This document shows positions 1-48,021 of a stretch of DNA of 48,021 bases, piece by piece; position 1 is the stretch's first letter; every line of letters starts with the position of its first letter. This DNA is from a virus, in IMG/VR virus record IMGVR_UViG_3300037721_000009, positions 1 through 48,021 of that record. The stretch is one strand, 5' to 3'. The notes below the pieces were generated by a model that had not been told where the DNA came from, made no database searches, and saw only the letters and a list, made by a program, of their open reading frames with translations. The translations under genes were made by a program, and so were the position numbers.

Positions 1-105
1 GTAGAGCTCTAGGTTCTGCTCGATTCCGCGCCTTTCTTCGTTAGCTGCACGTTTTGCTAATTGCTCCGCTTCGGTCTTTACCTTTTTGTTAGTGGCGCCT
101 TCCTG
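1..105. repeat. Exact 105-bp terminal duplication, copy 1 (= 47917..48021)
   Basis: Bases 1-105 (gtagagctctaggttctgc...gtggcgccttcctg) recur base-for-base at 47917-48021. Unique length is 47,916 bp. Confidence 0.97.
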
Positions 106-1425
106 TTTGCGCGCATTCTCAAGGTTGTAGATTTCCGCTGCAAGCTTCTGAGCCTCAGCAATCTCTTCAGGCTTGGCTGTAGCGCCGAGCTTTTGCTTAG
201 CCTGTAGCTTTGCGCGCTCAACGCCTACCAAGCGAGTAAGTTCCGCTTCTTTCTGTAAGTCGTCCAACGCCTTTTGCGAGTCGGTTTTAGGGGCGTTCTT
301 TGGCGCGGTTATCTTTAGCTTTCCAGTATCACCTTTCTGCTCTTCAACGCGGCGATCCTGTATTGCCTTGATCTCTGCGTTGTAGCCGGCAATTCGTGCC
401 TTAGTTGTTTCTGCTGTGGCGTTCAGACCATGCTTAAGCTGGGTTTCGTATTGTTGCTCTGCTGTTGCCCTGTCGCGCACAAGGTTGGCTAGCTTCTCCT
501 GATCGGTAAGCTGGCCTGATGTCAGAGCGATTCCTTTTGCTACAGCATCAAGCGCCTTTGCAAGAGCCTGAGATGCACCCGCCGCTTGGTCAATCTTAGA
601 TATTGCCACGCCCATGGAGTTGACGATTGCGTTAGAGGCATCACCGACGCTGCGAGGAACTTTACGAAATTCGGTGTTGACCTTGCCTGTCTGCTCGTAA
701 ACAGCCGTAAGCACGCGGTCAATCGTCAGCTTCCCATCAAGCATCTGCTGGCGCAGTTCGTTGAACGGAATGCCAAGGCCATCAGCAATCTTGCGGCCAA
801 GCTCCGGCATTTGCTCGATAATGCTGTTGAATTCCTCGGCTCGCAGCGTGCCGCCCGCAACCGCCTGGCTGAACTGGCGCAATGCAGCGCTGATCTCTTC
901 AGCGCTAGACCCGCCTATCTTGCCAATCTTTTGCAATGTGTCGGTCAAGCTAAGGACTTGATCGCGAGTAACGCCAAGGCTGCGCAGAGATGCAGTCAGG
1001 CTCTCCCACAGCTTGATAGTCGTTGTCAGGTCTGAGCCGCCAGCAGAAGATATCTGGATCAGCGCCGCATAGTTGGTCTTGGCATCCGTCGCGCTTGCAG
1101 ACAGTCGAGTAACGCGAGATTCAAGCAGCGTGAATTGCTCACTTAGCTTTTGCAGGTTAGTAAGCGCCTGAATGCTGACAATGCCAGCAATAGCGCCGGC
1201 CAATGGAGCCATGGCGAAGCTGAATTTAGACGATTTGGACCCGGCAGTATCCATGCTCTTGCCGAGAGTGGTCATGCTCTTAGACGAACCGGCAGCAGCT
1301 TTATCCGTCTTGCTGAATCCGGTTTGCAGGTTGTCGAGCTGCTTGTTTACAGCGCCGGTTCCAGATACTACCTTTTGGGTTTCGATATCGACGGTGTACT
1401 GAATTCCGCCCGCATTTATAGTCAT
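1..1425 (-). CDS. Tape measure protein, N-terminal part (475 codons; leaves the window at base 1 and continues at 47916)
   Basis: The minus frame is open from ATG 1425..1423 (ATGA overlap with the upstream stop, SD aggtga) to the window edge. Hand translation MTINAGGIQYTVDIETQKV...GGTLRAEEFNSIIEQMPELGRKIADGLG... is typical tape-measure sequence. It is absent from the ORF track because there is no stop before the edge. Confidence 0.85.
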   Translation of the reverse strand, partial: MTINAGGIQYTVDIETQKVVSGTGAVNKQLDNLQTGFSKTDKAAAGSSKSMTTLGKSMDTAGSKSSKFSFAMAPLAGAIAGIVSIQALTNLQKLSEQFTLLESRVTRLSASATDAKTNYAALIQISSAGGSDLTTTIKLWESLTASLRSLGVTRDQVLSLTDTLQKIGKIGGSSAEEISAALRQFSQAVAGGTLRAEEFNSIIEQMPELGRKIADGLGIPFNELRQQMLDGKLTIDRVLTAVYEQTGKVNTEFRKVPRSVGDASNAIVNSMGVAISKIDQAAGASQALAKALDAVAKGIALTSGQLTDQEKLANLVRDRATAEQQYETQLKHGLNATAETTKARIAGYNAEIKAIQDRRVEEQKGDTGKLKITAPKNAPKTDSQKALDDLQKEAELTRLVGVERAKLQAKQKLGATAKPEEIAEAQKLAAEIYNLENARKQEGATNKKVKTEAEQLAKRAANEERRGIEQNLELY

Positions 1426-2045
1426 TTCTTCACCTGATGCTTACGCAATCTGTTAATCTCAGCGAGCCGCGACATTGCTTCGTCGTGTTCGTCAAGGCTT
1501 GGGAGCGTTTCGGGCTTGCCAAATTTGGATTGCATGGCGCCAGAGAATTCGGTCATGGTCAGATTCCAGGCCTCGGCAGTTGACATGCCTAGATGCGCGA
1601 CGGCTTGGGATACAAAGTCGCGGGCCTTGAATTCTGGCGTGAATTCTTCCACCGGCTTGGCCGGCAGACCTTCAGGCGCTAAACCGATAACGCCGTGGCG
1701 CATCAGTGAGCGCGCAAGGTGAACCATGTCCGAGGCTGGCATGATCCCCATAACGAACGAGCCCCAGCGTGTACCCATATGGCCCAGCAAAGGCGCTGCG
1801 TCGTCTTCACAGCACGTCAATAGAACGTCATACGCCGTAGCCATGACTTCTCGCTCCCACGCCCTGTACGACTCCACAGGCCATATAGGATTGATCTTTG
1901 GCGAAGAAAACAGGATGGCGAATTTCTCCACGATCTCGGCTGGCGAACCTAGAGAATCCATGGCAGAAAGGCTTGGGCGGAACAGCCAGTCTCGGTCGCC
2001 TGCGCTAACCCCGATTTCCCCAATTGACGTGATGGGCTTGCGCAT
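1422..2045 (-). CDS. Putative tail assembly chaperone (207 aa)
   Basis: Track ORF. It lies immediately upstream of, and is translationally coupled (ATGA) to, the tape measure gene. The assignment rests on position only. Confidence 0.5.
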   Translation of the reverse strand: MRKPITSIGEIGVSAGDRDWLFRPSLSAMDSLGSPAEIVEKFAILFSSPKINPIWPVESYRAWEREVMATAYDVLLTCCEDDAAPLLGHMGTRWGSFVMGIMPASDMVHLARSLMRHGVIGLAPEGLPAKPVEEFTPEFKARDFVSQAVAHLGMSTAEAWNLTMTEFSGAMQSKFGKPETLPSLDEHDEAMSRLAEINRLRKHQVKK

Positions 2046-2073
2046 TTTCGTGCGTCCATAAAAATAGTGGTTT

Positions 2074-2082
2074 ATTTTATCA
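2074..2082 (-). promoter_or_regulatory. Extended -10 promoter TGaTAAAAT (minus strand) upstream of the chaperone/tape-measure genes
   Basis: The reverse complement of attttatca is TGATAAAAT. It sits about 22 nt of leader upstream of ATG 2045 and downstream of the major-tail terminator. It is one of 5 copies of TGnTAAAAT on this strand. Confidence 0.55.
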
Positions 2083-2090
2083 TGTGGGGG

Positions 2091-2119
2091 TTGACGAGCC
2101 CTGAGCGCCGGTCTAATCT
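2091..2119 (+). promoter_or_regulatory. Sigma70-like promoter TTGACG-17-TAATCT (plus strand) for the tail-operon moron
   Basis: -35 TTGACG at 2091-2096, 17-nt spacer, -10 TAATCT at 2114-2119. An SD (ggag) and ATG 2154 follow. Confidence 0.5.
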
Positions 2120-2153
2120 CTGTTTAACGAAACGAACAACGGAGTAAGACGAA

Positions 2154-2312
2154 ATGAGCAAGCAACTGAAACCCGGCCTGACCATCGACACCCACACCCC
2201 TGCATACGGCTTCGCAATTGGCGAAACCATCTACACCGTGTGTGACTCTGTTGGGGTCGTGTTCACTACCACCAATCCAGCAAAACTGGAGCGGTTCTAT
2301 GTTCAAGGTTGA
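2154..2312 (+). CDS. Hypothetical small protein (52 aa), moron gene 1
   Basis: Hand-found ORF below the track cutoff: MSKQLKPGLTIDTHTPAYGFAIGETIYTVCDSVGVVFTTTNPAKLERFYVQG. SD ggag lies 8 nt upstream. It is on the opposite strand to the surrounding tail genes. Confidence 0.5.
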   Translation: MSKQLKPGLTIDTHTPAYGFAIGETIYTVCDSVGVVFTTTNPAKLERFYVQG

Positions 2313-2484
2313 ATATCATGGCGCGATGACGACCGCGAAAGCGGTTTGTCATCGGTGCAAAGCTGAAGCCCCGGCGCACATCTGGTCAATGACGGATTCC
2401 ATCACGCAGTGCGTGACCCCCACCGGATGGGCTGAAAGGCTGGATGGCCGAATGCTGCGGCTTTACTGCCCAGGATGCGCATAA
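2299..2484 (+). CDS. Hypothetical Zn-ribbon-like small protein (61 aa), moron gene 2
   Basis: ATG 2299 lies within track ORF 2218..2484 and overlaps gene 1 by 14 nt. Product: MFKVEYHGAMTTAKAVCHRCKAE...RLYCPGCA (CxxC...CxxC). Confidence 0.55.
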   Translation: MFKVEYHGAMTTAKAVCHRCKAEAPAHIWSMTDSITQCVTPTGWAERLDGRMLRLYCPGCA

Positions 2485-2633
2485 CCAACCCCGCCCACCT
2501 CAAGCCCCTTAACTAGGGGCTGAGTCAGTGCAAAGACAGCACTTTTACTGCGACGAAAGCCATATGGGGTGAGTAGGTTCCATCTTCAGAGGATACGAAA
2601 ATGCGCCCGACCGGCTAAAACCGGCACAAACAA

Positions 2634-2662
2634 AAAGCCCCTCAATCGAGGGGCTTTCTTTT
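2634..2662. terminator. Bidirectional intrinsic terminator (AAAGCCCCTC-aatc-GAGGGGCTTT)
   Basis: Perfect 10-bp stem with A/T runs on both sides. It lies 12 nt past the major tail protein stop and downstream of the plus-strand moron. Confidence 0.75.
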
Positions 2663-2674
2663 AGCCTAAGAGAA

Positions 2675-3406
2675 TCAGGCCGTGACGGTAATCGTCGAGG
2701 TGTCAGACTTAGTAGGATCACTAACAGAGGTAGCGGTGATAACCACAGTGCCAGCAGCAACACCAGTAACCACGCCGCTAGCCGATACGGTGGCAGTCGC
2801 TGGCGTTGCCGAAGACCACGTCACGCTCTGAACAGCAGCAGCAGGACTAACGACAGCAGCCAGGTTAGTGACGTTGCCGACTTCGACGCTAGCAGTGGCC
2901 GGCGAAACCGAAACAGCCGAAACGGCAATCGGAGTATCTTCCACGATAACGCTAGGCAGGCCACCAGGACGACCGGTTGCGCTTGCAGTCAGGGAGTAGG
3001 TAGCGATCTCGTCGTACGGGAACTCTTGACTGAACTCGGTCAGGATGCAGAAGCCGATAACGGTGTTGATCGGGCCAGTCAGACGGATCCAGGCATACGG
3101 CTGCTCATCAGTTACAAAGTGATTGAACAGAAGTTGTTGGTTGGTCGTGGTGCCGTCGTCACGCTTGGTCACGCCATCAATCGAAACTTCGAAGGTCTTG
3201 TAGGTGATCAGAGTGTCTCGGAAGCTACCCACCGAGTCATCAGCGGTCGCGTCCACGGTATCGGCAGACATGGTGATCGACTTGTTGCGAGCCGCACCCA
3301 AAGGCAGCCAGGTAAGCGTCATAGGATCTACATCACCGCAAGCAAGTGCAAACTCAGCGAGTACGCTCTTACCTACGAATTTGGAACTTGCACAGTTAAG
3401 GGCCAC
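2675..3406 (-). CDS. Major tail protein with C-terminal Ig-like (Big_2-type) domain
   Basis: Track ORF of 243 aa. The N-terminal part resembles lambda-V/phi13-type tail tube proteins. The C-terminal ~90 aa (SVSPATASVEVGNVTNLAAVVSP...VTWSSATPATATVSASGVVTGVAAGTVVITATS) is a typical Big_2 pattern. A strong terminator follows. Confidence 0.8.
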   Translation of the reverse strand: MALNCASSKFVGKSVLAEFALACGDVDPMTLTWLPLGAARNKSITMSADTVDATADDSVGSFRDTLITYKTFEVSIDGVTKRDDGTTTNQQLLFNHFVTDEQPYAWIRLTGPINTVIGFCILTEFSQEFPYDEIATYSLTASATGRPGGLPSVIVEDTPIAVSAVSVSPATASVEVGNVTNLAAVVSPAAAVQSVTWSSATPATATVSASGVVTGVAAGTVVITATSVSDPTKSDTSTITVTA

Positions 3407-3461
3407 AAGGCACCTCCTTTGAAGTTGAAAGTACCGCCCAAAACGAGCAGATACGGATAGT

Positions 3462-3848
3462 TTAACACGTCAGTTCGAAGTTAATTTCTACCCACGGTCT
3501 GTTCGTTTCCGTGTAATACGGTCCCTGAATAGAACCTATCGGTCTGATATTGATCATGCAGCTAGTTGAAAAGTGTTCGATGGCTGCGTCAAACAGGGAC
3601 TCCGCGAACAGTTCGGCAGGCTCAGTATCACCAAGCGCCCGACCATTGGCGCGACCCGTAACGATTACGCGAATCTGCGGATACTGGATTTCGCCATTAG
3701 GCGAGCGTCCTTGGTTAGACCATACGGCTACGAACTTCTTTGCGGAATTGTTAGTCTCTTCCCACATGCCACGACTAAACGTGTACCCCGTCGCAGTCAC
3801 GTACGCTTCTAGCCAATCGCGAAACAGGTTGATAGGTGTATGGCTCAT
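3462..3848 (-). CDS. Putative tail terminator / tail completion protein (128 aa)
   Basis: Track ORF directly upstream of the major tail gene. Assignment by position and size. Confidence 0.45.
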   Translation of the reverse strand: MSHTPINLFRDWLEAYVTATGYTFSRGMWEETNNSAKKFVAVWSNQGRSPNGEIQYPQIRVIVTGRANGRALGDTEPAELFAESLFDAAIEHFSTSCMINIRPIGSIQGPYYTETNRPWVEINFELTC

Positions 3849-4261
3849 TTTAGTTTCATATGCCTTTCAATAGTGGCATCGATATCCCGGCGCGCATCTG
3901 AGTCTTCGAATGCCTTGCGCAGGAACTCGGGCTCAGCATCTGGATCCCACACGTTACCGCGTGACGGATTAGTGGCAGAGCGTGGCGTATTCGTACCCTT
4001 TAGCGTTCCCTTGGCGTCGTGTACGGCTGCTGCGTATGCGGCTGTGTAGCTTAGGCTTCCTACTACTTTGCTACCAATAGTCCAGACTTGCCTAACCTGA
4101 CTATTTATAAGGTTGCTTGTATCAATCGGCGTCATAGTTGCTGCATAGCCGGAAGCCACAATAAGAACTTCTTGTAGCGCCTTCTCTGTAAGAGTCCCCT
4201 TAATATTGCGAAGCTCTTTGGCTAGATTCTTTCTAACCTGATCAAGGCCCTTGACTGGCAT
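3845..4261 (-). CDS. Putative head-tail joining protein (HK97 gp10-like, 138 aa)
   Basis: Track ORF, overlap-coupled to its neighbours. Position and a loose gp10-like pattern (...SGYAATMTPIDTSNLINS...YAAAVHD...). Confidence 0.45.
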   Translation of the reverse strand: MPVKGLDQVRKNLAKELRNIKGTLTEKALQEVLIVASGYAATMTPIDTSNLINSQVRQVWTIGSKVVGSLSYTAAYAAAVHDAKGTLKGTNTPRSATNPSRGNVWDPDAEPEFLRKAFEDSDARRDIDATIERHMKLK

Positions 4262-4605
4262 CAGGAAGTTTCCAAGTCATATTCATCTTCATACCCAAAT
4301 GCAGACATACCATGACGCGCAATCTTGCGAATCTCTGCGGCTTGTACTGCATCCCAGGTCTGCGCGGTCGTGTCGCCGTATGCGATGCGGTCTAGGTACT
4401 GCGGACGGATATCGCCCGTGTAGTAAATGTCACGCGTTACGAACTCTGCGCCTTCAGTGTCGCGTGATTGCCTGGATACGCCTTCATGACCGCACAAGAT
4501 CAGGTAAGGGGTGCCGTATGTGACGCCACCGCCCCAATCTGAATCAGCTAGACGCGGGTATACAGTTGCCGTGTCGATCATGTACCAGGCGGACATTAAG
4601 GCCAT
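4261..4605 (-). CDS. Putative head-tail adaptor / head closure protein (114 aa)
   Basis: Track ORF within the connector gene cluster. Positional assignment. Confidence 0.4.
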   Translation of the reverse strand: MALMSAWYMIDTATVYPRLADSDWGGGVTYGTPYLILCGHEGVSRQSRDTEGAEFVTRDIYYTGDIRPQYLDRIAYGDTTAQTWDAVQAAEIRKIARHGMSAFGYEDEYDLETS

Positions 4606-4606
4606 G

Positions 4607-4792
4607 TCAATACTCCATCATGTAACAGGGATCGCCAATATCGACAAGGTCTTTGACTTCCTTTCTCTCCCTGGCGCGCTCGATTCCATTACATAGCTTC
4701 TTGATTTCTCGACCATGGCCCATGCCGCTAGCTGGGCGCCGCGACCAATAGTCATAACCTGGAGCCTTGCTACCTTTCACCGTTCTGCTCAT
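4607..4792 (-). CDS. Hypothetical small protein (61 aa)
   Basis: Start trimmed to ATG 4792, which overlaps (ATGA) the upstream stop. Track ORF is 4607..4822. Confidence 0.5.
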   Translation of the reverse strand: MSRTVKGSKAPGYDYWSRRPASGMGHGREIKKLCNGIERARERKEVKDLVDIGDPCYMMEY

Positions 4793-5178
4793 CAGCAGCA
4801 CTTCCCGCCAGTAGAAACCCAAAGGCCAGCAGTATTGCCCGTCTCAGGAATCAGCCCCCAAGTGCAGCCGGTCTTGTCCAGACCGTAGAGCAGTGAGCGA
4901 ACATTACGGAATGCATCTGCCTCATTGGTGTACCTGAAAGACTGGCTAGCGCCACTAGGTGCAGTTTGCGAACTGATATAGCGGTAAGACGCTGGCAGCG
5001 CAAGGAGTGTGAACAGGTATAGGTAAACGAGCAGGATCTTTGCCGGACTCAGGCCTTGAGCTTCAAGGCACGCCTGCACGTCAGGATCTACCTCAAGCAG
5101 CGCCTCAAGTACAAAATCGGGGGCAAGAGGTACGCCCATAGCTGTCAGAAATTCTTTGAGCTGCGCCAACGTAGGCAT
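4792..5178 (-). CDS. Putative head-tail connector protein (128 aa)
   Basis: Track ORF 4792..5187 starts at GTG. ATG 5178 has a strong SD (aggtgg, 5-nt spacing). It is the first gene after promoter copy B. Function is positional. Confidence 0.45.
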   Translation of the reverse strand: MPTLAQLKEFLTAMGVPLAPDFVLEALLEVDPDVQACLEAQGLSPAKILLVYLYLFTLLALPASYRYISSQTAPSGASQSFRYTNEADAFRNVRSLLYGLDKTGCTWGLIPETGNTAGLWVSTGGKCC

Positions 5179-5206
5179 TTTCGCCACCTGAAAAAATATT
5201 CAGCCT

Positions 5207-5215
5207 ATTTTAGCA
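5207..5215 (-). promoter_or_regulatory. Extended -10 promoter TGcTAAAAT (minus strand) upstream of the connector genes
   Basis: The reverse complement of attttagca is TGCTAAAAT. About 22 nt of leader separates it from ATG 5178. It follows the terminator at 5372-5398 (minus direction). Confidence 0.55.
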
Positions 5216-5222
5216 TGAGGGG

Positions 5223-5250
5223 TTGACGAACATATTCAGCATGCTATCTT
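5223..5250 (+). promoter_or_regulatory. Sigma70-like promoter TTGACG-16-TATCTT (plus strand)
   Basis: It is part of a 24/25-nt block nearly identical to 2073-2097 (TATTTTAkCATGwGGGGTTGACGA). Confidence 0.4.
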
Positions 5251-5256
5251 TGGGTC

Positions 5257-5398
5257 TCTTAGAGACGAAATGCTTCGATATGCAGATCATCAAGCCAGAG
5301 GATAGGATTATGTGAACCGCAAAGATGCCTCAGTTAAGGCCACGGACGTAGCCGGAGAGGATTGAAAAGTAAAAGCCCTCAATCACGAGGGCTTTTTT
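5257..5398 (+). ncRNA. Candidate ~140-nt plus-strand RNA (promoter 5223 to terminator 5372-5398), no credible ORF
   Basis: A promoter-like element and a strong plus-strand terminator (stem + TTTTTT) bracket a stretch containing only 8-11-codon ORFs. It is antisense to the minus-strand spacer upstream of the connector genes. Confidence 0.3.
5372..5398. terminator. Bidirectional intrinsic terminator (AAAGCCCTC-aatcac-GAGGGCTTT + T6)
   Basis: 9-bp stem. T6 follows on the plus strand and TTTTACTTTT on the minus strand. It overlaps the 3' end of ORF 5379..5561. Confidence 0.75.
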
Positions 5399-5561
5399 GT
5401 GTCTTTCGTTTAGGCTCCGGGCTGGCAACCTCAAGCTTCCTAACAGGCTCGTCAGGCAGCACAACGCACTTACCCTTAAGCCACTGAGGACATTCTGCCG
5501 CCTCGACTACATCGCCAGCCTCAAGGCCGTTCGCGGGGTATGTGACGCGGAATCTAGCCAT
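5379..5561 (-). CDS. Hypothetical protein (60 aa)
   Basis: Track ORF. TAATG junction with the upstream small ORF. Confidence 0.5.
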   Translation of the reverse strand: MARFRVTYPANGLEAGDVVEAAECPQWLKGKCVVLPDEPVRKLEVASPEPKRKTQKSPRD

Positions 5562-5737
5562 TACTCTTTATCCTTTGGTGGGCGACCACGGCGAGGGGCT
5601 TCGACTTCTACCGATTCAACCTCGACAGCCTTGTTGACCAGCGTTGCAGGCATCGTTTCATGCTTGACTCGTGCGCCAACCTCAAGCTCTACGCCATCAG
5701 CAAAAACGCCTTTCTCGGTAATCTCAAATTCTTTCAT
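5561..5737 (-). CDS. Hypothetical protein (58 aa)
   Basis: Hand-found ORF: MKEFEITEKGVFADGVELEVGARVKHETMPATLVNKAVEVESVEVEAPRRGRPPKDKE. SD gagga lies upstream. Confidence 0.5.
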   Translation of the reverse strand: MKEFEITEKGVFADGVELEVGARVKHETMPATLVNKAVEVESVEVEAPRRGRPPKDKE

Positions 5738-5750
5738 TTCTATTCCTCAA

Positions 5751-5775
5751 TAAAAAGGGGCCCGCTAAGGCCCCT
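5751..5775 (-). terminator. Intrinsic terminator after the major capsid gene (GGGGCC-ttagcg-GGCCCC + T5)
   Basis: A GC stem followed by TTTTT in the minus orientation, 17 nt past the capsid stop. Confidence 0.7.
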
Positions 5776-5791
5776 ATTTTAACCTAGAAGG

Positions 5792-6802
5792 TTATGCGCC
5801 CTTAACAAACTGCGCGTAACCAGCATTACCAGATGCATCACGCTTGAACTGCGGAGCTACTGCGGTCATGATCTGGAAGCTGTACTCGTCGGTGAAGTTT
5901 TTACGTTCAATCGGCATGGTGGTAACAGGCATCGCAGTCAGGATCTCCAGCACTCGGCGCTCTTTCACGACGGCGAGGATTTCGTTAACTGGGACCGAGG
6001 TCGAAGGAACGATAGCCACAACACCAGGGATAGCCATCAAGCGAGCCAGGATGGTGTTCTGAGGAGCTGCGGTAACGTAGTCGTTAACCGATGCAGCGAA
6101 CCAGTCACCATAGTTGACGTACAGGGTGGCGCCGCCGTAGTAGTTCTTGGCTTGCAGGCCAAGCAGCACTTTGGTGATAGCCGAAACCCACTGAGCGCCG
6201 GTAGCGGTTACCAGATCGAAGTTGCCGAAGTTGCCGGTAGCACGACCAGGGGCGGTACGCAGGCCGAAAATCTGAGAGCCCGCAACATTGTACTTGGCGT
6301 CACCGTTAACGATCAGGTCTTCCATTTTCTCGATGATGCGGCGGTTGCCATTGTCACGAGTAGCAGCGTCCAGATACTGCCAGCCCCCATCCTGACGAGC
6401 GGCTTCAACATCGCGCCAGCCGAAGGTGAAGGTGGTGTCGTAGATCGGAACTGGAGTGCCTTCGTAGTCGATAACTGGGGCGTCTGCCTTGGCGCGGCTA
6501 CGACCATCAATCGAACTGTTCACTTCGCCGGAGTCGGTGACTTTGGAGAAGTAGTGCAGAACCTTGCCGATTGGCACGTTGCGCTGCAAGCTCGCTAGGT
6601 CGTTGAACACTCCAAGCTGAGCACGCTGCAAGGTGATCAGGTCATTGTCGTAGGTAGCCCAGGCATCGCGAGGGATGGTATATGCGTTACCGATCAGCTC
6701 GCCCTCGCTTTCTTTCGCGAGACGTTCCTGGCGGGCATTGTGAGCGCGGCGCTTACCGAGTACGGCGGCCTCTTGCTCTTTGTTAAAAGTCAGAATAGGC
6801 AT
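5792..6802 (-). CDS. Major capsid protein (HK97-fold, encapsulin-like / DUF2184-type)
   Basis: Track ORF of 336 aa. It has an encapsulin-like pattern (...TFTFGWRDVEAARQDG...LDAATRDNGNRRIIEKMEDLIVNG...). It lies after the scaffold/protease gene and has its own terminator. Confidence 0.8.
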   Translation of the reverse strand: MPILTFNKEQEAAVLGKRRAHNARQERLAKESEGELIGNAYTIPRDAWATYDNDLITLQRAQLGVFNDLASLQRNVPIGKVLHYFSKVTDSGEVNSSIDGRSRAKADAPVIDYEGTPVPIYDTTFTFGWRDVEAARQDGGWQYLDAATRDNGNRRIIEKMEDLIVNGDAKYNVAGSQIFGLRTAPGRATGNFGNFDLVTATGAQWVSAITKVLLGLQAKNYYGGATLYVNYGDWFAASVNDYVTAAPQNTILARLMAIPGVVAIVPSTSVPVNEILAVVKERRVLEILTAMPVTTMPIERKNFTDEYSFQIMTAVAPQFKRDASGNAGYAQFVKGA

Positions 6803-7239
6803 TATGCAGGCACCACGTAAGAGTTAGCGAGAATACGGACATCACCCAAGCCGTTTGCAGCGATGGCACGGGAAGCTGCCTCGTCGAATACGGCTACAGC
6901 GACTTCACCGGTTGCGGCTGCTTTGAACTGGCCGTTAGCGATGCTCAGGACGGCGCCAGGTGCATAGGTAGCAGCAGCAAAGCGGACGTTGAACTCGTAC
7001 TGAGGAACCGGCTTGAAAGCCTCGCCAGTTTCGCCAGCAGGGATCGCAGTATCAACGGTTTCACCGATGTAGGCGCGGTTGTGGGTGATGAAGAAATCCA
7101 CTTCCGAAGTTGCAGCCAGCACGAACTGACCAGCAGTGATCGAAACCGCCAAGCCTGGCAGGGTAGATGCGGTGAACTTCAGAGTGCGCGAATCAGGCTG
7201 TGCGAGATGCACAGGACCACGCCAGATAACGTTAGCCAT
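6802..7239 (-). CDS. Head protein between scaffold and capsid genes (decoration-like; function unassigned, 145 aa)
   Basis: Track ORF, overlap-coupled on both sides. Positional assignment only. Confidence 0.4.
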   Translation of the reverse strand: MANVIWRGPVHLAQPDSRTLKFTASTLPGLAVSITAGQFVLAATSEVDFFITHNRAYIGETVDTAIPAGETGEAFKPVPQYEFNVRFAAATYAPGAVLSIANGQFKAAATGEVAVAVFDEAASRAIAANGLGDVRILANSYVVPA

Positions 7240-7580
7240 TATTTGGCCTCCTGATCAGCGGTATTCAGGCTGTAGCCTTCGAACTCGTCTTTGGCATTGG
7301 TAGCCGGAGCGCCAGGCAACAGACCGGCAGCGGTTTGAACGCTGGCGAACATTGCATCCAGGGCTTCACCGCTCAGGGCGTTTGCTACAACTTCGCCATG
7401 TACAGCGGCCACGGCAGCGCGCTTGTCTTTCAGGCCGGATTCGGCATTGGCAGTGATAGCGGCGTTAGCTGCCAATACACCTGCCTTGAGTTTTTCGTTT
7501 TCGGCCTGTACAGAAGCGAGGGAAGCATTAGTAGCCTCAAGCGCTTTGTCTACAATGGCCTGAACCTGCTCAGGGGTCAT
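7239..7580 (-). CDS. Possible nested in-frame scaffold protein (113 aa) from internal start ATG 7580
   Basis: An internal ATG is preceded by SD GAGGAA (6-7 nt spacing) exactly at the domain boundary (..NEEVD-MTPEQVQAIVDKALEA..). A TGcTAAAAT promoter motif lies ~55 nt upstream (7637-7645). Confidence 0.4.
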   Translation of the reverse strand: MTPEQVQAIVDKALEATNASLASVQAENEKLKAGVLAANAAITANAESGLKDKRAAVAAVHGEVVANALSGEALDAMFASVQTAAGLLPGAPATNAKDEFEGYSLNTADQEAK

Positions 7581-8546
7581 ATCTACTTCCTCGTTAACGT
7601 TTGCCTGTACAGGCGATTTAGTTTTGGTACTGAAATATTTTAGCACGCTTCGAACGTGCTCAAGCATGGAGTTAGTTTTCACCTTGTAAGACGTTTCAAC
7701 TACTACAGGTTTGGCCTCACCAGTAAGAATCGGATTATCACCTTCATAGTGATAGTCGATTGTATAGGTGCCTTCTGGCGTCACGTAGATCAATGCGCGA
7801 TCGTCGAAGTCTTGCACGTATGCGTAAGAATCCGAAGTGGCAAACCGCTCCTTGACTGCCTCGCTCAATATGGCAAGCTTCTCGCCGTATGAGTCGTCTA
7901 GGGCGTCTTCGTTGACTACTGGAATCGCAGAGTTGATAACGAAGGTCTTGTTGACCATCATGCCTACGCCGTCAGCAGGGGTAGCTGCGCCTGTTTCGCC
8001 GATCAGGATAGCGTCATGATCCAGACTCATATTTCGTGCGATCCAGTTGTATCCGTCCGCATTAGGCGTCATCTCTCGGTCAAGAAAGATTCCCGTGGAT
8101 GTATGCACCGGCTCGCCTTTGTCGATAGCGCTAAGCACTTGCCGACCGCCTTCTGTGTTCTTTGCGTATTCAACATCCAACCACTTCTCGACCGAAATTC
8201 TGTTGCCGACACGCTTAACGTTTCGATTCCATGCCCCGACGTGATACGAGTTGATAGCTTCAGGTTGCCTGGCGCTAACGTACTCTCCATCAACTTGAGG
8301 ATGACCTAGGGGCGCTAGAGTGCCTTCAAGGCTTGCGTATGCCTTCTCGATCTCGTCATGCGGATACAGGCCGCCATTCATGATTACTTCGTCTGGCAAA
8401 GTAAACGACGGGATGACGATATGCTCGCGACCGTTGTGCTGCTCACGACGGATTGAAGCGGCGTTAACCGCTACTCGGACGTTGACTCGCGTACTTGTGG
8501 CGTCGGCGGTCGAGTTAGCGACGAACGACTGTTTCGATTTCAGCAT
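7239..8546 (-). CDS. Prohead protease/scaffold fusion protein (DUF2213-like N-terminal domain + Ala-rich coiled-coil C-terminus, 435 aa)
   Basis: Track ORF. The N-terminal ~250 aa resembles the DUF2213 family that accompanies DUF1073 portals and DUF2184 capsids. The C-terminal 113 aa is Ala/Glu/Lys-rich and scaffold-like. Confidence 0.65.
   Translation of the reverse strand: MLKSKQSFVANSTADATSTRVNVRVAVNAASIRREQHNGREHIVIPSFTLPDEVIMNGGLYPHDEIEKAYASLEGTLAPLGHPQVDGEYVSARQPEAINSYHVGAWNRNVKRVGNRISVEKWLDVEYAKNTEGGRQVLSAIDKGEPVHTSTGIFLDREMTPNADGYNWIARNMSLDHDAILIGETGAATPADGVGMMVNKTFVINSAIPVVNEDALDDSYGEKLAILSEAVKERFATSDSYAYVQDFDDRALIYVTPEGTYTIDYHYEGDNPILTGEAKPVVVETSYKVKTNSMLEHVRSVLKYFSTKTKSPVQANVNEEVDMTPEQVQAIVDKALEATNASLASVQAENEKLKAGVLAANAAITANAESGLKDKRAAVAAVHGEVVANALSGEALDAMFASVQTAAGLLPGAPATNAKDEFEGYSLNTADQEAK
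7637..7645 (-). promoter_or_regulatory. Extended -10 motif TGcTAAAAT (minus strand) inside the protease/scaffold gene
   Basis: The reverse complement of attttagca. It has the same CGTGCTAAAAT core as the copy at 16514-16522. Confidence 0.4.
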
Positions 8547-8776
8547 GTAATCTGAACTCCTGTTTGCGGCATGGTGCGCAGATATTCCGATAGCTTTGAT
8601 GTATCTTGCGGATAGCCAATTGTCGGCATCGAAACGACTTGGCGATCTGGAGTTTTCTTATCGAATACCAGCTTCAAATGATCTTGGATAATCTTCCACT
8701 CATCGGCATCAGGCAGACGACCATTCGTGATCTCGCTGTAACCTTGCAACCAATACGCAAACTGTTCTGTATTCAC
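8540..8776 (-). CDS. Conserved small phage protein (78 aa from GTG 8776)
   Basis: Track ORF 8540..8830 starts at TTG. GTG 8776 has SD ggaggg 9 nt upstream. Product: VNTEQFAYWLQGYSEITNG...DHLKLVF... Confidence 0.5.
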   Translation of the reverse strand: MNTEQFAYWLQGYSEITNGRLPDADEWKIIQDHLKLVFDKKTPDRQVVSMPTIGYPQDTSKLSEYLRTMPQTGVQITC

Positions 8777-8830
8777 AGGGCTAGCCCTCCAATAGATAGC
8801 CGATAGTTTACCATGCCAAATTCTGGACAA

Positions 8831-8858
8831 AAGAAAGCCCTCGGGTTAAGAGGGCTTT
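8831..8858 (-). terminator. Intrinsic terminator after the 333-aa gene (AAAGCCCTC-loop-GAGGGCTTT + TTTCTT)
   Basis: 9-bp stem at 8834-8858 with a T-rich tail in the minus orientation. Confidence 0.65.
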
Positions 8859-8873
8859 GGTTGATGTTAGCGG

Positions 8874-9875
8874 TTATGGGCGGATGATGAATTTCAAACC
8901 TTCAGCTTCATCATCGAACCAATCGCAGCTAGACGTACCACCAATATCATCAAACACGCTAAATGAATCATCCTTTACCCATTCAACCGTGTATTGATTG
9001 CCTTTGGTGTAGACTCCTGGGTAGCCACTGGTTAAACACTCAACAATATCCCCGGCCTTCCAGTTACGCCAATCGCTCATATCAAGAGTCGCATAAATCT
9101 TATCGAGGCTCGAATTGATCTTATCGATGAGCGCAAACCCCTCACTAGCCAATCGCTCAATCAGCTCGTCACGCTCGCGGGTGAATTTCTCGATGTATGC
9201 GTTTAGTTCGGTTACTTGGTCGCGCCACTTGAAGGGCGTTTCCATTTGTTCGGTCTTGGATTCCACGCTGCATACTCCTGATGGAAATTGAATATCCCGC
9301 TCAAGCTGGTTGAGTGGTTCGCCTTCTGGTGCGCCTGGGAATGGGCCTACACAGCTAATTACCGCATCCTTCGCGCCCTGTACAAGCTCTAGACCGTCCT
9401 TAGCTTCTGGCTGGTTGAGAACCTTGTAAGCCATGATGTCGTTCTTGCTGCCATCATGCTTCCATACAATATCCATTGCTGCCTTGTGGGTTCCGTGTTC
9501 AGCAGTCTGGAAGTGGACATCAACCACTTCGCCATCACGATACCGCGTGCTTACCTTTGTGCCAGCGGGTACAGGACACTTACCACCCCGATGCCGCTTC
9601 CACTCGCCACCCTTCTGACGGTCGCGCTCGGCTTGCCATTGGGCGCGGGTTACAACGGATTCATTGTAATCTTCGGCCAGCTCTTCTCTTGTCAATTGGT
9701 CTACCGGGCATGAATATGCAATCTTCCAGTGATCATCGCTGAAAATAAGAGGGCCATCATCCTCCCACGAAGCAATCCAGCCATCACTATCCTGCGTCAA
9801 GTATTTAACATTGAATCCATCTGTGGGCCAAACAGCCAATTCCCGCGCCAACAATTCAACCAATTTCATCGCCAA
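8874..9875 (-). CDS. Hypothetical protein (333 aa), accessory gene at the head of the minus-strand head module
   Basis: Track ORF. SD aggagg lies upstream and it has its own terminator. No family recognised. Confidence 0.6.
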   Translation of the reverse strand: MAMKLVELLARELAVWPTDGFNVKYLTQDSDGWIASWEDDGPLIFSDDHWKIAYSCPVDQLTREELAEDYNESVVTRAQWQAERDRQKGGEWKRHRGGKCPVPAGTKVSTRYRDGEVVDVHFQTAEHGTHKAAMDIVWKHDGSKNDIMAYKVLNQPEAKDGLELVQGAKDAVISCVGPFPGAPEGEPLNQLERDIQFPSGVCSVESKTEQMETPFKWRDQVTELNAYIEKFTRERDELIERLASEGFALIDKINSSLDKIYATLDMSDWRNWKAGDIVECLTSGYPGVYTKGNQYTVEWVKDDSFSVFDDIGGTSSCDWFDDEAEGLKFIIRP

Positions 9876-9930
9876 ACCCTCCTGTTAATGTCCGCAAACC
9901 TTAGCCCATCCCGCGCAATCCTGCAACCTG

Positions 9931-9936
9931 TATAAT
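9931..9936 (+). promoter_or_regulatory. Consensus -10 hexamer TATAAT upstream of the portal gene (no good -35)
   Basis: ctgTATAATgagg lies 27 nt before ATG 9963, in the 87-bp divergent intergenic region. Confidence 0.3.
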
Positions 9937-9962
9937 GAGGATAATTTACGAGGCCCTATTTT

Positions 9963-11336
9963 ATGACTGTCAATGCACAAATGACGCCCGCTCTTCAGAT
10001 GGCGCTTAACTCCGCGCTGAGCGAGCGGGCTACCATCATGGCTAGGCAATCGCTTATGCGCGCTAGCAGTGATAGCTCCAGGCCCTGCGCATGGGATTCC
10101 TTCGGGTACAAGGAAAGTCTGTGCTTCTCTGATTTCTATCGCATGTTTGAGCGAGGCGGAATCGCACACGGCGCCATCATGACGCTGACAGAGGCTTGCT
10201 GGTCAGAAGACCCGCAAGTCATTGAGGGTTCAGAAGAGGATCGCGCAGAGAACCCTACGGCATGGGAGGAGAGCTTTAAGAGGCTGGCTAAACGCCTAAA
10301 GCTATGGGAAAAATTCCGTGATTGCGATATGCGCCGTCTTGTTGGTCGCTATTCCGGCATCCTCCTGCAATTCAAAGATTCTAAGCAATGGGATAAGCCT
10401 GTAGTTCGCGCATCCGAAGCCCAGCTTGTAAATATCATTCCGGCGTGGGAGGGCCAGCTAACCGTATCGTCTTGGTATGACAACCCTCTTGACATGAATT
10501 TCGGAAAACCAAAGGAATTCAGTTACCAAGAAAACGCCCTGGATAACAATATTGCAGGCGAGCCAGGGCGCATGGTTCAGGTTCACCCTGATCGAGTGGT
10601 TATCCTTGGCGATATCCGCAACGGCATTCCGTTTTTGCGTGCCGGCTACAATGATTTGGTGAATACCGACAAAGTTCTTGGTGGCAGTGGGGAGTCATTC
10701 CTTAAGAATGCCAGTCGGCAACTTGCTATCAATTTTGAAAAGGACGTGCAACTAGACCAGATTGCGCGGGCTCATGGCGTTCCTGTAAGTGATCTTCAGG
10801 AGATTTTTAATGATGTGACACTGGGGATGAGTAAAGGCCTGGATCAGACAATCATTACTCAGGGGGCCACGGTTAGCCCTCTTGTTGCGACAGTTCCAGA
10901 TCCATTCCCGGCATTTGATATCTCCTTGCAATCGTTTTGCGCATCTGTTCGCATTCCGTCGAAGATTATTGTTGGTAATCAGACTGGTGAGAGAGCGTCT
11001 AGCGAAGATATCAAGTCATTTAATAAGCGTTGCCAAGGCCGACGAGTAAACACTTTGTCGTCTGATATCGAGTCGCTGATTGACCATCTGATGCGCCTTG
11101 GGGTGCTTCTCACAGTTGAAACTAGCGTCTGCTGGAATGACCTTACCGAATCTAGCAAAGATGAGAAAATGACCATCGTGCAGAAAATGGCCGACATCAA
11201 CGCCAAGATGCTGTCGAGCGGAGTTCCAGTGTTCACAGCAGAAGAGATGCGCGATGTGGGTGGATTTGAGAATGGCGAAGAACTGCAGCCGTTACCTGAT
11301 ACAGATCCACCAGAAGACGATCTAATCCAGCAATAA
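9963..11336 (+). CDS. Portal protein (DUF1073-type)
   Basis: Track ORF of 457 aa. Size, an acidic C-terminus and co-occurrence with DUF2213-like and DUF2184-like genes support the call. Family recalled from memory. Confidence 0.7.
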   Translation: MTVNAQMTPALQMALNSALSERATIMARQSLMRASSDSSRPCAWDSFGYKESLCFSDFYRMFERGGIAHGAIMTLTEACWSEDPQVIEGSEEDRAENPTAWEESFKRLAKRLKLWEKFRDCDMRRLVGRYSGILLQFKDSKQWDKPVVRASEAQLVNIIPAWEGQLTVSSWYDNPLDMNFGKPKEFSYQENALDNNIAGEPGRMVQVHPDRVVILGDIRNGIPFLRAGYNDLVNTDKVLGGSGESFLKNASRQLAINFEKDVQLDQIARAHGVPVSDLQEIFNDVTLGMSKGLDQTIITQGATVSPLVATVPDPFPAFDISLQSFCASVRIPSKIIVGNQTGERASSEDIKSFNKRCQGRRVNTLSSDIESLIDHLMRLGVLLTVETSVCWNDLTESSKDEKMTIVQKMADINAKMLSSGVPVFTAEEMRDVGGFENGEELQPLPDTDPPEDDLIQQ

Positions 11337-11338
11337 GA

Positions 11339-11360
11339 AAAGGGCCTATAAGGCCCTTTG
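11339..11360. terminator. Bidirectional hairpin terminator (AGGGCC-tataa-GGCCCT)
   Basis: It lies between the convergent portal (+) and endonuclease (-) genes, overlaps both stops and has A/T runs on both sides. Confidence 0.6.
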
Positions 11361-12509
11361 TTCTACATATTTAATAATCGCCGGTTCATACCTTAGCCAT
11401 TCCGTGCAGCCATCGAACCCTGAAAGTCCAGCGCTCATGAATTCATTATGAGCGGATCTTTCTGTGTCACGCGCATTCGAACCTGATGTCTTGAATACCC
11501 CGTCAACGCTAAATGGAAACGGAGTAGCCTTAGATAGTTGCGGTATGCGTACATCAGGCTTATTTGTTATACCTACTTTCATGTAAGCCCCGCACTCGCT
11601 CCTAAGTGCATACACATAACCATCCATGTCACTCTTGAATCCGTATTGAGCGCAAGACGGACACCGCCTATCGTGATAAACGAGGTTTGCAAATGAAATC
11701 ATGAACGCTCCATGATCTGTGCAGACTGCATATAGCATTGACATTGTGTTTTTCTTTAGGTCTTCACTGTGCCATCCGCCAAATGCATAGCCTTTAGACT
11801 TTGCTGCTGATCTCGCCTTATGCTCAAGCTCTGCCAGTGTCATTCTATAGCTTGGCGAGCAGCGGCATGGAATAAGACCTCTAGACATATTCCTTCTTGA
11901 TATATAGAAAGCGTTAGGCCCGACTCCAGATAGCGCAATATCATCATTCGCGCATGACTGGCATACCATGGTCCACTTACTGTCCATACTTACGCTGGGA
12001 ATTAAAATAGTGCCGGCCTTATAAGTCTCTCCGGCTAGCGCTCTTTCTACATAAACCGAATCAGGTATATAAGCATTCTCTGCATTCTTTTCTATTGCAC
12101 AAACTGGGCATGCGTGGCCCTTCAGGAAGCTAGACATCCTTCCAGTATTCCACTTGCCATGCTTATAGCAATTAAGGCTGATCGTAGAGTGGCAGCCTGA
12201 AATCCCTAGCGGGAATCCAAGAAACTCATATCCAAGTTTTTGAGCCTGTCTATGAAGAAGAATCTCCCACTGCCATTCCTTCCATTTTGGGCCTGCCGCG
12301 CAACCACACGGGATAACGCCTCGATCTTGGACTTGCGAGCGAATGCAGGTCATTGCTCCTTCAGGCCATAACTCTGAATCTAGCGAGCAGATTGAGCACT
12401 CGCAGGTATACCTACGATCTCGCCTATGGCTGAAATAGCCTGTAATAGTGATGGTCCCGCCTTTAGGTGTAGTAAAGGTCTTGCCAACAAATGCATCAGT
12501 TTTCTGCAT
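11346..12509 (-). CDS. Free-standing homing-endonuclease-like protein: duplicated Cys-rich module + C-terminal T5orf172/GIY-YIG-superfamily domain (387 aa)
   Basis: Track ORF. The C-terminus (GYVYALRSECGAYMKVGITNKPDVRIPQL...TEWL) resembles the T5orf172 domain. It is on the opposite strand, between the portal and Mu-F-like genes, and is visibly more AT-rich. Confidence 0.65.
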   Translation of the reverse strand: MQKTDAFVGKTFTTPKGGTITITGYFSHRRDRRYTCECSICSLDSELWPEGAMTCIRSQVQDRGVIPCGCAAGPKWKEWQWEILLHRQAQKLGYEFLGFPLGISGCHSTISLNCYKHGKWNTGRMSSFLKGHACPVCAIEKNAENAYIPDSVYVERALAGETYKAGTILIPSVSMDSKWTMVCQSCANDDIALSGVGPNAFYISRRNMSRGLIPCRCSPSYRMTLAELEHKARSAAKSKGYAFGGWHSEDLKKNTMSMLYAVCTDHGAFMISFANLVYHDRRCPSCAQYGFKSDMDGYVYALRSECGAYMKVGITNKPDVRIPQLSKATPFPFSVDGVFKTSGSNARDTERSAHNEFMSAGLSGFDGCTEWLRYEPAIIKYVEQRAL

Positions 12510-12634
12510 GGATACGCTCTCATCAAGAGGTCATCGGAAGAATTTGCGACAGTCACTGATGAGGTGATTTTCGGGTGGCCGCCCTAGTCGCCCGTCCATT
12601 GTACAATACGTCAACGAAAAAAGGTGCGAATACA

Positions 12635-13540
12635 ATGCCAGGTCAGCCGATTCTTCCCCGCAGTGAAAATGATTTGACCGGCCAGCAGCGCCGAGTCCAG
12701 AAAGCAGAGAAAGACTTTGCCCGTAGGATCGACGCAGTAGGCAACGGCGTGCTTGCGATCCTGAAGCGAGTGCCGTACAAGGTCGTCACGCTTAACGCCG
12801 TCAACGCAGAACAGAAGACGTACATTTTCGAGCTGGATGACTTCACCCTGGCGAACATGGACAACGAGATTGCCAGGCTTATCGACACCCTTATCGACGA
12901 AGGCACGCCACAATCGAATTGGTTCCTTTCGAGCTACGTCACCCCGGCATACGTGCAAGGTACAGCGCTGGCATATTCGAACATATCGATTCAGTCAGCA
13001 GAATACCTGATGAGCCGTCCTTCGCTGGATTACTTGCTGACCAGCTCTCCATACCGTCGCAGGCTTTCTCTGTTGCAGGCTCGCAGCTTTAACGAGATGG
13101 TAAAGATAGCTGACAGCATGAAAGGTGATTTAGCCTCTACGCTGTCTCGCGGGCTCGCAGAGGGTCTTAACCCGCGCAAGATTGCAGAGAATATCGAAGC
13201 AAGGATTGGCGTCAGTCAGTTCGATGCGCGCCGTATTGCGCAGACTGAAATTGTCGGTGCTATGCGTACCGCTCGGCGTGAAGAGGCTAAGCAGGCGCAG
13301 GTTGAGCTAGGCATCAGGACAATGCTTTTGCACTTGTCTGCATTGAAAAGCACGAGCCGCCAGAGCCACCGTGATCGTCACGCCAAGCTGTTCAGTATTC
13401 AAGAGGTGGCTAACTGGTACGCGATTGTGCCGAATGCGATTTTCTGCTACTGCACGCAAATTGAGGTGCTAGTAAATGAAAAAGGCGAACCCCTCTCCCC
13501 AGGAATCATCGAGCGAGCCAAGCGCAAACTTGACAAATGA
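12635..13540 (+). CDS. Head morphogenesis protein (Mu F / SPP1 gp7-like, 301 aa)
   Basis: Track ORF 12575..13540 starts at GTG. ATG 12635 has SD aaggtg. It carries a Mu-F-like motif (...AQTEIVGAMRTARREEA...SRQSHRDRHAKLF). Confidence 0.75.
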   Translation: MPGQPILPRSENDLTGQQRRVQKAEKDFARRIDAVGNGVLAILKRVPYKVVTLNAVNAEQKTYIFELDDFTLANMDNEIARLIDTLIDEGTPQSNWFLSSYVTPAYVQGTALAYSNISIQSAEYLMSRPSLDYLLTSSPYRRRLSLLQARSFNEMVKIADSMKGDLASTLSRGLAEGLNPRKIAENIEARIGVSQFDARRIAQTEIVGAMRTARREEAKQAQVELGIRTMLLHLSALKSTSRQSHRDRHAKLFSIQEVANWYAIVPNAIFCYCTQIEVLVNEKGEPLSPGIIERAKRKLDK

Positions 13541-13541
13541 A

Positions 13542-13603
13542 AAAACACCAAATCTCAAATGTCCACGGTTTATGGATCGTGGACAGTTGGTAAATGGTGT
13601 TTT
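13542..13603 (+). other. Nested inverted repeat immediately after the Mu-F-like stop
   Basis: The outer arms AAAACACCA (13542-50) / TGGTGTTTT (13595-603) enclose the inner arms GTCCACG (13561-67) / CGTGGAC (13578-84). Confidence 0.6.
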
Positions 13604-13613
13604 AGATAAAGTC

Positions 13614-13640
13614 AAGGCCATTGTTTAGAGGGCCTTTTGT
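13614..13640 (+). terminator. Hairpin + T-run (AAGGCC-11 nt-GGCCTT-TTGTTTT)
   Basis: It lies between the convergent plus (Mu-F-like) and minus (TerL operon) units. Confidence 0.45.
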
Positions 13641-13641
13641 T

Positions 13642-13887
13642 TTACTCAATTAGCATTTCGTCTAATCGTCCTCGAGAGTCTAGGTTCAGCGTCTCACTTC
13701 TGCCGTGACAGGTTTTACCATCTGTGAAGCCGGCAGATACAGGCTCGCGAAACACTCTATTCCATCGACCGGTTGACTGATCCTTGATTCGACCAAAAAC
13801 CTCGGCGGCGCAGTCATGATGAATCTCTTTTTAGAAGATAAAGATTGACTCTTTTCCGCCCTCATCCTTCATAACTACATATTTCAT
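13642..13887 (-). pseudogene. 81-codon reading frame interrupted by a single in-frame TAA at codon 19
   Basis: ATG 13887 overlaps (ATGA) the upstream stop. Product: MKYVVMKDEGGKESIFIF-TAA(13831..13833)-KEIHHDCAAEVFGRIKDQSTGRWNRVFREPVSAGFTDGKTCHGRSETLNLDSRGRLDEMLIE. The distal 62 codons have no own start. Confidence 0.55.
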
Positions 13888-14393
13888 CAAACCACCTCCC
13901 GCTTAAACCCAGCATCAACCGCTTTACCGGCAGTTACTCGGCAATCAATACCGACGACATCCATGAGCTCTCGGATTGCGGTTTCGCGTTTGTCGGCGGC
14001 TAATTGGTCTGGGGTTTTTATTGCGCGGAAGCCTGTCACCTCTTCCATCCACAGACCGCTAGCACATTGAACAACTGCATGAGGCTTGAAGTCGTCATAG
14101 CCGTGCGCGAGTACTGTGCAATGCTCCCATGCGCCATGATCTGTCGATACTTCATATTCGGTATTAACTGGCGGCAACCCATCTTGCGGGCCTGACCATT
14201 GATTGGACTTTGGGCGCTCGACAAGATCAGAAATAGGCTTATTTGCTACGACCTTTTCCCAGGTATCGCTTAGATCGCTAGCGTATCGCCACTGACTGCG
14301 ATCATCCAGCCAATACCAGCATGTGAACAGGTCTTTAAATGTTCCTGCATGTGTAGCTGCTGCCGGCGCCAAACTCCAATCAACCTTACTCAT
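13887..14393 (-). CDS. Hypothetical protein (168 aa); shares a domain with ORF 25347..25895
   Basis: Track ORF. Shared motifs: W-x-G-x3-GLPPV-x-T, TP(D/E)Q(L/I)AA-x2-RE, DAG(F/Y)(K/R). Confidence 0.6.
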   Translation of the reverse strand: MSKVDWSLAPAAATHAGTFKDLFTCWYWLDDRSQWRYASDLSDTWEKVVANKPISDLVERPKSNQWSGPQDGLPPVNTEYEVSTDHGAWEHCTVLAHGYDDFKPHAVVQCASGLWMEEVTGFRAIKTPDQLAADKRETAIRELMDVVGIDCRVTAGKAVDAGFKREVV

Positions 14394-14692
14394 AACTTAA
14401 CCCCGTCCGCGTCGTATTGTGGGTGATAGGTTTTAACCATTTGCAACATTGACTCAAGCCGCTCGACTGCCTGATGTTCATCCCACAATCCGGTTTCGCC
14501 TCCAGATAGGTGCGCCCATTCGTAAGGATCATTCATAACTGACAAATCGTCGTCACGTAGAATCCTAACCTCAAATGCGTGAACATGCCCTATGTAGTTT
14601 GTTCCAATCGCGTATCCATTGCCAGCAATATTGACATCAATAGCCAGGTTGGTTATCTCAGCAATCAGCTCGCGTTCTTTTTTGGTTGTCAT
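14390..14692 (-). CDS. Hypothetical protein (100 aa)
   Basis: Track ORF. SD aggagg lies upstream and it overlaps (ATGA) the next gene. Confidence 0.6.
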   Translation of the reverse strand: MTTKKERELIAEITNLAIDVNIAGNGYAIGTNYIGHVHAFEVRILRDDDLSVMNDPYEWAHLSGGETGLWDEHQAVERLESMLQMVKTYHPQYDADGVKL

Positions 14693-14798
14693 CTTTACCG
14701 CCTCCTGTGTGATGAGCCGATTATTTCCGGTATTCGGCTCGGCGTCAATCTATTTCTTCGCACGGTATCAGCGGGCGTGATAGCGTGCGGGGATGGTG

Positions 14799-16031
14799 TT
14801 ATCTGCGGAGGCGGGCGGGGAGGAATACGCCGCCAGAAGCCTTAAGCTTCATGACGGGTTCAAGCGCGTAACGTATTGCGTCTATGTAGTGGTTCCAGTC
14901 GTCAACGATCACAGGGAGAATGTCGCCGGATAGGCGATCAACCTTGTACCCGTATTTCCTGAACTCTTCCTGCACCTTGACGCAGCGAGTATGAATGACC
15001 ACCTCCTGATAGCTCTTGATGTGTTCTACACCGTCCTCTACGCTGCCCTTTCCCTTGGTTGCACCTTCTATGCGAGATATCCCATGGCGCTTCAGGTAGC
15101 TGATAGATTCAGGTCGTGCGCAGTCTGCACGGACGGCATGCTCAGCGAACCCAGGAATGCGTTCATTGACGTATTGCGCCGTATCGTCAAGCTCCAGCCC
15201 TATGCGTCCAGCCTCGTACTCAATATAAAGCCTGTCTTCATAAATCCAGCACTTGACCGCCGCCGTAGGATCTTGGGCGAACCCGAAGTCGAGTCCGTTA
15301 TAAGGGCCATCCCAGTCAGAGCCTGGCTCAAAGTCCGCTATACGTGACTTTCCTGCGAAAACCTGCGCATCGGTACGGCTAAGGTAATCGCCCTCCCAAA
15401 TGTGAGCATAGGTCGCGCTATCCATGGTCTTCAGCGCGTGAAGTCGCTGTTCTTCAAGCTCAAGAGGGAACCACGGATTGTCTGAATAGTTCATTTCCAC
15501 GATGCAGGATCGCGGCGGGGTGTTCTTTACGAATCTAGTGTCGACAGGGCTTCCGTCTAGGCGAGGGTTCCAAATCAGCCAGATCTCTGATCCTGGCGCA
15601 CGGATGGTTGGCTCTAGAGCTTGCCATGATGCCTCAGGTACGTCCTCGGCCTCCTCTACGATGCACAGGTCGATCTGCGCAAGCGACTTGATAGAGCCTA
15701 TGTTGTGGCGCAATCCCTTGAAAAGAAACTCGGTCCCGTTCTTCCCTCGCAGATAGTCCACGCCAACATCATAAGCAGCCTCAAGCCACGGTTCTGACGC
15801 AATGGCGTTCTTTAGCTCAGCGTGGAATGACTCTTTGATCGACGCCTGAAGTTCGCGAGTACAGAGGATGCGTAGAGGCTCGATAACGCCCCATATAGCA
15901 GCCATTTTGGCGAATGTAAAACTCTTAGCTGACCCTCGGCCACCTCTTGCACCGCGATACCTAAGAGTTCCGCGTGGATGACTGAAAACCTCAACCATCT
16001 TGGGCGGCAGGCGTATTTTCGCCGTGCTCAT
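14799..16031 (-). CDS. terL: Terminase large subunit
   Basis: Track ORF of 410 aa. It has a Walker A-like motif (RGARGGRGSAKSF), a PBSX/Terminase_3-like organisation and an ATGA overlap with TerS. Confidence 0.88.
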   Translation of the reverse strand: MSTAKIRLPPKMVEVFSHPRGTLRYRGARGGRGSAKSFTFAKMAAIWGVIEPLRILCTRELQASIKESFHAELKNAIASEPWLEAAYDVGVDYLRGKNGTEFLFKGLRHNIGSIKSLAQIDLCIVEEAEDVPEASWQALEPTIRAPGSEIWLIWNPRLDGSPVDTRFVKNTPPRSCIVEMNYSDNPWFPLELEEQRLHALKTMDSATYAHIWEGDYLSRTDAQVFAGKSRIADFEPGSDWDGPYNGLDFGFAQDPTAAVKCWIYEDRLYIEYEAGRIGLELDDTAQYVNERIPGFAEHAVRADCARPESISYLKRHGISRIEGATKGKGSVEDGVEHIKSYQEVVIHTRCVKVQEEFRKYGYKVDRLSGDILPVIVDDWNHYIDAIRYALEPVMKLKASGGVFLPARLRR

Positions 16032-16489
16032 TCCTTGCCTGCTACTAACTCAATTCGTGTCGGCAGCATTGTTCCGTCGCTTGAGTGTTGGACCTCAGAC
16101 CGTTCAACTAGCCCAAGGTCGCGAATAATCAACGTCGAATTCATCAGCCCCGCAACCGCATTCTCGAACTTGTACTGCTTCATGCGGTCCTCGATCTCTT
16201 CGCACACAAAGTCGAACTCATCAGATACGCGATAGTTTGCCCAGGTTCCTCGCTGGATTTGCAGGTAGATGCACAGGCCGGTTATGGTCACGGCTCTAGG
16301 CTTCTGTACCTCTGCGGTGATGATCTGCCCTTGTGCGCAAAAATGCTTTTCCTCGATCAGCGGATTAGCCTCTGCCCACTCAAGGTATTTCATGCAGGCG
16401 TTGCGCAGGTCTTCAGGTGTTTCGAACAAGCGTGCGCGGCCACGTCGATCAGCCTTGTCGCCAGTGTGTGTAAGTGGTTGTCTAGCCAT
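16028..16489 (-). CDS. terS: Terminase small subunit
   Basis: Track ORF of 153 aa, directly upstream of and coupled to TerL. The N-terminus (..LFETPEDLRNACMKYLEWAEANPL..) resembles Terminase_2-type TerS. Confidence 0.65.
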   Translation of the reverse strand: MARQPLTHTGDKADRRGRARLFETPEDLRNACMKYLEWAEANPLIEEKHFCAQGQIITAEVQKPRAVTITGLCIYLQIQRGTWANYRVSDEFDFVCEEIEDRMKQYKFENAVAGLMNSTLIIRDLGLVERSEVQHSSDGTMLPTRIELVAGKE

Positions 16490-16496
16490 AAAAAAT

Positions 16497-16511
16497 CCTC
16501 CATGTAGGAGG
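16497..16511 (-). promoter_or_regulatory. 5-bp hairpin pairing the TerS SD (GGAGG) with an upstream CCUCC, followed by U6-AUG
   Basis: The minus strand reads ggCCTCCtacatGGAGGattttttATG, so the SD is the 3' arm of the stem. Confidence 0.3.
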
Positions 16512-16513
16512 CC

Positions 16514-16522
16514 ATTTTAGCA
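16514..16522 (-). promoter_or_regulatory. Extended -10 motif TGcTAAAAT (minus strand) between the holin and TerS genes
   Basis: The reverse complement of attttagca. The predicted start falls at or within the anti-SD arm of the hairpin. Confidence 0.45.
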
Positions 16523-16531
16523 CGTAGGTCA

Positions 16532-16843
16532 TTAGCCGGTTTTCTTGTCTAGCAGCCTGGCCATGTACTCTCGGAACTTGATGACGCCAATGAAGCCGAC
16601 GAATGTGCCGATGAACACGCCGGAGTTTTCTGGCAGACCGAAGTAACTAGATACCATAGACAGCCCAGTCGCCAAGCACGCACACAACGCACCCTCAAGG
16701 CCAACGCGCTGCCAGCTAGTCTCGGACTTATCGTAGTAAATCCGCAATACTGCGGTGATGATCGCGGCGCCGAACGCCTGTACAGGCCCCGGCAAGTTTG
16801 AAAGCAGGTTAAACCAGCCATTAGGGGAGTCGGGCATTTTCAT
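16532..16843 (-). CDS. Class I holin, lambda S-like, with Met1-Lys2-Met3 dual-start motif (103 aa)
   Basis: Track ORF 16532..16888 trimmed to ATG 16843. Product: MKMPDSPNGWFNLLSNLPGPVQAFGAAIITAVL...FVGFIGVIKFREYMARLLDKKTG. It has three hydrophobic segments and a basic C-terminus, the same plan as lambda S (MKMPEKHD...). Confidence 0.7.
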   Translation of the reverse strand: MKMPDSPNGWFNLLSNLPGPVQAFGAAIITAVLRIYYDKSETSWQRVGLEGALCACLATGLSMVSSYFGLPENSGVFIGTFVGFIGVIKFREYMARLLDKKTG

Positions 16844-16907
16844 ATTCACGCGTCTGAGGTTTAGGAATGTAAACGTTAGACAAATCATAGCACTTCTGGT
16901 GCCATGG

Positions 16908-17090
16908 CTAAATGGTGGCGTTATTTATCAGAAGGCATTCTGAGTAGTCGGCGTCAGACTCGTACTCAGCGCCGCAACCCATCATTATCTGGTAATTTCG
17001 CTCGGACCACTTGCCGTCAGCGTGGATTGTTTGATGCGGAGCTGAAGCGCATCCGGTAAGCAGCATAACGGCAATGAGAAGCAAGCGCAT
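16908..17090 (-). CDS. Small lipoprotein (60 aa; lipobox LLTG-C)
   Basis: Track ORF. Product: MRLLLIAVMLLTGCASAPHQ..., with SD gaggt 8 nt upstream. It is the first ORF of the late operon. Confidence 0.65.
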   Translation of the reverse strand: MRLLLIAVMLLTGCASAPHQTIHADGKWSERNYQIMMGCGAEYESDADYSECLLINNATI

Positions 17091-17140
17091 GGCAATTACC
17101 TCGGTGGGTTTTGCTTATTATGCGCTTATCTGTGGTCAAT

Positions 17141-17189
17141 AAAAAACCCCTCAGCGCACTATCAGGAACACTGAATCATACGAGAGGGG
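17141..17189 (-). terminator. Terminator-like structure (CCCCUC ... GAGGGG + U6) ~50 nt upstream of the first late gene
   Basis: The minus strand reads ggCCCCTC-(31 nt with inner TCAG/CTGA stem)-GAGGGGTTTTTT. Confidence 0.45.
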
Positions 17190-17460
17190 CCGTGTTTTGC
17201 AATGCTTCTAGAGCTACATCATTTCGTAGATCCGCTAGACTTGTACCGCTCTCTTGGTCGGCCCTTGAATCTAACGTCATGGCTGAACATGCTCGGCTAC
17301 TCGTCAGCGTCTTACTCCGCGTATGAACGTAAGATCCGCATTTCTCCGATACTAACCAATTACCGCCCAAGAGCATGACCTTTTTACAGGTTGGCGCAGT
17401 GCTATCTCTAGTCTCGGCCTCTGCATAATGCCGCCTTTCAGCTAGCTAACCACGGAACAG

Positions 17461-17469
17461 ATATTACCA
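17461..17469 (-). promoter_or_regulatory. Extended -10-like element TGgTAATAT (minus strand) in the early/late gap
   Basis: The reverse complement of atattacca. It lies ~75 nt downstream (minus direction) of the early-operon terminator. Confidence 0.35.
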
Positions 17470-17541
17470 CATTATCCCGGAACCATAATACCGAATAATC
17501 AAATATTTTGCGATTAGTCGGCAATCTATTTCCACCAGTCG

Positions 17542-17574
17542 AAAAAAAGCCCATCGGACGGAACACGATGGGCT
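17542..17574 (-). terminator. Intrinsic terminator ending the minus-strand early operon (AGCCCATCG-loop-CGATGGGCT + T7)
   Basis: 9-bp stem followed by TTTTTTT in the minus orientation, 86 nt past the stop of ORF 17660..17884. Confidence 0.75.
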
Positions 17575-17659
17575 AAAGGTGCAGCATCTCACCGGAGGGG
17601 GTAGCGAGATTAGAAGGCGCTAACGTAACGAGGCAGAGGATAGCGCGCTGTTGTGGTCA

Positions 17660-17884
17660 TTATGCCATAGGTTTGTACATCGGTGCGACTTTAATGCGCA
17701 ACTCAAGCTCTCGCTCTCTGTGCGCCCAATCGCTGATGAACGACTTCAGTTTGATTCGTGCCTGTGATCCCTTGAAAGATGCAAGCGTCTTGCCTAGGAA
17801 TCTCTCATACCGAGCAACGCCGATCTCGCTGAGAGTCATCATCGCCTCTGCGTTGATTTGGTCTAGGTCGTTGATTGTGGTCAT
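17660..17884 (-). CDS. Hypothetical protein (74 aa)
   Basis: Track ORF. It is the last gene of the early operon. Confidence 0.55.
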   Translation of the reverse strand: MTTINDLDQINAEAMMTLSEIGVARYERFLGKTLASFKGSQARIKLKSFISDWAHRERELELRIKVAPMYKPMA

Positions 17885-17886
17885 GG

Positions 17887-18078
17887 TCAGTACTCCAAAG
17901 CTAAAAGGTACTCGTGCTCGCAGTGTGGGCAGGTTGTTTCATAGCCTTCTACGCGATCAAGCGGATTTACGCTACTCTCCCGAAAGCTATCCAAGTCAAT
18001 AAGATCGAACTCGGCATTGCACGCTGGGCATTCGGTGTCAAGGCTGATCGACCAATACGCTACAGGTTTATCGCTCAC
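17887..18078 (-). CDS. Small Zn-ribbon protein (63 aa; CPAC...CPHC)
   Basis: Track ORF with an ATGA overlap to the upstream gene. Confidence 0.6.
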   Translation of the reverse strand: MSDKPVAYWSISLDTECPACNAEFDLIDLDSFRESSVNPLDRVEGYETTCPHCEHEYLLALEY

Positions 18079-18269
18079 TTCCTAGTCCTCCACCAATACC
18101 AAGCATCCTGAATGTAGCGATAGGGCCAGCACACGGTCCAGACGGCCCATGCTGCTAGCCATTCCCAGTATGGCGATTTGACTGGAAGCGAGTTGATTTT
18201 GTAGTGAAAAACTAACGGCCAGTAGGAGAAGAACCCTAAGCCCAGCCAAATTACTGCAAACGTGATCAT
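18075..18269 (-). CDS. Small Trp-rich membrane protein (64 aa)
   Basis: Track ORF 18075..18287 trimmed to ATG 18269 (ATGA overlap). It has two hydrophobic segments. Confidence 0.55.
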   Translation of the reverse strand: MITFAVIWLGLGFFSYWPLVFHYKINSLPVKSPYWEWLAAWAVWTVCWPYRYIQDAWYWWRTRK

Positions 18270-18484
18270 TTCAACTCTCCCAAGCAACGCTTAACGGCCA
18301 TACTCTGCAACCAATCAAGCTCATGCGGCTCGATTAGGGTTGTGTGTTTTACGATCTCCTGCGAGCAGGAAGTCCGACAATCCCATCCGATAAGCTCGCA
18401 GTCGCCATCTTTGTACACAATGAACTGACCCGCCTTGAATTCTGACGGATACCCATCTTTCCACTTCACCACGCACGGAACCAT
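18266..18484 (-). CDS. Hypothetical protein (72 aa)
   Basis: Track ORF, overlap-coupled. Confidence 0.55.
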   Translation of the reverse strand: MVPCVVKWKDGYPSEFKAGQFIVYKDGDCELIGWDCRTSCSQEIVKHTTLIEPHELDWLQSMAVKRCLGELK

Positions 18485-18804
18485 TAGCGAGACTCCATAT
18501 CAATAATGGACTGCGCAAACTTTTCAAGAAGGGCTCGTACCCCATCCTCTGCATCACCAAGAAGAATGCTGGAGCCACACTCCATTCCCGCTGGATACTC
18601 AACAGATCCATTTTCTGAAGCGCACTCTAAAATGTCTTCAATTGCGTCGTCGATCAACTCTTCTAACTCTGACTCTTTCCTGAATTCCTTCAGGCTCTCA
18701 CCATACCACTCCCAGTTGTCAACGCCTCCCGCTTCTAAAGCGGAAAGCTTTGCCTTTGCGCGCCGAAGCTCTTTAAGTTCTTTTGCACTGACCTGTACGT
18801 TCAT
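18484..18804 (-). CDS. Strongly acidic hypothetical protein (106 aa)
   Basis: Track ORF 18484..18819 trimmed to ATG 18804 (SD ggaggtgg). Hand count is about 25 D/E versus 12 K/R. It contains GVDNWEWY. Confidence 0.6.
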   Translation of the reverse strand: MNVQVSAKELKELRRAKAKLSALEAGGVDNWEWYGESLKEFRKESELEELIDDAIEDILECASENGSVEYPAGMECGSSILLGDAEDGVRALLEKFAQSIIDMESR

Positions 18805-18839
18805 TTTTACCACCTCCAATCATTCGAATTCTGAGAATA

Positions 18840-18860
18840 GACCCGCCTTTGTGGCGGGTC
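18840..18860 (-). terminator. Stem-loop GACCCGCC-tttgt-GGCGGGTC after the 491-aa gene (weak U-tract)
   Basis: 8-bp GC-rich stem 9 nt past the stop. The tail in the minus orientation is TATTCT. Confidence 0.4.
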
Positions 18861-18868
18861 AAGCATTA

Positions 18869-20344
18869 TCATCTGAAAAACTTGCCAGCAACGCAATGCA
18901 GAAGCGCCCTTTTCCCGTTTGCGTACACAATACAGTGCGTATGATGCCAGGATGACGGGGAATCCTCGTTGTAGCCTAGCTTCAGCTTGCTTGTTGTGCC
19001 CACCGTGTAGGCCCCGTCAATGATGGCCGGCGAGTGAGAGTGACCGGTCACTGTCTTGGCGCCAATGTTGGCGAATGCCTTGGTGCTGCCCCTTGCGCCA
19101 TTCGGCCCTTTGTGCCCATGGAACCCGCACTCGATACCATGCCGAGCAAACGATTCCCCTGGTCGCAGCCAGTGAATAGCCTCAGGCTTGCTCGCGATCT
19201 TGTCCATCCAGTACTTGAACGGGTCAAGGTACGACCCCTCATAGATCGAGCGCAACATTGCAGCCTTTGTCTCGTGATAGACCAGGGCGTTCTCAAGGTC
19301 TAGCGCGTTCTCGTACCTCGACAGGTATTGCGTGAAGTGTTCGTTGTGGTTCGAGCCAACCATGACGATCTCCGGCGCCCACATTGAGATGCGGTCGAGG
19401 ATCTTGGCCGTTACGTGCAGCTCCTTGAGAATACTGTTCTGCTGGGTTACGTGAAGCTTGAACCGCTCGAAGTAGCCGGCGTGGTGCGATGCCGACGAGA
19501 AGTCAAGCGCATCATGCAAGCAAACTGCTTTAGGGCTGAGAGCCACTGCAAGCGCTTCTGTGGCGTCTAATGCCTTGCTGTCTACCTGTCTGGCGTGCAG
19601 GTCACCCAAAACCAATACAGATGCATCAGGGGCAGCCTCAGCGCCATGTCGGGAGTATTTGGTAGTCAGATCTATGAACGAACCGTCTTTATCGCCCAAT
19701 ACATGCCGAAGGTGAGTGCCTTTCTTGTCAACCTCGACGATTACGGCGCCTAGAGTGTGGTGGAATGCGCCTTTGCGTCCGGCGTTAGTGTCCGAGTATT
19801 GAGGAACAGTACACGCACCTGTAGTCATCACCAGTTTGGCGTCATCACCCACCATCGTCGGCACTGATTGAAGCGCTACCTTCGTGTGAGCCAGGATTGC
19901 CGAGTCGGTGCCCGAGACAGTCAGCCAGCCTTGAAGTGGGTTAATCGCGGTTGGCTGGATCTTGATATCTGCCAGCAGAACCACATCCCGGCTTAGCTTC
20001 GTGCGCTCGCTTACCAAGTAAGGAGTCAGGCGAGAGTCCCACCACTCATCATCGCGGTTCTCGTCCTTGCGTGTAGGGTTACGGTAGCGCATAGGCATCA
20101 CGATCAGTCTAGCATCGTTAGCCGCGCAGTAGGTATGCAGCGACGCCAGGAATCCCGCATGTGCCTTTGTGGCATTCACTGCTGACGTAATTACGTATGT
20201 ATCTGCCTTGGCTTCCACTTGTACGACTGGCGCCATCTGAATGCGAGACTTCCACCGCCTAACCGTCCTTTCGTTAATCCCCAAATGATCAGCGCACTGC
20301 TGATTCGTGTATCCCTGGCTCATGCACCATTCTAGTTCTTGCAT
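18869..20344 (-). CDS. HTH domain + calcineurin-like metallophosphoesterase protein (491 aa)
   Basis: Track ORF. The N-terminal HTH is GYTNQQCADHLGINERTVRRWKSR. Metallophosphoesterase (MPE) motifs: GDLHA, GSNHNEH (GNHE-type), GHKGPNG, GHSHSP (GHxH). Confidence 0.7.
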   Translation of the reverse strand: MQELEWCMSQGYTNQQCADHLGINERTVRRWKSRIQMAPVVQVEAKADTYVITSAVNATKAHAGFLASLHTYCAANDARLIVMPMRYRNPTRKDENRDDEWWDSRLTPYLVSERTKLSRDVVLLADIKIQPTAINPLQGWLTVSGTDSAILAHTKVALQSVPTMVGDDAKLVMTTGACTVPQYSDTNAGRKGAFHHTLGAVIVEVDKKGTHLRHVLGDKDGSFIDLTTKYSRHGAEAAPDASVLVLGDLHARQVDSKALDATEALAVALSPKAVCLHDALDFSSASHHAGYFERFKLHVTQQNSILKELHVTAKILDRISMWAPEIVMVGSNHNEHFTQYLSRYENALDLENALVYHETKAAMLRSIYEGSYLDPFKYWMDKIASKPEAIHWLRPGESFARHGIECGFHGHKGPNGARGSTKAFANIGAKTVTGHSHSPAIIDGAYTVGTTSKLKLGYNEDSPSSWHHTHCIVYANGKRALLHCVAGKFFR

Positions 20345-20387
20345 GCTTTACCCTCTATTTCAACGTTCGCTGAAAATTCATTATGCA

Positions 20388-20411
20388 GTGAAAAGGCCCT
20401 GTGCGGGCCTT
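20388..20411 (-). terminator. Intrinsic terminator-like hairpin (AAGGCCC-tgtgc-GGGCCTT + TTTTCAC) upstream of the 491-aa gene
   Basis: 7-bp stem at 20393-20411, 7 nt past the stop of ORF 20418..20924. Confidence 0.5.
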
Positions 20412-20417
20412 GGGTTA

Positions 20418-20924
20418 TTATTCAATTGTAGCTGGCCGCGCCTCATACACAGCCCATACTTCCTTTTGGCCGTCAGTAATAAATCTGCTTGAGTAATCCA
20501 CGTCGTCGTGGTATCCGTTGCTTTTCTTGATGGCGAATTGATATTTCTTTTCTGGGCTTATCTTGAAATTAGCTACCATAAGATGACTTGCCCATTCAGG
20601 AGCATCATCCCAGCTAGGGATGCTTTCAACAATTACCTCTTGATTATCGCACTGCTCACTCAAAGCCTCAGCCTTAAGCGCCGAGTAAGCCACGCCATCC
20701 AGGGCCGAGTCGTGATGGTATCGATCAGGGTTCTGCCACTGCCGCACGTCTTTGAGCGTCTGCAAGAGAAGCCAGCCCTCAGCCTCTGACAGATCTCGAC
20801 CAGTAATAGCGTTGAAAGCCCGCACAGTCGCGCCCATAGAACGTTCTCCGCTAGGCTTATCGTACTGCTCGCCTCGTTCTTGCTGTACGTCCATGGCTGA
20901 CTGTAGGAATTCTGTTGATTTCAT
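20418..20924 (-). CDS. Hypothetical protein (168 aa); N-terminal region resembles the phage DUF6378 / dNTP-pyrophosphohydrolase-like domain
   Basis: Track ORF. Pattern: ..ERGEQYDKPSGERSMGATVRAFNAITGRDLSEAEGWLLLQTLKDVR...HHDSALDGVAY.. Family recalled from memory. Confidence 0.4.
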   Translation of the reverse strand: MKSTEFLQSAMDVQQERGEQYDKPSGERSMGATVRAFNAITGRDLSEAEGWLLLQTLKDVRQWQNPDRYHHDSALDGVAYSALKAEALSEQCDNQEVIVESIPSWDDAPEWASHLMVANFKISPEKKYQFAIKKSNGYHDDVDYSSRFITDGQKEVWAVYEARPATIE

Positions 20925-21214
20925 TGCGCATCTCCCTTTCTGTGAAATTTCTTGTCATACCAGTTGTAGAAATATTGGGCGGTCGTGATACCAATCGAAC
21001 CGCCGAATCCCGAGATTATCAGAAATGGAAGCGGCTGGATACTGGAATGTGCTACGGCCCAAATGTACGCAAACTGAGCTAGGGTGATCATCCAGCTCAC
21101 GACGAAACCCGATGCTATCTTGTCGTCACGCAGTAACTTGCTGTTTAGGCCAAGCAAGAAGACCTGAAAGAACGCCGACACGAATATGACGGCGCCCTGT
21201 ATTTCCTGTTCCAT
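20921..21214 (-). CDS. Small membrane protein, 3 predicted TM segments + basic C-terminus (97 aa)
   Basis: Track ORF with hydrophobic segments AVIFVSAFFQVFLLGL, GFVVSWMITLAQFAYIWAV and LPFLIISGFGGSIGITTAQYF. The C-terminus is KKFHRKGDAQ. Confidence 0.6.
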   Translation of the reverse strand: MEQEIQGAVIFVSAFFQVFLLGLNSKLLRDDKIASGFVVSWMITLAQFAYIWAVAHSSIQPLPFLIISGFGGSIGITTAQYFYNWYDKKFHRKGDAQ

Positions 21215-21216
21215 GG

Positions 21217-21399
21217 CTAGTCCTCAAGGTCATCGAGGTCGATTCCGCATTCCTCTTCGGCTAGTCTGTACAGAGCCCTCTCTTCACGAACGCCTAGCAC
21301 ACCGCGCTCGATTCGAGACTGAGCTACCCCGCTTCTGTTAGCAATCAGCGGCAGATTCCATCCCCGCGCCACCATCTCTGCAATCACCTGCTTAATCAT
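21217..21399 (-). CDS. Hypothetical protein (60 aa)
   Basis: Track ORF 21217..21546 trimmed to ATG 21399 (ATGA overlap with the upstream stop). Confidence 0.5.
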   Translation of the reverse strand: MIKQVIAEMVARGWNLPLIANRSGVAQSRIERGVLGVREERALYRLAEEECGIDLDDLED

Positions 21400-21692
21400 G
21401 CGTGTAGCTCCTGTTGTTGTTTTTCGTGGAGGGGGTCGGCCTCTGGTTTGATTGGTAGGAGGTATTTTGCTTGTGACAGACCTTGATTTCCAACAATGAC
21501 TCTCCGGCCGACAGTGTATCCAATTCCCTCGCCGCCGATTACCCAAAGATCACGAGCGGTGGGGCCATCAAATGCAATTTGACCACTTGGCACAAATCGT
21601 TCAAGTGTAACGATCTTTCCAACGTTAATTTCAACATTTCTGCACCCAATCACCAAAGCCAGCATCCCAGGCTGCAACTCGTTCATGACCAA
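21396..21692 (-). CDS. Hypothetical protein (98 aa)
   Basis: Track ORF. Confidence 0.55.
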   Translation of the reverse strand: MVMNELQPGMLALVIGCRNVEINVGKIVTLERFVPSGQIAFDGPTARDLWVIGGEGIGYTVGRRVIVGNQGLSQAKYLLPIKPEADPLHEKQQQELHA

Positions 21693-21904
21693 ACCCCTTG
21701 CTCTTGAAGAAAGTCTTCAACCGTAACCATATTCATCCACTCAAGCCGCTCGCATACATTTACGCACGCTAACCAGTATTCCATGCGCGCCTCATTCAGC
21801 GCAGACTTAGCCAGGCTGACGGCTGTAGGGTGTTCGATGTCCGCAGAAATATACGCAGCTTGTACGGAGTCTAGTGCTTCTTTGGCTTGTTTTACGGTTG
21901 GCAT
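21683..21904 (-). CDS. Hypothetical protein (73 aa)
   Basis: Track ORF 21683..21931 (GTG) trimmed to ATG 21904 with SD ggaga. Confidence 0.5.
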   Translation of the reverse strand: MPTVKQAKEALDSVQAAYISADIEHPTAVSLAKSALNEARMEYWLACVNVCERLEWMNMVTVEDFLQEQGVWS

Positions 21905-22122
21905 GGGCGCGTCTCCAAAGTATCTCTCCACTCTTCACATTTTTCGTGCGTATCTAAGGCTGTATCCCAATAACCATTTCCAAACACGCTTGGATGCCAG
22001 TAAGTACAATCATGTTCGCATCCGGATGAGGGCTTTTTCTCAAACCAGTTCCACTGGCCATCCAGATCTCTTGCTAGCCACTGCGCGTTCTTCGGCGCAT
22101 CCTTCCAATCCGGCTTATCCAT
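21892..22122 (-). CDS. Hypothetical Trp-rich protein (76 aa)
   Basis: Track ORF 21892..22125 trimmed to ATG 22122. Confidence 0.5.
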   Translation of the reverse strand: MDKPDWKDAPKNAQWLARDLDGQWNWFEKKPSSGCEHDCTYWHPSVFGNGYWDTALDTHEKCEEWRDTLETRPCQP

Positions 22123-22286
22123 CACTTCTCCCTCCAGCCATTAGGCAGACTTTTGTAAATCTCAGTTTTCTTGCAGTTCTTGCACGTAATTGCGCTTTTA
22201 ACAGAATTGTTGTTGTAGACGCTGATAACCCCGCACGCAGCAGAGCTTGAGCCTGGAACAAGAACATGAACGACTGGCTTACTCAT
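22122..22286 (-). CDS. Hypothetical small Cys-containing protein (54 aa)
   Basis: Hand-found ORF: MSKPVVHVLVPGSSSAACGVISVYNNNSVKSAITCKNCKKTEIYKSLPNGWREK. It has ATGA overlaps at both ends. Confidence 0.45.
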   Translation of the reverse strand: MSKPVVHVLVPGSSSAACGVISVYNNNSVKSAITCKNCKKTEIYKSLPNGWREK

Positions 22287-22522
22287 CGCACAAAACCCTC
22301 AATATGCGCCCAAATAGCGCGTTCGATGTCACTTTGGTACTCTTTCTGGATGAAGTCAAGCGCTTTGAATGAAAGAGGTTCTCCTATTTCGTCTGTGCCG
22401 CCGGTGAACACCCAGTCAAGCTCGCTGTAACCGTTTGCGTGCTGGGTGGCTGGCTCGGAGAATGCGTGGGTTACTGAGACTTCTAGGGTGTAGCCGTAGG
22501 TGGATAGGGTGTAGTAGCTCAT
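22283..22522 (-). CDS. Hypothetical protein (79 aa)
   Basis: Track ORF. Confidence 0.55.
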   Translation of the reverse strand: MSYYTLSTYGYTLEVSVTHAFSEPATQHANGYSELDWVFTGGTDEIGEPLSFKALDFIQKEYQSDIERAIWAHIEGFVR

Positions 22523-22875
22523 GGGTGCTCTACCTTGCCCATGGCGGAGCCACGAATCCTCGATACAGTACCGTCCAGACTATGCTTCTGCTGGAAATAC
22601 TCAGAGGCATATGCACCCCATGATTCGATTTCGTCAGCGGCTTCTGAGAGTGATTCGCGAAGCCGCCCAACCTCAGCCCTCAGCCCAGCATTCACCTGCT
22701 CATAGGCTTTGTAGCCGGTCTGTAAGCCGGCGTTTTCGGCATTGAGCTTATCCATGGCTATCTTTGCGCCAATGCAGATATCGTCAAAATTGTAATTGTA
22801 TGCACGATAAGATTTCAGAACCTCTTGTCGAAGCAGCTCTACCATCTCATCGCTTAGCTCGTCATACGCACTCAT
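22519..22875 (-). CDS. Hypothetical coiled-coil protein (118 aa)
   Basis: Track ORF 22519..22887 (TTG) trimmed to ATG 22875 with SD ggagggg. Confidence 0.55.
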   Translation of the reverse strand: MSAYDELSDEMVELLRQEVLKSYRAYNYNFDDICIGAKIAMDKLNAENAGLQTGYKAYEQVNAGLRAEVGRLRESLSEAADEIESWGAYASEYFQQKHSLDGTVSRIRGSAMGKVEHP

Positions 22876-22948
22876 ACACCCCTCCAATAACTAATTTTCA
22901 CCTTAACGGCAGGAATTGTGTATACGGCGATGAACCATGTCAAGGCGA

Positions 22949-23254
22949 TCATAGGGCGGCTCCGATTTCAGCAGCAGCGCGGACGATGGCAACCCTAGTA
23001 GCTGCATGACAACCACCGAGCATTGCAACCGGCTGTATACTTCCGTTCGCGATTGCGTGATAGTGATCAACCTCTACAATCATACGAAGACTAGTCATCA
23101 GTCTTAACGCATCGCCGTCATTATCCAGTGGATCCCACCTACGCAGCTTTACGCCGTCATAGTCCACCAGGTAATGGCTACCGTCTGGATCGCTCCATAG
23201 ATCATAGCCGAGCGCTCTGGCTGCGTTTTTTAGGGTTGTGGTTGAGATGGTCAT
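22949..23254 (-). CDS. Hypothetical protein (101 aa), phage ABA-sandwich-domain-like pattern
   Basis: Track ORF. Pattern: ..RRWDPLDNDGDALRLMTSLRM.. Recalled family, unverified. Confidence 0.4.
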   Translation of the reverse strand: MTISTTTLKNAARALGYDLWSDPDGSHYLVDYDGVKLRRWDPLDNDGDALRLMTSLRMIVEVDHYHAIANGSIQPVAMLGGCHAATRVAIVRAAAEIGAAL

Positions 23255-23460
23255 TTCAGTATCTCCAGTGTCATGTGACGATATCCGACGTAGGTTATCC
23301 GTACGCGCTCATTGGTTGGTTTGAACAGAAATGGCTTGAGACGATTGGCGAACCACATTGCCATGTCAAATTCAGCCTCAGTCGTGATAGGAACATCTCT
23401 ATACATTGGAAGCTTTAGTCCCATTGCTAGCATGAATTCAGTAACGTTGAACGTATTCAC
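23251..23460 (-). CDS. Hypothetical protein (69 aa from GTG 23460)
   Basis: The 5' part of track ORF 23251..23523 overlaps a terminator hairpin. GTG 23460 has SD ggagg 4 nt upstream. Confidence 0.45.
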   Translation of the reverse strand: MNTFNVTEFMLAMGLKLPMYRDVPITTEAEFDMAMWFANRLKPFLFKPTNERVRITYVGYRHMTLEILK

Positions 23461-23480
23461 CCGACCTCCAAATTTTACGC

Positions 23481-23509
23481 AAAAAGAAAGGCTCACATTA
23501 GGAGCCTTT
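23481..23509 (-). terminator. Internal intrinsic terminator in the early operon (AAAGGCTC-loop-GAGCCTTT + TCTTTTT)
   Basis: 8-bp stem at 23487-23509 with a T-rich tail in the minus orientation, 22 nt past the stop at 23531. Confidence 0.55.
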
Positions 23510-23530
23510 TGGTGGTTTTGCAAGGGTTAT

Positions 23531-23740
23531 TTAATCGCAACACCCATCACAAAGCGAGTAGTCGACAATTTGCGTGATTGGATCGATACTCTCCCGCCAC
23601 GACGACACGTTACGCCAGTCGATACGATCAGCCCTAGCTATTAATTCTTGATTGCCGCCACGAGCATGAACGATCTGATCAGCCTTCAATCCTTTCGGTC
23701 GGCTGCTTCCTTTTGCGTTATGCACCTTGAAATTGCTCAT
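23531..23740 (-). CDS. Hypothetical protein (69 aa)
   Basis: Track ORF 23531..23779 trimmed to ATG 23740 (ATGA overlap). Confidence 0.5.
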   Translation of the reverse strand: MSNFKVHNAKGSSRPKGLKADQIVHARGGNQELIARADRIDWRNVSSWRESIDPITQIVDYSLCDGCCD

Positions 23741-23949
23741 TTCAGGATCTCCCGCGCCAACCGCTGAATATCGCCCCACAATTGCGACGAGGGCTGATCG
23801 TCGTACTGAGCCAGCATCTTAGCCAGGCGTACACCGTCTGGCTTGTAATCCATCAGATCAGGAGTCCGCATGGGCTCGTGCGAGATGACTGTAGGTAGCT
23901 CAAGCTGAATATCGGTGAAAATAAGTGTAGGCATTAGTGTACCGATCAT
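23737..23949 (-). CDS. Hypothetical protein (70 aa)
   Basis: Track ORF 23737..24012 trimmed to ATG 23949, which abuts the upstream stop. Confidence 0.5.
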   Translation of the reverse strand: MIGTLMPTLIFTDIQLELPTVISHEPMRTPDLMDYKPDGVRLAKMLAQYDDQPSSQLWGDIQRLAREILK

Positions 23950-24245
23950 TACTCTCTCCCAAGGATTTGTTCGGCCCGGTCTATCAGGCCTTGAGTTTGC
24001 GTCGGCGTGCATCCATAGGCATATAGCGCCACATGCTCGAGCTCTGCAACCATTTCTTCGATAAGCGACATAACAGGCGCCATAGTCTCCTTGCAGCGGG
24101 TGAAGGTGTCGAGGCGCGCGTTGTATTCACCGATAATAAGGTCGGTAGCCTTATTGGTTGCGATGTAAGCGCCATCTCTAGGACTCCAGAACACCCCCTC
24201 AGGCACCGGCCAAATCTCTTCAAACTTTTCGCGTATGTCGTTCAT
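23949..24245 (-). CDS. Hypothetical protein (98 aa)
   Basis: Track ORF. Confidence 0.55.
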   Translation of the reverse strand: MNDIREKFEEIWPVPEGVFWSPRDGAYIATNKATDLIIGEYNARLDTFTRCKETMAPVMSLIEEMVAELEHVALYAYGCTPTQTQGLIDRAEQILGRE

Positions 24246-24305
24246 GCTTCCTCCAATCCCAATATATGGGATCTTGGCGATAATCCGGTCAGGATTGTAT
24301 ACAAG

Positions 24306-24593
24306 TTATTGAATTGTTGTAGCTTTTGCAATTGCATCTTGTATCACTTTCCATGCGTGATCTGGAATCTGGCCGCTGTCATTTTCGATGTTCTGTAGTG
24401 CGTGTAGCAAATCCGGAGCAGCAGCGATCAAGGCAAGGTTTGCTTCAGCTTCATCTCGTCGACCATTGATCGAAGCTACGGCCCAATAATTTTTACAGCC
24501 GTCAGGAAGATCCTTGTGCAGATCTGTAACAACTGTATGTGTCCACTCATCTGGATGAATTGCAATCCACGGCCCCTCAGTAAATCCATTCAT
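24306..24593 (-). CDS. Hypothetical protein (95 aa) with ..NLALIAAAPDLLHAL.. motif
   Basis: Track ORF. The motif is common in small phage early proteins, and a related motif occurs in ORF 31853..32146. Confidence 0.55.
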   Translation of the reverse strand: MNGFTEGPWIAIHPDEWTHTVVTDLHKDLPDGCKNYWAVASINGRRDEAEANLALIAAAPDLLHALQNIENDSGQIPDHAWKVIQDAIAKATTIQ

Positions 24594-24771
24594 TTTGCTT
24601 CCCCTGCTCTACTCTTTTGGTTCGTGCGGCAAGTGCGCTTAAGCAGCGCTTGCATGTCACGTATTTCTGCCAACCTGTTGACTCTATCTCTTCTGCGTAA
24701 ACATGGCAATACGGCTGGCATTCACAATCATCGCCAGGGCAGCAACATGGAACGTAATGAACGGCCTTCAT
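24577..24771 (-). CDS. Cys-rich small protein (64 aa)
   Basis: Track ORF: ..VPCCCPGDDCECQPYCH...CKRC.. Confidence 0.5.
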   Translation of the reverse strand: MKAVHYVPCCCPGDDCECQPYCHVYAEEIESTGWQKYVTCKRCLSALAARTKRVEQGKQNEWIY

Positions 24772-24896
24772 GCCTCACCTCCAATAGCCCGCTCAATCGC
24801 CCTATGCGCCATCTCAAACGCCTCCTTGATCGGTATTGCGTCGGGGCCGGAGTTGGTTAGGGCGATGAGGGCGGTTAGTAGGTCGGTTAGGGTCAT
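24768..24896 (-). CDS. Hypothetical small protein (42 aa)
   Basis: Hand-found ORF: MTLTDLLTALIALTNSGPDAIPIKEAFEMAHRAIERAIGGEA. It has ATGA overlaps at both ends. Confidence 0.4.
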   Translation of the reverse strand: MTLTDLLTALIALTNSGPDAIPIKEAFEMAHRAIERAIGGEA

Positions 24897-25117
24897 TTTG
24901 TTCGGATTCCTTGTCGCTCGATTGCGCGCATTGCAGATGTGTATGTAATGTGACCTATGTCGTTTTCTTTTGGCAACTCAACCACCAGCGATTCGCGTGA
25001 AGCTTCCCATGCTCGTAGCATAAGGTCATGATGCCATTGCCCAAGCGAGCTACCGCAATGCTCGCCAATGTCCTGCATCATATCGAAGAACTCTTCAAAC
25101 TTCTGCCTGCTATCCAT
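24893..25117 (-). CDS. Hypothetical protein (74 aa)
   Basis: Track ORF. Confidence 0.55.
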   Translation of the reverse strand: MDSRQKFEEFFDMMQDIGEHCGSSLGQWHHDLMLRAWEASRESLVVELPKENDIGHITYTSAMRAIERQGIRTK

Positions 25118-25152
25118 CTCTACCCCTCCACCCTATATCTGCTCTTCGTTAT

Positions 25153-25350
25153 TCAGAAAACATCAATAGTTTTTGCGATCTTTTTGCTATGCGACAAATG
25201 AGCCTTGAGTGTATCTTCGGCGTATTGCTGAGAGCTGAAGCTGTTCGGCAAAATACCTGAATAGCCGAACCAAAATACAGACCACCAGGGCTTGACCTCA
25301 ATTTTATAACCCCTTACAGGCTCTGTTACCAATCGATACTTGGTTTTCAT
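25153..25350 (-). CDS. Hypothetical protein (65 aa)
   Basis: Track ORF. Confidence 0.5.
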   Translation of the reverse strand: MKTKYRLVTEPVRGYKIEVKPWWSVFWFGYSGILPNSFSSQQYAEDTLKAHLSHSKKIAKTIDVF

Positions 25351-25895
25351 TTGCGCTCATCCGCATTATCTTTTTTCCTGTAGCCGGCGTCATACAGTCC
25401 GGCGCATACCTTTCCTGCCCACCCCTTGTCAAGCATCGAAACGGTAGCGACCATTCTGTTTAACTCGTTCTCCCGCTCTTCTGCCGCGATCTGCTCTGGA
25501 GTGCGGGTGGTGCGGAACTCTACCTCGCCATGATCGCGGGATAGCTCGTCACCGTCCTTGTCACGAAAAAAAATCCGTTTTTCACCGACGCAAAGGATTG
25601 TCGCTGGGTTCCATGTGGCTCCCGGCATCGTTCGCCTGAATTCGCACACCGTCCCAACAGGCGGCAGGCCTTCGCCATTCCAATCTTTCGGCTTATCAAC
25701 CTCAGCTTCAGAAACCTGCTCAAGATCAAGGTATGTGTACCATCGACCAGTACCAAGCCTGCAAGGCTCAGAGTTTAGACGTACAGCAACGAAATTCGCC
25801 GTGATGCCACTACCTTTAAGCGTGAATGTTTCTGTCTCTGCGTAAGCGTGATGCAGCATAGAGGCAATATCGTTATCCAATGTTCTCAGTTTCAT
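25347..25895 (-). CDS. Hypothetical protein (182 aa); paralogous domain to ORF 13887..14393
   Basis: Track ORF. Pattern: ..DWNGEGLPPVGTVCEF...TPEQIAAEERENEL...LYDAGYRK.. Confidence 0.6.
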   Translation of the reverse strand: MKLRTLDNDIASMLHHAYAETETFTLKGSGITANFVAVRLNSEPCRLGTGRWYTYLDLEQVSEAEVDKPKDWNGEGLPPVGTVCEFRRTMPGATWNPATILCVGEKRIFFRDKDGDELSRDHGEVEFRTTRTPEQIAAEERENELNRMVATVSMLDKGWAGKVCAGLYDAGYRKKDNADERK

Positions 25896-25960
25896 TTCCT
25901 TACCCTACCAAACGCTATGAATGTTCACCCAATTTACGGTGCTGCTGGGTTGGCGTCAAG

Positions 25961-26686
25961 CTATTTCCATTCGAGTTTTTGATTCATCGGCGGAATAGTC
26001 TCAAGCGTCGCCAGATTGATGAATGTGAAATAGCCGTCAGCAGTCCAGCCAGCGGTGTCGATGTGGTAGACGTTGCCTAGAACTACAGGCAAACGCAGTG
26101 GGGTGTGTCCGCAGATAACCGCGCGAACGCCGTCAACGCCTGAATGATCCTCAGCGCCGATGCGCTTTCTGGACCACTGGAGCATTGATGCTATGTGATC
26201 TGATTCGTAATCGTCACCCTCTAGCGCCGACACCATTCCCTGCCAACTACCACGAGGGACATCTGCATGGACGATTCCGACCGTTCCAGTGTCAGTCTCA
26301 ACCTCAATAGCTAATGGTAAATCAGCCAGGATTGACGAATAGCAACCCTGATCGACCTCCGATATCCCATAGAACCATGCTCCGCCATTGATAAAGTGCA
26401 TCCCGCATTGATCGCTCTGCCGGCCAGTCTCGTAGGAATCAATGGTCATCTGCTCGTGATTCCCGCGTACAGCGTGGAACCATGGTTTTCGTAACAGCCA
26501 AGTATCCACATCTAGCGAATCAGGCCCTCGATCAACCAAATCACCAACGCTGAATAGTCGGTCTTGGAGTGGATCAAAGCCGATACCATCCAGAGCCTTT
26601 TGCAGCTTGGTGAAATGCCCGTGAATGTCGCCGACGCAGAAGTCTCGGCCTGCTGTGTTTTTGGTGAAGCGTTTGATTTGGTTCAT
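25961..26686 (-). CDS. Ser/Thr protein phosphatase, lambda-phosphatase-like metallophosphoesterase (241 aa)
   Basis: Track ORF with motifs GDIHGH, GDLVDRGP and GNHE (VRGNHEQM). Confidence 0.85.
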   Translation of the reverse strand: MNQIKRFTKNTAGRDFCVGDIHGHFTKLQKALDGIGFDPLQDRLFSVGDLVDRGPDSLDVDTWLLRKPWFHAVRGNHEQMTIDSYETGRQSDQCGMHFINGGAWFYGISEVDQGCYSSILADLPLAIEVETDTGTVGIVHADVPRGSWQGMVSALEGDDYESDHIASMLQWSRKRIGAEDHSGVDGVRAVICGHTPLRLPVVLGNVYHIDTAGWTADGYFTFINLATLETIPPMNQKLEWK

Positions 26687-26695
26687 TCAATTCTC

Positions 26696-27040
26696 CTAAT
26701 ACAAAATGTGCATGACTTTTACGTCGGAGAGTTCGGCGATTCTGGTCATATCCCGTGTACCACTGCCACCAGGAAACGCAATCACCCCATCAGGCTCCAG
26801 CGCGAGCATGGCTGCGTTTCGTTTTGGTCCTGCTCCATTACCGTAGAGCTTCCAGTTAGCAATCGCCGTGAACACCTGCACACCCTTCTCTAGCGCCCAT
26901 TCCCTAGCCAGTCGATCAGCCCCGCTGGCGCCACCCTCGATAATCGCGTGGATGGTGCATTTCTTGTGCACGCCGTCGAGCACCTGATTCAGTCTGGCTC
27001 GGTCTGCGTAATCACGTCCGCCGCATACGATGAATTTCAT
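26696..27040 (-). CDS. Stand-alone SLOG-superfamily protein (DUF2493-like, 114 aa)
   Basis: Track ORF. MKFIVCGGRDYAD...IIEGGASGADRLAREWA...GPKRNAAML...VIAFPGGSGTRDM matches the remembered DUF2493/YspA-type Rossmann pattern. Confidence 0.6.
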   Translation of the reverse strand: MKFIVCGGRDYADRARLNQVLDGVHKKCTIHAIIEGGASGADRLAREWALEKGVQVFTAIANWKLYGNGAGPKRNAAMLALEPDGVIAFPGGSGTRDMTRIAELSDVKVMHILY

Positions 27041-27092
27041 TGTGTGTTCCTTGTGGTATTTCGGTTAGGTTTCAGTCCACCTAGTCGCCATC

Positions 27093-27296
27093 GGTTGCAT
27101 TCACCCCGTGTAATACACTGGGGGAATGCATGCAACCGCTAAGGTTCTGGTTGCACGACGGTTGCATAGCCTGCTAATCATATTTTAAAACCCTTTATAA
27201 TCAATGCTTTACGTGGTTGCATCAATGCAACCGTTGGATGCAACCGTGCAACCGTGGTTGCATTTAAGCATGCAACCAGACAACCCAAATGCAACC
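27093..27296. repeat. Iteron array: 11 perfect copies of TGCAACC/GGTTGCA (most extend to ATGCAACCG) split by an AT-rich spacer; candidate replication origin or operator array
   Basis: GGTTGCA occurs at 27093, 27149, 27160, 27215 and 27256. TGCAACC occurs at 27131, 27226, 27239, 27247, 27271 and 27290. The AT-rich tract spans 27168-27212. Confidence 0.85.
27177..27204 (-). promoter_or_regulatory. Sigma70-like promoter TTGATT-16-TATGAT (minus strand) inside the AT-rich spacer of the iteron array
   Basis: The reverse complement of 27199-27204 is TTGATT, and of 27177-27182 is TATGAT. It reads toward the SLOG/phosphatase genes. Confidence 0.5.
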
Positions 27297-27324
27297 GTTT
27301 TTACAACCACTTGTATATACAACC

Positions 27325-28539
27325 TCAATACATATCTGGTCTGGTGATTTTCCCGCCTTCCCCCTTTATAATCCACTCATCGGCTATCAACTTCTTGATG
27401 CCGCGATCCCATGACGCCTTTGTTGTATTGTCCTTTTTGTCTGCGCCCATCATGGCAAAGTAGGTATCTCGCAGATAGGTATAGAAAACGAAGTCGTTAC
27501 CACTCCTAGACATTTCTGTCGCGATTAGGTTGTGGATGATCTGCGAGCTTCCTGTCAGGTCTTCACGCTCCGGAATGGCAGAATCTGAAGCCTGGGTAAG
27601 CGTAAGGCTTGTCATCGATCGCCCCTTCTTGTCCTTGCGCCCAATCTCTACCACGTTAAGCTTGAATGCTAGGTCTTCAAATGGATCCGAGTCCTTTGCT
27701 TTGGTGCAACTGATCTTGCTCGTCTTCTTGGCCGAGCTAGTGACCTTGTATTCAAAGTCGCAGGCTGCCCGTAGTGCGCTTGAGCCCCTCGCGCCTTTCT
27801 CTGCATCCTTGCCGCTGTGGTGGATGACGAGGATGGTGGCGCCGGTCTTCTCTCTGATGTGGTCGCACGAACTAACAAATGCACCCATATCTGTTGCGCT
27901 GTTTTCTTCACCGTCAAATGAGCGAGCCAGGGTGTCTATCACGATCAGCCTGATAGGCTCTGCGATTTCATCGGCAAGCTCCTCACAAAGAACAACAAGC
28001 CCGTCGCATTCGGCAGAGTTGATCGTGACTGCCGAGCTGAGAATCCCTAGATTGGTTAGCGGCTTATGATTCCGAATCTCCCATGCCTTTTTTCGCAAAT
28101 GCAACCCAGCAGCACCCTCCGCACCTATATAAAGGACGTGACCAGGCTCGTCTACATCGTGACCATGCCAATTCATTGACGATGCAATGCTGGCGCTCAT
28201 ATCCATTGCAATGAAGGACTTGTATGATCCAGAAGGCCCGTACAGCACACCGAACGCATCAGCCGGCATCACCTGATCGATAAGCCATTGCTGGTTGGCG
28301 ATCATGTCGATTGCGTCGTCTGAGTTGTAAGCTACTCGCTTCCGCAGCGGACTTTGTACCTTTGGTGTTCTAGCCAATACTTCGTCATAGGCGGTCTGAG
28401 CCCTGATCATGCGCAGGTTTGCATCGCCTACAAGCAGCATTCCTTCGACTTCATCAATGCTGGTGCACGCTGCAATCCTATTGTGCTCAAGGATTGCATC
28501 AGATAACTCGGCGTGAGCATCCTTTAGCTCTTCATTCAT
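27325..28539 (-). CDS. RepA/AAA_25-like RecA-fold ATPase (putative replicative helicase/initiator, 404 aa)
   Basis: Track ORF 27325..28554 (GTG) trimmed to ATG 28539 (ATGA overlap with the AlpA-like gene). Walker A is GPSGSYKS and Walker B is LIVIDTL. It also has ..ILVIHHSGKD..GARGSSAL.., as in RSF1010 RepA-type helicases. Confidence 0.7.
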   Translation of the reverse strand: MNEELKDAHAELSDAILEHNRIAACTSIDEVEGMLLVGDANLRMIRAQTAYDEVLARTPKVQSPLRKRVAYNSDDAIDMIANQQWLIDQVMPADAFGVLYGPSGSYKSFIAMDMSASIASSMNWHGHDVDEPGHVLYIGAEGAAGLHLRKKAWEIRNHKPLTNLGILSSAVTINSAECDGLVVLCEELADEIAEPIRLIVIDTLARSFDGEENSATDMGAFVSSCDHIREKTGATILVIHHSGKDAEKGARGSSALRAACDFEYKVTSSAKKTSKISCTKAKDSDPFEDLAFKLNVVEIGRKDKKGRSMTSLTLTQASDSAIPEREDLTGSSQIIHNLIATEMSRSGNDFVFYTYLRDTYFAMMGADKKDNTTKASWDRGIKKLIADEWIIKGEGGKITRPDMY

Positions 28540-28694
28540 AGGTTGCGCTCCCACGCCTCAATGTCAGACACCCTCCATTTGTTGCAGCCTAGCCATACCG
28601 GCTCAGGAAATCCGCGATTCTCAATCCATCGATAGATGGTACGATCAGAAACCCCAAAGCGCCCAGCGACATCCCCAATTTTCAAATACTGCAT
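28536..28694 (-). CDS. AlpA/MerR-like excisionase-family HTH protein (52 aa)
   Basis: Hand-found ORF: MQYLKIGDVAGRFGVSDRTIYRWIENRGFPEPVWLGCNKWRVSDIEAWERNL. SD ggaga lies 8 nt upstream. Confidence 0.7.
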   Translation of the reverse strand: MQYLKIGDVAGRFGVSDRTIYRWIENRGFPEPVWLGCNKWRVSDIEAWERNL

Positions 28695-28784
28695 TCCGTT
28701 ATCTCCGGTCGTTATGCGTCACAGGGTGTCAATCTTACACCATTCTTTGACATGGAAAACACTTGATGAAAAATAATTGATGTG

Positions 28785-28793
28785 TGTTAGAAT
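28785..28793 (+). promoter_or_regulatory. Extended -10-like element TGtTAGAAT (plus strand) upstream of the HNH/helicase operon
   Basis: gtgTGtTAGAATtg lies ~80 nt before GTG 28875. An inverted pair TGTCAA...TTGACA lies at 28727-28754. Confidence 0.35.
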
Positions 28794-28874
28794 TGTGTTG
28801 CGGGTAGGACGGCCATCCGAAAAGCGCCTCGTCAGCGCCTCCCGCAAATCCTCTGACGACCACCAGACGGGTGC

Positions 28875-29450
28875 GTGCCATTGAAAATCTGTACCAAATG
28901 CAATGCTGAAAAGCAAGAATCAGAATTTCATTCTCACAGAGAAACCGCAGATCGACTAAGGCCAGAATGCAAAGAATGCATTAAGGCTTATCATCGCGCC
29001 TATCATCTAAGGAATCGTGACGTTCAGCTAGAAAAGCAGAGGATCTACAAGGCGGCTAACAAGGATGCAATCTCTGCTGCTGGCGCGATCTACTACGAGA
29101 AAAACAGAGAGACGATAATCGCCAGGGTAGACAGATACCGGCATGAGAATTATGAATCTGTTTTGCAGGTGCTTAGGAATAGGCGCGCAAGAAAGAAAAA
29201 CGCTGCTGGCTCACATACCAAGCAGGACATTCAGGCACTGATACTTTTGCAGAAAGGCAAATGCGCAGCCTGCATGGCGAAGCTTCGTATCGAAGGCAAA
29301 GGAAAATACCACATCGACCATATCGTTTCGCTTGCTCGAGGCGGCTCGAATGATAAATATAATTTGCAAATCCTTTGCCCGTCCTGCAACCTTAGCAAGC
29401 ACGCAAAAGACCCCATTGAATGGGCTCAGAAAAACGGGAGATTACTTTGA
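28875..29450 (+). CDS. HNH endonuclease (191 aa, GTG start)
   Basis: Track ORF. N-terminal CxxC...CxxC. C-terminal HNH core: KYHIDHIVSLARGGSNDKYNLQILCPSCNLSKHAKDP. Confidence 0.8.
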   Translation: MPLKICTKCNAEKQESEFHSHRETADRLRPECKECIKAYHRAYHLRNRDVQLEKQRIYKAANKDAISAAGAIYYEKNRETIIARVDRYRHENYESVLQVLRNRRARKKNAAGSHTKQDIQALILLQKGKCAACMAKLRIEGKGKYHIDHIVSLARGGSNDKYNLQILCPSCNLSKHAKDPIEWAQKNGRLL

Positions 29451-31246
29451 CAATTCAGCTAAGGGATTACCAGCGGGACGCGTTCGACAAGGTTATCGAA
29501 CACTTCAGGTCGGCAAAGGGTAACGAGCCGGCGTTCGTCGATATGAGTGTTGGCTCAGGAAAGACGGCTCTAGCCGCTTTCGTCGCCAATCATACCGCCA
29601 GCAAGGGCGGGCGCGGAATGTTGATTGCGCGGCAGTCAGAGCTTGTTCTTCAGTCAGGCCAGTTCATGGAGAGTATCAACCTAAAGGTTAGCTACTACTC
29701 AAATGGCTTGGGCAGCAAGAACGCGCATCACAACGTCATCTGCGGCACAGAAGGCACAGTTGTTCGCGCATTGGATACAGCTTTTCAGAGCTGGAAGCCT
29801 GACTTCGTGATCCTTGATGAATGTCACATGATCAACTACGAAAACGAAGAATCGATGATGATGAAGATCATTATCCACTTCCAGACTCTAAACCCAAAGG
29901 TTCGCATACTTGGGCTGACCGGCTCACCATTCAGGGGTGTCGAGCCTATCCTCGGAGACTTCTGGACAAAATGCCTGTACGAGATATCAACCGAGTTTTT
30001 GGTTGGCGAGGGCTGGTTATGTGGCCCTGAATTCGGATGGCCCGAGCACCAAGAGGATACTTTCAACTTCGACCAGCTTGAGCAGAAATACGGAACGCAC
30101 GAATTCACCGATGAGCAGATGGATGAATTCCGCAATGGCGACCCCAAGCTAACAGCTCGTATTATGGCGGAGGTGGTTCACCGCACGTCTGAGGATCTTG
30201 GGGTCCTGATCTTTGCGCAGACAAAGAAGCATTGCCAAGAGGTAGCGGATTCGTTGCCGCCTGGAAGCTGGGGGATCATCACCGACGACTCTACAGACGC
30301 TGAGCGTGCAGATGTATTCGCTAAGGCTAAGTCAGGCGCCATCAAGTATACGATCAACGTAGGAGTATGCAGTACGGGGTGGGACTGCCCATACTGGCAG
30401 GTGGTTATCTACCTTCGCCGTATTGGGTCACTCGTGTTCTTCATTCAGTCTATGGGGCGCGCTGCTCGCCTCTTTATTGAGTCCGGCGTGGACATGGGCC
30501 AGATAACGAAAGAGGAGCGCCTGCTTGAGATCGCTGCAAGCCGCAAGCCTAACTTCAAGGTGCTTGACTTTGCCGGTGGTGTCGAGAAGCTTATCCAGCT
30601 TTACGAGAACGAATTCCTTGCGCAAGCTCAATTTGAGAAGTCCAAGCGCGAAGGTAGTGTTATCTATTGCCCTAAATGCAGCTGCGAGAATTCGGACAAG
30701 GCAAGGCGCTGCATTGGTACGTCAAGCACGGGTGTGCGCTGTGATTTCTTTTGGATAAAGACTGATTGCCGGCAATGCGGTGCGCACAATGACGTAACGG
30801 CTAGAGAGTGCCGCCTATGTAAATGTGAACTGATCGACCCAAACCTCAAGCTTCTACACAAAGCCTACACAGACCAAGAGCTAGTCGCGGTCGAGAGGTG
30901 GGAGTTTGACAAGACAAAGAACGGCGGGCTTCTGGTCCGATACATCCTTGAAGGCGATAAGCCTGACCATGGTTGGCCGATTGAGTTCTACGCGCCATGC
31001 GGTAGCCAGACGGCTAAGCGTGTCTGGTACAACAACTTCGTTAAGCTGCACGTTCGCTGTCCGAAGTGGCAGTCGAAAATCTATGTGATGCGTTCGGTTG
31101 ACGCGATCTTGGGCATGAAGGCGGCGTTTAGTCGGCCTACGCATATTGCCTATCGCGTGAATGAAAAAGGCAAGCATGTTATCGGGCGCCGTAAGTTTAA
31201 CAACGGCGAGACGCTGGATCAGAAGGGAGCGACTGTAAATGAGTGA
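29420..31246 (+). CDS. Superfamily-2 DEAD/DEAH-type helicase with C-terminal Zn-ribbon cluster (608 aa; start uncertain)
   Basis: Track ORF. Walker A is VGSGKT and motif II is DECH. C-terminal pattern: CPKCSC...ARRC...CRQCG...CRLCKC. ATG 29420 has no SD. TTG 29447 has SD gggag and forms a TTGA overlap with the HNH stop. Confidence 0.85.
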   Translation: MGSEKREITLTIQLRDYQRDAFDKVIEHFRSAKGNEPAFVDMSVGSGKTALAAFVANHTASKGGRGMLIARQSELVLQSGQFMESINLKVSYYSNGLGSKNAHHNVICGTEGTVVRALDTAFQSWKPDFVILDECHMINYENEESMMMKIIIHFQTLNPKVRILGLTGSPFRGVEPILGDFWTKCLYEISTEFLVGEGWLCGPEFGWPEHQEDTFNFDQLEQKYGTHEFTDEQMDEFRNGDPKLTARIMAEVVHRTSEDLGVLIFAQTKKHCQEVADSLPPGSWGIITDDSTDAERADVFAKAKSGAIKYTINVGVCSTGWDCPYWQVVIYLRRIGSLVFFIQSMGRAARLFIESGVDMGQITKEERLLEIAASRKPNFKVLDFAGGVEKLIQLYENEFLAQAQFEKSKREGSVIYCPKCSCENSDKARRCIGTSSTGVRCDFFWIKTDCRQCGAHNDVTARECRLCKCELIDPNLKLLHKAYTDQELVAVERWEFDKTKNGGLLVRYILEGDKPDHGWPIEFYAPCGSQTAKRVWYNNFVKLHVRCPKWQSKIYVMRSVDAILGMKAAFSRPTHIAYRVNEKGKHVIGRRKFNNGETLDQKGATVNE

Positions 31247-31400
31247 TGTAAAGCCGTGCGAGTGGTGCTTCCAAGACTGGGAGGATAACGAGGATTTTAA
31301 GGGTACTGTCTTGTATCCGGAGTGCGGCGATGGCTGCTGCTGGAACCGAAAGACGTGCGAGGAGTGCGGTGGCACTGGCGAGGCTCCGACTGATGATTGA
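31239..31400 (+). CDS. DnaJ-type Zn-finger mini-protein (53 aa)
   Basis: Hand-found ORF: MSDVKPCEWCFQDWEDNEDFKGTVLYPECGDGCCWNRKTCEECGGTGEAPTDD. It overlaps the helicase stop and the VRR-NUC start. Confidence 0.5.
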   Translation: MSDVKPCEWCFQDWEDNEDFKGTVLYPECGDGCCWNRKTCEECGGTGEAPTDD

Positions 31401-31821
31401 ACGCATCGAACAGAAGGGCGGCTACTACCTGTACCGCCCGCGAGTGAATCCAGCCAAGTGCAGGCCTGAGACGCCCGAGCAGATCGACTTCGTTGCCTGG
31501 GTTCGCTATAACCATCCAGAGCATGCGGACATGATGATTCACGTAGCCAACGAGGGCGATCAGTCACCGCAGTATCGGCAGCAGCTCTACAAGATGGGCT
31601 TGCTAAAGGGTGCGTCGGACCTGCTGCTATTCATTGGCCCTGGGTGCGCAATCGAGATGAAGCAGTGCAAGTGGTCGGCAACGACAAAGCCCGAACAGAA
31701 GGACTTCCTCGGTCGGTGGGTCGCGTTCGGGAAGTTCGGCGCAGTCTGCCACGGATGCGAGGCTGCTAAATTCGCATTCCTTGAGTATTTATCCCTTGAC
31801 TGGAATCATCCCAAGGTCTAA
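31393..31821 (+). CDS. VRR-NUC domain nuclease (142 aa)
   Basis: Track ORF 31330..31821 trimmed to ATG 31393. PD-(D/E)xK-type motif: ..GASDLLLF...AIEMKQCK.. Confidence 0.7.
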   Translation: MIERIEQKGGYYLYRPRVNPAKCRPETPEQIDFVAWVRYNHPEHADMMIHVANEGDQSPQYRQQLYKMGLLKGASDLLLFIGPGCAIEMKQCKWSATTKPEQKDFLGRWVAFGKFGAVCHGCEAAKFAFLEYLSLDWNHPKV

Positions 31822-31852
31822 GGTTCGGGTTACAAATTCAGCGGAGGTGGTT

Positions 31853-32146
31853 ATGAGCGAAGAATGGAAGGTAGTCCCAGGCTATTACCCGGGCTTTCTG
31901 GATATTGTCGGGGCGTCGTTTAAGGTTAGCGTGGTGACTGATGCGATTGATCTGACGCTGGACGATCACATTGCGAGGGTGCGGGATACGCATATCATGG
32001 CGGCGGGTAAGGATTTGCTTGAGGCGCTGGAGCTAATGGTAAATGACTCGAACGGAAGAGGCTTGAGCCAAGAGGAATGCGACGAACAAGACGCTATCCT
32101 TGCAAAAGCACGCTCCGCCATCGACAAAGCACGGGGGCATGTATGA
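31853..32146 (+). CDS. Hypothetical protein (97 aa)
   Basis: Track ORF 31781..32146 trimmed to ATG 31853 (SD ggaggtgg). Confidence 0.55.
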   Translation: MSEEWKVVPGYYPGFLDIVGASFKVSVVTDAIDLTLDDHIARVRDTHIMAAGKDLLEALELMVNDSNGRGLSQEECDEQDAILAKARSAIDKARGHV

Positions 32147-32364
32147 ACAATTATCCGAAATGGGAAGAAGGTCCATCCGACGCGACCCACTGGTGCGCAG
32201 AAGGTGAAGATTTTTATGAGTCTTGGTACAAGCTTGATCGAAATGGTAGCTGGTCATGCATTTCTTGTGACGCATGGACCGCGTTCAAATCTAGCTGGTA
32301 TGGGCTAGGTCAGACAAATCCTCGTCATGGCGAAACCATGGTCATGAGGGGTGATGAGCAATGA
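32143..32364 (+). CDS. Hypothetical protein (73 aa)
   Basis: Track ORF 32077..32364 trimmed to ATG 32143 (ATGA overlap). Confidence 0.5.
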   Translation: MNNYPKWEEGPSDATHWCAEGEDFYESWYKLDRNGSWSCISCDAWTAFKSSWYGLGQTNPRHGETMVMRGDEQ

Positions 32365-32489
32365 CCTACCGCGACGCACTCTGGACAGCAATCATCGGCG
32401 AGGCTGATAAGTTTGGGCGTCGGATCACAAGAGCTAGGCGGGATCGGTATATGAAATTGGCGCGATATTTTGAGAGGGTTGCAAAATGA
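32361..32489 (+). CDS. Hypothetical basic small protein (42 aa)
   Basis: Hand-found ORF: MTYRDALWTAIIGEADKFGRRITRARRDRYMKLARYFERVAK. It has ATGA overlaps at both ends. Confidence 0.4.
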   Translation: MTYRDALWTAIIGEADKFGRRITRARRDRYMKLARYFERVAK

Positions 32490-32698
32490 GCGAATGGACA
32501 AGCGTTAAAGATTTTCCGCCACAAGCAGGTTCGTATCTACTGACTCTTGGTGATGGCAGTATGGCCGTAGGTTACTGGGACGCATGGAAAGAATGGTCTC
32601 CTAGTGGTGTTTATGCGACATATGATGGTTGCGGCACGGTTGCTTTCGATGCTGCGCCTGCGTACTGGCAAGATCTTCCGGAGGCGCCATCTAAATGA
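32486..32698 (+). CDS. DUF551-like small protein (70 aa)
   Basis: Track ORF. MSEWTSVKDFPP...YWQDLPEAP fits the remembered DUF551 pattern. Confidence 0.5.
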   Translation: MSEWTSVKDFPPQAGSYLLTLGDGSMAVGYWDAWKEWSPSGVYATYDGCGTVAFDAAPAYWQDLPEAPSK

Positions 32699-33555
32699 CA
32701 GCAATAGCACAATGGACAATGAAGCCAGGCATCTACACGGCTGACCAACTTTCTAATAGTGAGTACCATGCAGGCCCAGGCATTAGCTGCACAGGCCTGA
32801 AGAAGATCGCAGTCAGTCCGGCACACTTCAAGAATGGAGATTTCAAGCAGACTGCTGCAATGGCGATGGGCAGCGCAACCCACTCAGCGATCCTTGAGCC
32901 TGATTCGTTCGCCAAGCAGTACGTCACGTTACCAGCCGGAAAAGATCGTCGCTCAGCAGAGTACAAGGCTCTCTGTGCGGCTCGCGGAACTGACAACGTG
33001 CTTGTGTCGGCTGATGCTAGCCAGATCAGCGCCATGCAGTCAGCAGTACGCGCTAACCCAGTCGCTAACAAGTGGCTGTATCAGGAGCAAGGACGCAACG
33101 AGCTGTCGGTATACGCCAAAGATCCAGAGACCGGCGTGCTTGTTCGCTGCCGGTTTGACAGGTTGCTTGATCGTGGGTTTTCGCCGGATCTGAAGACTAC
33201 GACTGACGCCAGTCCGCGTGGGTTTAGCAACATTATTTCAAAATACGGTTACGCCTTTCAGGCCGCCCTGTATCTAGATACTTATTTTTGGGCTACCGGT
33301 GATCGTCTTTCCGGGTTCGGATTTATTTGTGTCGAGAAGGCAGCCCCGTATAACGTGATGTGTTATCGACTCGACGACGAATCTATTGAGATTGGTCGGT
33401 ATCAATACAGGCAGGCACTTATCAAGTACGCGTCTTGCTTGGAGTCTGGGGTCTGGAGCGGATACGATGGCGCTGATGAAGAAACTCTCATCGGCCTCCC
33501 TAGCTGGCAAATTAGCCAGTACGAGGAAGGGCTTGAGATTGATCTAGAGGAATGA
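32695..33555 (+). CDS. PD-(D/E)XK exonuclease (RecE/Cas4-like PDDEXK_1 family, 286 aa)
   Basis: Track ORF with motifs ..CRFDRLLD.., ..PDLKTT.. and ..YGYAFQAALYLD.. (D, D/ExK, QxxxY). Confidence 0.75.
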   Translation: MTAIAQWTMKPGIYTADQLSNSEYHAGPGISCTGLKKIAVSPAHFKNGDFKQTAAMAMGSATHSAILEPDSFAKQYVTLPAGKDRRSAEYKALCAARGTDNVLVSADASQISAMQSAVRANPVANKWLYQEQGRNELSVYAKDPETGVLVRCRFDRLLDRGFSPDLKTTTDASPRGFSNIISKYGYAFQAALYLDTYFWATGDRLSGFGFICVEKAAPYNVMCYRLDDESIEIGRYQYRQALIKYASCLESGVWSGYDGADEETLIGLPSWQISQYEEGLEIDLEE

Positions 33556-33568
33556 ATGAAATGGGAAG

Positions 33569-34249
33569 CTATAAGAGCTTCCCGTTTTGTTTTGCAAATT
33601 CAAATGGGTCTTTTGCGCTTTTTGTCAGGTTGCATGATGGGCAAGCAAGCTGGATATTCGTTATAGAATTGGATCCTCCTTTGCTAATGGGCTGAATATG
33701 GTCAATGTGGTACTTCGAGACGCCTGACTGCTTTAGCTTCTTTTTGCAAATTGCGCACATCCCTCTCTGCTTTGAAAAAAGGATAGTTATCTCTTGAGCG
33801 GTAAAACTTCCGCCACCTCCGGCTATGATCGCCCTTCTTTTTTGGCAGTGAGCCCGCTTTGACATTGGGTTTTTATCTTTCCACGCTCGGCTAACGCTCA
33901 ATATTCTCTCTTTATGCCTTATATATCGGATGGCCGACCAAGCAGAAACCTTTTCTGGGTTTTCCTTTTTATAAGAGGCAACCTTAGCCTTCAGGCGACC
34001 CTTGTTCTCATTGTAATATTCTTTATGCTGCTTTCTTATTTCGTCTCTATTTTCCGAATATCTCTTAGCCTTCCTTTCCTTCTCGGACTGCTTATTCTCT
34101 TCCTGCCAAGCTCTTGCGCACTCTTGACACCCGCCATTATCCGTCCTCCTTTCTGAAAAATGATTGTTGGAGCACAGCCTGTGGCTGACGTAATGAGATA
34201 GTCCTGATTCTATCGCTATAGACCTTTTGATTATGTGTAGATGCTTCAC
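33569..34249 (-). CDS. HNH endonuclease, paralogue of 28875..29450 (226 aa, GTG start)
   Basis: Track ORF. HNH core: KYHIDHIQPISKGGSNSITNIQLACPSCNLTKSAKDPFEFAKQNGKLL. It is AT-richer than its neighbours. GTGA overlap with the XRE gene stop. Confidence 0.8.
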   Translation of the reverse strand: MKHLHIIKRSIAIESGLSHYVSHRLCSNNHFSERRTDNGGCQECARAWQEENKQSEKERKAKRYSENRDEIRKQHKEYYNENKGRLKAKVASYKKENPEKVSAWSAIRYIRHKERILSVSRAWKDKNPMSKRAHCQKRRAIIAGGGGSFTAQEITILFSKQRGMCAICKKKLKQSGVSKYHIDHIQPISKGGSNSITNIQLACPSCNLTKSAKDPFEFAKQNGKLL

Positions 34250-34419
34250 GCACGACCCTCCAGGTATGCAGTCAAGCGCTCAAGGGTCTGTGCCGTGGGG
34301 TTTGATGATTCGTCGTTGATCAGCTTCCACATCTGCTGCCTGTGCATTCCGATGGACCGAGACACGGCAGAAAGATTCATGTCTTTCAATTTTTCTCGTA
34401 TTTCCTGTAGACTCAGCAT
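34246..34419 (-). CDS. XRE/Cro-like HTH regulator (57 aa)
   Basis: Track ORF 34246..34461 (GTG) trimmed to ATG 34419, downstream of the predicted promoter. HTH: LSAVSRSIGMHRQQMWKLIND. Confidence 0.65.
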   Translation of the reverse strand: MLSLQEIREKLKDMNLSAVSRSIGMHRQQMWKLINDESSNPTAQTLERLTAYLEGRA

Positions 34420-34424
34420 CTGAA

Positions 34425-34454
34425 TTGACCTATGATCGTTTTCGAGTTTACATT
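34425..34454 (+). promoter_or_regulatory. Sigma70-like promoter TTGACC-18-TACATT (plus strand)
   Basis: It lies in the 56-bp divergent region before ATG 34476 (SD aagga). Confidence 0.4.
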
Positions 34455-34460
34455 TTACCA
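34452..34460 (-). promoter_or_regulatory. Extended -10 promoter TGgTAAAAT (minus strand) for the XRE-HNH unit
   Basis: The reverse complement of attttacca. About 26 nt of leader separates it from ATG 34419. Confidence 0.5.
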
Positions 34461-34475
34461 CAAAGGATATTTTAA

Positions 34476-35036
34476 ATGACTGATTTGACCAACCTTCGCG
34501 AAACCATTACCCCCAAGTCGGATCGCGTCAACGCTGACGACTTCCTAGCTGGCCCAGAGACAGTAAAGATAACTGCCGTCAAGCGTGGCGATTCAGAGTC
34601 ACCAGTAGCCGTTCATCTTGAAGGACGCAAGCCTTGGTTCCCTTGCAAATCCATGAGAAGGGTTCTCATTACAGCTTACGGAGACTCGGGCGCTGATTGG
34701 GTTGGCAAGTCGGTAACCCTGTTCTGCGATCCTGCTGTGCGTTTCGGCGGTGTTGCGGTTGGCGGCATTCGAATTGCGGCGCTATCCGATATCGAGTCAG
34801 ATCTTGCTATCTCGCTGACGACCACTCGCGGAAAACGCTCACCTTTCACTGTCAAAAAACTTAACACTTCGGTCTATCCAGAATCGAAATTCAATGATAA
34901 TCTTTCGGCCTGGCTAGCAGCTATCGCAGCAGGCAAGGCCACCGCAGATCAGATAATCCAGAAGGTCGAACAGACAGGTAGTCTTACCGAAGCTCAGAAA
35001 CAATCCATTAAAAATCCGCAAGAGGCTGCAAAATGA
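34476..35036 (+). CDS. Conserved phage protein of unknown function (186 aa)
   Basis: Track ORF. It is translationally coupled (ATGA) to the SSB-tip protein. No family name recalled. Confidence 0.6.
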   Translation: MTDLTNLRETITPKSDRVNADDFLAGPETVKITAVKRGDSESPVAVHLEGRKPWFPCKSMRRVLITAYGDSGADWVGKSVTLFCDPAVRFGGVAVGGIRIAALSDIESDLAISLTTTRGKRSPFTVKKLNTSVYPESKFNDNLSAWLAAIAAGKATADQIIQKVEQTGSLTEAQKQSIKNPQEAAK

Positions 35037-35293
35037 CTCAGCAATACGATAACAACCTGACCGGCGTCCTGTTCAAGAATGATAAGGGCGACAACGAAAA
35101 ACGCCCAGACTACAAGGGCAGCGCCGAGATTGAAGGCGTTCACTACTGGGTCAGTTCGTGGATTCGCGACGGCGCCAAAGGAAAGTTCATGTCGATGAAG
35201 TACGAGAAGAAAGAGCAGCAACCATCTGGAAGCACTCCAGCGCCTAAACCTCCAGCACAAGACGAAATAGACGACCTCGATATTCCATTTTGA
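35033..35293 (+). CDS. Mini SSB-like protein (86 aa) with Pro/Gln linker and C-terminal acidic tip ..DEIDDLDIPF
   Basis: Track ORF. The core (NLTGVLFKNDKGDNEKRPDYKGSAEIEGVHYWVSSWIRDGAKGKFMSMKY) resembles DUF736-type small proteins. The C-terminus mimics the bacterial SSB tip (..DDDIPF). Confidence 0.6.
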   Translation: MTQQYDNNLTGVLFKNDKGDNEKRPDYKGSAEIEGVHYWVSSWIRDGAKGKFMSMKYEKKEQQPSGSTPAPKPPAQDEIDDLDIPF

Positions 35294-35341
35294 TCTAACA
35301 ACAAAGCCCCGCTAACCACGGGGCAATCCACTGGAGGAAAT

Positions 35342-35719
35342 ATGAAAATCCTACAATCCGCACCAGATGGCGGAAAATCTTCAGGTGTAAAGGCGTACTT
35401 TCTTTTTGAAAGCAAGCGATTCGGAAGCATCGCGATTTTGCGATTCTCCAAGGGAAGCCGAGAAGCATTCCACTCGCACGCATTCCATGCGTTGACGTGG
35501 TGGCTAAAAGGATGCGTTACTGAGCACCACGTTTCTGGTTATTCAATGGAATGGAGTCCTTCTTTTATGCCCAAGATTACTCGTCGCTCATGTTTTCACA
35601 AAGTAGAGGCACACGAGGTTACTTGGGCCCTCACTATTCGTGGTCCTTGGGCTGATCAATGGAAAGAAAAGCGCGGCGATCAGATTGTTACGCTGACTCA
35701 TGGTCGCTTGGAAATCTAG
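35342..35719 (+). CDS. Hypothetical protein (125 aa), His-rich (..FHSHAFHALTWW..)
   Basis: Track ORF. SD ggagg lies upstream. Confidence 0.55.
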   Translation: MKILQSAPDGGKSSGVKAYFLFESKRFGSIAILRFSKGSREAFHSHAFHALTWWLKGCVTEHHVSGYSMEWSPSFMPKITRRSCFHKVEAHEVTWALTIRGPWADQWKEKRGDQIVTLTHGRLEI

Positions 35720-35728
35720 GAGGGGCAT

Positions 35729-35896
35729 ATGCGAAAACTAACAAAGGAAGACGTAGAGCAGATTCGCCAGCTAAACGAATGGAAGAAAGCCGAGGTTGCT
35801 CGGATTATTTCTATCGCTGGGGATCATGCGCTGGCTGAGAAATTTGGCGTTTCTCAGACGTGCATTTCTAAAATCGTGAACTACAGGACGTATTGA
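35729..35896 (+). CDS. Small HTH protein (55 aa)
   Basis: Hand-found ORF: MRKLTKEDVEQIRQLNEWKKAEVARIISIAGDHALAEKFGVSQTCISKIVNYRTY. SD taggagggg. Confidence 0.5.
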   Translation: MRKLTKEDVEQIRQLNEWKKAEVARIISIAGDHALAEKFGVSQTCISKIVNYRTY

Positions 35897-35897
35897 G

Positions 35898-36113
35898 ATG
35901 AACCGGGAAGAATACCTAAGTCGAGCGGTCGAGCTGGCACCTAGAGGCCGAGACTTACCGCAGGCAAAGCTTTACCCGTATCACGTCACTAGGATCAGGG
36001 AGCGCAGCGGTTACGGTGTGCCTAGGTGGTTTCTAGCCAAGGAATATGGCGTGCATCTGCGCACAATCGACAAGGTTTGCACTTACGAGACTTGGGTAAA
36101 CGTTCATGGCTAG
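35898..36113 (+). CDS. Small HTH protein (71 aa), related C-terminal motif to the previous ORF
   Basis: Track ORF. Compare ..LAKEYGVHLRTIDKVCTYETW.. with ..LAEKFGVSQTCISKIVNYRTY. Confidence 0.55.
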   Translation: MNREEYLSRAVELAPRGRDLPQAKLYPYHVTRIRERSGYGVPRWFLAKEYGVHLRTIDKVCTYETWVNVHG

Positions 36114-36666
36114 ATCAATCGTGGCTGAGGTTGAGGCAGAATATGGGGAGCCGTTTTGGGATGTGGTTAGAGGTTTTGCTGCTGATAACTACTCTCTCAA
36201 TACGACAGCCAAAATAATTGGCTATAAAAACCCTCAAGGTCTTCGCGGCCTCATAAATCGTTCAGGCGTTTCAATTGATTGGCCGAAGTGGGGAAGCTGT
36301 AACGCCATGCAGGATCGCGGGGCTAGAACTCCGGAGGCAATCAAGAATGCTCGTGATGCCTCGTATGCCGCCCGTGACATGCTGTGCAAGCGATATGAGC
36401 GCGAGACTGGAGAGACTATCGGAGAGCTGGTTGAACGTCTTAGGCGCACGCACACGGTCACTGATGTTGCAAGGATCGCCGGCTGGAAGGATGATCAGGG
36501 GTTGCGCAAGTGGATGCGCACGAACAAGGTCAATGTAGTGTTCTTCAAGCGCCCATACAAGGCGCCTAAAGGTGTCGGATTTCAGTCGCCAGAAGGACGG
36601 GCGTTTATGGTTGGCCGCCGTAAGCGGCGCGAATCAGAGCATCGTGACGCTCAGAGCACTCTCTGA
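36106..36666 (+). CDS. Hypothetical protein with two HTH-like repeats (186 aa)
   Basis: Track ORF. Repeats: TTAKIIGYKNPQGLRGLINRSGVSIDW and VTDVARIAGWKDDQGLRKWMRTNKVNVVF. Its 3' end overlaps the o-spanin 3' end by 62 nt. Confidence 0.55.
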   Translation: MARSIVAEVEAEYGEPFWDVVRGFAADNYSLNTTAKIIGYKNPQGLRGLINRSGVSIDWPKWGSCNAMQDRGARTPEAIKNARDASYAARDMLCKRYERETGETIGELVERLRRTHTVTDVARIAGWKDDQGLRKWMRTNKVNVVFFKRPYKAPKGVGFQSPEGRAFMVGRRKRRESEHRDAQSTL

Positions 36667-36862
36667 GCGCAGCACCCCATTCAGTCAATGCCTTCAATGC
36701 ATCGGCTCCGGTAACGCCTTCTAGATCACTTGGGATCTGGCACGGCGTCAGTAGGCTTGCTTGTGATACGCCCGTTCTTTGCGTCGTTTGCGAGCTGCAC
36801 GCCACGAGGCTCCAGGCAAATATTGCGATACACAGGAAGCTCAACAATCTTTTCGCGTTCAC
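36605..36862 (-). CDS. o-spanin (outer-membrane lipoprotein, 85 aa; lipobox LVA-C)
   Basis: Track ORF. It starts inside the i-spanin gene in another frame and ends beyond it (overlapped architecture). Product starts MNAKRLLSFLCIAIFAWSLVACSS... Confidence 0.7.
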   Translation of the reverse strand: MNAKRLLSFLCIAIFAWSLVACSSQTTQRTGVSQASLLTPCQIPSDLEGVTGADALKALTEWGAALRECSERHDALIRAAYGGQP

Positions 36863-37097
36863 GGATAACCGTCCTCTCGTTGCTCTTTAACTCGGATAAG
36901 CGGAGTTCAAAGGCCGCTGCTATGGATTCGTCTCGCTTGTTCGCGGCGATTACTGAGAATGCCGACTCAAGGCGCTCAGTGACGCGATCAGTCTCAATGC
37001 GCGACACAGACGCATCATGCCATAGGAACACAACGAACGCGCCGCATGCGAGGCCTGAGAGAAAGCGCCACGGCAGAGATAGGAGCCAGATAGGCAT
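36726..37097 (-). CDS. i-spanin (N-terminal TM + coiled-coil periplasmic domain, 123 aa)
   Basis: Track ORF. TAATG junction with the endolysin stop. Confidence 0.7.
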   Translation of the reverse strand: MPIWLLSLPWRFLSGLACGAFVVFLWHDASVSRIETDRVTERLESAFSVIAANKRDESIAAAFELRLSELKSNERTVIREREKIVELPVYRNICLEPRGVQLANDAKNGRITSKPTDAVPDPK

Positions 37098-37543
37098 TAG
37101 GATTCACCGTTGAACATTTTCAGTTCTGCTTTGCGACGGCGAGTTAATCCAGACATCACGCGACCATCGTTCTTGTCCCAGCGCAAAATCTGCAATCCGG
37201 CTCCATGGTAATCTCCAGCGTTGAGCATTTTGAGTAGCGTCGAACTGCGCAGACTGCCAATCCCAAGATTGTAGGTGAACGAAACAAGCGCATCGAATTG
37301 GTGTTGAGTAAGCGGAACGCGTACCAGTGACGATACAGCATTCTCGAACTTGACAAGGTCGCTAGCGAATCGTTTGTCTGCCTTATCCTTTGTCCATGCA
37401 GTTCCTGGACCGATATCCGACCCTGTGCTTCCCCAGCCAATCGTCCATGGCTTACCATCCTTGCTGCCAGGATCAGGGTATGCCTCAAGACGAAGCGACT
37501 CGAAGCTATGGATTAGGTCGATACCCGCTTGCGAAGTTTTCAT
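37097..37543 (-). CDS. Endolysin, GH24 lysozyme (148 aa)
   Basis: Track ORF. Catalytic pattern FESLRLEAYPDPGSKDGKPWTIGWG (E-x8-D...T). SD gaggtg. Confidence 0.88.
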   Translation of the reverse strand: MKTSQAGIDLIHSFESLRLEAYPDPGSKDGKPWTIGWGSTGSDIGPGTAWTKDKADKRFASDLVKFENAVSSLVRVPLTQHQFDALVSFTYNLGIGSLRSSTLLKMLNAGDYHGAGLQILRWDKNDGRVMSGLTRRRKAELKMFNGES

Positions 37544-37584
37544 CTGACACCTCGAAAATATATCCCCATCTTACCAAATATTCC

Positions 37585-37613
37585 TTGACCAATCGTCGCC
37601 ACTGGCTTAGGAT
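37585..37613 (+). promoter_or_regulatory. Sigma70-like promoter TTGACC-17-TAGGAT (plus strand)
   Basis: It lies in the 96-bp divergent region between the endolysin gene (-) and ORF 37640 (+). SD caggag follows. Confidence 0.45.
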
Positions 37614-37639
37614 TCGTTTAAGCCAACAGGAGCGCCACC

Positions 37640-37894
37640 ATGCACACAAAAACTGAAGCAGCATTCGTCAAGGCCATTCATCAGGCCATCTCATTCGCTG
37701 ACGACAAATTCCAGCGCTCTCGTACAAGCGAGTACAAACACATTTTCGGCATGCTGCGCGGTGCATTGCTTGTCGGCGGTATCAGTTACGAGATGTATTC
37801 CAAGCTCTACAGCCATGTGTGGGAATGCAAGTTCGACATGGAGGGCGTAGACATGGAAGATCCTGAACAAGCCGAACTGGATATGGAGGATTGA
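37640..37894 (+). CDS. Hypothetical protein with acidic C-terminus (84 aa)
   Basis: Track ORF. Confidence 0.55.
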   Translation: MHTKTEAAFVKAIHQAISFADDKFQRSRTSEYKHIFGMLRGALLVGGISYEMYSKLYSHVWECKFDMEGVDMEDPEQAELDMED

Positions 37895-37896
37895 TA

Positions 37897-38034
37897 GTGC
37901 ACACTGCCATGTGGGGATGCCTGATAAGCGCGAACATATTCCTTTCGCAAGGACAGTTAATAGTTGCAGGCGCATGGTTTGGTGCCGCTGTTATTTATGC
38001 TGCATTCATGGATTACGAGGAGGAAAATAAATGA
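37897..38034 (+). CDS. Small membrane protein (45 aa, GTG start)
   Basis: Hand-found ORF: VHTAMWGCLISANIFLSQGQLIVAGAWFGAAVIYAAFMDYEEENK. SD ggagga lies 6 nt upstream. Confidence 0.45.
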   Translation: MHTAMWGCLISANIFLSQGQLIVAGAWFGAAVIYAAFMDYEEENK

Positions 38035-38204
38035 AAACTCTAAAACTAGGCTGCACAATCGTATTCCTCGTGGCTGCATTCGTAGTCAGCAGTCACATGA
38101 GCTTTCAAGACGGACTAGACGAGCAGGTGTTCCGCTGCAAGATGATCGCGGAAGGAACCTATCCGAACGTTGACGGATACTTCGAAAAGGTATGCAAGTC
38201 ATGA
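38031..38204 (+). CDS. Small secreted/membrane protein (57 aa)
   Basis: Hand-found ORF: MKTLKLGCTIVFLVAAFVVSSHMSFQDGLDEQVFRCKMIAEGTYPNVDGYFEKVCKS. It has ATGA overlaps at both ends. Confidence 0.5.
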   Translation: MKTLKLGCTIVFLVAAFVVSSHMSFQDGLDEQVFRCKMIAEGTYPNVDGYFEKVCKS

Positions 38205-38329
38205 TTTTCTGGTGGATCTGCGCAATTCTGGTTATCAATCTTCGGGCCTGCGTTGGTTTGATTTTTACCAGCCAGAACCGCCGCATGGAAAAACACAAAG
38301 AGTTTATGGGGGGTGTATGGAAAGCGTGA
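38201..38329 (+). CDS. Small membrane protein (42 aa)
   Basis: Hand-found ORF: MIFWWICAILVINLRACVGLIFTSQNRRMEKHKEFMGGVWKA. Confidence 0.45.
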   Translation: MIFWWICAILVINLRACVGLIFTSQNRRMEKHKEFMGGVWKA

Positions 38330-38871
38330 AGCGTTACCACTTAGGAGACATGGGTCTTATTGACGGTGAATCCCTAGGTCGACTCAACGTTGTGCTGGCC
38401 GCCGACTTCGACCGCGTCCAGGCCGAGAACCTGGCCCTGCAAGAGCGCCTCAATACGGAAGATGAGCTGGCAAACACGAACGCCTATGTAATGCGTGAAA
38501 ACGCAAGATTGAAAGAGTCGCTCAACCAGCGCGACGAAGCGAACCACGACCTGAAACAGCGGCGCTACGCAGAGCAGCAGGCGCGGGAGGCGGCAGAGCG
38601 TGTTGCAGAGCGGTATCGCTGGCTTCGAAAAACCACGCCATATCGTTTCAAGAAAATGCAGGACGCCTCGGTAACTGATGGTGGTGACGTGCTGTATTTC
38701 CATGCGGACAGGTTCGATGCCGCTGTAGACGCCAGCATCGAAGCCGCCCTCAACCCCACCGCCGTGGCGGAAATCGCAGGATCTACCTGCAATCAGATCC
38801 GCGAAGAAAACAATCTGCCGACCAACATTCCTTGCGTGGCCTGTAACGGCGGCGCGTGCATAGACCGGTGA
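38317..38871 (+). CDS. Hypothetical coiled-coil protein (184 aa), first gene of the GC-rich block
   Basis: Track ORF 38170..38871 trimmed to ATG 38317, because the upstream part overlaps the small membrane ORFs. Confidence 0.55.
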   Translation: MESVKRYHLGDMGLIDGESLGRLNVVLAADFDRVQAENLALQERLNTEDELANTNAYVMRENARLKESLNQRDEANHDLKQRRYAEQQAREAAERVAERYRWLRKTTPYRFKKMQDASVTDGGDVLYFHADRFDAAVDASIEAALNPTAVAEIAGSTCNQIREENNLPTNIPCVACNGGACIDR

Positions 38872-38876
38872 CTTCC

Positions 38877-39668
38877 ATGAAGAATACAACCGTAACCCTG
38901 TCGCGGGAGTTTGAACGCGAAGATCGCTATGTTGTGATCAAGCGCAGCGATCTTGAAACAATCCCCAATCGTCCGGTAGTGCATGAGTTTCTTGCCGCCT
39001 TGGCCGAAGTAAGCGCGCACAGCTGTCGCATACCGCAGCGTCGTTTCCTTGTAATCGAAAGCGACTGGCCGGAGTACGAACCGACATGGGCGGCCATCGA
39101 ACGACGCATGACTGGCGCCGCCCTGGCTGAGCCTGTGCCGCCTGCTGGCGGGGCGTTGGAAGTGTTCAACATGCGCAATGTCATGACCTGCTGTGAAAGC
39201 GCCTCGACTTTTCACCTGGTAGCAGGAACATCAAACTGGTGCGCCACTCTGGCAATACAACTGAACAAGGTAGTCCACGCCCACGTCAACCGGCCCCAAG
39301 CTGAGGTGGAAGTCCTGGCCGTTCTTGATCGTCATGCCGAAGGTGGCGTTACCTTCAGTCAGGATGCCCTTTCTTACGCTTATCACGGCACCGAACTGGT
39401 AGACCGCGAGGTCGTCACCCGGCTACAGGCTGAGGTGGAACAGTGGAAAGGTTCTCGTAACGACCTGATCAAAGGAAACGATGAACTGCACTCGCAGATA
39501 GCTGACCTGCAATCCGAGCTGACCAAGGCGCGGGAGTTGCTGGGCCGTGTGTACGACGCTGACTTAGCTGCACGTCATCATCAGCCGTACAACGTCACAA
39601 AAGTAATTGACGACGTCGAGAACTTCCTCGCCCACCAATCCGCGCCAGCCGAGAAGGGTGGAGAATAA
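38877..39668 (+). CDS. Hypothetical protein (263 aa)
   Basis: Track ORF 38856..39668 trimmed to ATG 38877. Confidence 0.6.
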   Translation: MKNTTVTLSREFEREDRYVVIKRSDLETIPNRPVVHEFLAALAEVSAHSCRIPQRRFLVIESDWPEYEPTWAAIERRMTGAALAEPVPPAGGALEVFNMRNVMTCCESASTFHLVAGTSNWCATLAIQLNKVVHAHVNRPQAEVEVLAVLDRHAEGGVTFSQDALSYAYHGTELVDREVVTRLQAEVEQWKGSRNDLIKGNDELHSQIADLQSELTKARELLGRVYDADLAARHHQPYNVTKVIDDVENFLAHQSAPAEKGGE

Positions 39669-39904
39669 TGGTCAGCATATCTCGTGATCTCCTTGAGCGT
39701 ATCGCCGCCGAACTATACGTCCGTTGGGCTGACGGCGCCGAGGTGTACGAAGAACTGACATCAGTGTTGGCCGAGCAGCCCGCGCCGGTATCGGTGGTGT
39801 TACCTGAACGCAACAACGCTTCGCTCAACCTGAACGAAGAACAATGCGGCTACGTTGACGGCTGGAACGCCTGCCTCGACGAAGTTATCAGGCTCAACCA
39901 ATGA
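39668..39904 (+). CDS. Hypothetical protein (78 aa)
   Basis: Track ORF with a TAATG junction. Confidence 0.55.
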   Translation: MVSISRDLLERIAAELYVRWADGAEVYEELTSVLAEQPAPVSVVLPERNNASLNLNEEQCGYVDGWNACLDEVIRLNQ

Positions 39905-40179
39905 CCCCACTCCAAATGTACAAACTAGGCTACACAAACAAGCAGATAGCGGAGAGTTTCAAGATCAGTAGCTCTACTCTGTCAAGGATGTTGCTTGCTG
40001 ATCCAGAGTACAAGCCAACAAAGCGCGATTCGCGGGTAAGCCTGGACATCATCAAGGAAACACTGCGCATCCGAGGTAAGGGCGCGACATGGATGGACGC
40101 AGCACATTACATCGGATACCATGAGCGAACATTGCAGAGGGCGGTTAAATACTATGCAGCACAAGGTCTTATCGAATAA
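39901..40179 (+). CDS. HTH protein (92 aa)
   Basis: Track ORF. GYTNKQIAESFKISSSTLSRML resembles the HTH of the 491-aa protein. Confidence 0.55.
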   Translation: MTPLQMYKLGYTNKQIAESFKISSSTLSRMLLADPEYKPTKRDSRVSLDIIKETLRIRGKGATWMDAAHYIGYHERTLQRAVKYYAAQGLIE

Positions 40180-40336
40180 GTATTACCTCGAAGGCAAGTT
40201 AGCCTATCTGGAGAACAAACATGAATGTCCGTATCAGCCAGGACCAGAGAAAGGAATGTGGCTCGCAGGCGTTACAGAGATGCGCGAAGAACTTAGAGTT
40301 CTCAGAGAAAGTTTGCAGTTGCAAGCACGAGCTTAG
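40154..40336 (+). CDS. Ribosome-modulation-factor (RMF)-like mini-protein (60 aa)
   Basis: Track ORF 40121..40336 trimmed to ATG 40154. YYLEGKLAYLENKHECPYQPGPEKGMWLAGVTEM fits the RMF signature Y-x2-G-x2-A-x6-CPY-x9-WL-x-G. Confidence 0.5.
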   Translation: MQHKVLSNKYYLEGKLAYLENKHECPYQPGPEKGMWLAGVTEMREELRVLRESLQLQARA

Positions 40337-40427
40337 CGGTACGGGTGGAGTATTCCTGCAATCACTGGGGATAATTCTTTGTAATGAGTGCAAGGGTGAG
40401 CAGCCGATTAGGAAGCCGATAAAATGA
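40221..40427 (+). CDS. Cys-rich small protein (68 aa), overlaps the RMF-like ORF by 116 nt out of frame
   Basis: Track ORF. SD ggaga lies 8 nt upstream and it overlaps (ATGA) the next gene. Pattern: CSCKH...CNEC. It is unclear which of the two overlapping ORFs is real. Confidence 0.4.
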   Translation: MNVRISQDQRKECGSQALQRCAKNLEFSEKVCSCKHELSGTGGVFLQSLGIILCNECKGEQPIRKPIK

Positions 40428-40618
40428 GCCAACGAATCAAACTAAAATTCTTCCCGTTTCCAGACATGGTTTCGGATCTAGTTATCAACCTGGCCGACGA
40501 CGGTTGGGATATTGAAATGTCTCCGTGCCTTGAGACGGATCACTATGTTCTGATCGCGGAGAAGTGTTACGAAGGTGAGGAGCCTACGATATTTCCTGAT
40601 GGTCCGACTATCCACTAA
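40424..40618 (+). CDS. Hypothetical acidic protein (64 aa)
   Basis: Track ORF. It is the last plus-strand gene before the bidirectional terminator. Confidence 0.5.
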   Translation: MSQRIKLKFFPFPDMVSDLVINLADDGWDIEMSPCLETDHYVLIAEKCYEGEEPTIFPDGPTIH

Positions 40619-40621
40619 AAG

Positions 40622-40648
40622 AAACCCCGCTTATTAGGCGGGGTTTTT
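40622..40648. terminator. Bidirectional intrinsic terminator (AAACCCCGC-ttattag-GCGGGGTTT + TTT)
   Basis: 9-bp stem between the convergent plus-strand operon and the tailspike gene. Confidence 0.75.
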
Positions 40649-40650
40649 AT

Positions 40651-42786
40651 CTAGATTTCAATCCAGACAGAGCCACGCTTAAGTAGCTGGATACTGCCTT
40701 TGACCCCAAGTACAACGCTAGCCCCTGACTTGGTAATGATAAGCGCGTCGTTTTTAACGATGGTTGTGCTGCCGCCCATAGATACTATATTGACGATATC
40801 ACCATCAGCGGCGCCGGTCAGGAAGGTAATGCTAAGACCGGTGGCAGTTGTATACAGGTTACGCTTGCCGCCAGTTGCAGGAGTTCCGCCACCTATTAGG
40901 TAGAATGCATTATCTGTACAGATTCGACTCCATGTATTTGTTCCGTTCTCCACGGTAGCAGGGATAGTGCCGCTGTAAATATCTCCGATTAATGCCTCTG
41001 TGGAGTTGAATATGTTCACGGCAGCAGTACCAACAGCGCCGCCTACCCTGATTTTTTTGATAGTTACTTTTGAAGAATCGCGTATTTCAGCAACGTATGA
41101 AATCCCGCCCGCATCTGGCAGCGCATCTACGTCAATTTCGTCAATAGTGACGTTGCTGGCAAACCTGGTATGGAACATCGCCATGCCGTTTGTGGCGGAC
41201 GAGATAGGGGACCGACTGATGAGTCGGCCAACGCGGGAACCGTAGTAACCATCTTGTCCAATAGTGAACAGGCCCCCGGCACTGCCAACAGATTTTATTT
41301 CCTCAATACGGCAGACAACATTGGCCGGACCTACAGTCCCTGCACCTTGGCCCGTCAAATGGACGCAGCCGACCCGGTTAGACAGCGGACTGGTGTTGCA
41401 GTTAACGAAGTCCAAATATCCAATCTGAATCGTGCCGGTGATGTTGTCGTCAATCGCGGTGTTGACGGGGTTGTACACACACCCGGACACGCGCATAGAC
41501 CCTAGATACGTACGCTTTGCACTGCCGTTGATGTACAGCGCGTGACGCCCGTGACCGGTTGAGGCGTTGTTATCGAAATTGATCGATCCGATGAAAGTTG
41601 CATCCGCAGAAGTGTTGAAACCATATCCGTATTGCGCAAGGGTGCCTTTGATGTTTAGCAGCTCCACATGGTCTGCGATTACCGTCCCGCAAAACAAGGT
41701 ATGGATGCCTGTGCTTGCGCCGTCAATTACTGGTCGAACCAGCGTCACCAGGCGAACGTACTCGGCGCGAATGGCGCGATGGTACTTTGTGCGACCAGCA
41801 AATTCAGTGGTGTCGATAAAATACGGGCGAATCAGGTGAAGCTGATCGGTAGCGTTTGCGTAGAGGTAGAAGTCTTCATCCCCCACAAGCGTGTACGGCG
41901 CTCCAGTGAAGTCTATGGTGATGATGTTTGGGCATGTTATCTGCCCGGAAATAATACCGCCCGTTACGTCAGCAGTAAGTCTCGATCCATTGGCTATGGG
42001 CAAGACATGATTGAAGATGACGGTATGGTCACTGGATTCAAGCGCGCCGAACTGCGACATCTTAAACCCTGTGCCATCTTCGATACGAACAAAGGCACCA
42101 TTACCAGATGGGTCTGTTTCACCCGTGCCCGCGAGGAATGCTGAATGGGTAGCGAGAGTGCCGTCCCAAGGTACGGTTGGGGATATCACTTTCCCCCCAT
42201 CGTGGGTCGATTTTGCTGTGGCGGGACTCCATACGAAGGCGCCGCCCGCTCCCGTTCCGTTTGCGTAGTAGGCGCCCGAAAGGTAATGCCGATTAGTTTG
42301 CGCAGGAACTGCCTGAAAGTCTGCCAGCGAATTGATAACTAGCGGGACTCTCCCCACCAAGGCCGCACCTGAATCTGTCAGGTTTTCATCTGAAAGCGCC
42401 TGCCGTAATGATTCGTCGCCTACGTCAACCAGTAACGCCTCGTCGGTAGCCCAAGTGCCTGTCAGCATTACCGGGAAACTAGCCGGCATTTTCACACGAT
42501 ACACAGATCCAGCGCGGTCAATTAACTGCGTAGGTCGATCAACCTGCAATGGAGAGCCATCTACATAAGTCAGATGGTTAGGCTCAAATCCGCTATTAAT
42601 CAGGAATTGATTAAATGCCTGCTCCATCCCTGACCATGACTGTCGTAATACGCCAAGTCGATCAGGAGTGCTTGGGGCTGCACCATTCATCAGCTCGTCG
42701 AACACTTGGCTGTTATCGTACCTATCTCTGGCATCAGCAGACGGAACAGGATTCATCGTGTTATAGGTTGTCATGCTAGAGGCCAT
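40651..42786 (-). CDS. Tailspike / tail fibre with beta-helix (pectate-lyase-like) depolymerase-type body (711 aa)
   Basis: Track ORF. It has a conserved tailspike-type N-terminus (..SADARDRYDNSQVFDELMNG..DRLG..) and a long Gly/Asn/Thr-rich repetitive central region. It is the last gene of the tail operon. Confidence 0.7.
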   Translation of the reverse strand: MASSMTTYNTMNPVPSADARDRYDNSQVFDELMNGAAPSTPDRLGVLRQSWSGMEQAFNQFLINSGFEPNHLTYVDGSPLQVDRPTQLIDRAGSVYRVKMPASFPVMLTGTWATDEALLVDVGDESLRQALSDENLTDSGAALVGRVPLVINSLADFQAVPAQTNRHYLSGAYYANGTGAGGAFVWSPATAKSTHDGGKVISPTVPWDGTLATHSAFLAGTGETDPSGNGAFVRIEDGTGFKMSQFGALESSDHTVIFNHVLPIANGSRLTADVTGGIISGQITCPNIITIDFTGAPYTLVGDEDFYLYANATDQLHLIRPYFIDTTEFAGRTKYHRAIRAEYVRLVTLVRPVIDGASTGIHTLFCGTVIADHVELLNIKGTLAQYGYGFNTSADATFIGSINFDNNASTGHGRHALYINGSAKRTYLGSMRVSGCVYNPVNTAIDDNITGTIQIGYLDFVNCNTSPLSNRVGCVHLTGQGAGTVGPANVVCRIEEIKSVGSAGGLFTIGQDGYYGSRVGRLISRSPISSATNGMAMFHTRFASNVTIDEIDVDALPDAGGISYVAEIRDSSKVTIKKIRVGGAVGTAAVNIFNSTEALIGDIYSGTIPATVENGTNTWSRICTDNAFYLIGGGTPATGGKRNLYTTATGLSITFLTGAADGDIVNIVSMGGSTTIVKNDALIITKSGASVVLGVKGSIQLLKRGSVWIEI

Positions 42787-43226
42787 TCCTTATTAATGGT
42801 TAGATCGAAAAGTTCGCTGTATAGGATGTCGTCAGGGAATTCACCCTCACCAACTGGAGGTGCGGCCCTAAATCTTAATTCAAGCTCTGCTGAGTACGAC
42901 CATAGGTGCGGACCAACTTCTGATGGCCCCGAGTAGACACCAGTAAATCGACAGTCGTGCGAATACACGCCCATTGGCGTCTTGAGTGGCATCTCAAACC
43001 ACAGGGCACCGTCAACCAGCTGATCTCGCCACCAGGCCTCAAAAGCCTGACCCTGAAGATCTGTGAACAGCCAGCTTATTTTTGCGTATTGCGGAACGCT
43101 GGTGAATTTCCTGCGCTGACGAGCACGACCGCTTGCTAGACTTGAGCGCATTAGCGGGCTTTCTAGCTGGTAACTTCTACCGCTATGCAATCCTAGCGGT
43201 AGATTTGCCGGGTAATAAATCGTCAT
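42771..43226 (-). CDS. Tail-associated hypothetical protein (151 aa)
   Basis: Track ORF between the J-like and tailspike genes, overlap-coupled. Confidence 0.5.
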   Translation of the reverse strand: MTIYYPANLPLGLHSGRSYQLESPLMRSSLASGRARQRRKFTSVPQYAKISWLFTDLQGQAFEAWWRDQLVDGALWFEMPLKTPMGVYSHDCRFTGVYSGPSEVGPHLWSYSAELELRFRAAPPVGEGEFPDDILYSELFDLTINKEWPLA

Positions 43227-45913
43227 GGGGCTAGATCGTCATCGGATAGATATACCCTACTATCATACCCTACTGCCTCTACTGAAGTTTCCGGGTAGCT
43301 GCTTGGATTTACCGACGTAATCAGAACCTTGTATGCCCAAGAGACGACAGGGCCAAACAATATGTGAGGTGGCTCTATGCCGTTATCCCATGAAGTGTCT
43401 GGCGTGAAGTCTAGCGACGGTATGGATACATGGTAATCGTCAATCCGAGTTGCGGTATAGGGTCCAGATAGTGTTCCGTCAAGCTTTCGGATAGACAAGG
43501 CATAAGTGCCAGGCTCAGACCAGTCTAAAGGCTCAGAAGACTCAAGCACGACTGCGCCAACGATTGTTTGATATCCAAGCAAAAGAGCCGATTGTCCGTA
43601 CCCTGGAATATCCGAGGAAACCGCACAGTAAGACAGGTAGCGGCTGTTCATAGCATCGCCAGGGGTGCTGAAACTGAAGCTGTCGCGTCGATACTCATGG
43701 ATTCTTCGGCGCCTCATGCCGAACTGGTATGCCTTATCCTTGTCCGTCACACCTGGCGCTGTAATCTTCTCTACACGCCTCCCTTGCAGTGGATCGCCAG
43801 GAAGCCGGCAGGTCACAACCTCTTCGGTCCATGTAGTGGAGTCCTGATAGGTAACCTGCACCCCATCAAAGTCGTTATCTGACTTCAGATCTGAATCCAT
43901 CTTCAGATCGCCCAGCATGTTTTGTGCGCTGTATCCCTGCTCAAGCGTTGTTCTAGGCTCATCGCGTACAGGTCGGATTATTCCTCGATCAACTGTTAGT
44001 TCTGAGAACCCAGCACCAAAGATGTCGTTTAGCACATCCTTAACGGTGCGCTCTTCGGTGACAGCCATATCAAACTTGTCGGAACGCGTAGCCCATACGC
44101 CATCGGAAAGCCTGTCTATCTCGGTAAGGTCAAGATCATCGTCAGTTAGGCCAACAGACTTTGCAACATATATAGCAGCCGGAGCAATGGCCCTAGTTGG
44201 CTGTTGAGGTAGCCAAACTCCACCGCTTCTTACTGGAAGAATTCGTGTAGCAACGACGTTGATCTGGCTTTCAGACTGCGCCGAGATTCGGTCAGAGATT
44301 TGAATGCGACCTGTGATTACTGTGCACCCTGGATATACAGTAGGAGCAGTAAGCCTAGATTTAAGAGAAAGCCATTGCACGGTGCTGCGAACTTGAACGT
44401 TAGTGACCAGTGGCGCAGTTTTACGCATGCGAACCTCTGGACGCATCGCATAAGGAAGAGAGATGGTGGTAGTTATACCGATCTGGTCTGGAGTTGCGTC
44501 AGTTCGAGAATATGACAGAGTTGTCCATGCCTCGCTGATAGCAGTATCTCTGTACTCGAGTTGCCAGCTTGCGCTAACGAGTTCGGGATCTCCGTTTGAG
44601 TTATATTTTATGAGGCCTTCAGGAAATAGCACATCAAACTGAATGCTTGAAGTAAGCTCGCCTAGCGGGCAAGCAGGGAACGGTCCGCGCCATCCACCCT
44701 GCAAGCTGCCAGAGTCTAGCCGGATAGAGCCGGAGCTAGTGGTTAGGGCATTGAACCCTGGAAAGCTTGAGTCTGAAGAGCCGGATGAGTCTAGGCGCTC
44801 AACTGTGATCGCTGAAGATGTCTTAGCAAGAATCTTGAACCGCAATCCGGCAGGACCAATAGACGCAGGACCTGTACCCGTTGTAAGGCTGTTAGCGGGA
44901 GCGCCGCCAGTAAAATCTAGAGTGAGATTGGTTCCGTCCCATCCATTGATCGTGTAAAGACCGGCGTTAGTTCCTGCTACCTCGATAGCTTGCCCTACCA
45001 CTGGAGCCAGCATAGATAGCGGGCCGGTGATGATGTCACGCGCAGTTCCGCCGCCATCGGCGACGGTGTATGTGTAAGGGGCCTGGATGCGGACGATCAT
45101 GCCCACGGTCCAGTCAGACGGAAAACTTCCTGCGCCGCTTGGAATGGTGACCACGTACCCGTTGAAATTCAAAGATGAGGCGGTCACGGCTGCGGTTATG
45201 TTTGTAGACGCGGTCAGGTCAAGCCCTGCGGCTCCTGTGGAGTCCGCACCTACCTCGGTCGCTGTATGCCACCACTCAGCAGCCGGATCACCTGCAAGGC
45301 TTTCACCCGGCCCGTATATCTCATATTCAGCCTCTGCCCCAAGCGCTAACAGAGAGGTTTCACCAATACGAACATCAAGAGCGCCAATGTCAAACTCACC
45401 AACACCGATGTTCATCAGGAAGCGGGTTTGTTGCACTCTAAGGCCTGAGAAATATTTGTGCGGAGGCAGAAGATAGTCCGGGTAGATCTTCTGCTTTCCG
45501 AATGACTCGCGCACAACCTCGCCCAGCTTTACCTTGTTTCCTCGAACGCTGCCCTGCGAAATATCATCGCCTTGACCTGGCGTGTTCGGGGTGCCTGGAA
45601 GCTTTGGCATAAGCATTCCGAAAACAGCCTTAACGCCAGCAAACAGAGCTGCGGTAATGGAGAACGGGTCGGTACCTTGGGGAATTGCTCGAATTTCTAC
45701 TCTGTCACGCGGACGAAAGAATGTAACTGACCATTCAGACTCTGGAATTACCTCGTCTTCTATCTTAACCAGAGCAGGCATGTAGTCGCCCGGTTTGTAT
45801 CCGCCACTCTTTACGCAGTAGTCATTCAGCCACTCTGCAATTGACATGCGGCGATTTGTTTTTCGTGTGTCGCAAGGTCCGCCATCAAGAAGGTTCGGAA
45901 AAATTTCTATCAC
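43223..45913 (-). CDS. Tail tip / host-specificity protein (lambda J-like, 896 aa)
   Basis: Track ORF. Size and position after the NlpC/P60 tail protein. Confidence 0.7.
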   Translation of the reverse strand: MIEIFPNLLDGGPCDTRKTNRRMSIAEWLNDYCVKSGGYKPGDYMPALVKIEDEVIPESEWSVTFFRPRDRVEIRAIPQGTDPFSITAALFAGVKAVFGMLMPKLPGTPNTPGQGDDISQGSVRGNKVKLGEVVRESFGKQKIYPDYLLPPHKYFSGLRVQQTRFLMNIGVGEFDIGALDVRIGETSLLALGAEAEYEIYGPGESLAGDPAAEWWHTATEVGADSTGAAGLDLTASTNITAAVTASSLNFNGYVVTIPSGAGSFPSDWTVGMIVRIQAPYTYTVADGGGTARDIITGPLSMLAPVVGQAIEVAGTNAGLYTINGWDGTNLTLDFTGGAPANSLTTGTGPASIGPAGLRFKILAKTSSAITVERLDSSGSSDSSFPGFNALTTSSGSIRLDSGSLQGGWRGPFPACPLGELTSSIQFDVLFPEGLIKYNSNGDPELVSASWQLEYRDTAISEAWTTLSYSRTDATPDQIGITTTISLPYAMRPEVRMRKTAPLVTNVQVRSTVQWLSLKSRLTAPTVYPGCTVITGRIQISDRISAQSESQINVVATRILPVRSGGVWLPQQPTRAIAPAAIYVAKSVGLTDDDLDLTEIDRLSDGVWATRSDKFDMAVTEERTVKDVLNDIFGAGFSELTVDRGIIRPVRDEPRTTLEQGYSAQNMLGDLKMDSDLKSDNDFDGVQVTYQDSTTWTEEVVTCRLPGDPLQGRRVEKITAPGVTDKDKAYQFGMRRRRIHEYRRDSFSFSTPGDAMNSRYLSYCAVSSDIPGYGQSALLLGYQTIVGAVVLESSEPLDWSEPGTYALSIRKLDGTLSGPYTATRIDDYHVSIPSLDFTPDTSWDNGIEPPHILFGPVVSWAYKVLITSVNPSSYPETSVEAVGYDSRVYLSDDDLAP

Positions 45914-46298
45914 GATAGAAGGCTACCTTGTAATAAGTCTGTAGGAAGCGGTCTAGAAACATCCAGCGCACACCACTTCCTGGATTGGTTTCCAGTAGAG
46001 CTATCCTACCATCTATCTCCACAGCTACAGCGACGTGTACCATTACGCTGGCTCGAAACACAGCGGCTATATCACCTGGACGCAAATCGGCACACTTCTC
46101 GAGGGACTGTTCGGATACTTGCTTGTACAGTCTCTGCATAGCAACAGGATTATCCCGATTTGCATCGGATGGACCGGCCAATGCAGGCAATCCCATCTCC
46201 GCCCTAACCAGAAGAACGAGCCCCCAGCAATCAAATCCGTTAGGCTCTCTCCCGCCCTTCACGTAAGGAACAAATAGATATTTCTCTACTTCGATCAT
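45885..46298 (-). CDS. NlpC/P60-family tail protein (lambda K-like C-terminal domain, 137 aa)
   Basis: Track ORF. Catalytic Cys motif NGFDCWGLV and a downstream His (MVHVAV). Confidence 0.65.
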   Translation of the reverse strand: MIEVEKYLFVPYVKGGREPNGFDCWGLVLLVRAEMGLPALAGPSDANRDNPVAMQRLYKQVSEQSLEKCADLRPGDIAAVFRASVMVHVAVAVEIDGRIALLETNPGSGVRWMFLDRFLQTYYKVAFYRDRNFSEPS

Positions 46299-46783
46299 GT
46301 TATGTACTTTATCCCCGGCGAGAATTCAGTAGTGTAACGGAATCTAGGCCAAGCAAGATCAATCAACTTCAGGTAGCCCCCCTGCAACTCTACAGTAGGG
46401 CCTTCTGCGCTGAAGTTAAGAGCCTTGAGAACCATTGGCCGCTCGGCTGGCGCAGTGGGGTCTGACTCAAGGTAAAGTCTATAGATCATAAGAACTTCGG
46501 CCCCAGCAGCCTTGGCCGAATCAAGCCTGCGTTGTGCCTCACCTCGAACGTTGTCTATTGCAACGCCTAAGACTTGCGATCCCTGGTTATCCTTTTTTGG
46601 CAGGCTAACATCCATGCCGCTTGCTTCGAACGTGATAACTCGATCATCCTCTAGAGTGAAGGTTTGATCAAAGAATCCCGCGCAAAGGAATAAAGAGTCC
46701 GTCCAAGCCGAGGAAGTAATCTCAAGCGTTGGGATTTCTACATCACTGCCCCCGCTAGACCGGAGAATATCAAGCGGATTCAA
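46295..46783 (-). CDS. Minor tail protein (DUF1833-like, 162 aa)
   Basis: Track ORF immediately after the tape measure gene (ATGA overlap). Family recalled from memory. Confidence 0.55.
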   Translation of the reverse strand: MNPLDILRSSGGSDVEIPTLEITSSAWTDSLFLCAGFFDQTFTLEDDRVITFEASGMDVSLPKKDNQGSQVLGVAIDNVRGEAQRRLDSAKAAGAEVLMIYRLYLESDPTAPAERPMVLKALNFSAEGPTVELQGGYLKLIDLAWPRFRYTTEFSPGIKYIT

Positions 46784-47916
46784 TTGCCTCTCCTTGCTGT
46801 TCCGGTGATTGTGTTTGTTGACTGAGCCGTTTTTCCACCGCCCATCTGATCGCCTACTATAACGTCAATAATAAAAGCTCTATCGGCCTCGCTATATTTG
46901 CTAGTCGCAGTTGCTGCCTGGCCTGAATAGTTGTTGATATTTACAATTGGAGCAGCTGCGCCACCACCACCTGCCCTGGCATCTTTGTTGCTGACAACTT
47001 CACCACGGGTGTTTGGCATCATGTACTGTCGCCCGTTAGCCGCGTTGAATATCTCAGGAGCGCCAGTTTCGTTTACCCGGTACATACCGCCAGCCGCTAC
47101 GCCGCCACCGTACTGGCGACCACCTGCGGACTTTGCAAGGGCCATAGTTGCAAGCAGTGCGGCGCCGCCAATGACAGCCGCGCCGCCAAACGATGCTATA
47201 GACGATAGCCCCGCCGCTGGAGCCATGGAGGTGGCTACGGTTGCGCCAGTTGTTGCGGCTGTAGCGGTCGTGGTTGCAGCGATTGCGCCAGTCGCGCCAG
47301 CCTGAGCAGCGGTAACCGCGCCAATCCCGCCAATGGTTGCGGCTTCCTTGGCCTTGGTCGCGGCCATCATCATGATTTCTTGCTTAACCCAGTCCGTACC
47401 CATCTGTACGAACGAGCCAATCACCGAGTTAAGAACGGTGTTTGCGATGTTACCCATTGCATCGCGTAGGCTCATGGTGCCGGACAACAGCCCTGCCAGC
47501 GCTTGAGTGCCCGAAGTAGACAGCGCCTCAAGGCTGGCAATCATCGCAGCGTTACCGGCTGACTGAGCGGCGAAACGCTGGGTTTCGATCTCCATCATGC
47601 GGGCGTTGTAGTCTGTCTCTGCCTGCTCCTTGAATGTCAGATAGTCCTGATCGCTAAGCATCTTTGCCTGCTTAAGCGTCTCAAGGTCTTTCAGTTGCTT
47701 CTCAAGGGACTGCTGAGCGCCTGCTGCTGGGTCTACTTGGCCGAGAAGGTCTTTGTTGGCCTGAGCTTGGTTGAGGTCGTATAGGGCGCCTGCCATCTCC
47801 CGGACTTGCTTGATCTGCTCCGGAGTAGCGTATTCATTTAGGCTAAGCTCAGCCTGCTGCATTGCCACATCACGAGCTTTTTGGCCTACAGCAGCAATCT
47901 CGGCGCCAAGCTTCGC
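46780..47916 (-). CDS. Tape measure protein, C-terminal part (378 aa + stop; joins 1..1425 across the circular junction for a total of ~853 aa)
   Basis: Track ORF 46780..47868 is in frame with 47916 and there is no stop between them (..AKLGAEIAAVGQKARDVAMQQAELS..). Base 1 equals 47917, so the codon phase is continuous (1425 nt = 475 codons). Confidence 0.85.
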   Translation of the reverse strand, partial: AKLGAEIAAVGQKARDVAMQQAELSLNEYATPEQIKQVREMAGALYDLNQAQANKDLLGQVDPAAGAQQSLEKQLKDLETLKQAKMLSDQDYLTFKEQAETDYNARMMEIETQRFAAQSAGNAAMIASLEALSTSGTQALAGLLSGTMSLRDAMGNIANTVLNSVIGSFVQMGTDWVKQEIMMMAATKAKEAATIGGIGAVTAAQAGATGAIAATTTATAATTGATVATSMAPAAGLSSIASFGGAAVIGGAALLATMALAKSAGGRQYGGGVAAGGMYRVNETGAPEIFNAANGRQYMMPNTRGEVVSNKDARAGGGGAAAPIVNINNYSGQAATATSKYSEADRAFIIDVIVGDQMGGGKTAQSTNTITGTARRGN

Positions 47917-48021
47917 GTAGAGCTCTAGGTTCTGCTCGATTCCGCGCCTTTCTTCGTTAGCTGCACGTTTTGCTAATTGCTCCGCTTCGGTCTTTACCTT
48001 TTTGTTAGTGGCGCCTTCCTG
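47917..48021. repeat. Exact 105-bp terminal duplication, copy 2 (= 1..105)
   Basis: Identical to bases 1-105. Confidence 0.97.

Follow-up and report, generated by a model that had tools for sequence, protein, structure and literature searches.

A probable replication origin paired with the winged-helix domain of an initiator-helicase in an uncultured gut siphovirus

When short repeats crowd into a single gap beside a helicase gene, they may mark the site at which replication begins or a field of sites from which transcription is controlled, and in either case it must be asked which protein reads them. This question is raised by the window analysed here, a 48,021-nucleotide stretch of viral DNA (IMG/VR record IMGVR_UViG_3300037721_000009). 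The array lies in an intergenic gap of 284 bp (27041-27324), bordered on one side by the stop codon of a minus-strand AAA_25 helicase ORF (27325-28554) and on the other by the ATG of a YspA/SLOG gene (26696-27040). Within the gap GGTTGCA is found exactly at 27093, 27149, 27160, 27215 and 27256, and its reverse complement TGCAACC at 27131, 27226, 27239, 27247, 27271 and 27290, giving 11 exact copies in 27093-27296 (204 bp), where about 0.03 would be expected. An initial annotation of this DNA had reported both the gap and the 11 copies, and all of these coordinates are correct. It had also held that most copies share an extended form, which is true if a mismatch is allowed: ATGCAACCG is exact in six copies and present with one mismatch in four more. 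Degenerate ACAACC/GGTTGTA copies, which it had followed to about 27324, do continue to the helicase stop codon; they begin 3 nt past the stop and the exact copies 28 nt past it, and likewise in all relatives. What does not stand is its count of only two copies elsewhere, against about six expected in the 48 kb. The whole window holds 22 GGTTGCA/TGCAACC (7.2 +/- 2.5 expected), 11 of them outside the array, where they are neither significantly enriched nor clustered, and there is no second cluster of the word in the 48 kb. Two readings of the repeats were set aside by eye: as a sigma-54 site, GG..TTGCA has the wrong spacing, and there is no match to a DnaA box. The gap was likewise judged to hold no real coding ORFs, those of 75-96 aa called there in relatives being translations of the repeats that are not conserved in the window; spurious ORFs of this length are placed over the array by gene callers in the gut siphovirus lineage.

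The exact copies are arranged in two blocks around an AT-rich spacer, seven on the helicase-proximal side and four on the distal side, with the orientation string >><>>>< before the spacer and <<>< after it. The proximal block (27214..27324) holds the seven exact copies from 27215 to 27290 together with the degenerate GGTTGTA/ACAACC sites, and includes a tight inverted pair, GGTTGCAT-TG-ATGCAACC, at 27214-27233. The distal pair (27149..27167) is made up of copies at 27149-27155 and 27160-27166, in the orientation opposite to most proximal copies. The spacer (27168..27213), estimated earlier at about 45 bp, measures 46 bp at ~30% GC and is the proposed DNA-unwinding (melting) region; its lowest 40-mer has 23% GC compared with ~51% for the genome, and every related array likewise has a low-GC centre (0.20-0.35) with an iteron block on each side. 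At the far end of the array stands an imperfect palindrome with its flank (27085..27138). The outer stem of this 45-bp palindrome is formed by inverted iterons (27093-27099 and 27131-27137), its interior by a C-run/G-run stem with a TA-rich apex, and the conserved flank TCGCCATC (27085-27092) forms the distal end of the cassette. A large imperfect palindrome around a hairpin had been described at 27092-27138, and folding shows it to be real: as single-stranded DNA it folds at -14.4 kcal/mol, with z = -5.0 against shuffles. Equivalent palindromes of different sequence are found at 8 loci, with z from -3.0 to -7.3 (DNA folds computed per sequence, with shuffle controls). RNAalifold returned no structure for a MAFFT alignment of 12 palindromes because the palindrome arms were misaligned, and nothing in 26600-27800 matched Rfam at E<=1, so the palindrome is no known RNA element. 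A small palindromic box, TAGCCTGCTA (TAGCNNGCTA), abuts the first distal iteron at 27167..27176. The TAGCCTGCTA box occurs once in the 48-kb window; the array zones of 7 of 23 related loci contain TAGCNNGCTA, across three different iteron words, with 9 matches in 11 kb of array zones versus 5 in 125 kb elsewhere. The spacer also contains AATCAATGCTTTA, a match to the IHF-like WATCAANNNNTTR (27199-27211, + strand), which is present in L001 and L002 as well and absent from other types.

The initiator-helicase gene (27325..28554, minus strand) encodes 409 aa from a GTG and matches Pfam AAA_25 with an E of 2e-39. Its start is most likely the ATG at 28539, which gives 404 aa, because the ATGA there overlaps the AlpA stop and the Met (position 6) is conserved in relatives. 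The helicase had previously been extended to 28694; 28536..28694 (minus strand) is instead a separate AlpA/HTH_17-like gene of 52 aa (Pfam HTH_17 and Phage_AlpA), translationally coupled to the helicase gene. The helicase itself is predicted by AlphaFold2 (pLDDT 90) to begin with a helical hairpin, followed by a RepA/AAA_25 core of RecA fold and, on a flexible linker, a winged helix (WH) at the C terminus. The best PDB fold matches of the core in Foldseek are to the RSF1010 RepA hexameric helicase (1NLF and 1G8Y, with target-normalised TM of 0.68-0.72, and also 1OLO). The WH domain, residues 335-409, is encoded at 27328..27552 (minus strand) and is the proposed iteron-binding domain; in the model it follows low-confidence linker residues 325-329, has the topology H-S-H-H-S-S, and presents the putative recognition helix NTTKASWDRGIKKLIA at residues 376-391 (encoded at 27382-27429). 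Its Foldseek matches are all winged-helix (ORC1, MCM, Cdc6/ORC2 and cullin WHB; TM 0.55-0.68, with a weak E of ~0.02). No Pfam family covers this domain, and a WH profile search against PDB sequences gave chance matches only (E>0.1), so the fold is assigned from structure prediction and Foldseek.

Relatives can be used to ask which part of the neighbourhood follows the repeat word. A megablast search with 25900-29500 against 50,697 phage records found nothing and the tblastn matches were all below 60% identity, so the locus has no characterised close relative. Array architecture was examined in ~25 related phage contigs (L001-L023, L098-L100). In all close relatives the helicase stop is followed by a proximal block, a low-GC centre, a distal block and a palindrome with inverted copies, and the variant iteron sites match those of the window position by position (alignment A1). 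The word itself varies, the forms found being GGTTACAT (as in L003), GGTCACA, GGTTTCA, GGGTTCA, CGGGACAT, TGGGACAT, CGAAACA, CGAAGCA, GGTAACA and CGGACAA, and across ~25 loci it tracks only the C-terminal ~75 aa of the helicase, that is, the WH domain. A recognition helix reading NT[TA]KA[SA]WDRG goes with GGTTGCA (3 loci), SNTKMAWDRG with GGTCACA (4 loci), DRKAF[ST]R with CGGGACAT (5 loci), [TA]SRTQF with CGAAACA (2 loci) and [AT]TRK[SQ]FRR with TGGGACA (2 loci). For P0084 and P0098, which are among those 5 CGGGACAT loci, that word was predicted in advance from the recognition helix, and it was confirmed in both. Overall WH identity separates the classes uncleanly: the WH domains of L001 and L011 are 81% identical and their words differ by one base, so specificity would rest on few residues. 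The GGTTTCA array of L011 also includes two sites of the GGTTGCA type. Further afield, IMG/VR yielded more than 560 matching AAA_25 loci. Across 80 distant helicase loci of this type, the most frequent 7-mer was counted 5-10 times within 450 nt past the stop, versus 2-4 times upstream or within the gene.

The borders of the co-varying unit can be seen in the DNA. Between the window and L002, identity is 77-95% over the stretch that opens with the WH coding region and closes with the palindrome, and just past it falls from 80-95% to ~40%, and between L005 and L006 it drops from 73-88% to 38-57% at the linker. On these alignments, the WH domain and the array are co-inherited and recombine as one cassette. 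The computational co-variation is strong, covering ~12 specificity classes and including the two advance predictions, and would fit cognate WH/iteron specificity; linkage alone would give some co-variation, since the WH domain adjoins the array. It is possible that the binder is encoded elsewhere in the genome. The two binders put forward in the initial annotation, which had left the C-terminal WH domain out of account, were the AlpA-like HTH protein and the N-terminal ~100 aa of the helicase, and both had to be given up, their sequence types being discordant with the repeat word. The AlpA-like protein is 100% identical in L006, whose word is GGTCACA, and 94% identical in L009 (CGGGACAT); that of L002 is only 36-41% identical to the window's, yet the window's repeat is kept. 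L002 is likewise only 49% identical in the helicase N terminus and has the same repeat, and L006 is 91-92% identical to L004/5 in the helicase core and has a different word. Judged by sequence, then, the AlpA-like gene is part of the module neighbourhood and not the determinant of iteron specificity.

We consider it likely that the array is the replication origin (ori) of the phage and that it makes up a single cassette together with the helicase's C-terminal WH domain. Iterons and an AT-rich unwinding element beside an initiator/helicase gene had already suggested an origin to the first annotator, and this is the best-supported reading, the same architecture being found in every related helicase locus and matching the rep-ori of PICIs and SaPIs. 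SaPI Reps are self-loading helicases whose C-terminal WH domain binds 6-12 iterons directly 3' of rep, the iterons being opposed around an AT-rich centre (PMC9371898). In E. coli, the rep-ori of the PICI EcCICFT073 drives plasmid replication (PMC6092414). The phage layout appears to be of this known kind, a PICI/SaPI rep-ori design that has already been demonstrated experimentally in SaPIs and E. coli PICIs. As with SaPI Rep1, Rep2 and PriRep5 and with EcCICFT073, the candidate origin lies directly 3' of the initiator-helicase ORF; short iterons (6-12) stand in two opposed sets around an AT-rich centre, with at least two opposed iterons on each side; a C-terminal WH domain, present on the phage initiator by predicted structure, would read them; cognate Rep/iteron specificity variants ('alleles'), putative in the phage family, exist; and an AlpA-type HTH gene lies upstream, as in Gram-negative PICIs (PMC9371898; PMC6092414). 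An E. coli PICI-like island among the loci compared (L095) has a RepA-family AAA_25 helicase in the same slot, with 43% core identity, and behind it lies an AAGTGGG array whose centre is AT-rich.

The phage also differs from these elements. A PICI is a small integrated satellite of 10-15 kb with an integrase and att and without full virion genes, whereas the window belongs to a full-size ~48-kb siphovirus with its own terminase, portal, capsid, tape measure, tail and endolysin/lysis genes. With this full virion gene set, relatives that are contigs of 48-49 kb and no integrase among the ORFs scanned, it is a phage and not a PICI. The characterised SaPI Reps and the EcCICFT073 Pri-Rep are AAA+/SF3 proteins (MCM- or D5-like), while the phage helicase has a RecA fold (PMC9371898). 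The phage iteron words are 8 bp long compared with the 5-6-mers of SaPIs, the phage family adds a conserved terminal palindrome with inverted iterons, and a fused or adjacent primase is lacking. Two further systems invite comparison. The P4 alpha protein combines a helicase and a C-terminal WH origin-binding domain in one polypeptide and reads an octamer (the type I iteron) in both orientations. Alpha, which is mentioned in PMC6092414, resembles the phage helicase both in its single polypeptide and in its octamer repeated both ways. It differs in joining a primase to a D5/SF3 helicase, as opposed to a RepA/SF4-like fold, and the P4 ori does not directly adjoin the gene's 3' end and needs a second cluster, crr, whereas the phage has one cluster in 48 kb. 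In lambda, the O gene itself contains the iterons, its product is no helicase, and P loads the host DnaB. The array had been likened to classic plasmid and lambdoid origins, and this holds for the iterons beside an AT-rich region and for the exchange of initiator/origin specificity types among related phages. The lambdoid likeness is otherwise loose: the array is intergenic, no O/P homologues were found, and the phage encodes its own helicase.

If the array is an origin, initiation may proceed as follows. The hexameric helicase core, which has a RecA fold like that of RSF1010 RepA and is tethered by the flexible linker to the WH domain, would be brought to the DNA by that domain reading the 8-bp word GGTTGCAT. 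Many WH domains would occupy the two blocks of sites (11 exact and 3-4 degenerate), which are biased in opposite orientations, and helicase rings would be concentrated and assembled on both sides of the 46-bp AT-rich spacer. The spacer would melt and the helicase would load itself, with no separate initiator or loader, after which host primase and polymerase would take over. The distal 45-bp palindrome, with inverted iterons at the base of its stem, probably extrudes as a hairpin after unwinding and may act as a loading or priming signal. We infer all of these steps, namely WH binding, spacer melting, self-loading, the role of the palindrome and the use of host primase; those after helicase loading are assumed, a scan of 28 ORFs (Pfam/PHROGs) having turned up neither a primase nor a DNA polymerase gene. 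GC skew was rejected as independent evidence for an origin: its cumulative minimum is at ~28-29 kb, not at the array, and is uninformative because it coincides with the divergent transcription switch.

Less probably, and in our judgement unlikely, the repeats form an operator field bound by a regulator, either the helicase WH domain or another protein, which controls transcription from a spacer promoter into the YspA-like gene or makes the array a roadblock setting the time at which transcription of the early helicase operon reads through to the genes downstream. The starting point for this idea is a sigma-70-like match, TTGATT-16-TATGAT (27177..27204, minus strand), which lies in the spacer with iteron sites on both sides and points towards the YspA-like gene; if active, it could drive 26696-27040 and/or activate the origin transcriptionally. 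It had been called a good promoter, with the repeats as its operators. The match is indeed present, but it scores 9/12, and there are 3 promoter-like matches in 26500-29600 compared with 3.7 in shuffles, so the promoter is without statistical support. Under identical criteria the AT-rich centre holds a promoter-like match in the window only (1 of 19 related loci), and the -10 is degraded in L001 and L002, the closest relatives, so that the promoter is not conserved with the sites. In 10 of the 19 loci a good promoter is found 30-60 nt past the array instead, which would still be within the influence of a bound protein. Tight inverted pairs such as that at 27214-27233 also resemble classical dimer operators, and the next gene in the window has no other recognisable promoter. 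Given this promoter-like site and a window in which no terminator follows the helicase stop, the array is perhaps transcribed and a regulatory role is possible. In five relatives (L008, L010, L012, L013 and L100), however, an intrinsic terminator lies between the helicase stop and the array, which is thereby set between a terminator and a separate promoter, and the view of the repeats as operators for the embedded promoter is not supported. Other features also speak against transcriptional control: at least 11 sites over more than 200 bp and a conserved palindrome far exceed the needs of an operator, the array lies downstream, ~1.5 kb from the promoter region of the sole co-varying protein, and the downstream genes vary among loci with the same array.

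An IncQ-like tripartite origin, in which a separate RepC-analogue initiator binds the repeats, the helicase is recruited and the palindrome serves as an ssi-type signal for a dedicated primase, can be given very little probability. In RSF1010, RepA is without a sequence-reading domain; a separate RepC binds direct iterons of 20-22 bp, and the plasmid has the RepB' primase and ssiA/ssiB. It is true that the core of the phage helicase is structurally closest to RSF1010 RepA, that the order of repeats, AT-rich region and hairpin-forming palindrome recalls the established IncQ oriV, and that palindrome structure is conserved across loci. However, a WH domain is part of the phage helicase itself, the repeated words are 8 bp long and occur in both orientations, the likeness of the terminal palindrome to ssi sites is loose, and the 28 ORFs scanned against Pfam or PHROGs include no RepC or RepB' homologue. 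The word moreover co-varies with the WH domain, and the co-inheritance breakpoint lies inside the helicase gene, at the linker, which a separate initiator leaves unexplained. More improbable still is some other type of binding site, such as a pac/cos-type site for the terminase small subunit, a partition centromere or chance or selfish repeats: short two-orientation repeats with an AT-rich or bent centre are also found in pac/cosB sites and plasmid centromeres, but this array always lies directly 3' of the helicase gene and swaps with its WH domain, it is ~11 kb from the terminase gene (14799-16031), no partition genes were seen, and site number, order and orientation are conserved across ~35% protein divergence, which excludes chance.

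With the array read as an origin, a probable origin and its initiator can be assigned to an uncultured ~48-kb gut siphovirus lineage. It is a clear and fairly ordinary example, and current understanding of such origins is unchanged by it. The PICI/SaPI type of replicon would also occur in full-size phages, with a RecA-fold and not an AAA+ helicase, which bears on the ancestry of satellite replicons. As a tentative possibility, the WH domain and its iterons might be a mobile origin-specificity cassette under diversifying selection, and the palindrome and TAGCNNGCTA box the specificity-independent second half of a bipartite origin. At least 12 mutually exclusive pairs of word and recognition helix circulate among gut siphoviruses that are otherwise closely related; hybrid arrays such as that of L011 exist, and the replicon is of the same type as that of PICI satellites. 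If the cassette is mobile in this sense, the driver could be replication conflict, with satellites or co-infecting relatives hijacking the helicase, or origin-directed nucleases of the type used by ICP1 against PLE. The second half, to our knowledge not described for SaPI/PICI origins, would act as a hairpin signal for loading or priming, recognised by some conserved factor of the host or the phage. The family also offers a natural series of at least a dozen matched WH/8-mer pairs, one to a few residues and bases apart, which would be convenient for deciphering a WH recognition code or constructing orthogonal replicons.

The virus is an uncultured siphovirus of ~48 kb, with terminase, portal, capsid, tape measure, tail and endolysin genes as well as a DEAD-box helicase, a RecE-like exonuclease and several HNH endonucleases. 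No close relative was found among deposited phages, and metagenomic relatives are plentiful. Its repeats lie in a 284-bp gap (27041-27324) between two minus-strand genes, a YspA/SLOG-family gene (26696-27040) and the ORF of a RepA-like AAA_25 helicase (27325-28554). The initial annotation placed 11 exact copies of GGTTGCA/TGCAACC within 204 bp, and each coordinate checks out; ten of them are ATGCAACCG or differ from it at one base, and degenerate GGTTGTA/ACAACC copies extend the array as far as the helicase stop. The "only two" copies reported elsewhere are in fact 11, scattered and not significantly enriched. The whole window holds 22 copies, compared with 7.2 ± 2.5 in dinucleotide shuffles, and has no second repeat cluster. 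Read from the stop codon in the direction of helicase transcription, the array opens with a TTGTATATACAA palindrome that has a degenerate site on each side. A proximal block of seven exact sites follows, one orientation predominating and ending in a tight inverted pair (GGTTGCAT-TG-ATGCAACC), then an AT-rich spacer of 46 bp (27168-27213; ~30% GC, lowest 40-mer 23%) and, beyond it, a small palindromic box, TAGCCTGCTA (TAGCNNGCTA; 27167-27176). Two distal sites of reversed orientation separate this box from an imperfect 45-bp palindrome (27092-27138). In this palindrome an inverted site pair makes up the outer stem and a C-run/G-run the inner one, topped by a TA-rich apex; as ssDNA it folds at -14.4 kcal/mol (z = -5.0). 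The last element is a conserved flank, GATGGCGA. Rfam gave no match in the array region. In the spacer, AATCAATGCTTTA (27199-27211, plus strand) matches the IHF core consensus WATCAANNNNTTR and is at most a candidate site; the match is retained in the related loci L001 and L002 and absent from arrays of other types.

The helicase had initially been extended to 28694, which fuses two genes. A 52-aa AlpA/HTH_17-like gene occupies 28536-28694, and the GTG-started helicase ORF (from 28554) overlaps it by 19 nt. The likeliest helicase start is the ATG at 28539, judging by a Met kept in all relatives; with this start, which overlaps the AlpA stop in an ATGA, the two genes would seem to be translationally coupled and the product would have 404 aa. 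The AlpA-like gene comes in at least 3-4 sequence types of 36-52% mutual identity (window compared with L002, L005, L011 and L012), which assort independently of helicase core, N-terminus and origin type, indicating fine-scale mosaicism within the 2-kb module. Upstream, the minus-strand AlpA-helicase operon and a plus-strand HNH/DEAD-helicase operon diverge from a control region at 28700-28900, which holds two plus-strand promoter-like matches (28747-28774 and 28766-28793) and the cumulative GC-skew minimum (~28-29 kb). At least three HNH/endonuclease VII-type genes, possibly homing endonucleases, are present (28875-29450, plus; 33569-34249, minus; 11346-12509, minus), one of which separates the DEAD-box helicase from the divergent promoters.

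Each related helicase gene is followed by an array of the same plan, in which a proximal block, a low-GC centre and a distal block lead to a palindrome flanked by inverted copies. Under this common plan the repeated word varies from locus to locus: GGTTGCA in the window, L001 and L002; GGTTACAT in L003-5; GGTCACA in L006, L015, L018 and L019; GGTTTCA in L011; GGGTTCA in L010; CGGGACAT in L009, L020, L023, L098 and L099; TGGGACA in L012 and L022; CGAAACA in L008 and L021; CGAAGCA in L013; GGTAACA in L014; and CGGACAA in L100. An alignment of the two closest groups pairs their sites one to one, with matching positions and orientations, and the same G-to-A difference recurs in all copies; a change so concerted over an entire array is what marks sites read by a protein that co-evolves with them. 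The terminal palindromes are structurally conserved in eight loci of differing sequence (z -3.0 to -7.3), and a terminal palindrome with inverted iteron flanks is constant throughout the window's lineage. The TAGCNNGCTA box, which occurs once in the 48-kb window, is ~20-fold enriched in the relatives' array zone and lies inside arrays of three different words (L001, L002, L008, L021, L098 and L099), an enrichment that points to a specificity-independent factor. A second non-iteron box, GCCCTAGTGCCACGCGGGTTTCA, is conserved across arrays of different words in long-N-terminus relatives (L010, ~3733+205..+230; L098, 2967+136..+160; L099, 2967+76..+100, reverse) and absent from the window. L011 has a hybrid array (centre at 3697+100..+170), with ten GGTTTCA sites and, bordering the AT-rich centre, two ATGCAACCG sites with the window's word; either origin types have recombined or one-base variants are tolerated there. 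Gene callers place 75-96-aa ORFs over the arrays (L001, 3422-3712; L006, 3702-3929; L009, 3992-4276; L011, 3666-3956; L099, 2970-3239). They translate the iterons, the window does not conserve them, and as genes they are almost certainly spurious.

The word is tracked by the last ~80 helicase residues only. AlphaFold2 (pLDDT 90) models these as a separate domain after a low-confidence linker (325-329), with helix-strand-helix-helix-strand-strand topology; modelled alone, the domain has a pLDDT of 79, and its PDB matches are all winged-helix domains (ORC1, MCM, Cdc6/ORC2, cullin WHB, E2F/DP; TM 0.55-0.68, with weak E-values of ~0.02). Its variable residues 371-381 (ADKKDNTTKAS) form the turn and start of the third helix, the usual base-contact site in winged-helix proteins. 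Recognition-helix classes and words pair off one to one. CGGGACAT was predicted from a DRKAF[ST]R helix for two unexamined proteins, and both arrays carry it. DNA identity between the window and L002 is 77-95% from the start of the winged helix to the end of the palindrome, then ~40%, and between L005 and L006 it falls at the linker. These identity profiles show the winged-helix coding region and array travelling as a single block. The helicase's own C-terminal winged helix is favoured as the predicted reader of the sites over the two candidates first proposed, which are rejected. The helicase N-terminus of L002 is only 49% identical to the window's although the two loci share their word. The AlpA-like protein is excluded: the window and L006 have identical copies (100%) but different words, L009 has yet another word with a 94% identical AlpA, and L002 shares the window's word with an AlpA of just 36-41% identity. 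The helicase core fares no better, with 91-92% identity between L004/5 and L006 and different words.

The original suggestion of an origin is supported by the array architecture and its co-inheritance with the winged helix, and the array is probably a replication origin. This best explains the at least 11 sites, the low-GC centre, the conserved palindrome and the co-inheritance with a replicative helicase's DNA-binding domain. Binding, melting and self-loading are proposed on the strength of homologous organisation and of co-variation, and priming, as no primase or polymerase gene was found in the phage, would be left to host enzymes. Besides this role the array may have a secondary regulatory effect. 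The other initial proposal, that the repeats are operators for an embedded promoter, draws on a sigma-70-like match in the spacer (TTGATT-16-TATGAT); however, among 19 related arrays scored with the promoter tool's own criteria, a spacer promoter was scored in the window only. In ten loci a promoter lies 30-60 nt beyond the array instead, in five (L008, L010, L012, L013 and L100) a canonical intrinsic terminator stands between helicase stop and array, and loci sharing an array differ freely in the genes downstream. Near-identical promoter cassettes lie directly past arrays of different specificity and before different genes (L001, 3425+286; L005, 5212+263; L018 and L020, TTGACG-17-TAAATT; L003 and L009, TTGTGA-17-CATAAT), so promoters are seemingly reshuffled within this group of phages as modules of their own.

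The origin can be compared with known systems. P4 alpha combines a helicase with a winged helix and uses octamer iterons in both orientations at a bipartite ori/crr; it is a functional analogue of the phage helicase, although its superfamily and its bipartite ori/crr differ. The closest structure to the helicase core is the hexameric RepA helicase of RSF1010, which shares the fold but relies on a separate initiator and primase. In layout, the array itself matches SaPI and PICI replicons. The Rep of a SaPI is a self-loading helicase whose C-terminal winged helix binds 6-12 iterons; these lie directly 3' of the rep gene, in opposed orientations about an AT-rich centre (PMC9371898). E. coli PICIs reportedly share this organisation, and a rep-ori fragment of EcCICFT073 drives plasmid replication (PMC6092414). 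The window differs in being a complete phage rather than a satellite, and in having a helicase of the RecA fold, not of the AAA+ type.

The distant relative L036 maps to an ~11-kb PICI-like island at tRNA-Pro in E. coli (RM11911 chromosome, 1485368-1495636, L095; compared with CFT073, L097), and of 5426 complete E. coli genomes, 1717 contain DNA homologous to the island. Along the island the order runs integrase, HTH, ash, icd, RepA-family helicase, array, SSB, capsid, terS. This AAA_25 helicase has 43% identity to the window's core, and 3' of it about nine copies of AAGTGGG surround an AT-rich centre; in EcCICFT073, by contrast, a D5/P4-alpha-like Pri-Rep fills the helicase's slot. Across 80 distant AAA_25 loci, the 450 nt after the stop contain the commonest 7-mer 5-10 times, compared with 2-4 times in control stretches, which indicates that this design is general for the AAA_25 helicase family.
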